Shown here one piece after another: positions 1-64,000 of a stretch of DNA of 64,000 bases (positions are counted from its first letter, which is position 1; every line of letters starts with the position of its first letter). Source of the DNA: the human T2T-CHM13v2.0 reference genome, Homo sapiens; assembly GCF_009914755.1 (NCBI RefSeq), contig NC_060925.1; one strand, 5' to 3'. Under the pieces are notes generated by a model. That model was not told where the DNA came from. It saw only the letters and a program-made list of their open reading frames with translations, and did no database searches. The translations under genes were made by a program, and so were the position numbers.

Positions 1-976
1 GACCACTTGCCTTACCCAGGAGTGGGCAGGTAGCATAGAAACTTAGTCTGCAAAATAGACAGTTTTTAAAGGACTCATTGGCCTGTAGTGCAGATTGCAT
101 TTCGTGTACTTGGTCTTCTGAATGCTGGTGTCTTATCTTCCTATTATATTTTGCATCTTTCCCAACCAATTTTCATTTATGCTCAGGCGTTCTGTCCTTC
201 CCCCCGGCTACCAAGACTTAGGGTGAGGTCACAGGGCGGGGGTTGGTGTGGGGATGGGGAAGCCGTTTTGAGGGCTGCTCTGGAGGAAGTTGCTGTATCA
301 CTGCTCCCTGGAGAAGGATGGGCTTGTGGCAAGAGAGAAAGAATCAAACAGGCTTCTCAATCTCCTTCCTCGCTCTGTACTCCGGCCTCAGACCACTGAG
401 GATTTCCATTTGCCTTCCGCTGCTTAGAACCCTTGGTAGGATTCACCTCATGGGTGAGTCATCTCTAGGAGGTTGTTGTTAATGCCGTTTGCAGATAGAG
501 AGAGACCTGAAGTTACAGAGTAATGAAGAGATTACACAGGAGTTCAATCAGAGATAATACTGCTTTTGTCTCAAGGTGAATATATGAGAATTGGAGGCAA
601 TATTGTAAGTTACGGGGTTACCCTTATTAAAAAGGGGAAGATCTGTTTCTTAAGAACAAGAAAAAGGGAGGTCACAGAGAAAGCAGAAATGCTATAATGT
701 TAAAGAACAAGTATGCATTATTCTGGGAGTGGGAGCAATTGATTGGTTTCAGAATGAAATATGCACAAGGTCGGAGAAAGGAGTATTGAGTGGAAGGCAA
801 GAGTGGAGTTTGAATTTCAAATAGTATTTGTGAGAGGAAGCCTGTGTGATCATGCCAACCGTGAAGGAGGAGAGATGGTGACTACTCATAAAGCTGCCAC
901 AAGCATGTTTGCAGTTGTCTGAAATGAATGGAAGCACTCATTTCTGCATACACATCCAGGAGTGGGATGTCAGGGT

Positions 977-1543
977 TGTAGTGTCCTGACGGACAAACTC
1001 TAAGGTGAGCACCAGGTACCCCCTCTGGTGTTCATACCCTTGAATAATCACCTCCCCTTGAGTGTGCGTGGGACCTGTGACTAACTTCTAAGCAAAAGAA
1101 TATGGCACATACTGGGATATCAATTGTGGAATTGCGTTATGTTACATGAGATTCCGTCTTGCTAGCAAATTCACTTCAGAACTTCTCTCACCCTCTTTTC
1201 AGCCTTGATGAAACAATGACCATGTTGGGAGGCTTATGTGGCAAAGGATGGCAGGCGGCCTTTAAGAGTTGAGGGCAGCCTCTGACCAAGAGCCAGCAAA
1301 AATCTGAAGCTCTCAGTCCTACAACCACAGTCAACAACGCTGTAGGCAGAAAAACAAATCTTTCCCTGATTGAGCTCCTGGATGGAACAGCCCTGGCTGC
1401 TTTCTTGATGTCAGCTTTGTGATACCCTAAACAGAGGGCCAACTAAGCTGTACCCAGATCCCTGATTCACAGAAACTGTGAGATAACACATGTGTCTTGT
1501 TGGGTTTGTGATAATTTGCTACATAGCAATGTATCACTATTAG
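977..1543 (+). mobile_element. MLT1-type (ERVL-MaLR) solo LTR
   Basis: Contains 'ctccccttgagtgtgcgtgggacctgtgact...ttcta' and 3' 'cacagaaactgtgagataa...taatttgctacatagcaat', typical MLT1 LTR segments; subfamily not resolved. Confidence 0.7.
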
Positions 1544-2310
1544 AAGACAAATCAGGATTCAAAGAAGCAGAACCACAAGACATATAGAACTCCCTTAACC
1601 AAAGTACACTTTCAAAGGAAATGAATAAATTCTCAAAAATAACATTTTATAATAGAACACTATGTAATTTTTTAATAGACTACTTTTCAGAGCTCTTTTA
1701 AGTTCATACCAAAATTGAGCAGAAAGTACAGAGATTTCTTATATCCGCCCCACCCCGACACATGCACAGTCTCCCCCATCTTTAACATCACCCACTAGAC
1801 GGGTCCATTTGTTACGACTGATGAGCCTGCACTGACACATCATTATCATCCAGAGTCCATAGTTTACACCAGGGCTCACTCTTAGTGGCACACATTCTAT
1901 GGCTTTCTACAAATATCTAATGACGTGTATTCACCATTACAGTATCATAACGAATAGTTTCACTGCCCTAAAAAATCCTCCATGCTCTACCTATTCATCC
2001 CTCCCTCCCCTCAAACCCTCTCTGGCAATCGCTAATCTTTTTCCATAGCATTGCCTTTTCTGGAATGTCAGGTAGTTGAAGTCACATAGTAGGCAGCTTT
2101 TTCTTTTTTTTTATTATTATACTTTAAGTTCTAGGGTACATGTGCACAACGTGCAGGTATGTTACATATGTATACATGTGCCATGTTGGTGTGCTGCACC
2201 CATTAACCCGTCATTTACATTAGGTATTTCTCCTAATGCTATCCCTCCCCCCTCCCCCCAACAGGCCCCAGTGTGTGATGTTCCCCACCCAGTGTACAAG
2301 TGTCCATTGT

Positions 2311-6123
<3,813 letters not shown>

Positions 6124-6186
6124 TATGATGTTAGCTGGTTATTTTGCTCATTAGTTGATGCAGTTTCTTCCTAGCATCGATGGTCT

Positions 6187-7211
6187 TTACAATTTGGCAT
6201 GTTTTTACAGTGGCTGTTACCAGTTGTTTCTTTCCATGTTTAGTGCTTCCTTCAGGAGCTCTTGTAAGGCAGGCCTGGTGGTGACAAAATCTCTGAGCAT
6301 TTGCTTGTCTGTTAAGGATTTTATTTCTCCTTCACTTATGATGCTTAGTTTGGCTGGATATGAAATTCTGGGTTGAAAATTCTTTTCTTTAAGAATGTTG
6401 AATATTGGCCCCCACTCTCTTCTGGCTTGTAGAGTTTCTGCTGGGAGAGCCGCTGTTAGTCTGATAGGCTTCCCTTTGTGGGTAACCCAACCTTTCTCTC
6501 TGGCTGCCCTTAACATTTTTTCCTTCATTTCAACCTTGGTGAATCTGACAGTTAGGTGTCTTGGGGTTGCTCTTCTCGAGGAGTATCTTTGTGGCATTCT
6601 CTGTATTTCCTGAATTTGAATGTTGGCCTGCCTTGCTAGATTGGGGAAGTTCTCCTGGATAACATCCTGAAGAGTGTTTTCCAACTCGGTTCCATTCTCC
6701 CTGTCACTTTCAGGTACACCAATCAGATGTAAATTTGGTCTTTTCACATAGTCTCATATTTCTTGGAGGCTTTATTCGTTTCTTTTTACTCTTTTTTCTC
6801 TAAACTTCTCTGCTTGCTTCATTTTATTCATTTGATTTTCAATCACTGATACCTTTCTTCCACTTGATTGAATCGGCTACTGAAGCTTTTGCAAGCGTCA
6901 CATAGTTCTCATGCCATAGTTTTCATTTCCTTCAGGTCATTTAAGGTCTTCTCTATGCTGTTTATTCTAGTTAGCCATTCATCTAATGTTTTTTCAAGGT
7001 TTTTAGCTTCTTTGTGATGGGTTCCTACATCCTCCTTTAGCTTGGAGAAGTTTGTTATTACCGATCTTCTGAAGCCTACTTCTGTCAACTCATCAAAGTC
7101 ATTTTCTGTCCAGCTTTGTTCCGTTGCTGGCAAGGAGCTGCGTTCCTTTGAAGGAGAAGAGGTGCTCTGATTTTTAGAATTTTCAGCTTTTCTTCTCTGG
7201 TTTCTCCCCAT
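6187..7211 (-). pseudogene. L1 ORF1p, disrupted
   Basis: Pieces MGRNQRRKAENSKNQ... and KRPNLHLIGVPE...ARREWGPIF...YPAKLS in different ORFs. Confidence 0.95.
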
Positions 7212-8869
7212 CTTTGTGGTTTTATCTACCTTTGGTCTTTGATGATGGCGACCTACAGATGGGGTTTTGGTGTGGTTGTCTTTTTTGTTGATGTTGATGC
7301 TATTCCTTTCTGCTTGTTAGTTTTCCTTCTAACAGTCAGGACCCTCAGCTGCAGGTCTGTTGGAGTTTGCTGGGGGTTCACTCCAGACCCTGTTTGACTG
7401 GGTATCACCAGCGGAGGCTGCAGAACAGCAAATATTGCAGAATGGCAAATGTTGCTGGTAGGCAGCTTTTTCAAATTGGCTTCTTTCACTTAGTAACATG
7501 TACTTAAGGTTCCTGCACATCTTTTCTTAGCTTGATAGCTCATTTCTTTTCAGCATTGAATAACATTGTATTGTCTAGCTGTATCACAGTTTATTCATCC
7601 ATTTACCACTGGAAGACATCATGATTTGTTTTGGTAATTATGAATAAAGTTTCTATAAACAAACAATCATGTGTAGATTTTGTGTGAACATAAGTTTTCA
7701 ACTCCTTTGGGTAAATGTTAAAGAGTTAGATTGCTGGATTGATCTCTGTAATTTTTGATATGTAAGTAGGAATGAGCTTAACTCATTGAATAATATTTAT
7801 TTCCATAAGAAAATTTTTACATTTGTATCATCTAATTTACTTCAAAATGGTTTTTCAAAATTTATACCTATAACAACAAAAAATAAGAATAAGATTGATG
7901 CTAAACTCTCTCATTCTAGCAGTAATACTCATGTATGGGCACGTGTACTACTTAAAAAAATTTCCGTCCATTTTACTAAGAGACGCATTCTAATAATTTT
8001 ATGTTAAATAACTATCGAACTTGTGAGATGTTTACATAATTTTCATTTGAAGTACTAATAAAAACTGAAATTTTAACCCAATTCAGAAGACATTTTTGAA
8101 CACTAAAATACATATGGACACAGAAAATTAAATAACTGAATTTCCATTCTTATACTTAATTTTTGTCTCCCAGAGTATGATCTATGTCCATGATGCTTCA
8201 CAGATAAATATATAAGGGAGAAAATGGAATGGTATAAAATTGCTTGCTGCTAAAGAAAACTATCATTTATGTATTTTAAAATAGATTATTATTGGTATCA
8301 AATAACTATGGTAATTAGATTCCTTAAATAGATATAAAAAGTAATGTAGTAGCTTTATTTTAAAGTATTAATATTTATAAATTCTGAAAATCATATCTTA
8401 TAACTTTCAAATTTATTATGGAAAAGATTCAGAATGAATGAAAACATTCAAACATGATACATTTTTTTTCAGAAGTCTTTTATGGAGGGTACAGAAGTCA
8501 AAATGTTTGAAGACCTCTGATAAACCCTTCCAACTTCCCTGTTCTTGGCACTGTAAATTTTCTGCATAAGCCCTAGCCCTCTGCTTCCTCACATGTTGCC
8601 AGCAATAAACAATGGTCAGCAGTAATCATGGAAGTCAAGTCGACCTATAGTGAGCAAATTTTCTGGTAAAGCCAAGGAGAAATGGGATAATTTTCTGAGC
8701 ACTGAGGTCACACTATGGGTTCTGTAAGAGGTAATTTATCAAATAGTTTTTTAGAAGAAATGTCAGCACATCACTGAGTGAGTGAGTCACTGTCTCTCCC
8801 TTTCCTTTACTCACAAATAATAATAATAATTGGAACCTGCAGTTTTACACATAACCTAAATCTACTGAG

Positions 8870-9110
8870 AGAGAATATAGTAGAGTGATTAAGATGATGG
8901 ACTTAATTAGTCATTGCTGAGTTTGAATCCCGCTACCTGCTTACTGCCTGGGCTCTGGGGAAACTAGTCAGCCTCTCTGAACCTACTTTTCCTTTTTCCT
9001 TTTCCGTAAAATGACAGTTCCAGTTCAGATAGTTGTTGAAAATATTTTGAGATAATGCATCCAAAGGGCTGAATACAGTACTGGTGTTTGGAAGGTGGCT
9101 AGTTAGTGAC
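8870..9110 (+). mobile_element. MIR SINE
   Basis: Core 'gagtttgaatccc...cctctctgaacct...gtaaaatg...gagataatgcat'. Confidence 0.65.
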
Positions 9111-10456
9111 AACTTTGGTTAATATTAGATTATTATTGTTGAAAGTCTTGACTTACAAAAGGAATCTTATGAAAGGGGTTCATTATAGGGCCCTTTCAAA
9201 AGGAGAGCTTCTCTGATATATTTGAAATATAATTCGACTTCCGAAAATAATGCAGGGTGGTAAGTAGTATCAGCGAGCTGTTACTGTGTAATGCTTCCTG
9301 GCAACTTACCCTGATCTGATCTCTATACCTTATTATGTATTGAAACATGGCTATGCACTCCATGAATATGTACAAGTCTGATTTGTCAATTTAAAAAATT
9401 AAATTAAATTTAAATAAAGTCTTAGTGGCTTCAAGCAATAGTACAAACATTTAAAGCCTGTGTTCTCCTCATGTCTGTTAATATAGAATACATTTGGCCA
9501 AAATAAGTCTCATGGTCAACCCCAAGTCAGAGGGCAAGGCAGTACTCTGTCTACCATGAAACCATGGCAATCTGCAAATATACAGTGAGGAGTAAAGATT
9601 TGGCCCAATAATACAATCTACCACAAGGGTAGAGAAACAGAATTAGCCCTTAGGGCACACCTGAGTTCTAGTTTTGGGGCTGCCAATTCCGTTGGTGTCA
9701 TAGACCAAGTCTCTTATCCAGCTTGACCAACATTACCTTTTATGTTCAATTAAGGGATTCAGCAAGATTACATCCTGAATCTCTTCCAGCACTAAACTTT
9801 TAATGCGTCTAAGATTTATTTACAATGTCTTAGGAAATGTACTACTCTGTAAGTGAGAGTTATTGAGAAAAGCAGCCTAATCTGACCTCTTCACTTTGTA
9901 GTGGAAAAAGCCCACTACTTTACCCCGATCCTAAATCATTGGAAATGGACACACATAATAAAATAGTTCCTTTTCTTCTTACCACTCTTTTTCCTTTTCA
10001 TTTCTTTTAGTACATTGACTAAAAATATATTGACTAAATCTCTTTGGATTAGTTATGTTGAACACTACTATGTGGTGGATTGAGTGTTTGCATTTCAAAG
10101 CTTTGGAAATGAGAGGAATGACCACTTGGATTTCTAATGCAACCCTTAAAGAGCCTGAGAATTTCTCTTGGCCTCAGGAGCACCAGGTTCTGGGGTAGCA
10201 TTTTCCAGAGAGCAGAGGAAACAGAAGAGGCAACCAAGAGACCACTCTGGTTTTCACTGGTTTGTTTACCTATGACAACTACAGGGGTTAGAATAAGTTT
10301 CTTGTAAAGGATGTTGTGCCACCGTTGAAGCCATTTCAAAGCTCACTGGGATCTTTGTGGAGAGTGACTTTCTAGAGATAGAGCAGATGGAATCAATCTG
10401 GCTGAGACCTATTCCTGGAGGTGAGGAAGATGACAGAAATAGAGGAATTTTAAGAG

Positions 10457-10622
10457 CTAGGTGCAGTGGTTCACGACTCTAGTCCCAGCTACTCAGGAGA
10501 CTGAGGTGGGAAGATCTCTTGAGTTTTTGAGTTTGAAGCCATGATGAGCTATGATTCTGCTATTGTACTCCAGCCTGGCTGCCAGAGTGAGACCCCATTT
10601 CTTAAAAGAAAAAAAAAAAAAG
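10457..10622 (+). mobile_element. Monomeric Alu (FAM/FRAM-like)
   Basis: ~165-nt 7SL-derived monomer ending in an A tail. Confidence 0.8.
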
Positions 10623-10999
10623 GAAGAGAGAGAGAGAAAAACTTTGAAAGGTTCTTGAGAGGTACAGCTCCTGAGAGTTGTCACTTTGAGAACAATTGAT
10701 GAGGGAAGCTACCGCAGCCCCGGATGTAGAGTTATTTATTCTACCACTGGAGATTCCTAATGAACAGAATTGTCTCTGCCATTGCAACATGAGCTCCCTT
10801 TAATTGGGTGCTCATCAAAAATCTTTTGATTTTCTTTCTTACTGCAAAGAGGTATTATAATTTCCCACCTGGCAATCTATAGATGTTAGAAGGTGAGATG
10901 AGAACTATTGAACAATTTATTCATACGACCCTTATATTTTTATGTGGTTCTCAGAGTGCCATTGAAGTTTGTGAACTTTGAAAAAAGGCCTTATCTCAA

Positions 11000-12858
11000 C
11001 AGGTGACCCTTGAAAAACATGGGGGTTGATGCACACATTCGTTATATAGTAAAAAACTACATGTGATGTTTGACTTCCCCAAAACTTAACTACCAGTAGC
11101 TTACCGTTGACTGGGAGTCTTACTGATAGCATAAACAGTCAATTAACACATATTTCATATGTCATGTTCATTATAGCTTATTGTATACTATGTTCTTACA
11201 ATAAATTAAGCTGGAGAAAAGAAAATGTTATTAAGAGAATCTCAAGGAAAAGAAAATATATTTACTATTCATTAAATGGAAGTGGATCATCATAAAATTC
11301 TTCATCCTTGTCATCTTCACCTTGAGTAGGCTGAGGAGTGGGAGGAAAATAAGGGGCTGGTCAAAAACAGCATGGTACTGGTACCAAAACAGATATATAG
11401 ACCAATGGAACAGAACAGAGGCCTCAGTAATAACACCACACATCTACAACCATCTGATCTTTGTCAGACTTGACACAAACAAGCAATGGGGAAGGATTCC
11501 CTATTTAATAAATGGTGTCGGGAAAACTGGCTAGCCATATGCAGAAACTAAAACTGGACCCCTTTCTTACACCTTATACAAAAATCAACTCAAGATGGAT
11601 TAAAGACTTAAGCATAAGACCTAAAACTGTAAAAATCCTAGAAGAAAACCTGGGCAATACCATTCAGGACATAGGCATGGGCAAAGACTTCATGTCTAAA
11701 ACACCAAAAGCAATGGCAACAAAAGCCAAAAGTGACAAATGGGATCTAATTAAACTAAAGAGCTTCTGCACAGCGAAAGAAACTATCATCAGAGTGAACA
11801 GGCAACCTACAGAATGGGAGAAAATTTTTACAATCTATCCATCTGACAAAGGGCAAATACCCAGAATCTACAAAGAACTTAAACAAATTTACAAGAAACA
11901 ACAACAGCAACAGCAAAAAACATCAAAAAGTGGGCAAAGGTTATGAACCGACACTTCTCAAAAGAAGACATTTATGCAGCCAACAAACATGAAAAATGCT
12001 CATCATCACTGGTCATTAGAGAAATGCAAATCAAAACCACAAGGAGATACCATCTCACACCAGTTAGAATGGCGGTCATTAAAAAGTCAGGAAACAACAG
12101 ATGCTGGAGAGGATGTGGAGAAATAGGAACGCTTTTACACTGTTGGTGGGACTGTAAACTAGTTCAACCATTGTGGAAGTCAGTGTGGCAATTCCTCAAG
12201 GATTTAGAACTAGGAATACCATTTGACCCAGCCATCCCATTACTGGGTATATACCCAAAGGATTATAAATCATGCTACTATAAAGACACATGTACACGTA
12301 TGTTTATTGCAGCACTATTCACAATAGCAAAGACTTGGAACCAACCCAAATGTCCATCAATGATAGTCTGGATAAAGAAAATGTGGCACATATACACCAT
12401 GGAATACTATGCAGCCATAAAAGAGGATGAGTTCATGTCCTTTGCAGGGATATGGATGAAGCTGGAAACTATCATTCTGAGCAAACTATCACAAGAGCAG
12501 AAAACCAAACACCACATATTCTCACTCATAAGTGGAGTGGAACAATGAGAACACATGGATGGACACAGGGCGGGGAACATCACACACCGGGGCCTGTCTG
12601 GGGGTGGGGGGCTAGGAGAGGGAGAGCATTAGGAGAAATACCTAATGTAGATGACAGGTTGATGAGTGCAGCAAACCACCATGGCATTTCTATACCTATG
12701 TAACAAAACCACACATTCTGTACGTGTACCCCAGAACTTAAAGTATAACAAAAAAAAGAAGGGGTTGGTCTTGCTGTCTCAGGGGTGGCAGAGGCATAAA
12801 CAAATCTGTGTATAAGTGGACCCTTGCAGTTCAAATCTGTGTTGTCGAAGGTCACCTG
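11000..12858. mobile_element. Tigger2-family (Tigger2a/MER28-like) DNA transposon split by an L1
   Basis: Terminal inverted repeats caggtgacccttgaaaaaca (11000) and tgttgtcgaaggtcacctg (ending 12858); internal halves flank the L1. Confidence 0.8.
11363..12758 (+). mobile_element. 5'-truncated L1PA (about L1PA6-8), 1.4 kb
   Basis: ORF2 C-terminal pieces (KTAWYWY, HCWWDC), 3' UTR and A tail; TSD aaggggctggtc (11351-11362) / aaggggttggtc (12759-12770). Confidence 0.92.
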
Positions 12859-12859
12859 C

Positions 12860-13105
12860 ATAATATGCCAACTCTATAAAGTTCAAAAACTAGCAAAACC
12901 AATCTGTGGTGATAATGATCCGACGAGTGGATACACTTAGGTGTATGGACTGGGAAGAGGTGTGTGGAAGCCTTCTTTCTGGGGTGGCAGAAATCTATCA
13001 TCTTCTGGGTGGCAATGTATGTGTATGTAAAAGGGTATGCACGTATGTAAGAATTCATCAAGTGCTTTGCTAGCTATGTTATACCACAATTTAAAAATCT
13101 CTTAA
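12860..13105 (+). mobile_element. Old L1ME/MC-type 3' fragment
   Basis: 'tataaagttcaaaaactagcaaaaccaatct...ctgggaagagg...ttctggggtgg' pattern. Confidence 0.55.
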
Positions 13106-13807
13106 AAAGGTGGTATTTAGGGAAAGGGAGCCACTCCACATACAGACATTGATCCTTGATGGATCAGTTGTTTATACAGGATGATGACCACCTAGGACCT
13201 ATGGAAATCAGAACCGGAAAATGAGAACTCTGCTTCCTTTGTTGATGGTGTTGTTCCATTAGTCTTGACATTAGTCTTGAATAGTGAGATAACTCTTAAA
13301 CATAATCCCATTTGTTTTGGATATCTACATGTTTGTAAATGGAAGCACATCTTATTTTCCCTTTTAAAATAAATGCTGCCTTTCTTAACTTCCTGGAAAT
13401 TACACTTACTGATTTAGGTGCTGCTTTATTGCAACATAATTTCTGAAGAGCATATGCTTAAAGAAAACCACAGTTTTGGGCTATTTAAGTAAAAAAAAAA
13501 AAAAAAAAACTATGACCATGGTAAAAATAATCAGGACTTTGTATATGCTATACCATTCCTTGCCATTATTTTACTACTTATTTGTTTTCCCCCAAAAGAT
13601 GACAAAGGAGGCAGAAGAATAGTGAAGCACAGTTGGTTCATTTAAAAGTTTTATCTATGTTAATTGCAAGTTTTTATGAAAGAAGCAGCTTGAACTAAGG
13701 TTTGAGGGGTTTTCCCTATTTATATTTCCATGGTTTAATTCCAAATAGTCCAACCAAATTATTGTTGTATACCGTTATTTTTTTTTTACTAAAAAGTTAT
13801 TTTTTAA

Positions 13808-13965
13808 CTTTTTTTTTCTTAAAGACAGGGTCTCCCTCTGCCATCCTGGCTGGAGTGCAGTGGTGCAATTCTAGCTCACTGCAACCTTGAACTCCTGGAC
13901 TGAAGCAATCATCCTGCTACAGGCGCACACTACCATGCCCAGTTAATTATTTATTTTTGTGTAGA
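13808..13965 (-). mobile_element. Alu monomer/fragment
   Basis: 'agacagggtctc...ggctggagtgcagtgg...tacaggcgcacactaccatgcccag'. Confidence 0.8.
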
Positions 13966-14037
13966 GAACTCAGATGAGGACTCTGGAACTGGAGGTGAAG
14001 AGCATTTCAGGGGTTGGGAAGTAAGAAAAGGGAACTG

Positions 14038-14414
<377 letters not shown>

Positions 14415-15638
14415 CTAATGTTTTGAGGCTATTCACTCCTCTTTGTTTTCTACTCTATTAGCACAAATAGTCTAGAGTTTAGCGGGAAGTGCTTTATTCC
14501 ATTTGAAACATGATTGCATAACTTGCTCAGAGTTTTTCACATGCTGCTAAGGATAGCATAGGATATCAGTTATTCTTCAAAGTGAATTCAGAGTATGTCT
14601 TTAGGTTCAGAAGTATTCAGGCTATGAACTGGATGCATATTTTATCCTACACATTAAAAGTGGCCTTTATTCAGGTAAGCTTCCTTAAGTGAGGTTTTAG
14701 GGGAAACTGAGTGCCCCAGGGGTTAATATTCAGTTCCTCATTTTCTAAGACACTTCCCCACTTTCTAAGACATTAATTTGCTGCTTGAGTTGCCATTACA
14801 TTTGTTTCTAGGTTTTTTCTATATGTATGAATTCCTTATTCTTAAAATCAACCTTCACGAATACACCCATGTAAAGCAAATAATTTCCCTGATAATAACT
14901 AGTCAGCTAGATGGGTTATACTATTGAGTTACATGTGCATTTATCTTGTTTTACAAATTACCATTAGACAAGAAAAAAATCAATTATTACAGAGATATTT
15001 TAATGAGCTGTCTTAAAAATACACTTCTTGTTGAAGTAAAATATCCAAAATGAAATGAATGTTAATTATAAGTGTACAGCTTGATGAATTATTACAAAAT
15101 GAATATACCTTTCTTTACTGCATCTAGAGCAAGAAACAGAATATTACTGGCATGTAAGTGATTTTTTCAGATACCACTATACAGGAGATCTTATTAATTT
15201 TAAAATAATCAAAAAAGCCACTGGCTTTCCCTCTGAAGCAAAGGTAGCTCCCTATGCAGATAAACAATGTTTCAATGAAAATCTAAGTGGATCCTGTCTT
15301 TTACAAAGAAGCTGTGTCTAGCCTGGTATTCTGCCAGGATGATCAAGATAGCTTACATACATTCTAATCAGTGTATCATGTGAAAAATGGGATCTTATCA
15401 TGCTTCTTGGAAGCTTTAGGTTTTCTTTGTAATTTTAATATCCCTTTGCAAGAGCTGACTTCCAGGCAAGATCTCTGTGCTGGAATTCCCATATGTTATG
15501 TATGTTTACTTGCTTTTCCACTAGATACCTTAACATTTCAGTCATGATTATTTTAAAGTTTCATTCTGGTGAAACCAGGTTGTCTCTGCATCTGGTTCTA
15601 TTGATGGCTTTATTTCTTCACAATGAGCTGGGTTTTCC

Positions 15639-15677
<39 letters not shown>

Positions 15678-16959
15678 ATACCTGAAAATACATGATTGAA
15701 TACTGGCTATTGTGTGGAAAAGAACAGAAGAGACTGAGCCATACATTATTGATATCCAAAAGTGGACACACATCTTTTTGTGTCAGGCCATTAGTGGAAG
15801 GTTGAGTCAGTCTAGCTGGGAATTGATTTAGGTTTGAGTGTGTTTGACTGCCTCTTCTAACTTTCCTCCAGCAGCAATTGACCTTTGCCTGTATCCTGGA
15901 GGCAGGGTACTTCCTATATTGTCCTCAAAGTGAGCTGAAGTTTATCCTACTCCTAACCCAGAAGCAACCGATTTTTTTTTCCTTGGCCCTAGGTTGACGG
16001 AGTTTGCTGTCCAGTGACTTAAGACTTTTGCTTTCTGTAAGGGTTGAGAAAGTAGGCAGGGCTTTATGCCTGTCCCCAGCAGCAACTATCTGATCACCTC
16101 CCACAAGCTTATGTTGCCTTGAGAGGCTCTTTCTGTCTCTTGCCCTGCCCCAGTTCCTCTCATGAGCTACTTAGTGGAGGCTCAGGGGTAAGAACTTGAG
16201 CCCGAGTGCAAGCTTCCCTGTGCCTGAGACATCCACCTATTCCAAATTGACACGTTACTCTATATTTTGCCTTTAAGGATTCATTTAAAATGTAGCTGAT
16301 TCCTTGTTACTCATTGGTATGGATGCCTCCTTTTTCATTCATCCTCTGCTAAAGGTAAAGCAGACGGTGTGTTTCATATTAACTCAGGAGTGCTTGGCAC
16401 TTGAATTCAGTTTGTTTGCCTTTCAACAACCTCAGCTCTTGATGGGCTCAATAAATAACATAATTCTGTTGACTGTCCAGCTTTCTCTTGTAATTTTCTC
16501 TTGGGTCTTTCTGCATCCTAAGCAGAAGTAGAATTTGGTTGTAGGTTTTAAGTAGTGTTAACTATGTATTTGTTTTTGGTGCTGGTAAAAAGACCAGAGA
16601 AGAAGAGGTAAATATTATTACCTATCTGAGATCATTCCTTTTCAGTAGCCATGGCCCCCCCAGGGTTGCAGGTTAGCCTAGTGAAGATAGAAAAGGAAGA
16701 TAGGAAGAAAGGAGATGTTATTGATATTTTGGTAATTGTTTATAAAAGGAGAGCAGCAGACAGAGTGACATCTCCAGCTCAGTTCAACAAGTAAACTTTT
16801 ACTGGATAAGTTTTTCTAGGATACTATCCTGTCTGTATCATAATATCGTCTCTCTGTTTCTTATAGCCTGTGCCTGTCATTATAAAAACCTACATCTCAG
16901 AACAAGAGGGTAGTGGGGAACATTTGATGCTTCCCTTCTTGAATCCTATCCAGTGCCTC

Positions 16960-17160
16960 TTTCACCTTCTTGTTCTCCTCCTCCTCCTCCTTCTTCCTCC
17001 TCCTCCTCCTCTTTCTTCTTCTTCTCCTCCTTCCTCTTCCTCCTCCTCTTCTTCCCTGTCTTCTTCCTCTCCTCCTCCTCCTCATTCTTCTTCTTCTTCC
17101 TCTTCTCCTCCTCCTTTCTTCCCCTTCTTCTTTTTCTCCATCTCCTTCTCCTTCTTCTTT
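16960..17160. repeat. (CTT/CCT)n pyrimidine-rich low-complexity tract adjoining an Alu tail
   Basis: Directly visible; abuts the poly(T) of the Alu at 17158. Confidence 0.9.
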
Positions 17161-17448
17161 TTTTGAGACAGGGTCTTGCTATGTCGCCCAAGCTGAAGTG
17201 CAGTGGTGTGATCATGGTTCACTGCAGCCTTGACCTCCCAGGCTTAAGCAGTCCTCCCACCTCAGCTTCCCAAGTACCTGGGACTGCAGGTGTGTGCCAC
17301 CATGCTGGGCTGATTTTTCAGAAATGTTTTGTAGAGACGGGGCCTCCTTGTGTTGCCTAGGCTGGTCTCGAACTCCTGAACTTAAGTGATCTTCCTGCCT
17401 TGGCCTCCCAAAGTGTTGAGATTACAGGCGTGACCACTGCATCTGGCC
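17158..17448 (-). mobile_element. AluJ
   Basis: J-type 'cactgcagccttgacctcccaggcttaagcagtcctcc'. Confidence 0.88.
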
Positions 17449-18149
17449 ACCTCTGTCTTCTTACAGGCTCTGACATTTTGTGATAACAAGACTTGCCAGT
17501 CAGCATTTTACCATCCCTGCTTCCACTCCCATCTACCCCCATGAATCTAGCAGTTCACAACACTTGGCACCAGCATCAAAATAAGATACTTCCTCAAGTT
17601 TCATAGAAAGGGGAAAATCAAGAAGAACTGAACCTTAATGTAATGAAAGACAGAAGAAAAGCCTCATGGTAAATTAGGGTGCTGCTCATGTGAGAACCTA
17701 GATTTTAAAAAGGAGATTAAGGGCAATTTAGAAAATGATATCTTTGATAAAGATCAGGATACAAAAAGTAGCTGAATGCAAATTAAATGGATGAAGAGTA
17801 TTTGGGATATCCATTCTGTTAAAATCAAGATGTGATACACCTTTTGTTTTAAAGTCAAGAGAAAAATTGTCCAAGGCTGCCTGTCTGAAGACTTCTGCCC
17901 CTGCAGAGACCAGTAAAGATAATCCAGCCATCTGATTATCCCTCTGTTTATGCTTGCCCAAAATAAGCAAAATGAGGACTTTTCCTATGAATCCTGAGAC
18001 ATCAGTTATTTTATTTTAGTACTAAAGTGCCCCACTGGAGTTGTTTGATGTTTTGGAAGGGCAAATTTGTAGACAAAGAAGAACCTTTGAAGTATTTGAA
18101 AAAGGGAAGTGATGGGATTGAATTTTCATTTTGAAAAATATACTCTGAA

Positions 18150-19420
18150 ACAAAACGGAGAAGGGACTGAAAGCATTGCCTGGTTAGGAAGCTAATGCTA
18201 TAATTTAGCAAAAGAAGATGAAGGTCACAACTAAGGCTGGGTCAGTGGGGATGCAGAAGGTGAGATAGAAGCAAGGATAGTCAGGGGGCAAGGATGGGAG
18301 ACAGAGTTCGATAGTGTTGGTGAGTGCGGGAGAGGGGTGAGTGGAGGATGATGTTCAAATTTCTGACTCAGGTGACTTGTTAATGTTCAGGTAGTGATGT
18401 CCGTTAATTAGTTGAAAGTAGTTTGCAGAATTCAGGAGAGAAGATTGGGTTGACAATAGTCATTAAATTATAGGTGACAGAAGACAGGTGAAGCCTTGAA
18501 TCAATGCCATTGCCCCCATTGATTAGTTGGGGTTCTTGGTTGAAAGCAACAGACATTCAATGTTTTCATCATAGGCAAAAAAATAAATTTCTGGAAGTAA
18601 CTAAAAATTCACAGAAACAATAGGAGAATAGATGGCCAGACCTAAAAAGTGGGCATGATGTGGGGGCCCCAGATACTAGCAAGCAGAGAATACAATAAAG
18701 CTCATCCCTCAAAAGAAAGCCTGCAGCTGTGAAAGCTAGTTTTCAATTTGTCCCTCTGTCTTCATTGTACTGGCTTAAGATTTACAGGAATCTGATTGGC
18801 TGAACCCGGGTTATGTGGTCTTTCTGTGGCTCTCCTAGGAGGTAGAATGTTGAAGAATCATATACCCTTGGCTTAGGAAGCTGCAGTGAGAGGCAACCTA
18901 AGAATATTGCCTTCTGACGTTGTACACAGTGGAAATTTCCCTTCAAATGGATTTTGGGATTCTAATATCAAAGGGATGGATGCTAGAGAACAACACAAGG
19001 GTCATTATACCTAAGGAAAAAGGTAATTATACCTAAGGTCAGTGAGAAGACGAAGAGCTAACAATGGATGGACAGATGGATGGATAGATGGATGGATGGA
19101 TGGATGGAAGGATGGAGGGATGGATTGGTGGGTGGATGGATGGATGGATGGATGAATGGATGGATGGATGGATGGATGAATGGAAGTATAGGTGGATGGA
19201 TGGAAAGATGGGTGGATGGATAGACACAGAGGAACTAGTCTAGGGAACTGAATGATCGGAAAGGAAAGCAAATACAAGAAATTGAGTCATAGAAGTGAGG
19301 AAAGGAAAAACTTATCAGAAAGCAGTATTGGTTAACAATGTCAAACTGCAACACTGCAGTCAAGGAAGATGAGGACTAAAAAGCATCCGTTCGGCTTAAC
19401 TATTAGTAGATTACTGGGTC
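18150..19420 (-). mobile_element. L2 fragments (~18150-18510 and ~19285-19420) interrupted by an old LTR-like segment and (TGGA)n
   Basis: 'aggaagctaatgctataatttagc...gaagatgaagg' and 'gtcaaggaagatgaggactaaaaagcatccgtt'. Confidence 0.5.
19063..19222. repeat. (TGGA)n microsatellite
   Basis: Directly visible. Confidence 0.95.
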
Positions 19421-19623
19421 CCTAAGCACCCAGTCTCCATTATCCATCATAGGGTTTGGAACTGCCAGCATATCCATTCTTCCCAATCCTTGTTATGATG
19501 CTTCTGGTTCTTTCAGGTTGCCAAGATCTGCAAGTGGTAGTCAGCTCTTAGAACACTAACTTAAATAAATAAATACCACTTCTTGTCTAATTGACATAGA
19601 TACTGGTATAGTTAAGTATTGTT

Positions 19624-19923
19624 GGCCAGGTGCAGTGGCTTACTCCTGTAATCCCAGTACTTTGGGAGGCCTGGGCAAGTGGATCTCTTGAGGCCAAGAG
19701 TTCAAGACCAGCCTGGGCAACAAAACAACACCCTGTCTGTGCAAAAAAAATTTAAAAAATTGGTTGGGTATGGAAGCGTGTGCCTGTAGTCCCAGCTACT
19801 CAGGAGCCTGAGGTGAGAGGATCACTTGAGCCCAGGAGATTGAGGCTGCAGTGAGCTGCAATGGTGCCACTCCACTCCAGCCTGGGTGACAGAGCAATAT
19901 CCTGTCTCCGAAAAGAAAAAAAA
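19624..19923 (+). mobile_element. AluJ
   Basis: J-type 'gaggatcacttgagcccaggag'. Confidence 0.88.
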
Positions 19924-19944
19924 TTGAAAACATTCCTCTTGTAA

Positions 19945-20103
19945 AGAAGAGGCTAAATCTCAGCTTATATTAGAACTGTGTTCTTTACATGATTATGAAC
20001 GGGTGTGTTCCAGAGAGTTGAGAAGAGGCTAAATCTCAGCTTATATTAGAGCTGTGTTCTTTACATGATTATGAACGGCTGTGTTCCAGAGAGTTGAGAA
20101 GAG
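19945..20103. repeat. 76-bp tandem duplication
   Basis: agaagag starts at 19945, 20021 and 20097; the two units differ at 2 positions. Confidence 0.95.
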
Positions 20104-20802
20104 TCGTTGCTATAGCTGAGAGATGTCAGAGTGCCTTAACCATGGACAGTGCTGATCCCTGCTCCTGGCACTTATGGGCTCACTTGGGGAAGAACCACTT
20201 ACAGAAGTCAGCGTGAAGCCTGTTTAGGAGAATGGTTCACTTAAGCTTTCCTGGGACTGAACATGTCCTGAATCAAGGCAGCACACAACTTCAAAGAGGA
20301 TGGAGCCTGAGAAACTATGGAAACCATTAAAAATTCAAAGATCAAAGGTCACAGTAGGTCCTTTATTCCATCTTTTAAGACTTTTTTCTCCTTGTCAAAT
20401 TATATTAAACTTAATAATACACACAATAAATAACATCCAATAATTACTCCTGCTCAGTTTTCTAAAACCACTCCCTAGAGGTGACCACTATTTATATATT
20501 GGGATGAGCCTAATTAATTTTATTATGGGCATCCACACTCAGTCACATACATTCACACATGCAGTTTTTGCTAGAATGGGATCATAATCTGCACTTTGTT
20601 CTGCAGTTTGCCTTTTTCACTTAATCTATGTATGCATATATTATTATGTATGCACACACACACATATAAAATATTGTTGATGTCTTTCAGTGCTGGTACC
20701 TCTCAATCACAGAGGAAAAAAAGCAGCATATGAATATTGAACTTATTTCTATTTAAGTATTTGGGTTTTAGAGGAAGAGATCCAGAAAGAGGCCAAGGGA
20801 TA

Positions 20803-20806
20803 CAGA

Positions 20807-20848
<42 letters not shown>
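20803..20848. repeat. Compound (CA)n(GA)n microsatellite
   Basis: Directly visible. Confidence 0.95.
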
Positions 20849-22347
20849 TAGGAATAAAACAATTGAAGTGGTTCTGCAGCACCTGCTTGCCATTCTGCTC
20901 CATCTGCTCTTTCCTTAGTAGGTCTCAATCCCTGCCTAACTCTGCGCAAAGTATGTGCACTTTGCCACAATCAACATGATTCTCCCATTCAAAGATAGAT
21001 TTCTAAGCAAGGTTCCTAAACAGAAGCCAATCCCTTCATTTGTTACTCACCTGACAATACAGCAGTAAGGTATAATTTTGACCGAAGTAAACCTAACTCT
21101 CAAATAAGATATATTTCCTTGTGCTCCTCTATTTGCATTATGCTGTCATTTATTTAAGTCTTTCCCTATTGAGAGACAATGAGATTGTTTCCAGTTTTTC
21201 ACTGTTGCTAAAAATTTCTGCACTGACTAGCCTTATGCATTCCTTGTGTAGATTTCTCTTTGGTTTTCTGTGTGATGGATTTTTAGACATGCAATTACTG
21301 GGTCAAAGAGAATGCACATTAATATTATTGATAAGATACTATTACTACAAAATGTCTTTCAAAAAGGGTATACTGATTTACAACACTCACCCACTGCCCG
21401 TGAAGATACCTACCTACTTCCTCATGTAGTGGATAGGCCATAAACTTATTTTTCATTATTTTTCCCCAGTTGTCACCACTAAGAATCCCTTGACTGACTG
21501 CTGCATCGTGCTTGCATTTAGTGTAGGCAGTTGGAACAGTAACGGAAATGAACTGCTGTCTTTCCACACACCGTATATGGTTATAACTAAGGTGCCGAGT
21601 CTCTGTGAGCATGCCTTCCTGCCTTCCTCTCATTTTTGTAACTATGGTATTTCCACTTCTCAGTCATTCTACTGGTATTTCAGTTACTTTTCATAGCACA
21701 TTAAGACCCTTTTCTAGATACCCAATTTCTCTGAGCTGATTTAACCTTGCATTATAACATTTTACTGGAATAAGTGTACAGATTTATCACCTTGTAACTG
21801 AATTTTCTAGGATGCAGTAAGGGATATGTCTTTAAGGCTACTATATAACAATTGTCACTAAATATTTACTGATTTCATGTGAATCTCTCGCATTAGAACA
21901 AACACAGTTAGAGGAACCTCCAGGAAGGCAGGGGTCATCTTGCTGTGCACTATGGTACCTGGGCGTCTAAAACAGTGGCTGATACACAGTTTGTGCCCAG
22001 AACACATTTGTGAAGTAAATTAACCAGTTAATTAAAGTTTTGTGGGGTTCAAAAAACCAATTATACCAAACTGAAACACACAAATGATTGTCATAACTCC
22101 CCGATGATCAGGGAACTCTGTACCTAATGACACCAATCCTGCAATTGCTCAGAGCATTTATATATTGCACCAAAAAAATAGTTTTCATTTGATTATCCCT
22201 GGGGTGGAAAATCACTAACCTTTAGGACTAGATTTTTTAACAGCTTTATTGAGATATGGTTCATATACAGAAAACTGCACCCATTTAATGTACACTATCT
22301 GATGAGTCTGAATGTATGCGTACACCCATGGAACCATCACCAATTAA

Positions 22348-22791
<444 letters not shown>

Positions 22792-22859
22792 TGCCTCTTG
22801 GGGTTTTTGATGTTGTTTTGTGTGACCTGTGATATGAGCACTTAATATGACATATAACC

Positions 22860-23165
22860 TTTATTCATTTATTTATTTTATTTATTTATTTTGAGACAGG
22901 GTTTTGCTCTGTCACCTAGGCTAGAGTGCGATGGCACAATCATGGCTCACTGCAGCCTTGACCTCCTGGGCTCAAATAATTCAGCCTCCCAAATAGATGA
23001 GACTACAGGTGTGCTGCCAGCACACCTGACTAATTATTGTAATTTTTGTAGAGATAGAGTTTCACCATATTGCCCAAGCTGGTCTCAAACTCCCAGGCTC
23101 AAGCAATCTGCCCGCCTTGGCCTCCAAAGTGTTAGGACTACAGACATGAGCCGCTGAGCCCAGAC
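22860..23165 (-). mobile_element. AluJ
   Basis: (TTTA)n tail and J-type diagnostics. Confidence 0.85.
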
Positions 23166-24356
23166 AACATCTACCCTTTTAACAAATGTTTAAGTGCAAA
23201 TGCAGTACTCTTAACTCTAGGCTCTATGTTGTACAGCAGATCTAGAACTTACTCATCTTGCATGACTGGAGCTTTAATGACTGAAACCCATTGAATAACA
23301 ACTCTCCATTTCTCCCTCTCCCCAGCCCCTGGCAACCACCATTCTACTCTCTGCTTCTGTAAATATGACTATTTTAGACTCCTCTTATAAGTGGAATCAT
23401 GCAGTATTTGTCGTTTTATGACTGGCTTACTTCACTTAGCGTAATGTCCTCCAGATTCATTCATGCTGTTGCAAATGACAGGATTTCCTGTTGTTCTCAA
23501 TACCCAAGATATGAAACCAACCCAGTGTTCATTGACAAATGAATGGAGGCTAGATTTTATTGTAGGAAATAGCCAAACATCATTTCCAGGGTAATTCTGG
23601 TGATGAAAATGGTGATCACAATGGATAACGCTCTGTGACATTCATTTCCTATGAAACAAGGTGATTTACCTTATTTGGCTTATAAGCTAATTCAAAGAGT
23701 GGTCTATAGGTGTCCATCAATTATCAGTAATCCAAAGGGAATTTGGTAATTTTCTGCAGGGAAAGTGGTGAAATAATCTTGTTCACAGATATTTCCCTAA
23801 TTTTAAAGTAAGATTCCACAATTTTGTTCTTTATAGCTCAGTCAATACACAAATCATGTTTTATTAACAAGATGCAAGTAGCTTTGCCCAATATGTTTAT
23901 GTATCATGTTCCAGTTATTACATCTACTAAGTTTACACTTTTCATTGTTTCTGTTGTGTGATATTACATTCCTGGTATAAGAAATGGATGAGTGTTGCAA
24001 ATTTGATTCATCAAAGTGTAGGCACAGGAATAAAAGGGTAATAAAAATATTTCGGTCTAGAACAACCCATTGAATTTAAAAATGCAAAGGACTCCAGTGT
24101 AAATATGGAATAAATCCATATGGGCTTGGCTATATATATCTGGTAATGTGATCACTTTGAATAAGGAAATGAAAGGAAAGGTGTAAAAAGATAAACCTTG
24201 ATGAAGATGTTTGAAATGGAAAGTTATTGGATAACACATCCATTTGCCTGTAGCCACAAGTGTGTTGTGATGCAACTTTATCAAATATTGAGGTTTAAGG
24301 AAATAATCAGCTTTAATTTTTTATTTTTATTCCTTCATTCTTCTTTGAGGTTTCCT

Positions 24357-24743
24357 TACATGGAAATTGAATAACCTGCTCCTGAATGACTTTTGGGGAA
24401 AAAATGGAATTAAGGCAGAAATCAAGAAGTTCTTTGAAACTAATGAGGACAAAGATACAACGTACCAGAATCTCTGGGACACAGCTAAGTCAGTGTTAAG
24501 AGGGAAATTTATAGCACTAAATGCCCTATCCAAAAGCTAGAAAGATCTCAATTTAACAACCTAACCTCATAACTAAAAGAACTAGAAAGCCAAAAGAAAA
24601 CCAACCTGAAAGCTAGCAGAAGATAAGAAATAACCAAAATCAGAGCTGAACTGAAGGAGATTGAGACACAAAAAAACATCCAGTAGATCAACAAATCCAG
24701 GAGTTGTTTTTTTGAAAAAAGTAATAAAATAGACTGCTAGCTA
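24357..24743 (+). mobile_element. Internal L1 ORF2 fragment (linker just after the endonuclease domain), no 3' end
   Basis: Homologous in opposite orientation to ~4990-5380 of the L1PA ([11 protein letters not shown]...YQNLWDT...KFIALNA). Confidence 0.88.
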
Positions 24744-24949
24744 TAATGTTTTAAAGCCTTCTCAGTTGAACACTTGCTTCATTTATTTCTAAATTTTATG
24801 GTTTAATATATATATGTATATAAGGCTGTCAGTACCAGTTTAATTGTATTCCAAGTTTTGATGTGTAGTGCTTGTATATGCATACAATTCTCAATATTTT
24901 CTAGTCATTTTAGTTTTCAGTTTAGTTTTAGTTTCTGGGTCAAAGCTTC

Positions 24950-27128
24950 TACATCTAGTAGAGGGTGTGACAACTGCAGCTCATATCCATCGAAGGTGCA
25001 GCTCGGGAGTTCCGGTACCTCTGGATTGACTGTGTTTTTACCCATTGGCTGAGGCAGACATCCAAAGCCTGTTTTGGTCAGTTTCATAGAAAGCACACTG
25101 ACTTCTAGTAAACCAGGTATTTCTAGAGGAACACAGGATAAATGTTTCTGGTATGAAAGGGTTGGATTTTGTTGCTAACAGCAGAGGAGAAACAAAAAGC
25201 TATAGAAGAATTTAAAGTGCCCTGCTTGTTGCAGAAACTGGTACAAGTCTATTGCCAAGAAGCTTGTAAAACCAGCTGCAAAGTTAATGATAAACGATGC
25301 TCTTATGATTGTAGAGGGGACGGAAGGGACCATGGCAACATTCCTTAGTTAAATGACACCGATGGAACCTGCATGATATCTGTAGCATATAATTGGAAGA
25401 ACAATTGCTATTGGTTGTGCATCCTAGGAGGTATTTTGTTTTGCACTTGGATGAAACCACTGGTGTGCAAAGTGTGAATTAGTATACCTGTGAGCATATA
25501 TGAGAGGCTAAGGCTTGGTGGATTTTTGTTGTTCTGTTCATAATTGAAAATCCATACAAGGAGAAGAGAATTTTCATTCGGTTAGTGATCATGTTGTGAG
25601 CCCTGACGTCAACCAGAAAAGGTGATTCAAAATCAATATTGATGGAGCACCAGTGAAATGTACAAGCAGAAAGGGCACTGCTATTTGAATAAAAGCCTTT
25701 GCTCCTGAAGGCCAGGCGGCATGCAGCCTCACTTACAGAGCACAGTTGGAAGTCCCCAGTATGCCTCCAATTGTAATTCAGCACTAAGGAAATAGTGGAA
25801 ATTATTAATTCAGCAACATTATAACAATAAGTGTACTTCTTTTCAGAGGATTTTTAAGAAGCAATAAGCTGCAAGTACAAAACTGTTCTTCCACAAGGAT
25901 GTGTCTGGTTATTGAAGGAAAGATGTTCTGTAATGGGGATGAAATGAAATGTTTCTTCATGGTATCCACAGCATCTGGAAAAGGTTCCTATGATTTTGAG
26001 CAAATTGTTCAGGTCACATATCTCAGGGATGTTGATACAGTTTGGCTGTGTCCTCACCCAGATCTCATCTTGAGTTATAATAATCCCCATGTGTCAAAGG
26101 CAGAGCCAGGTGGAGATAATTGAATCATGGGGGCGGTTTCCCCCATACTGTTCTTGTGGTAATGAGTAAGTCTCACGAGATCTGATGGTTTTATAAACAG
26201 GAGTTCCCCTGCACAGGCTCTCTGGCCTGCTGCCACATAAGATGTGACTTTGCTTCTCATTCACCTTCGACCATGATTGTGAGGCCTCCCCAGCCATGTG
26301 TGACTGTGAGTCAATTAAACCTCAGCAATCTCAGGTATGTCTTTATTAGCACAGTGAGAACAGACTAATACAGATACATTCAATGTTTTAAATAGCCAAA
26401 AGCTACCACTTTGGGGCCAAACTATGATAACTTTTAAAGTGGAAGATAGACTTTCAGAACTTCTTAAAGAGACCAAGCTGGTACATACAATTTGATTGCT
26501 AAATATTTGATTCTTTCCCAGTAGTCACTGGTTTTCTTTAATAGTTGAAGTAAGAAATTTTTGACTGTACAAATACTGCAACTGACCAGGAAGAAATACT
26601 TGACAGAGCCCAGTGCGGAAAAGAGTGCTGGAGCAGTCACGGTGTACAACTGCTCAAGCTTTAGCACTTGAAGGGCACTGAAGATGCTGTTGATGTAGCA
26701 TCTACTGAAGCAAAGATTTCTTCAACAAGATTCTTTTATCTCCCCACAAATTCAGGATACATGTTTCATCTGAATATCCAGAACTCAGACAAAGCCAGCC
26801 AACACTGGCTCATGTTTCAAATGGCCTATAATTTTGTTTGGACTTACTAATAGAATACAAATAAAAATTAAGAAAAGATATCGAATGAATATAATCCAAG
26901 CTCTCTGTCTTGGAACCAGATATACTTGTGAACAGTTGCAAATTATCCCATTGCTGTGAAACAATTACTATTGTCATTTATAATGTTTTCTTATTAAATT
27001 TTTTTCTTATTTAAATTTTCTTATTTAAATTTTTTGGATGAACTTTTAAAGACGATTTATGTAAGACCAGTGGTGTACGTGCCAATGCTTGTTATGGTCA
27101 GTGGATGTTGAGAATTTGGAAAGCACTG
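24950..27128 (+). mobile_element. hAT (Charlie/Buster-type) DNA transposon with a decayed transposase
   Basis: Collinear motifs IAKKLVKPAA (25251), FVLHLDETTGV (25435), IDGAP (25638), HC (~25676), LFFHKDV-WL-GK (25883), VTYLRD/DTFNVLN across the THE1, LSVLEPDI (~26902); TIR-like end tttggaaagcactg at 27115-27128; 5' boundary uncertain. Confidence 0.8.
26033..26372 (+). mobile_element. THE1 (THE1C-like) solo LTR
   Basis: TG...CA ends, 'tttggctgtgtcc' start and 'gagaacagactaataca' end; degenerate 5-bp TSD gatgt/gatac. Confidence 0.92.
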
Positions 27129-27726
27129 CTCTGAGGCCCTTCATGGAGGAGAAACGTGTGTTGGACAATGGTAACCACTGAACTGACTGTGCGTGCACCT
27201 GAGGTGAAATGGGCACTGCATTTAGAAGTGCAAGTTCATGTGTAAATGGTGAAGATGACTGAGGAAACAGAGCAGGAGAACCTGTGTTCTAGTCATTTCT
27301 GCCACTGCCTGGCAGACAGGAATGTCACCTAGGAATGTGTGTGTGACCCAGGAATGTCACTCATCCCTTCTGGTCTCAATTTTACCATCTGTGAAATGGG
27401 AGAGCTGGATTAAATTTTGGGCAAAATATTCAAATGTCATTGATAGATAAGCAAGTAAAATAAATGACTGAAGTGGGTCATTTGGGAGCAGTGGGTCACC
27501 TGCTTCTGCCATCTGTTACCATGGATAGATCTTGGACTTTTTCAAGAGAAACTTAAAATTAGGATTTCTGGGTAAAAACTCCTAAATTTTAATATTTGCA
27601 ACTAATTCAAGTTTTTAAAAGCTAGTTTAAAAAACCCACTGGGCTAAAAAGAATACTTCTGTGGGCTCAAGGCTACTTGAGATTCACCAACTTCTGATTT
27701 CTGATATATAATCCTAAAAATCTATG

Positions 27727-28661
27727 CCACATAGGGCATATGTCCATACTCCCACAGGGCATATGTCCATACTCCCTGAAACAGTAAGAGGGAGGAGAGA
27801 GAGAGAGAGAGAGAGGAAGAAAGAGAATGTGTGAATGTGTAGCAAGATGATTTATTCTTAAGGCTGAGAGCCAAAAAAAGAGAAGTCTTAGTGGGCATTA
27901 TCAAAGTTTGTTCTTCCTCCAGCCCCATCTTCGATCCTGCTGGGACTCCCAGGAGGGATTTCCATGTCAGTCTCAGTGCTTTGCATTGAGGTCAGCGTCT
28001 TCTCAAGCGAAGGGCTCAAATGGGTACCACTACAGTTAAACCACAAGGCTAGATAATTAGGAAAAATTATCTAAAAAACAGGGCTGGAAACAGGCGTTTC
28101 TATGATAGACTTGCTTGCACCTCATATGGGAACCAGGATGATCTGAATTTTATCAAGCATCCCACAGGACATGTGTCCATACTCCCTGGGACAGTAAGAG
28201 GGAGGAGAGAGAGAGAGAGAGAGAAGAGAGAGGAGAGAGAGAATGTGTGAACGTGTAGCAAGATGATTTATTCTCAAGGCTGAGAGCCAAAAAAAGAGAA
28301 GTCTTAGTGGGCATTATCAAAGTTTGTTCTTCCTCCAGCCCCATCTTTGATCCTGCTGGGACTCCCAGGAGGGATTTCCATGTCAATCTCAGTGGTTTGT
28401 AATTGAGGTCAGTGTCTTCCCAAGTGAAGGGCTCAAATGGGTACCACTACAGTTAAACCACAAGGCTAGATAATTAGGAAAAATTATTTAAAAAAAAAAG
28501 AGGCTGGAAACAGGTGGAAAATTAGGTAAGGCATTTCTATGATAGACTTGCTTGCACCTCATGTGGGAACCAGGATGATCTGAATTTTATCAAGCATCCC
28601 ACAGGGCATGTGTCCATACTCCCTGGAACGGTAAGAGGGAGGAGAGAGGGAGAGAGGGAGA

Positions 28662-28696
<35 letters not shown>

Positions 28697-29316
28697 TGTG
28701 AATGTGTAGCAAGATGATTTATCCTCAAGGCTGAGAGCCAAAAAAAGAGAAGTCTTAGTGGGCATTATCAAAGTTTGTTCTTCCTCCAGCCCCATCTTTG
28801 ATCTTGCTGGGACTCCCAGGAGGGATTTCCATGTCAATCTCAGTGGTTTGCAATTGAGGTCAGCGTCTTCCCAAGCGAAGGGTTCAAGTGGGTACCACAA
28901 CAGTTAAACCACAAGGCTAGATAATTAGGAAAAATTATTAAAAACAAGGCTGGAAACTGGTGGAAAGTTAGGTAAGGCGTTTCTTTTTTTTTTTTTCTTT
29001 TTTTAATTTTTTATTATACTTTAAGTTTTAGGGTACATGTGCACATTGTGCAGGTTAGTTACATATGTATACATGAGCCATGCTGGTGTGCTGCACCCAC
29101 TAACTCGTCATCTAGCATTAGGTATATCTCCCAATGCCATCCCTACCCCCTCCCCCGACCCCACAACAGTCCCCAGAGTGTGATATTCCCCTTCCTATGT
29201 CCATGTGATCTCATTGTTCAATTCCCACCTATGAGTGAGAATATGCGGTGTTTGGTTTTTTGTTCTTGCGATAGTTTACTGAGAGGTAAGGCGTTTCTAT
29301 GATAGACTTGCTTGCA
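27727..29316. repeat. Tandem triplication of a ~410-440 bp unit, each copy with a (GA)n tract
   Basis: Units start at 27752, 28162 and 28599; third copy is interrupted by an L1; short ~23-25 nt duplication at 27727-27774. Confidence 0.95.
28985..29283 (-). mobile_element. Young ~300-bp L1 3' fragment (L1PA2-type)
   Basis: 'cactaactcgtcatctagc' (GAG variant) and 'gtgatattcccc'; perfect TSD aggtaaggcgtttct at 28970-28984 and 29284-29298. Confidence 0.9.
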
Positions 29317-30580
29317 ACAATTCAAACAAGCCTGGCACAAGCATTTTCTAAGCTAGGAGGCTGTTTCTCCCTCACAGCCTTACAGGGGGCCAGGAAGAAC
29401 TTGCTGAGCTGGCATGAGGACACACAGCTGGTGGTGGAACCAGCACTAGAGCCCCCAACCTCCCATTCCAGAGCTCCTTCCATCAGTAGTTCACACATAA
29501 TCTCGTCTGAAAGTTCTGTCCATTCCATCATGTAGGATCATGCCCATGGGAGAACAAGCCCATGGATCACTGGGCTTGTTCTCCCGTAATCTCACATTCA
29601 GTCCTTGGAAGAGAGATGTCTGCCATTCTTCACACTCCTAACTTTTCCTCGAATGCCTCATTTTCTTTCCCTTTTCTCATGTCAGCCTCCACGTCACCTG
29701 AATTATATTAGTGGGGTCCTTGAGCACATGAAGCAAGTTAGCCAAGGCTCCTACATCCTTCCTGGTGTGCCAGGAGTGCTGGGCCTGATGATAGATAAGG
29801 CAAGTACTTTAAACATCGTGATGTTCACGGATAGTATTCCATGAGTGTAATGTCTAGAGGGAGAGGAAGACCAGTGAAAAACAGTATATTTGCTCAAGGA
29901 GCCAGGTGGGGCAATGTTATAGAAGAGGGAAAATGCAAAGATGGAGGGAATTAACCAAAAGTCAGTTCTGTTTCCAGCTGGGAGATCACCATGGCTGGTG
30001 GATGGATCAAGTGGCTAGTGAGAATTTCCCCAGGACCATGCTGTTTACAGAGCACTTGAGAAGCGTGCCGTCCAGAGAGACCTTAGCCCTTTTACAGCAT
30101 TCACTGGGGCTTGTCATGTTAGGATCGCTGGGCAGGTTAATTAGTGTCGCTAGCAGCCCGAGTGAGGCTCTGACAGACTTGGATGTTTAGACCGTCTGCT
30201 GTACCGCTAAATTAAATGAGCACAGAGAACGTAAGACATCAGGGAACCCAAGCTAATGCTCTTGGTGGGGCAGCCCCAAAGCAGAATGTTAGCAAGAAGC
30301 CAAAGTGAGAGACCCAAAAGCCGTACTTCAGACCCTGGGCAGAGATGCCCTGGGCACAGCAAACAGCTAAGATGTTTGTTGCTGGTTAAGGCAGCCTCTA
30401 GTCAGGCCTGGTGGGGAACAGCCTATTTGTCCCCAGTTTTTTTCAGACACCTCTGCACACGAGGTGAGAAAACCTGTGGGCACCAGCACTTTTGGACACA
30501 AAGGACAGCCTTCTATTTCCATTGTATTGATTGGTTCTCAAAGAGAACACTCTCTGGAGGAAAAAGAGAAAATCAGGTAT

Positions 30581-31092
<512 letters not shown>

Positions 31093-31600
31093 TCAAACCA
31101 AAAATGGCAGAGAAAAACAAATCAGAGAGACTAGGAAAAAAATCTAAAAGAACATCTCCTATCACACTTCATCCCTTTCCTTTGCTTTATTTTTTCTCAT
31201 CAGAGTTTTAACTCCCTTGACATCTATATTTTTATTAATTTATCTGCTTGTTTTCTGTCTTCCCTCACTAACATGGAAACTTTTGTTGGTTTTTTTTCCC
31301 CCTGCAATATCCCTGCAATATCCCCAGTGTCTGACTTTAAGGTTTGACTGAACAAACCTTCTAGCTTTTAGAGTAACAAGCTCTGATGACAGTAACCAAA
31401 AGTAAAGAAATAGGAAAGATTTCTAATCAACACACTTCTCCCTGGACAGTTTGAGAAGGAAGGAGAAGTGGAGAGTGGGGTCCAATTTATTGGCCAGAAA
31501 TGCTTTTCATGTCCAGCTTCATGCTCTATAATATATGATAACATGTCTCTTGGATCAAGTATGCCTGGACATGGTAAATCAGGGTTTTGAAAGAACATAG

Positions 31601-32061
31601 AGTCATGCACCATGTAACAATGTTTTGTTCCATGATGGACTGCATATGCAATGATGCTGCCATAAGATTATACTGAAGCTGAAACGTTTCTATCACCTAG
31701 TGACATCATAACTGTTGTAGCATGATTAGTTAGTGTAGCCTAAGTGTACAGTGTTTATAAAGTCTCCAGTAGTGTACAGTAATGTTCTAGGCCTTCACGT
31801 TCACCCACCACCCACTCACTGACTCACCCAGAGCAACTTCTAGTCCTGCAAGCTCCATTCATGGTAAGTGCCCTCTACAGGTGTACCTTTCTTTAAAAAA
31901 AAAATCCATTATACCATATTTTTTTCTGTACCTTTTCTTTGTTTAGATATGTTTAGATGCATAAATACTTTTGTGCTATAATTGCCTACAGCAGGGGTTC
32001 CCAACTCCTGGGCCATGGACCAGTTCATAGCCTGTTAGGAATGGGGGTGCACCAGCAGGAG
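31601..32061. mobile_element. Tigger3-family fragment (~31601-31991) followed by a MER1-type hAT terminus (~31993-32061)
   Basis: 'agtcatgcaccatgtaacaatgttt...ccataagattata' and 'caggggttcccaac...cctgttaggaa...cagcagga'. Confidence 0.7.
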
Positions 32062-32159
32062 CAGTATTTAACTAGGATGTCTCAGAGCTGACTCTTCTGT
32101 GTCAGTTTCTCCTGGGATATTTTGTAACCTTTCCACATGTAGATGATTCTTCTTCTTCT

Positions 32160-32312
32160 TTTTGTGTGTGTGTGTGTTTTGTTTTGTTTTTTTGTTTTGA
32201 GAGAGAGATGGGGTCTCACTATGTTGCCCAGGCTGATTCCTGGGCTCAAGTGATCCTCTCCCTTGGGCCTCCCAAAGTGCTGAGATTATAGGCATGAACC
32301 ACCATGCCCAGC
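32160..32312 (-). mobile_element. FLAM-like Alu monomer
   Basis: Left-arm-only Alu sequence with a GT/T-rich tail. Confidence 0.8.
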
Positions 32313-34383
32313 TATCAAGACTTCTTTTATGTCAAATATATTTTAAAATATTTACTTTGTTCATTATTTGAGTTTCTGTCCTCTGGGATTTCAATTATAT
32401 ATATGTTGGTTCTCCTTTGCCTGTCTTTCACATCTATCATTTTTTTCTCTAATCCCAATAACTTTTCCTATACTTTCTTTTCATTTTGCTTGATTTTTCA
32501 TTTCTAACCTCTGTCATTTATGATGTCAGCAGTGGTTATTCTTCCTTCTGTTCTTACAATTTCGTTTTCTTTTTATGGTGCTTTTTTTTTCTTCTACTTC
32601 TTTCATGAACTTGAAGATATAGTTTCTTCAGAGATGTTCCTACTTCATTATGCTTTGTTAAATGCTTTGATCAATGGTCACAACTTTCATCTGCTCTGTG
32701 GGAACATTTTTTCTGTATTCTTTATCTGCCATTTGCTTTTACCATGACTTTCCTCCTTTTTTGACTACTTATCTTGGAAGCAGGTGACTTTCTCCTAGAA
32801 CAATTATTTGTGGAAAGCTGGGGTTGAGGTGGGTGTGGGCTGTGCTCCAATATAGCTGGAAATTCCTTATAACCCAGGGATTTATGTTTAATTGTACCTA
32901 GATTTTATTTCTCCCCATCCATTGAAGATAAACTGTGGTTTTTCATAGGGCAAAGTCTCTTCCACACCATTGCTACAGAGATAGGCTTCTTCCTCCACAC
33001 AGACTCCCACCTGTGTTTTGTCTGTGAGTCCTGTCTCTTTTTCTTCTTGCAACCAAATCACATCCAGTGTCTCCCACACACCACACCCCTGCTGTGGTGA
33101 ACAAAACATTTAGGTTTTGCAGCTCAGGATATGCCTGTCAACTTTGAGAACCATGCTTTCTTCACTCTGTTTGTAACCCTTGGCATCTGGTTTCTCTCTC
33201 CTCTCCCTCACATGTGCACTGCTGTCCATTTACCATTGACACGGGTAGGCTTTCCACTCATTTTGGGAGTTGAGGATTTTAACTCTTAGTATCATCAAAA
33301 GATGGAATTCGCCCCCCTCCCCGCCCCACAATTCTCTTTGTTGCTTTGGGATGATTTCCAAAAAGATGAGGGAGAAAATATTGATTTTATTCCACCCTCT
33401 TTAAAATAGTAGTCTTCCCAAATGGAGGGCTCTGATCTTTAGCCTGTGAGAGATGGGTAGCCATTACAAACCTTTGAATAGTGAGACAATGTGAAAAAAG
33501 AGCTTGAGACTTAATATTGTGGTTGTATTGGGAAGAATGAGCTCGAAATAGGAAAAGACTAGAGCCTGGGAGATCAGCTGGAAACCTAAAATAACATTGA
33601 GTTGTGAGAATAATGGCCAATAATAGCCTCAAATAAGCTAATAATGATAGGACTGCAAAGAAAAGATACAAAAACATTAAGAATGAAAAAAATCAGTAAT
33701 ACTTGAAGGTATATTACATTTGATAGAGGAAAAAGAGTTAAGAGTGTTTTAAATTTTGAGCCTAAATGAGACATAATAAACGGGACTATGGAATTATAGC
33801 TGGGAATTCACTGAGGTTTGATATTTTTGATAAAATAAATGAGATTACCCTCTGAGAGTGAACTTAAAAGTCAACACATCAGTAATGATTGTGGGTCTGA
33901 ACAGTTAGGTTAGAATGAGAGACCGGGAGACACTTTGTAAAGGTATTGCAAGTGCCCTTCAAATCACATCCCAGAGGACGGTGATCTTTGTCAACTCTCC
34001 GTCATAGCTCTGTTGGCACAGCCACCCTGTGGAGGAGATGGATGCACCACGCTGCCTTGGCTGATGGCATCTGTTTAGCAGGCAGCTGGCTCTTCAGGAA
34101 GAAGATTTAGGAGAGAAGTGGTCACCTGCACAGATACACGCACATCCATGAAGTGTCGCAGGGTAGAATGTACAGAGAGAAAATCAGTGACTAAGGCTGG
34201 ATCCTTTAGGAACAATGACATAGAATGGGAGGGGAAAAAAGACCTGGGTAAGTCAAAGAGGCAGGAACAGTACTGGAAGGTGCAGCATCAAAAAGGAAAA
34301 GAAATGTGTAGACCATGGGAGCAACAGTAAGATGTGGCCCAGGCTGCATTTCTGAAAAGAGCACTTCCTGACAATCATGATAG

Positions 34384-34747
<364 letters not shown>

Positions 34748-34920
34748 TAGAGCCTCTTTTAAAGAAAGACACTGAGCTTCTGACAAAATAAGGAATGCCA
34801 GAAAGGGGTGGGGGTGTGGTGGGAGGGGCCAAATGCCCTGCACCATGCAGGAGTTAGGCCAGGGAAAGAGAATACTAAGGAGGAGGTGTTACAAGGAGTC
34901 TCAGAAAACTAGAGTGCTTT

Positions 34921-35679
34921 TGTGGCTGGCTTCTCCTCCTTGTCACTCTAATGTGAAAGCTCTTCTGGCAAGCAACTCAATCCTAAGCATCCTTTGTAGC
35001 TAAGGGTGACCCATGCAGTGGTTTTGGACAATGAAATATATACAGAAGTACCTGGCATAGGAGTCGCTTTCTAAATAAAAGGGCAAAGCCTCCCAAAGAT
35101 AAAGGGCTTTATCTTTTGCTCTTCCCTTTTCCCCCCTGCTGAGATTAGGACAGACATGGTACTGTAGCCTTCTTGCAGCCTTGAGGATGAAAGCTCCCTG
35201 ATAAGCATAGCAAACCAGGAAGATAGAAGAAGGCTGGGTCTTTGCTGACATCCATACCATCCTGGGACAAGGAATCCCCAGTCTTCAATTTTTTTTCTTT
35301 TTTGAGATGGAGTCTCACTCTATTGCCCAGCCTGGAGTGCAATGGTGCGATCTTGGCTCACTGCAACCTCTGCTTCCCGGGTTCCAGCGATTCTCGTGCC
35401 TTGGCTTCCTGAGTAGCTGGGATTACAGGCACACACCACCACGCCCGGCTAATTTTTGTATTTTTAGTGGAGATGGGGTTTCACCATGTTGCCCAGGCTA
35501 CTCTTGAGCTCCTGAACTCAGGTGATCCACCTGCCTCAGCCTCCCTAAGTGCTGGGATTACAGGCGTGAGCCACCGCACCAGGCCAGTCTTCTTATGTGA
35601 AAAAAATCAGCCTTACTGTTTCAGCCATTGTTGGCTGGCTTCCTGTTATTTGCAACAGAATTGATTCTCAACTGAGACA
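34921..35679 (+). mobile_element. Old ERVL-type LTR (LTR16/33-like) interrupted by an AluS (35289-35586, minus)
   Basis: 3' end 'tttcagccattg...ttcctgttatttgcaacagaa...ctcaactgagaca'; Alu bounded by TSD-like ccagtctt. Confidence 0.55.
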
Positions 35680-36207
35680 GCTATACACTTCTGAGTTGTA
35701 GGAAGAAAGATTTAAATTCCACCAAGAAGGTCTTTCTATTGATTAGAGTAGTTCAGCAATAAAATGGACTTCCTTTATCTTTTTCTCTGAAACTGCTCTT
35801 CCTCCCTGCAACCCCCAGCGTATGCCCCAATCTGGTGAATGTCCCCACCAGCTCTCTGCTCATCTTGGCCGGGGACTAGTAGTCAACCTTGATTCATCCT
35901 CCTACAACCTGCATATCTAATTGGTGGACACTTCGGTTGCTCCTATTTCTGTGACATTTGTGGGCTTGGGATCCAGAGGACACGTATGAGGATGATGTGT
36001 GTGAAGTGGGTGATATTATTTTCAGGTCACCCTTCTGCCCCCCTGTCTTGCTGCTTTTGTTCAGGTTTTAAAACATCTCTTACCTGCACTACCACAGGAC
36101 ACTTGCAACTGGTCTCCTAGCCTCTGATCGTTCACACTGATACTCAGTAATCCTTCCGAAATGCAATCTGTTCCTGTGACTTCTCTACTTGAAAATCTCA
36201 CGAACTG

Positions 36208-36629
36208 TTTTTTTTTTTTTTTTTGAGACGGAGTTTTGGTCTTGTCTCCCAGGCTGGTCTTTGGTCAACTGTGTTTCCATTGTTGACCACAAGGGAGTCA
36301 GCAGAGGAGGTGTGGGTATCTTTTTTTTTTTTTTTTTTTTTTTTTTTGAGTTGGTGTCTCGCTCTCTTGCCCAGGCTGGAGTGCAGTGGCGTGATCTCGG
36401 CTCACTGCAACTTCCACCTCCTGGGTTCAGGCTATTCTTCTGCCTCAGTCTCTCGAGTAGCTGGCATTATAGGCATGCGCCACCACGCCTGGCTAATTTT
36501 TGTATGTTTAGTGAAGACAGGGTTTCACCATGTTGGCCAGGCTAGTCTCAAACTCCTGACCTCAGGTGATCCTCCCGTCTCACCCTCCCAAAGTGCTGGG
36601 ATTACAGGCATGAGCCACAGTGCCCAGCC
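36208..36629 (-). mobile_element. Chimeric AluS with two tails separated by 67 nt copied from 52172-52238
   Basis: Order on + strand: poly(T) and Alu stub 36208-36257, insert 36254-36320, poly(T) and full Alu 36321-36629; degenerate TSD cacgaactgtt (36199-36209) / tgcaaactatt (36631-36641). Confidence 0.9.
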
Positions 36630-37892
36630 CTGCAAACTATTAAGTTAGTTTAGAAGTTAAAAGTTGAGTGTGACTTCTCCTATTGCTCTAGAATTGGTAG
36701 CAGAGTCCATATTCTAAAGAAAGTCAGCAAATATTAGGGCCAGATCTTCCTGCACCCTCTTCATACACACACACACACATGCAACTAACCAGGTATTTGT
36801 AGGAGGCAAAGGAGCTGGCCCCACTGCAGTCTCTCACCACTCTAGTTTATATAAGGTAAGGGCCAGGGTATGGCCATAAAACCATTTCTAGTTTCATTGC
36901 TATTGCTATGGTTGTGGGGGAAAGGCAATGTTTATGCTGAGACTTTTTCTCCCCTCTCCCTGGTTCTTTCTTCTTCCCCTATGGAAGAGTAGAGTGCACA
37001 TCTGCATAGGTACTAGGCCTATCTGAGCAGGAAAAGTAATTGGAAAGAGAGGCAGAGCAGAGGGAAAGAGGGCAACAGGGGAGCAGCCTGCCAGCTGCCT
37101 TTTGAATGGCTGATGAAGTGTACCTTTTCCATGGAAGGCAACTGGGCGTGAGACATTTCCATTACCCCTCCAAGGGGGCTGCCTGCCAGCAAGGGTCCTG
37201 CAGCCTCAAGCAGCTGTGGATGAAACCTGGTGGGAGGTGAGAATGGCGGAGGCGGGTAAAGACCTGAAGCTGAACCCTAAACTCCTTTCCCATTCATGGG
37301 GAAGCTTGCAAGGCCCCCTAGGAATCCACACAGGTGCCCCCGCCTAGTGGTGGAATGCCAGAAAAAGGATAGGGGTAGAGGCCAAATGGCAAGCCGTGAC
37401 CATGCATCATGCAGGAGTTAGCACATGGAGGGCATCGACCTCTTCTGCTAGCCACAGGAGCTAACCAGGACTGGATCACAACTGCTCCCAGGTAAGTGAA
37501 GAAGCCTTTGCCGGTTTTATTTTTCCTGGTATCCTCTCTCTTACCCCGAAGGTCCAGGACCCTAAGAAACATGGGTAGGAGAAGAATAAAAGCTCTCACC
37601 CCTATTCCAAGACCTGGATCACAGTCTAGTTTCCAGAGTGGGAGGAGATTGTTTTATGTCAGATATGAAATTGGATTTTTGAACTGGACTGAAATGTACT
37701 ACTTAAGGAGGCTGAATATAAAGGAATCTGAACCATAACAAAGGTAGGAGGAATGGCTGGAGGAAGCGATGCCACTCCATCTTCATTCTACTAACTGATG
37801 CGCTACTCAGTTCATCAGGGTGTGGGCTCTGTCACCTTTGTAGCCTCATTTATTCCACTCCTTTCAGGATTCCCTGTATTCTAGCCTTACTA

Positions 37893-38267
<375 letters not shown>

Positions 38268-38639
38268 TACAATAATCATTTTATTATTGCTTGTGGTTTT
38301 ATGAGATGGCTGGGCTCAGCTGGGCAGCTCTTCTGCTGGTAGTTCTTGAGGCCTTTTATATGTTTGTGGTCAAGTGGGTCTAGGGTTCAACTTTGCTGAG
38401 GCTTAACTAGGACTTGATGACTAGACCGCTTTTCCAAATGTTAGGACTTTTCACTCCTTGTGGCCCTTTGTGTAGCTTCTCCATGTGCTTTCTTCACCAT
38501 TCCAAAGGAAGGACAGAGAACTGCCAGTCCTCTTAGAGACGAGGCAGGACATGGACATAATGTCACCACTGCTGCCTTCACCACACTGAGGACTCTCTTC
38601 TATTTTATGTTTCTAATTTTTTGATTATGATGACTCTTT

Positions 38640-38893
38640 TGATGATATGAACTACCTGCCCCTTAAGCCTTCTCTGAATAGCACTTATCAACTCAAGCTA
38701 GGTCTGATCACTGTCTTCTGTGTGCCCTGAACATAGGTTTTGGTTTAGTTGCCACTTTTTCCCCAGCTAGACTAGAAGCTAACAAATGGTCATGCCTTTC
38801 TCACTCTTTTTCCTTAGGGCTAGCAAGAGGTGTTGCTGGACACATAGTAGGCAAGTAGTAAGCATTTATTGAATCAATGAATGAATGAATGAG
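38640..38893 (+). mobile_element. L2 3' end
   Basis: 'gacacatagtaggc...atttattgaatcaatgaatgaatgaatga' terminus. Confidence 0.7.
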
Positions 38894-41812
38894 CTTATTT
38901 ATACCTATGAGGTCTATTCCAGCTGAGGTGATCACCATAAGGATTTTTGTGGAACACACTCCAGCAAGTTCAACCAAGTGACATCTGATATCTTTTCCAA
39001 CTAAGAAATTTTATGAATCTTGATCAAGAGAGGGGACAGCTTTGGGGCAAGAGTGGGAGGATGTGTTGTGAGAGATAATGCATGAGGAAGTATTTTTAAA
39101 ATTACAAAATGTAAGAGCAAGTATTATTAGTCTCTCAATTTCAAGATCCCAGTGGATAGCTATACCACAGGACTTAAATCCAAGATTACCTTGTGATGTT
39201 TGGAGAGGAGAGAGTTAAAGATTAGTTCCAAGTTACATAATATGAAATAAGAAAAAGACAAACAAGTTCTTTTGACCTCACTTAAGTTTTACTTGACCTT
39301 TGAATACAAAATAACGCATGAGCAGCTGCCCCAAATGTTACCCTTTTTTCCATGATAGAAAATAGAAAAACATTTCCAACAATTGTTTATATCATGTTTT
39401 TCTTTTGGAACTGTGTGTATGATCAGATGCCTCAGAAAACACCAAAGATAATGAAAAAGCCCTTGGTTCCTGAAGAAGAAAGGTTAAGGGTCCATTTCCC
39501 TTTCATCGCTAGAGGCCATTGTAAAGTAATACATATTTTAATCGCTTATGGAATAATTTCTATTGACCTTTGTGTGTTTGAGTAACTCTAAAGCTTAGTC
39601 TCTTTTTCCTAATCACCTAATTTATTCTCACGTATAAAGTAGCGTACAGTAGTCATGCATTAAAGTTACTTATCACTGATTTAGGTGTTTTTTTTTTTAA
39701 AGGAGGCAGCTTAGTCTTATCTGCAGTTCCAGCAATGAATAATCTGACAGTCAGATATTTCAAAATACTTAACGACTTTTTGCCCTTAACTGCAGCTGCT
39801 ACAGAAAAGAAAAAAGCAGTAAGTACACATAATGGAAATCTCTCCCCAATGGCCTTTTCATTTCCTCCAAGCCCAGGGGAAAAGCATTTCATGGGGTAGC
39901 AGGCATAGGGAGGGTTAGCAGCAAACAATATTAAAAGAGGTATGAAAGATATAATTTTTTTTCAGTAACAGTAGGTCACACCAGGAAACTAATGGAATTC
40001 TGTGGTTTGATCCTTGTGAGTACCATGAACGTCAGTCAGGTTTTAAGACTAAATGGGTAGAAATAACTAGAAGCTTTAAAAGTTTCATGGAACAATAGGA
40101 CATGTATTGCTGAAGAAGACCTCAGCCATGGATCTTTCTTATCTTCTAAGTTTCAGCTGGACCCAAGAAGGTTAAGTGCCTTGGCCAGGATTTCTTTGTT
40201 GGTGGCAGAGTGGGGATTAGATCCACGCTTCTCAACCTGGGACTGTACCTTGAAACCACTTTGGAGTCTCAAAAATCTCAATGTCTGGATCCACCCCCAG
40301 ATATCCTGACTGTGATCAGTCAGGTGTGACCTGGACATTGAGACCTGGAGTGCCCAACTTCTCTTTCAGGATGCTTTCCACATCCTCACCCACCTTGTGC
40401 AGTGTTTTGTTGGGGACAGGACCTAGACATACTTGCCACAGTGTGTTTCCTCTTCAGCACATGTGCCTTTCTATCTTCCTGCCTCCTGCAGACTCATCTC
40501 TGAAGCTAGGAACTGAGCAAGATTGTTGCAATCTAGATCCCGACCTGTCTGTCTAGGTGTGGGTTCCATTCTCATATAAACTGCATGTTTTTGTCTTTGC
40601 GCAATATGCCAATTGGTGTGCAGAGCTCTGCTGTTAACATGCCATCCGTTCTCCTTCCTTCACCTAAATGAGCAGCTGTACCCTCATTTCTGCCTTCCTG
40701 GGGAAGCAAGTCCCTCGTTTCCCCTCACCTGTCACTTTGCCAGGAGAAGACACAGTGAGGAAGCTCCTCACTCGCCTTTAGGTGAGGACATTAAACATGT
40801 CTTTTTCTCCGTTATCCTCCAATACAAGCGGCCACTTTTCCCACCAAGCAGGTAACCCCGTGTCAGTTTAAAACACAGAATTTAGAGTTGGAAAGGACCT
40901 TCAAGATCATCTGGCTCTGTGTCTCACTGGGCAGAAATCCTTTCTCTGTTCGCCTGGCAGATGGCTCTCTGGCTTTGACTTGGATGCCCACTGTGAAAGG
41001 AGCTCATTTTGTCCCATCCCAGCCCATGCAGCTGTTGAGTAATGCTAGTTATTAGCATAACTTTTTAAGTTAGATCATTTCTCATATTCCCCTGGCAGAT
41101 TTCCCAATTATAAATGCCACCACTGGGTCCTAGTCAACTCTGTTTCATCACAGAAGATGGGTTTAGGAGAATGGCCAGAATGGAACCCCACTGCCAGCAT
41201 TCCCCCTTGGAAGGACCAGTGAATGAGGCATGTCTGAAATGGGGTACCTAACAAGCTGTAAGTTCTTTCGACCTTGACCTTGCATAACTCATTTTCTCCA
41301 TTAGCTGAGAGCATCAGCTGCATTCTGTGCAAAGGCAGGTTATTAGAGTGAGCCTGTGTCTCTCGGTGGCTCCACACACCTGCACCACCATGCCAAGAGC
41401 CCAGATCAAAACAACCTCATGGAGATGAGTGCATGCTTCCCCAGGAGGGTGCTATGTCTTGCTAGTGGTGCAGTTCCTCACACTGCCTATAAATCCCTGA
41501 GCTCCCCAGAAGGTTGTTTATGAGAGAAGGATGTTGGATCACATACTTCTTCAAAAAGCAACAAAATATTTGCAGTGGTGCCTGATTTTGCCTTAGCGAT
41601 GGATGAAACTCCAGAAAGAATATAGATATAACCTACGAGTATCCGCTGAATGCTCGAACAGGTGGGGATTTTGAAAAAACCTGTGAAGGCACTCTCTGTG
41701 CCTTGCTACCCAGTGTGCGGTGGGCAGACTGGCAGCTTATTAATCACCTGGGGGCTTGTTAGAAAGGCAAGATCTTGGGCCCCACCCAGAACTACTGAGA
41801 AGAGCTGCTTGA

Positions 41813-42270
<458 letters not shown>

Positions 42271-43662
42271 TAGGTGCATTTCATGAAAATAAGGTGCATT
42301 TTAACTGGATGGAGACAGCATCTTAACCCAGAACAGTGGGCAACGTGGCAATGAAGTGAGTGGTTACTGGGACAGAAGAACTTCTGGCGTGTTTTAATCC
42401 AAAGGCATAGGGATGAGGCTGCAAGATCATGGGGCGATCATTCTTGAATTATCATGGGGTCATTCATTTGTTCATTCATTCATTCATTCTAAGAGTAGAT
42501 ATGATCATTGTAGCAACTTGATTAAATACAGAAGTGTATAGATCAAAAATTAAAACCATACATATTTCCACCACACCAAAAACTATTGGTAACATTTTAT
42601 TGTGGTGCATGTGCTTACAGATATTTTTCTATTAAAGACCTACCATTTATATAATATGCATTTGTATGTTTGCTTAACTTTGACATAATATTATGAGCAG
42701 TTTCTATTTATCTGTATTCTTCAAGAATGTGATCTGATTTTAAATAGTTGCAATGTATATACTTATCAAACTATGCTTGTCCAAGTTCTTATTGCTGGAA
42801 ATTTAGTGTGTTTTATTTACAGTTCATCTTCATTATAAGTAGCATTGGGATAAGCATCAGTGTGCATGAATCTCCGTGCACACATTTAACATTTATTGAA
42901 TTCCAATGTGCCTTACACTAATTGCCAGGCATGCAAAATTAAGTCCAATGGAATCTTGCTCTTTGTGAGGGGCTTATATGCAGAGTTCATAATAAAATGA
43001 ATCAAGGTCTTTGGTAATGTCTACAGAAAGTTAAAGTCAGTGTGTTCGTATTTTTATCCTGTGCATTTTTCTCCTTTGTTTTGTACCTTGAGGAGTTGCT
43101 TCATTCAACGTTTCACAGGTGACACACTTCTTAATTACTAAAGGAGACGGTACTGATAATAATTCCTAATTGAGCATATAGTGTTTAACATCTCAGGCAG
43201 AATCTAAACATGACATTTTCAAGATATTCTCAAAACCTCTACAGTGCATTCCTTTTCATAGTTGAGCCTTGTGACTAGGATGGGACTGTAATGGGAATAT
43301 TGCATTTTTTGGCATGGCAGTGATGAATTAATCCTCACTCTTTGCACGGACCTTGTAATGAAGAAAGCCATGACTTGCATAGCAAAATGGCTTAGCATTT
43401 TGGAGGAGCAACAGTGAATTTTGTGCATAGCTGCAATCTCTTTCAACCATGATGGGGATGTGTCCCAGACCCTCAGCTGCAGAGCCCTGCTGGAGTACAG
43501 AGACAAGCATTAGCCCTGTGACTCATTCCAGCCCTCGGTAGCTATCTTTTCTTTTGCTCTTGCAGCCTTTCACTGGTAGCATTGAGGCTTCGTTTTGTAC
43601 ATTTTAAGTGATAGGTCACTGTCAATGTTGGGGGTGGGTACTTCTGCCTTTCACATATCTGA

Positions 43663-44042
<380 letters not shown>

Positions 44043-45767
44043 AGGGCAGGTCATAGCTTTCTTTAGTGTTTGGCGCAGATCAGTTCCATAAGAGGCAGGT
44101 GCCAGGGGTGAGGGCAGAGTTCCACAGGCAAACACAGAAGCCTGCATGCTCTTCAGCCTCTCAGATGTGGGGGAGGTGAAGGTCATGTTTCATCTTACAC
44201 TGCTGACTAATCTAGAGCAGTGTCAGAGCATCTCATTGCACAGCCATAAGGAGGTCATTCACTATCACACAATTATTGCCCCACATTTGCACTTAAAGTT
44301 GGCTCTTCTCAGCTGGAGTCACTCTGGGTTCTGGAGCCTAGTTTTTTTCTGGGATCAGGTTGGCTGATGCACCTGGGGGGCCCATACCCCAGATCTCAGC
44401 TTCTCCATAGCAGGTTGAAAGACTTATCATCATTTCTAAAGAGTTTAGCAGAAACTCAAGTTACTCTCTATATAAACCTGGCAGTTCAAACTTTTCAAAG
44501 TGCCTCTGGAAGGTCCTTGTCATTGGGACCTCCTAATACTCTGAGGAGTTGCCTCACTTTACGTCTGGCAGGCCAGGGCTCCAGCCTGTGAGCTCAGTGA
44601 CTTGCTTTGGGTCCACACTTGCACCACTCTGAATTCTTCCCAGGTGTGGAAGAGTGAAAATCCTGATTCTGAGCTCACAAAGGAGTAGACGGCTAGTTAG
44701 TGCCAAGAGGGGTAGATGTGAGGCGTGCTCAAAATGCACACAGCCATACGTAGAACCTGCCACCCACAGTCTCTTCTGAAGTGGCCTGGGGCTGGATGAA
44801 GGTTTCAGAGTGCACCCTCAGCTCCACTCTGCTTATTCCTTCACCTACAGATACTCAACTGGAGCTTTCCCAATGCCAGGCACCTTCACAGCATGGAGGA
44901 CCTCACCATGAGGGAGGCAGATGTGGTGTTTATAGAAGAATGAGATCAACAAACAAGAAGTTAAATATGGAGCAAGATGGCTTCAAGAATCCAGTACATG
45001 CTGTAAAGGAGGCGAATCAGGGTGTTAAGACTGTTCATGTGTCGCGAAGGCATGTGAGGAGCCAACATTCAAGCTAAGAGCTAAACAATGGGAGAAGTCA
45101 GTTGTTAGTGGATGAGCTACAGACAGAGGGACAAAGGAGTGACAGCAGAGAGATGTGCAACAGAGAGAAATGCAATGCAATATGAGTTCTGATGGTAGCA
45201 CCTATGCCATGCTGATGAGTTCCTTTGAGGGCTGTGCCATCCTGGGTGTTATCATTGTCTGCCTGGCCATTTCCCCTCTTGAGGACATGTTACCAACTGC
45301 TGTGATTGAGAATTCAGGGGACCACACTAACATCAGAGGAAACTAGTGCACACTAACCTCTTGCATAAAGTGAAAGGAAATTGATCTACCACCAAGATTC
45401 TTATAAGTGATGTTTTTCCCAATCCCTGACCATGGCCAGTGTCATGAAGTTGTCATTGCAATTGGACTCAGAACATTAGGGGCCTGGAGAAAGAAATACA
45501 GAATTAGGTCTTCTAAGCCTTTGTTTATACCCTGGGTCCTTTTAAAATTCCTATTTCAGACTCTGGGCCTGTGGTCCTTCCTAAAATGTACAACTAAAGC
45601 AATTCTCTAAGGGTTGAAGTTTTTTTAGAGGGACATTAAATGGTTTTTCTTCAAAAATTTGACTCAAAGAAGGAAGGGACCAAAGATATACACATATTCT
45701 TTGGTACCGTTACTTGCACTTAGAATCTGCATGAAAATGTTTAAATAGCTACCCCAGGCTTACAGCT

Positions 45768-46322
45768 TGTGGGCTGAGCTTTTTATCCCTATCTCCTGGT
45801 GCTCACCTCTTTGTCTAATTCCTTCCCCTTGAGTATGGGCAGGACCTGTGATTGCTTTTAACCAATAGAATACAGCAAAAAGAGTGGGCCATTGTTCCCA
45901 TGGTTCTATTATGTAAGGTTTTGTTTTGGTTGCCAACATGAGAGACTCTCCTTGCTGGCTGGATGAAGTAAGCAGGCATTTTGAGGAAGCTATGTGGCAT
46001 GGGTTAACAGGCAGCCTCTAGGAGCTAAGGACAGCCTCCCAACATCAGAAAGAAGCCAAGGGCCTCATTCTCACAACCTCAAAGAAATAAATGCTGCCAA
46101 TAACTGGAGTGAGCTTGGAAGTGGATTCTTCCCCACTCCAGCCTCCAGATGAGAACACAGCCTGGTCAATACCTTGATTATAGCTCTGTAAGACCCTGAG
46201 CAGAAGACCCAGTAAAGTTGTGTCCAGATTCCTAATACCTCAAAACTGTGAAATAATTAATGCGTGCTGTCATAAACCTCTATGTAGGGGTAATTTGTTA
46301 TGTGGCATAGCAAACTAATACA
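45768..46322 (+). mobile_element. MLT1-type solo LTR
   Basis: 'ccccttgagtatgggcaggacctgtga' and end 'atagcaaactaataca'. Confidence 0.75.
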
Positions 46323-46710
46323 TTTATGAATCTATTTAACCTGGGATTGATAAAAGCAGTGGCTTTGGCTAGGTTGGATATTTTCATGGGCAGCAGTTCT
46401 CTAAGTGACTTATGGGTCTGTGAGGTGAAATCTCCATGGTCTGGGGCTTGGCTGTGGGCAGGAGAGATGACCCAGAGTCAAGATAGAGAGTGGCCAAGAC
46501 CAGCCCTTAGGCCAAACCCCAGCCTGCCTCCACCCACAAGAGGGAAATGGTCTTCCAGTAAGTTATTTATAGGCAACAGAGGTTGTTAGCAGCCAGCAGA
46601 AAAAGCTTACATTTGGGAAGAAAAAGTACCAAGATAGCAAAAGTGAAGAAAAGACTAGTGGTAAAGAAAAAAGAGATAAGAAATGGTAGGAAAGATTTTC
46701 AATAAGAGGT

Positions 46711-47012
46711 GACGGGTCTGGGCTAATATGAATGGGGTTACCCTAATCAGACCTAATCAGGACAGGGATACCCTAATCAGACTTAATCTCAATGGGAATA
46801 CTTAAATCAGACCTAATCTGGATGGAGACACCCCCAGTGAGGCCCCATCTGGATGAGTACACCCCAATCAGACCCAATCTGGACAGGAACACCCCAGTCA
46901 GACCCAACCTGGATGCAAATGGCCAATCAGATTTCATCTGGATGGGGACACCCTAATCAGACCTAATCTGGATGGGGAAAGCCCAATCAGAACTAATCTG
47001 GATGGGAGATAC
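46711..47012. repeat. Degenerate 30-bp minisatellite, ~9-10 units, consensus ccctaatcagacctaatctggatggggaca
   Basis: Period 30 visible from 46741 to 47010. Confidence 0.9.
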
Positions 47013-47463
47013 CCACCAACTCTTGCTCCCTAGCCAGCTAAATTGCCAACTCCAAGAATTTATAAAGATCCTATTAAAAAAATAATAACATTAGGAAAGC
47101 AACCTCTGGCACTTACAGCAGAAAACTAGAACTCATTCATTTAAAGAACAGCTTTAGAATTTTCTAAATCATAGAAAGCCTTCCTTCTCTCACAAGCTAA
47201 TTCTGCAAAGGATCAAATACAGATTTATGGGGGTGGTTCTAGGAGTCTAATTGAAAAGTAAAGGAAATTCATGACTGTGCTTCAGTTCCTTTATTTTCTT
47301 TGGAGGCAAAGCATCAGTGCTGGCCCTGAACGAACAAGTATAACCAACTTCCAGCCCTGTGTGAGATATTACTGGTATTGTCTTTTTCTGCATCAAAAAG
47401 GTCCTTTGCATCTGTGGAACTTCTACAGGGTCATGAGTCAACTTTCTACCTATACTTTTTGAG

Positions 47464-47657
47464 TAGGGTTGCCAGACTGAGCAAATAGAAATACAGGGCA
47501 CTAAATTATATTTTAATTTCAGATCAACAAAAAATAATTTCTCAGTATAATTCTATGTCAAATATTGCTTGGGACATACTTATCCTAAAACCAAAATTCA
47601 TTGTTAATCTGAAATTCACATTTTATTGGGCATGCTGTATTTTTATCTGCAGTCCTA
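47464..47657. mobile_element. MER53 palindromic non-autonomous DNA transposon
   Basis: tagggttgccaga terminus, central 'aatattgcttgggacatacttat', self-complementary arms. Confidence 0.85.
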
Positions 47658-48391
47658 TCATAGACGCATTTCAATGAAAAATGCAAGCCCCCCCCACCCC
47701 AAACATGTGTTTGAAGTTTTCTTTTAGGAACATCATTCCACTGTAAGAGCTTTAAAAAAGAAAAGCCAAGATTATTAGTAAGGATTCTAGGCATCTATAT
47801 GTAGTTTTAACTTTACCTTATTAGATAAGAATTAATTTTTAGCTAGATTATCTGGCCGATGAACTATGATGAATATAAACAATTGAGGATCTCATAGTAC
47901 CTGTTCTTCAGTATTTTATATAAGAAGGAAATGTAAAATAAATTTGACTTTGAATGTCAGTATCTGCATTGCCACCTTCTATTTAACATGGTAACCATGT
48001 TTTACTGATCATGTTTATGATAAACAGTCCATTATCATTTTATGAGTTGAGACCAATGTGGAACCCAGTAAGAAGAAATATTCCTCTAGAAACTACATGC
48101 AGGATGACTTCACATTTAAATAATCTTTTAAAAGTAGATTTAATTTAGTCTGAGAAACAACAGCCCCATGTCTAAACAAATTTTTCCACTCCGGAGTATA
48201 GAAAGGCAAGTATTTATTCTGAGGCCTAAGACAGGTTTAATTGCTATTGAAAACAAAAACGAAGTTATTTAGTGTTTTCATTATAAATCTTGGTTTTTGA
48301 CTTAAAAAGGAGAAACAGAAAAAACAACCCATGGCTCCAAACTGAAACTGCAATTTTACCACTGAATGGAAAGTTTTAGGAACATGCGGTG

Positions 48392-49528
48392 AATTGTTTC
48401 CCCAGGACTGCCATAAACCAAGTACCACAAACTGGATGGCTGAAAATAATAAACCGTGTTGTCTCATGTATTTGGAGGCTAGAAGTCCCAGATGGAGGGA
48501 TCTGCACAGTGGGTTCCTTCTAAGAGCTGTGAGGGAGAATCTGTCGCATGCCTCTCTCCCTCTCTCCTAGTTTCTGGGGGTTGCCAGCAGTCAATGGCAT
48601 TTCTTAGCTTGTGGATCCATCACTCCAATCTCTGCCTCCATCTTCATATCTCCCTGAGTGCATTCTGCCTGAGTGTCTGAGTCTTCACATGGCTGACTTC
48701 TTATAAGGACACAAATCATTTTGGATTAGGGGTCCTTTTGACTCCGGTATGACCTTATCTTAACTAATGACATCTGAAATGACCCTATTTCTTTTTTTTT
48801 CCAACTTTTATTTTAGATTCAGAAAGCATATGTGCAAGTTTGTTACATGGGTAAATTGTGTGTCACTGAAGTTTGGTATACAAATGTGAGCATAGTACTA
48901 AATAGGTAGTTTTTCTTTTTCTTTTTCTTTTTCTTTTGTTTTTGAGACAGTTTCACTCTGTCACCCATGCTGGAGTGTGGTGGCATAATCTTGGCTCACT
49001 GCAACCTCTGTCTCCTGGGTTCAAGTGATTCTGCCTCGGCCTCCCAAGTAGCTAGGATTACAGGTGCACACCACCACACCCTGCTAACTTTTGTATTTTT
49101 AGTAAACACGGGGTTTCACCATCTTGGCCAGGCTGGTCTTGAACTCCTTACCTCAAGTGATCCACCCATCTCGTCCTCCCAAAGTGCTGGTATTATAGGC
49201 ATGAGCCACTGCACCCAGCCAATAGGTAGTTTTTCAACCCTCATCCCCCTCCCACTCTCCCTCTTCTAGTAATCCCTAATTTCTATTATTCCCGTCTTTA
49301 TGATCATGTATACTTAATGTTTACCTCCCACTTATAAGTGAGAACATGCAGTATTTGGTTTTCTGTTCCTGCATTAATTTGCATTAATTGGCCTCTAGCT
49401 GCATCTGTGTTGTTGCAAAGGACACGATTTCAAAGACCCCATTTCTAAAGAAGATCCCATTATGAGGTACTAGGAGTTAGAATTTTGACATATTTTGGGG
49501 AGGGGGACACAATTCAACCCATAACATA
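48392..49528 (-). mobile_element. MLT1B/C LTR containing an L1 3' fragment (~48792-49431) that itself contains an AluS (~48913-49220)
   Basis: MLT1 ends flank the nest; L1 TSD-like gaccctatttc/gaccccatttc; Alu TSD aataggtagtttt. Confidence 0.8.
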
Positions 49529-50809
49529 GAGTATACACATTTCAGCCAAGCAAAGTTTACAAAATGTTGCCTAATTTTTCCTCCTTTTTTGCAATTCTCA
49601 TCTTCAGTTTTCAGACGTCTGAAGTCTCCTCCATGCCGATTTTGATCTATTTCTCCTGAGATGTTTCCCCTTCCACGAAGACCAGAGGATCTAAAGGGGC
49701 TATAGGAATGGCTGATTTTCAATGGGCAGAGAGTTCTGTGCAGTGGCCGCGTGTGCGGTCATGATGGGCACTGTCGGTGGAGAGCTGACATGGTGTGATC
49801 ATCAGGAGGTGCAGCTCTGGGGGCTGCCATCTGCGGTGCCTCCTCATCTTAGCGCCTCCCATCCTTTGCCCTTCTTCTTTCCTTTCTTCTCTCTGGTGCC
49901 GTTCCTGCCTTAGTGTGGCCACCTCCTGTCTGTTCTCCTGGTGTTCCTGCACCTCTGTTGGGCAGTGAGAGGAAGATTAGCTGTTTGAAATCTCTCTGTG
50001 TAGCTCCCCTGCTTCTTCAAAGAAAAACTGTCACATAAAAGTCACAAGTAATTAAGTCTGGAATGTAGACTGCAGCACAGGGCATTGGGCCTAGTGTTGG
50101 AAGGCATGGCTCGTTCGAATGACTGCTAAGAAAGACCTGAAATAGTAATCGTATGAAAAGATAAGTCTCTGTTTTTCTCTCACTTCACGTGAGTTCCATA
50201 ACTATGCAAGCCAAGGCTAGTAGGGTGGTGCCATGAGATCCTGTGAGATGCAGGCCCCTCTTGTCTGTCTGCTCCACCATCGAGGATCCTGGATTCTGAG
50301 ATCTGGTCATCACACCTTCCCTCCAGGCAGGAGAAATGGCTGGGGAACGGGGAAGGATTCTCTCTCCTCTCTGAGTAAGGCTCCCTTCCAGAGCTTCCTG
50401 GGAGCCCTGACCAATGACTTCTGCTCCTGCCTCATCGGATGCCCTCTGTCTAAGGGAGGCTTGGAAAAATACTTCTAGTGGGACAGTTTGCTACCTCTCA
50501 GCAATGCAAGGGTCCTGTTTGAAAATAAAAGGAGGAAAGGAGATGATGGGCAAGCACTGGTGGCCTCTGCCACAGCCTGACCCAGCCTTATGGTGACACC
50601 TGGGACTGGTGCACCACTAATTGTGTCTCCTCCTGTCTGCTGGATGGGCATCAGAGTTAGCACCCGGCCACCTTCTGGGGGTCTTGGGAAAGGGAACAGT
50701 GATGGGAATGCTCAGTGAGTTCTTCAGAAGAAGCCACCCCCTTCAAGGGTCTGTGATCCAAACAACGGCAAGACCCACAGCCTGAGGATGGATCAGACCT
50801 CGAGTCTCA

Positions 50810-51342
50810 CCTGTGCCTGATGCAGATAATATTACATGAGATTTTGGGCTTAGAGTTGATGCCAGACTGGGTTAAGATTTGAAGGCTTTTGAATGAGGTG
50901 AATGTATCTTGCATGAGGAAAAGGACATGAATTTAGGGGGCAGGGGGTGGAGTTTGATAGGCTGAAATGTGTCCCACCTCCCAAATTCACTTGCTGAAGT
51001 CCTAACCCCTAGTATCTCCGAACATGGCTATATTTGAAGACAGGGCCTTTAAAGAGGCAGTTAAATTAAAATGAGGTCATTAGGGTGGGCCCCAATCCAA
51101 TAGGCCTTGTGTCTTAATAAGAAGAGAAAATTTAGGGACAGAGACATCAAGGGAAGACTATATGAAGAGACAGAGAGAAGACGGCCATCTGCAGGCTAAG
51201 GAGAGAGGCCTCAGAAGAGACCAATGCTGCAGACACCTGGATCTCAGCCTTCCAGCCTCCAGCAGTGTGAGAGCATACATTTCTATTGCTTAAACCACTG
51301 TTTATGTGGTTCTTTGTTATGGCAGTCCTAGCAAGCTAATAA
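50810..51342 (+). mobile_element. MaLR internal 3' end with polypurine tract plus MLT1A-type LTR (from ~50956)
   Basis: 'ggacatgaatttagggggcaggggg' precedes 'tgataggctgaaatgtgtccc...ggcagtcctagcaagctaat'. Confidence 0.8.
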
Positions 51343-51870
51343 GGATTTTAGACTGTGTTCAATTCCTAAACTTGCAGGATACTCTTTAGCTGGGCTTATT
51401 CAATGGCACTGAATGAGAAGAATTGTTTTGTTTTTATCTTTCTGTATGTGGCTAGCCTCTTCACTCATGTCTAGACCCTGACACAGAGGCAGAGTGTTGA
51501 AAGCCAGGGACTTCCCTTCTGATCACAGGCACCATGAGCCAATGTGCAGAATTTGCTTCTGAATCTGAATGGCATTGATATACATCTGACTGGGGTGCAC
51601 ACATACCCTCTCCTCCAATTTCAGAGTCGTCAGCCAAGTAAAGGGAGCACTGGCTGCCCAGAAGGGAGAGGCCCCTTTCCAGACCCACTTCATCACAGTT
51701 CCCTCCGACTAAAACTGAACCTCATTACGAAGGAGAAGAACCACTTCTGAGAGCTGTTGGTAAACAAAATTTTAATGTAGTGTCTGGTGACAGCAAGGAA
51801 AGAGAGGAGGAAAAAACTGCTCTTCAGGTCAAATCCTATGAAAATAAGGACAGTTATCAAAAGATACCCA

Positions 51871-52171
51871 GCTGGGCGCGGTGGCTCACGCACAGGCGTG
51901 AAATCCCAGCACTTTGGGAGGCCGAGGCGGGTGGATCACAAGGTCAGGAGTTCAAGACCAGCCCAGCCAACATGGTGAAACCCTGTCTTTACTAAGAATA
52001 CAAAAATTAGCCAGCGTGGTGGTGGTAGCCTGTAATCCCAGCTACTTGGGAGGTTGAGGCAGAGAATTGCTTGAACCCGGGAGGTGGAGATTGCAGTGAG
52101 CCGAGATCACGCCACTGCACTCCAGCCTGGGTGACAGAGCGAGACTCCGACTCAAAAAAAAAAAAAAAAAA
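51871..52171 (+). mobile_element. AluSg-like; donor locus for the insert at 36254
   Basis: 'ggatcacaaggtcaggagttc'; TSD aaaagatacccag at 51859-51871 and 52168-52180. Confidence 0.9.
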
Positions 52172-52599
52172 GATACCCAGGCCTCCTCTGCTGACTCCCT
52201 TGTGGTCAACAATGGGACCACGGTTGACCAAAGACCAGTCTTATTAGCTGGGCATCGACTGCATGAGAGGGAGGCTGAGGCACATACTGGAAAGGATTGA
52301 CCATCCACTTACACCCTGCATGGCCCAGGCCTGTCACCCCTGAGGGGAAGGGACATCCCCCGCTGCCCGAGAGCTCAGCCTACAGCGTGCTGGCCTGCAC
52401 AATGCCTCAACCTGTGCCAGTGCCGTGTGTGTGTCAGGGACCCTGGAGGTGAGGGAGCCCCAGCAGCTGGTGGCTGTCACTCCCCTTTCACCCATGGCTC
52501 CTCGGGTAACAGTATTTGAAACAATGTACAAAAGCTATTTGGCCATGACAACTAAGGTTGCTGGCTGCAAATGTGTGATTGTCTGTTTGAAATGAGAAC

Positions 52600-53350
52600 A
52601 GCGTGGTGGATTGTTTAAGCCCATGAGCTTTGGTGTTAGACTGCTGGGCTTCAAATCCTACCTCAGTGTCCCCAGGATTAAACAGGTGAATTGTGACGTC
52701 TAGGTCAAAGGACTTATCTGAACATTAAACAGCATAATATGTCAAGAAGCATCAAACATATTTTACATGATGGCTGAAACATTATGAACACTCAGTAAAT
52801 GTGAGCTCTTTATGTTTTATATATATGTATGATATATTTCCCTGTTCCTAGATGGGTATAAACAGTGAAGAGTAATGATTAAGAGCACAGCTGGGATTGA
52901 GTCCTAGCTCCACCTTCTATAGCAGTGTGACTCCTCTCTGTGCCTCAGTTTCCTCATCTTGAAGATGTGGACAGTGCTGATATTACCTCACATGGCTGTT
53001 TTGAGGAGCAAATGGACCAAACCATGCACAGCATTTAGGATAGAGCCTGGCACATGGCGAGCCTGGTAAATCATGGTTATTATCATTATCATCATCATCA
53101 TAATTATTACAACAGATTCAGAGGAGAGGTCAAGATGGACAACGAAGGCCTTTTTCTCATTTCTCTGTTCAAACATTACTTGGGTGTATGAGGCATCGTG
53201 ATGACTTACATACATTGTATAATTTAATTGTCACTCAAGTCTGATAGTTGGCTGTTTTATTTATTTTAGAGATGAGAAATGTAAGATTCAGGCATTGGGG
53301 CCATTTCACCATGTCACTAAGTAACAAGGCTGGAAATCAACGGCAGACAG
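52600..53350. mobile_element. Cluster of MIR fragments
   Basis: 'cctctctgtgcctcagtttcctcatct', 'gcctggcacatgg' and reverse 'attttagagatgagaaa'. Confidence 0.65.
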
Positions 53351-54561
53351 CCCTGACCCAGGGCCACCTGAGCCCACTGTGCCTTGCCCTTCCCCTGTCA
53401 TATTGGTCCCCACTGTGACTAAAAGAGGAGCCCCAGGCTCATCATAGCTCTGTGTCCTCATCTGACCACACTTCTTGTCTCTGGCAATAAATATGCCTGA
53501 AGGCAAAAAGACACTGTCCCCTTGGGTCACGATAAAATCATGTGACTCAGCAGCCACATCTGCAGGGTGCATTAGTCATCAGAGGCACATGGCTCCCATG
53601 TCCCCTGTAGAGTCGAGAATAATATATTTTGGTGCTGAAATCTAGGGTCTGTGAGAGCCACAGCTTGCAAAGCAGAGCCCCAGGACTTGACTTCACAGTC
53701 TGGGCACCTCTAGTGGTGAAAGGTGCCATGGAAAGCTGAGCAGTTACAAGGAGGGGAAGACAGATTCCCCGGGTCATTTCAAGTAGGGGTCCAGGAAGAC
53801 CATGTTCAGGCACATGAGGTGGCCCAGTAATCCCGCAATCTTGAACAACTTGGGGATCGAGTATGATATTGCAAAATGGAGTCTGATGGCATTGACTGTA
53901 AATACAGATGAGCTTTCAGAAATACTCAGACATTAACGATGCTTCAGCTACTTCCCAGGTTCTTGGGAGGAATTGAGGATGCAGAGTCTTGTGAGACATG
54001 GTTCCTGTTGCTGAGAAGCTTATGAGTTAGATGAGAGGCTGAAGTCTGTAGGTACAATTTATAACCGACAAAAGGCTAAGCGAGATGTATGCACAGGTCT
54101 CTTTGGCCACGTGGGTGGGGAAGCAAGGCAGACACTTCCACTGAGGTGTGGAAAAAAAGCACAAATGCACGTGGTCACATGGCAGAGATAGAGCAGCTTA
54201 ACCTTAATCTTAATGAAACTTTTATTAGCATTGTGAACAGGTTCAGCTTTTGCTGAAACTGGTAATTTCTAAGCATAAATTTTTTTTCTTTTCTTTTCTT
54301 TTTGAAACCAGTGCAGACTGTCCTTGTATTACTTAGCTAGTCAGAAGTCTGATTACAGACTTGGCTAGACAATTGATTCTGAAGAAATAATTTTAGCCTA
54401 TCTAATACCTTCATACTGATTTTTGATTATTTCTCCAAGCCTCTGGCTACATGTAAATCCATACTGATGACTTGGTACGTTTGCTTATTGAATAGAAACT
54501 TTATCTGATGGCAATGTTCTTTTCGTTCCCTGAAAACGTTAGTTTTCCAGGAAAAAGCTAA

Positions 54562-54917
<356 letters not shown>

Positions 54918-57035
54918 TCTATTTGTTCTCTAATAAAACTAATTTGAGTGATTATACTGGAAACCAAATTGTGTTCTTCCTCCTTGAGCAAAGTCAAGTT
55001 TTCTCATAGTGGCCCAGTTAGCACTTCCTTTCATTTTAATCTACTTTCTACCCATTTGCTGTTTCTTATGTCTTTGTTCTCATCAACTCTTGGGATTGAT
55101 TTTCATAGTTTCGAAGCAGTGGCTCCATGCTCTCCACAAACATGTCAGTGACATGAATGTACTAAACGTGCAGCAAAGACATTTGAGTTTTCTCAAAAGT
55201 CAGAGTTTTGTTCATTTTTTGTCCCAGAGAAACTGAAAAGAGGGATTTGGACATTTACTATGCACAAGAGATGTAGACCTTGATTATTCTGAGATCATAA
55301 TGTTGGAGGGAAACGTACCACATAACGTAATGTTGGAGAAGTAAATGGAATCAGATTCTAACCTGTGCATAACAAGGTGCAAAGCTCAGAAAGGCTTAGA
55401 GAGAAGACATCAAGATAAGCTATGTAGTTCAGGGACACCCCTGGGCATGGAAGGTGAGCGAGGCTGCAAAGCAGAGGCTCTGAACAAGTGAAGACCATCA
55501 TCTACAGAGAAGCCAGAATGAAGATTTCCAGGCCCCATTCCCAGAGAGTCAGAGTCAGGAAGTCAGGCCTGCGGCCTAGGAACCTGCATTTTAACAACTG
55601 CTCTGTGCCCTTCTTATGTAGGTGGTCCATAGACCATATTTTGATAAATACAACCTTACAAGGTAGTTAAAGGGTTTCTGTGGATAAAATAAGGGGCAGC
55701 ATTTTGATGTTAAAAACAAGCACCCAGCTGGAAAGTCATAGACCCCTGGTAGTTGCTAATGGCAGAAAGTGCTCACTGATGGAACCCTCCATGTTACTGA
55801 GCCAGAGCCCTTAGGGGACCTTGGAAAACCAATTTTAGTATGCCATAACTGCGGAATACCTTTCTCCAAGAAGCTGAAATAACCTGTGTCAATCACGGCC
55901 CCGTGAGTCTGGCAGATTGTGTTTGGGGGGAGAATGAAGACAAGTTGCTCTTTCCCCATTTGACAAATGAGGAAATAATGGCAGCACCAGAGGGGCCGTC
56001 CTTGCCGACTGTTAGTGATAGACATGATATCCATGATGGGACTCCAAGGGCACTTTGTGGTGGGAGAGGGGCGCTGCTGTGGGCAGGAGCGTGGTTGAAC
56101 GGGGAGCAACAGGCCATCCAGTGAGGAAGTGGCTGGGAGCTGCTGCCCAGGGCGACATGCGTCGGCCAGCACCCAGAGTGGCCACGGGAGGCTCAGGAAG
56201 TTCTCAGTACCCGGAGCACATGTGCAGCTCGGAGGTGCAGGTTGCCAGGGCAGGGGTGGAACTGGACAGCCCTTAGACCTGCCTGTACTGGCTTTCTGCT
56301 CCTCTGTTTCCAGAAAGGACTTGAAGATGTGCTTCAATAAATGACCCAGAGGTGTACACACGTATGGTGTGTGTTTTATATGTGCGTGAGTTAGAGATGG
56401 CATATCAGGGCCATGAGAAAGAGGAAGAAATAAGATAATCCTGAAACGTAAGATCATTACCCTTAGTGAACCAGTGCAAAAAAGAAAATATGCTGGGTTA
56501 TATAATTTTTGTTATGAAGAAGGCGAAGGAGGAGGAGGGAGGGAGAAAGACAGAGGAGGAGGAGACAAATTTTTAAGAAAATCTACATTTTTATGGCACA
56601 ATGTTTTTTAAGTAGCCTGGCTCTTTATCATAAAGATACTATAGTCTCCTTGTAGAAAATTTTAAGATGGCATGAAAAGATAAACAAGAAAAAGCAGAAA
56701 TTGTCACTGATCCTACTACACAATATTAAACACAGTTCACATTTTATTCTATTTTTAACAACTCCTTTCATTTTTCTTTTTTTATCCTTCTTACTATGGT
56801 AAATTGCAGGCTTACGCAAAAGTAGGGAGCAGAGTAGAGATCTCCCATATATCCAGCACAACTTCAGCAATAGTCAGCGTTCTGCTGTATTTTACTAGCT
56901 TCTCGGCTTCAAACTATACATGAAGATGTACCTGTTGTTTTCTCAGTGTGTGTCCTATTTTGAGTTTACTTTTATTGCTATGTCATTTAAAAGTATCTGT
57001 AAACAAAATCTGTAATGTTGTGCATAATTTCATAG

Positions 57036-57346
<311 letters not shown>

Positions 57347-59186
57347 TGGTACTCAATTTTAAAGAGAAGTTATCATCCAAATGTGATACTGGTAGCCTTT
57401 TGACAATTGCTCTCACTGTGGGTTTACAGCAAATACAGAAGCCAGCTCTGGGAGACCTTTCTCAAAGCATCCTTGTTAAAGTTAAAGAGTAGGACTTTCA
57501 AATGTCACCTGGTGAAAGGGGCTCTGCGCATGCCCTTCAGGTTAGCTCAGCCAGCAGTGTCCCATCCACCCACCTCCCCGTGGGTCTGAGAGTCAGGCTT
57601 CCATATTGCAGCCCTGCACCTGCTTCTCTCTGGGCTTGTGTTTTGGAGCCTGGTGCTTCCCTTAAGTTGTTGCAAATATTCTTTTCTCTTCCTGCGATAG
57701 CTGTTTCTTGCAAGTAATTTTATTAGAGAGTTGAACAAGTCATCCACCTCCATATGCTTATGGGATTACAAAATTGCAGCTTTGTCTTTTAGAAGAGAAA
57801 ATTCACAGAGAAGGCAGGCCTTTGTAGTCACAGCTCTCATATTAAAGAAGCAAGGGCTCAGAGTTCAGCTCTCTCACCTCCCAATGTGCCAGAGTACCTG
57901 GTTCTGGTATCATCTGATAGAGTTAGGGGACAGGGAGCTGCACGTACAACAGTGGCCTTGCTGTTGGATTCTCTTTTTCAGGATTGCAATCATGAAGTAT
58001 CTACTTCATAGTATTTCCTGAGGGCTACTCTATGCTATATATTTTAAGTATTGTTGCTATGTGCTGATAAATTGTACTAATATCCTCATCATCCATGAAA
58101 CATTTTGGCCACTTGCTTGCATAAATTATGGCATCAAGTCTGTCTTGGGACTGAAGCCCTCAACAGCAGTTCAGATATTTGCTTATTAAGTTGCCCATAG
58201 TATTGCAGGTGCTGCTCTGCGCTCAAGATGCAGATACAAGTCTTATAAGTCTACCAAGCAGGACTTCTGGCAAAGTAAGCAATTGTCAGGCCAGGGCGTT
58301 TGGACTCGGTGAGTGGATGCTTTTTGTTTGACATGGAAAATTAGGAGAAGCCTGATGACCTCAAACAGAAAGTGGGAAGGAGCTGTACCTCTGCTTTATG
58401 CAGGTTCAGAGACGACAAGGGATAGCAACTCATAGGTTTCCTTCTAGGCCATACCATCAGGTGTCCGGAAGCTATCCCTGCATCCAGTAAAGTATTTCTG
58501 CAGGTTGCTGGGATGTCCCACGTGCTTGACTCTGGGGAAGTTGATTGAGGTTGCTGGAGGCTAGCAGGTGTTTGCCACTGGAGGAGGCAAGGCTCTGAAG
58601 AAGGAAAAAAAAAGGTAGTAAAGGGAGACAGGACAGAGCAGAGAAACTGGGTTGGCAGTGGCTTGTTGAAGGTATCCAGCACACCGCGCTGTTTTTGGCC
58701 ACTATCAATCTACATTGTTCATGCCACACTGAGGTTGTATGTGGAACCACTGCCTGATTGCATGAACGTGATTCAATTGCATTGATTTCTTATTTTACAA
58801 AGAAGACTTCTTAAAGGCGTATGTAATGACGAGGGTTTTATTGGTTCTCTTCTGCACAGACTTGTGTGTAGAATACATTTGTTTTCCAAAGAACCTGGTT
58901 GTTACCTAAAGCCACCCCATATTACAAGGCACTAAAACAGATGATGACTATAATGACAATAAACAGCTGAAGTCTTCCTAGACAAAACCTGATGCTGGGA
59001 CTGCGGCTGCAATCCAGGATCCCTGTGGGGAAGAAAGTGTACCCTTGTGTGGGTTTATGAATAATTTTCTACCAGAGAGCTCTGCTCCTGATGTCTTGCC
59101 ACTGCATCATTCATGGTGTTTATAGGATGTCACCTCTGATCTCATCCAGAAAGTAAGGGAAAATAGTTGTTAAGGATTAAATGAAG

Positions 59187-59533
<347 letters not shown>

Positions 59534-59871
59534 AGAATTAAATGAAATGAACAGTGTGATTCAGGGCCAGGCCAGTCCACAGAACGTGGTCTAAGAAGAC
59601 TTGAATTTCAATTCTTACTTACACTGCTCCTTTCTGTGCTTCAGGAAGGTACCTGGCCTCTCAGCACCAGTTTTCTCATCTGTAAAATGGGAGAGCTGGT
59701 TCCATCTGGACATTCAAGTCTCTCTTCACGTTAGGGGATTTTTAACTCTGCCAAAATGATTAGAAAAGCAATTTGAGTTTAAGGCCCACAGGAATAATAA
59801 AAGCAGGCATATGGTGAATTATTCGGGCCGAACAGTACCCAAGCCTTTCAGACAGCATGATATGAAGAGAA

Positions 59872-59886
59872 AGGACATTTTGTCCT
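59872..59886. promoter_or_regulatory. Candidate steroid-receptor IR3 element AGGACA-ttt-TGTCCT
   Basis: Perfect palindrome matching RGNACAnnnTGTNCY; motif match only, no functional data. Confidence 0.3.
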
Positions 59887-61454
59887 TATATTTGGCAGCC
59901 TAACTTTGTTCGCTCGCTTCTACGAATGACAGCAGTAGGCTCATTCATCTTGCAGAGACCTTACCCAGGTGGACAGATGTTAAATAGCGTGTGCTCTGTG
60001 GATAGATATATTGCCTCGTCATTGGATAGGTTAGGTCAAAGCAATAAAATAGGTGGGAACTGCTTAGGCTCCATGCACTGTTTTAAAAAAAACTTTCAGC
60101 AACGGATAGCTGCTCTTCATTCAGACTTTCACTTCTTGCTCCTGGGGTTAATGCACTGGGGCCACCTGCTTCTGTAGGTGAGTGGTTATGGGTTCTGAAC
60201 AGGCTGCACCGGTCTGATGCAGAAGGGTGATATGTAGCCACAGGCATATGAAAATTAAAGAAACTCCATGGGAACTCCATCTGGTTCCGTCGTTTGATAG
60301 GTGAGGGAGCCCGTGGTCGTGATGGCATAAGTCTTGTCACCATCAACTTCAGGTGACCTGGTGAGGCTGAGGTGGGTTTGGGCAACCTGAAAGCAGACAG
60401 GGCTGTCACCCCTGCACCTGATCTCCACCAGTTGTGCCCCTCTAAGATATAGCCAGGCTTCCTGGCAGGAGGTAGAGAGGACTGGTATGTTTGAGTTCCC
60501 ACTATGCGTGTTGTGTGCCAGCTCTGCCTTTGCAACCATTTCTTTTAATCTTTACCACACACACAGCCTTGTGAAGAACATAGAATATGCCCTTGAAGGA
60601 TGAGGAGGACTTTGGTGTTGGGAAGAATGAGAAGAAATTACAGATTCTCAATTCAGCAGATACTTATTTTGCATCTACTATATACCAGACCCTGTGTTAG
60701 GTCCTAGAGATTCAAGAGCAAGCAGCCTGGCTCTCAAAAGCCTCACAATACAGTGTTGATGATGATGATGCCAACGACAATGATGGCCCATAAAAAGCCC
60801 AGGACTTAAAAGGCAGAATGAATTAGTGCCCACCTGGGACTTGGCCTTGGTCTCTTCTCCGCATCATGCTACTCCCACTGCAAGGCCTGTGTCTCCCCAG
60901 CCCACATCCCTTGCAGGGACTTTCTGACTCCCCCGTGTTGAGCATGCTCAGGGTTATTGCTTTCTAGAAGCCTAAACTGCCAGAATTGGCTCTTCTTCTG
61001 GCCCTCGTGGGAGAAGGCAAGGTGCGTGACTAAAGACTGAGGGCACATCTCGGTCTTTAGTGGATTCTCAGCTTGAAATAAGCTGAGAATTTCCAAACGG
61101 AATGATGTTATATTTTCATCTTTGTACCTATGTGAAACTGAATTTTTAAAAGAATGATGATGATTTTGTTAATACACTGAAACAAGTGAGAAATTTGAGC
61201 TCCCTTCACATCGTACTGTCAATTGTGATAATTGATAGTAATCATTACTATTATCAAATAATAATAGGCAACATTCATTGGGCATTTGGTGACAAGCATT
61301 GTCTTAGCATGTTTAATGCATTAACAAATCTAATCCTCATGACAAATCTACTAGGTAATATTATTTCCCTCATTTTGAAAGTGAAGAAACTAAAGCATAG
61401 ATAAATTAGTTCATTTTTGTCCTCCTAACTCACACACATGGGAAGTGTCTGAGT

Positions 61455-63135
<1,681 letters not shown>

Positions 63136-64000
63136 TTTTTGTTTGTTTGTTTACTGACTATATGCAAGGCACCGACACAGCACCTGAGGATTTGGCAATG
63201 AACAAACATCATTGTCCCTGCCTACACAAAGTTTATTCTCTGATCGGGAGGGAGACGTTAACAACTACCCTGTTAGAAATTTTTAGCTGTGGTCATAAAG
63301 GATTCTGAGGGAGAACTGTGGGTGCTATGAGAACAGATGATGGCAAGAGGGACCTTGCCTAACCAGGGGAGTTGGGAACCCTGGAGCTGAACCAAGATCT
63401 GAAAGAGCAGGATATGACCAGGAGCAGGCGCGTGCCAGGTGTGTGCCAGGGGCAGGTAGGAGCGCAGTTCCTGTAGCTCTCCACGTGGCTGCACGTCATC
63501 CCCCTGCTCTTACTAGAAGCTCATTTTTCATCCCTGATAAGAAAGTGCACCAAAAACAATAAAGAAACCACAGAACTTTGTATTCATCTTTGAGATCAAG
63601 TCCTCCCCCTGCCGCCCTCCCTCTCTATCTCTCAACAATCAGAAAATACATTTCAAATTTTTTGCCATCATGAAACTTGTTACATTAAGATTAATAAAAA
63701 ATTAATTAAGCCAAAAGAAGGACTATTTGTTTCCTTTATTACACAATCCTTCATCGAGCTCGGGAACAAGTACCTTATTATAGGAGGAAGGTGGTAACTT
63801 CATTTACAACAGAATTGGATTCATAAATAATATCCTCCCTACAAATTTAATTTTGAAAAATTGAGTAATTTCATAAAACATCTACAATCGATTTCTATTT
63901 GTGCAGTACCCCCACAGAAGCATAGCAAAAGGCAAGAGTATAAAACGTGAAAAATATCTTTGATGATTTCTGTTTAACTTTTATCCTACCTTTTACAGAT

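What the first reader, a model, noticed from the sequence alone, without database searches (positions are those of the whole stretch)
36199..36641. Double-tailed chimeric Alu with 67 nt copied in inverted orientation from the 3' flank of an Alu 16 kb away
Seen: 36254-36320 is the reverse complement of 52172-52238 (62/67 identical, no gaps), the DNA right after the poly(A) of the Alu at 51871-52171, including that Alu's TSD (gatacccag). In element orientation the locus reads: full Alu, poly(A), donor flank, a CCAG microhomology, a second Alu 3' stub, poly(A). The first tail shares a non-consensus base with the donor (gagt instead of gaga next to the T-run) and has the donor-type tail. The stub has an Sq/Sp-type tail (gagttt..gtcttgt), and the left arm has cctgacctcaggtga, unlike the Sg-type donor. 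Inference: a resident AluSq-like element received a one-sided conversion or template switch from the neighbour. A classical 3' transduction would end in plain poly(A), not in a second Alu stub.
Basis: partly seen in the sequence, partly recalled or inferred. Interest (0 to 1): 0.8.

Follow-up and report, generated by a model that had tools for sequence, protein, structure and literature searches.

The report
Alu patched from a neighbouring Alu
An old Alu repeat in an intron of SLC35F3 carries a 67-base copy of the DNA that lies next to another Alu 15.5 kb away, most likely the scar of a DNA-break repair that used the neighbour as template; it is a tidy example of a known process with no sign of function.

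Summary
Window 36254-36320 is the ungapped reverse complement of 52172-52238 (62 of 67). The 67-mer has only these two places in the 3.1-Gb assembly. The 52-kb Alu has a perfect 11-12-nt target-site duplication, so its flank is the original and the 36-kb stretch is the copy.

Read on the minus strand, the 36-kb locus is: Alu body, A27, 67 nt of donor flank, a 4-nt CCAG overlap, a 33-nt Alu 3' stub of a different tail type, A17.

Best reading (about 0.6): a resident Alu was broken near its 3' end and repaired from the inverted neighbour. Synthesis ran through the donor's 3' end, tail and 67 nt of flank, then rejoined at CCAG. This is ectopic gene conversion that overshot and ended by end joining.

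How far the copied tract reaches into the Alu body is only moderately supported: best break at column 228, with a wide interval.

RNA-based rivals (an L1 reverse-transcriptase template jump, or a cDNA patch) are not excluded, at about 0.2 together.

No target-site duplication could be shown for the composite, and primate orthologues could not be checked. It is a new instance of a known kind of event, of modest interest.

The parts
36208..36224 (-). Outer poly(A), 17 A; taken to be the resident Alu's original tail
   Evidence: A-run count; sequence
36225..36257 (-). 33-nt Alu 3' stub (about columns 259-290). Its tail type has the extra A and AAACTCC, recalled as Sq/Sp-like
   Evidence: The stub matches the 3' ends of many window Alus at 80-90%. 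The extra-A tail type is seen in 6 of 63 panel elements
36254..36257 (-). 4-nt junction overlap (CCAG in element orientation), shared by the stub and the end of the captured flank
   Evidence: these bases align both to the Alu consensus and to 52235-52238
36254..36320 (-). 67-nt copy of the donor's 3' flank, beginning with the donor's target-site duplication
   Evidence: 62 of 67 identical to the reverse complement of 52172-52238; only two places in the genome
36321..36347 (-). Inner poly(A), 27 A, joined to the donor's target-site duplication exactly as at the donor
   Evidence: junction read
36348..36410 (-). Alu columns 228-290: the part of the body most like the donor, inferred to be copied from it
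   Evidence: 5 of 63 mismatches to the donor against a minimum of 7 and a median of 12 for the other 61 elements. A 41-column identical run. Shared rare A at column 287. Coordinates
36411..36629 (-). Alu columns 8-227: the resident element's own 5' part, full length at the 5' end, with CACCTGAGG
   Evidence: 40 of 220 mismatches to the donor (18%), average for the panel; CT dinucleotide present
51860..51871 (+). Donor Alu 5' target-site duplication, AAAGATACCCA(G)
   Evidence: Read; identical to 52169-52180
51871..52153 (+). Donor Alu body; lacks the CT dinucleotide (recalled as Sg-like)
52154..52171 (+). Donor poly(A), 18 A
52172..52238 (+). Original 67-nt flank, whose first 8-9 nt are the donor's 3' target-site duplication; template of 36254-36320

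Best explanation
A resident, full-length, minus-strand Alu at 36.2-36.6 kb originally ended in what is now the 33-nt stub plus A17. It suffered a break or a stalled fork in its last 30-60 nt. This step is inferred.

The end carrying the 5' part of the Alu paired with the inverted Alu 15.5 kb away, using Alu homology. DNA synthesis then copied the donor's 3' end, its A-tail, its target-site duplication and 67 nt of unique flank. That this copying happened is shown by the sequence.

The new strand then left the donor and was joined to the other broken end at a 4-nt CCAG overlap inside the resident Alu's 3' end. The junction is shown; the pathway is inferred.

The result is a double-tailed Alu in which columns 259-290 occur twice, once donor-like and once as the resident's own stub. 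In mechanism this is one-sided ectopic gene conversion (synthesis-dependent strand annealing finished by microhomology end joining), or the equivalent replicative template switch (MMBIR).

The opposite polarity gives the same product and cannot be told apart: priming on the donor from the CCAG overlap and finishing by Alu-Alu annealing.

The event is old. The copy and its source differ at 10 of 130 positions.
For: 1. The 67-nt copy is real and unique: 62 of 67 identical, two places in 3.1 Gb.
2. The donor is the source: it has a perfect 11-12-nt target-site duplication on both sides of the 52-kb Alu. The copy carries the donor's tail-to-duplication junction, so the copied tract must cross the tail.
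3. The only copy lies 15.5 kb from its source. Passages of PMC8230782 cite an earlier genome-wide study that found Alu gene conversion acting mainly among neighbours within about 10 kb.
4. The flank is joined directly to an Alu stub at a 4-nt overlap, with no new poly(A) after the flank.
5. The end of the 67 nt is not a transcript end: the first TTTT after the donor tail is at 52761 and there is no A-run nearby.
6. Similarity profile of copy against donor: 40 of 220 mismatches in columns 8-227, 5 of 63 in columns 228-290, and 5 of 67 in the flank. The likelihood break point is at column 228, 2*dLL 7.95.
7. The donor is the nearest of 62 elements to the copy in columns 201-290 (10 mismatches, panel median 18).
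8. The 41-column identical run is the longest of the copy's 62 comparisons. It is reached by 2.3% of all 1953 pairs.
9. A rare A at column 287 is shared (4 of 63).
10. The main tail and the stub are of different types. The main body has C at column 252, no extra A and GAGAC. The stub has the extra A and AAAC.
11. In a small screen of 71 Alu 3' flanks in 264 kb, only this pair had exactly one extra local copy.
Against: - The support interval for the break point is wide, from column 191 to inside the flank. The tract may barely enter the Alu.
- Seen from the donor, 6 of 61 other elements are as close or closer in columns 228-290, because the donor is near consensus there.
- Of the copy's 6 non-consensus states in that stretch, the donor shares 2 while three unrelated elements share 3.
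- The main Alu, taken whole, is also consistent with an ordinary unconverted element that has the CT dinucleotide and a standard tail.
- No target-site duplication brackets the composite: 22% and 78% of random controls score as well. A single resident insertion is therefore not shown.
- The second shared rare base, column 123 T (4 of 63), lies outside the best-fit tract.
- Sequence alone cannot tell a DNA template from an RNA template.
Confidence: 0.6

Rival explanations
1. Aborted L1-mediated insertion with a template jump. L1 endonuclease nicked the A-tail of a resident, ordinary Alu. Reverse transcription of another Alu RNA (extra-A tail type) made A17 plus 33 nt. It then jumped at CCAG onto an RNA carrying the donor Alu and its flank: either a read-through Alu transcript or nascent SLC35F3 pre-mRNA, which holds the donor in sense orientation. 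It copied 67 nt and the A-run, and was resolved by annealing to the resident's tail or 3' end. This would be an Alu-associated flank transduction.
For: - The structure ends in a poly(A) preceded by a 5'-truncated Alu, as aborted insertions do.
- The junction has a 4-nt overlap, as expected of a template jump.
- The main Alu is compatible with an unconverted element.
- A duplication inside an A-tail would be invisible, which fits the lack of a detectable target-site duplication.
- Template-switch chimeras made by L1 are reported in the title and abstract of PMC4476161 and PMC13174262 (listing).
Against: - A retrotransposed copy has no known reason to land 15.5 kb from its source. Two 16-kb flanks out of 3.1 Gb is about 1 in 100,000, unless the template was local nascent RNA.
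- The shared rare A at column 287 (background 2 of 61) and the low mismatch count in columns 228-290 would be coincidence, or would need the jump to continue into the donor Alu.
- The 67-nt end is not a transcript end.
- A term search of PMC13174262 found no mention of Alu-Alu chimeras or read-through (0 hits).
Confidence: 0.13
2. Break repair by capture of a cDNA or RNA patch (class 2 templated sequence insertion). A break in the resident Alu was filled by a reverse-transcribed piece of a local transcript spanning the donor Alu's 3' end and flank, then joined by end joining.
For: Passages of PMC5110952 describe class 2 templated insertions with no target-site duplication, no poly(A) at the patch end and microhomology at junctions. 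Those features fit the CCAG junction and the missing duplication.
Against: - The cited class draws on distant genomic regions, with no preference for the neighbourhood.
- Here one end of the patch disappears into Alu homology instead of showing a second end-joining junction.
- Nothing in the sequence requires an RNA step.
Confidence: 0.07
3. Two or more unrelated events. An independent, severely truncated Alu (the stub) already lay at the site. Later a local inverted duplication of the whole donor Alu plus 67 nt was placed next to it, and the left arm was afterwards altered by divergence or further conversion.
For: Overall copy-donor identity is 83.6% over 384 nt, and the rare column 123 T is shared. 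Both could suggest a longer shared tract.
Against: - Columns 8-200 are no closer to the donor than to the panel average: 18 against a median of 21 mismatches in columns 8-122, and 17 against 17 in columns 123-200.
- A 2-nt subfamily-type indel differs between the two.
- This reading needs more events, and a coincidental join exactly at an Alu stub.
Confidence: 0.07
4. Chance match or assembly artefact.
For: None found.
Against: E 2.2e-19 against the whole genome. The two copies differ at 5 of 67 positions and have tails of 27 and 18 A, so this is not a recent misjoin of identical sequence.
Confidence: 0.01

Closest known systems
Interlocus (ectopic) gene conversion between Alu elements
   Same: A resident Alu takes sequence from another Alu without changing the donor. 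Neighbouring Alus are the usual partners: passages of PMC8230782 report 98 cases and cite a range of about 10 kb. The product is a mosaic of diagnostic positions.
   Different: Here the tract runs out of the repeat into 67 nt of unique donor flank and ends in a non-homologous junction. This duplicates the last 30 nt or so of the Alu and identifies the donor. Ordinary conversions stay inside the homology, and their donors are usually unknown.
One-sided invasion: homologous repair finished by end joining (long-tract conversion / SDSA with a microhomology finish) and MMBIR/FoSTeS template switching
   Same: One junction lies in homology and the other at a few bases of microhomology. Non-homologous donor sequence is copied, and the donor is left intact. 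The known background is Belmaaza & Chartrand 1994 and Nassif et al. 1994, which I saw only in the reference list of PMC4888836, and Richardson & Jasin 2000, recalled and not seen.
   Different: Those are experimental or pathogenic cases. This is an ancient, fixed germline example between 80-85% similar repeats in inverted orientation, small (about 157 nt) and copy-neutral elsewhere.
L1 or SVA 3' transduction
   Same: Unique DNA lying 3' of a retroelement is found next to a second copy of that element's tail.
   Different: No new poly(A) follows the flank, no target-site duplication is detectable, the 5' two thirds of the element are not donor-like, and the copy lies 15.5 kb from its source.
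L1 template-switch chimeras (U6-L1 type) and class 2 templated sequence insertions
   Same: Two templates are joined at a short overlap. For class 2 insertions there is also no target-site duplication (PMC5110952 passages; PMC4476161 listing only).
   Different: Those draw on abundant or distant RNAs and land anywhere. Here the template is the next Alu on the same chromosome, and one boundary is hidden in homology.

Membership tests
Ectopic Alu-Alu gene conversion | An Alu was already present at the acceptor site before the event (orthologous older state) | not testable with these tools
   No primate genomes are held. The target-site duplication test for a single resident insertion was not significant.
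Ectopic Alu-Alu gene conversion | Mosaic element: one part matches the donor and the rest does not | tested here: inconclusive
   Copy-donor mismatches are 5 of 63 in columns 228-290 and 40 of 220 in columns 8-227. The donor is nearest of 62 in columns 201-290. However, the interval is wide and the donor is near consensus in that stretch.
Ectopic Alu-Alu gene conversion | Donor left unchanged at its own site | tested here: met
   The donor keeps an intact 11-12-nt target-site duplication, its tail and a continuous flank.
Ectopic Alu-Alu gene conversion | Tract confined to the homologous repeat | tested here: not met
   67 nt of unique flank were copied. This is therefore an overshooting variant, not a plain conversion.
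One-sided invasion / homologous repair finished by end joining (or MMBIR) | One junction non-homologous, with a few bases of microhomology | tested here: met
   CCAG overlap at 36254-36257.
One-sided invasion / homologous repair finished by end joining (or MMBIR) | The other junction lies within homology, with no discrete breakpoint | tested here: met
   The Alu body is colinear with the panel alignment with no break. Only a change in mismatch density marks the transition.
One-sided invasion / homologous repair finished by end joining (or MMBIR) | Acceptor sequence duplicated around the insert | tested here: met
   Alu columns 259-290 are present twice, at 36379-36348 and 36257-36225.
Retroelement 3' transduction | Transduced flank ends in its own new poly(A) | tested here: not met
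   The flank is followed directly by the Alu stub.
Retroelement 3' transduction | Target-site duplication around the whole insertion | tested here: inconclusive
   The best candidate, AAYAGTT, is no better than 22% (16-mers) or 78% (40-mers) of random controls. Old duplications can decay.
Retroelement 3' transduction | The whole element derives from the source element | tested here: not met
   Columns 8-200 show average similarity to the donor, and the CT indel differs.
Class 2 templated sequence insertion | Both ends of the patch joined by end joining; template from a distant region | tested here: not met
   Only one end-joining junction is seen, and the template lies 15.5 kb away. The class definition is taken from passages of PMC5110952.

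The most novel reading that the evidence does not exclude
The locus is the fossil of an L1 reverse-transcriptase template jump. The jump went from an Alu RNA onto a local RNA that carried the neighbouring Alu and its flank: a read-through Alu transcript or nascent SLC35F3 pre-mRNA. That would make it an Alu-linked 3'-flank transduction. I did not see this kind of event described in the listings, or in the passages I read.
Probability: 0.13. Interest if true: 0.55.

Novelty: new member of a known kind. Interest (0 to 1): 0.3.

Why it matters
Donors of Alu-Alu gene conversion are almost never identifiable, because Alus look alike. Here the repair overshot into unique flank, so the donor, its distance (15.5 kb), its orientation (inverted) and one exact junction (CCAG) can all be read directly.

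That makes the locus a clean worked example of homology-started, microhomology-finished repair in the primate germline. It also suggests a simple genome-wide screen: look for Alu 3' flanks that recur beside another Alu tail. Such a screen would measure how often, and over what distances, ectopic repair uses neighbouring repeats.

It has no visible functional consequence. It lies deep in an SLC35F3 intron, outside the annotated lncRNA exons.

Tried and rejected
- **Target-site duplication for the composite.** The best local match (AATAGTT / AACAGTT) was no better than 22% of random 16-mers and 78% of random 40-mers.
- **Wider flank repeats.** Over ±300 nt, the best direct score was 12 and the best inverted score 13, against a shuffle 95th percentile of 12.5 and a maximum of 17.5. 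An 11-nt direct repeat, TGTGACTTCTC, on both sides is within that range.
- **Pol III terminator or A-rich priming site at the end of the 67 nt.** None: the first TTTT is at 52761 and the first AAAA at 52530.
- **Recalled PRDM9-type 13-mer.** 7 window matches, none in either Alu.
- **Subfamily assignment of the 5' two thirds of the 36-kb Alu.** In the 63-element panel, the positions that separate the extra-A-tail group (n = 6) from the rest all lie at column 252 or later. The body therefore could not be assigned.
- **Inversion by recombination between the two inverted Alus.** Rejected by reasoning: it would make chimeric Alus but would not duplicate the flank.

Full report

Yes. On the plus strand, 36254-36320 is the ungapped reverse complement of 52172-52238, with 62 of 67 positions identical. 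The repeat finder found the pair independently as an 88-nt arm at 93%, because the match runs on into the A/T run (I10).

A search of the whole assembly that holds the window (3,117,275,501 bases) gave 2 places: the query itself and the 52-kb site at E 2.2e-19. The tool warns that its counts are lower bounds for repeats. For a non-repeat 67-mer this still argues against a multicopy fragment. NCBI's masking, given with the finding, also stops at 52180, at the end of the Alu.

The two copies differ at 5 positions and the adjoining A-runs are 27 and 18 long. This is an old duplication, not an assembly misjoin.

**2. Which copy is the original?**

The 52-kb Alu (body 51871-52153, A18 at 52154-52171) is bracketed by AAAGATACCCA(G) at 51860-51871 and 52169-52180. 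This is a perfect 11-12-nt target-site duplication.

The 67-mer starts with the 3' copy of that duplication and continues into DNA that is contiguous at 52 kb. The 52-kb locus is therefore the source. The 36-kb stretch was copied after that Alu had inserted, and it was copied together with the tail-to-flank junction.

**3. Anatomy of the 36-kb locus (minus strand, 5' to 3')**

| Part | Window coordinates |
|---|---|
| Full-length Alu body | 36629 to 36348 |
| Inner tail, A27 | 36347-36321 |
| Captured flank | 36320-36254 |
| CCAG overlap, shared by the end of the flank and the Alu consensus | 36257-36254 |
| 33-nt Alu 3' stub | 36257-36225 |
| Outer tail, A17 | 36224-36208 |

The outer tail is followed by unique DNA. 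Alu columns 259-290 are thus present twice.

**4. Is the Alu body chimeric?**

I built a panel of 63 full-length Alus: 16 from the window and 47 from 200 kb of contig C19. This gave 301 retained alignment columns.

Copy against donor, by segment:

| Segment | Copy-donor mismatches | Comparison with the panel |
|---|---|---|
| Columns 8-122 | 18 | Panel median 21 |
| Columns 123-200 | 17 | Panel median 17 |
| Columns 201-290 | 10 | Panel median 18; donor is nearest of 62 |
| Columns 228-290 | 5 of 63 | Other 61 elements: minimum 7, median 12 |
| Flank | 5 of 67 | Not applicable |

- A two-rate likelihood scan puts the change at column 228 (window 36410), with 40 of 220 mismatches before it. 2*dLL is 7.95, but the 2-lnL interval runs from column 191 to inside the flank.
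- The 41-column identical run (columns 228-268) is the longest in the copy's 62 comparisons. It is reached by 2.3% of all 1953 panel pairs.
- Two rare non-consensus bases are shared: column 287 A and column 123 T. Each is carried by 4 of 63 elements.

Against this:
- The donor is close to the panel consensus in columns 228-290, with 3 differences.
- 6 of 61 other elements are as close or closer to the donor than the copy is.
- Of the copy's 6 non-consensus states in that stretch, the donor shares 2 while three unrelated elements share 3.

The case that the copied tract reaches tens of bases into the Alu is therefore moderate, not strong.

**5. Tail types**

Six of 63 panel elements have a tail with an extra A (…CAACAAGAGCGAAAC…), and all six have the CT dinucleotide in the left arm. 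In that group, column 252 is T in 5 of 6 and column 280 is A in 5 of 6.

- The stub has the extra A and the A at column 280.
- The main body has C at column 252, no extra A and G at column 280.

The main 3' end and the stub therefore come from different Alu types. If the stub is the resident's own end, the replaced tract must start before column 252, which fits the break point above.

The names Sq/Sp, Sx and Sg for these types are recalled and were not tested. In this panel no position before column 252 separates the groups. I could not show that the 5' part belongs with the stub.

**6. DNA or RNA template?**

Four results argue against classical retrotransposition with 3' transduction:
- No poly(A) follows the flank.
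- The 67-nt end is neither a Pol III terminator (first TTTT at 52761) nor next to an A-run.
- The 5' two thirds of the element are not donor-like, and a 2-nt indel differs.
- The only copy in the genome lies 15.5 kb from its source. For an unlinked insertion this has a prior of about 1 in 100,000 (my arithmetic: 32 kb out of 3.1 Gb).

A local DNA-templated event explains the proximity. Passages of PMC8230782 report 98 Alu conversions and cite an earlier study that found conversion mainly among neighbours within about 10 kb.

The product has one junction hidden in homology, one at 4 nt of microhomology, donor flank copied and acceptor sequence duplicated. This is what one-sided invasion finished by end joining, or an MMBIR-type template switch, would leave. 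The background is Belmaaza & Chartrand 1994 and Nassif et al. 1994, seen only as references in PMC4888836, and Richardson & Jasin 2000, recalled.

The polarity cannot be told. The event may have started in Alu homology and finished at CCAG, or started at CCAG and finished by Alu annealing.

**7. Rivals that remain**

- **L1 template jump.** An aborted L1-mediated insertion of another Alu RNA into the resident's A-tail could give the same structure. The reverse transcriptase would have to jump at CCAG onto local RNA; SLC35F3 pre-mRNA carries the donor in sense orientation. This would also hide the target-site duplication in the tail. It makes the shared column 287 base a coincidence (background 2 of 61), and it needs local RNA to explain the linkage.
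- **cDNA patch.** A class 2 templated insertion (PMC5110952 passages) is a weaker version of the same idea.
- **Separate events.** A whole-donor duplication placed beside an unrelated stub needs more events and conflicts.

**8. What failed**

- No target-site duplication for the composite.
- No significant flank repeats.
- No recalled PRDM9-type motif in either Alu.

**9. Age**

Copy and source differ at 10 of 130 positions: 5 of 67 in the flank and 5 of 63 in Alu columns 228-290. That is 7.7%, about 3.9% per lineage.

The two Alus differ from the mixed-panel consensus at 36 and 28 of 283 columns. With a recalled rate near 1e-9 per site per year per lineage, the event is tens of millions of years old, with a wide error. 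It should be shared by apes and perhaps by Old World monkeys.

**10. Rarity, in a small sample**

I took 60 nt of flank from each of 71 Alu 3' ends in 264 kb, out of 84 ends found.
- 60 flanks matched only themselves.
- 5 were multicopy.
- 4 gave no hit after masking.
- 2 had exactly one other copy, and those two are this pair.

**11. Verdict**

It is a well-preserved single instance of a known class of event, ectopic Alu conversion that overshot and ended by end joining. It is not a new kind of element.

I did not find an Alu conversion carrying donor flank described in the listings or in the passages I read. Those searches cover only open-access text.

Its value is as a donor-tagged example and as the seed of a genome-wide screen.

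Noticed in passing
window 51886-51901: The donor Alu's 5' end carries a short inverted template-switch mutation. Where the panel consensus reads TCACGCCTGT, the donor reads TCACGC followed by ACAGGCGTGA. The latter is the exact reverse complement of that consensus 10-mer, which creates a perfect 6-nt hairpin stem. The 36-kb Alu does not have it.
   Followed up: partly
window 36175-36185 and 36669-36679: An 11-nt direct repeat, TGTGACTTCTC, lies on both sides of the composite Alu but not adjacent to it. Its score is within the range of shuffled flanks, so it is probably chance.
   Followed up: yes
window 2000-2259, 23112, 30996, 33312, 34693, 63056: The recalled PRDM9-type 13-mer CCNCCNTNNCCNC occurs 7 times against 1.3 expected from shuffles. 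Some matches lie in C-rich low-complexity runs near 2.0-2.3 kb and three lie in Alu antisense sequence. None lies in the two Alus studied.
   Followed up: no
window 36369-36629 and 37975-38235: The 36-kb Alu also has a much closer inverted Alu partner 1.3 kb away (261 nt, 79% complementary, I1). That partner overlaps the start of the annotated lncRNA LOC107985363. It was not the template for the captured flank.
   Followed up: no
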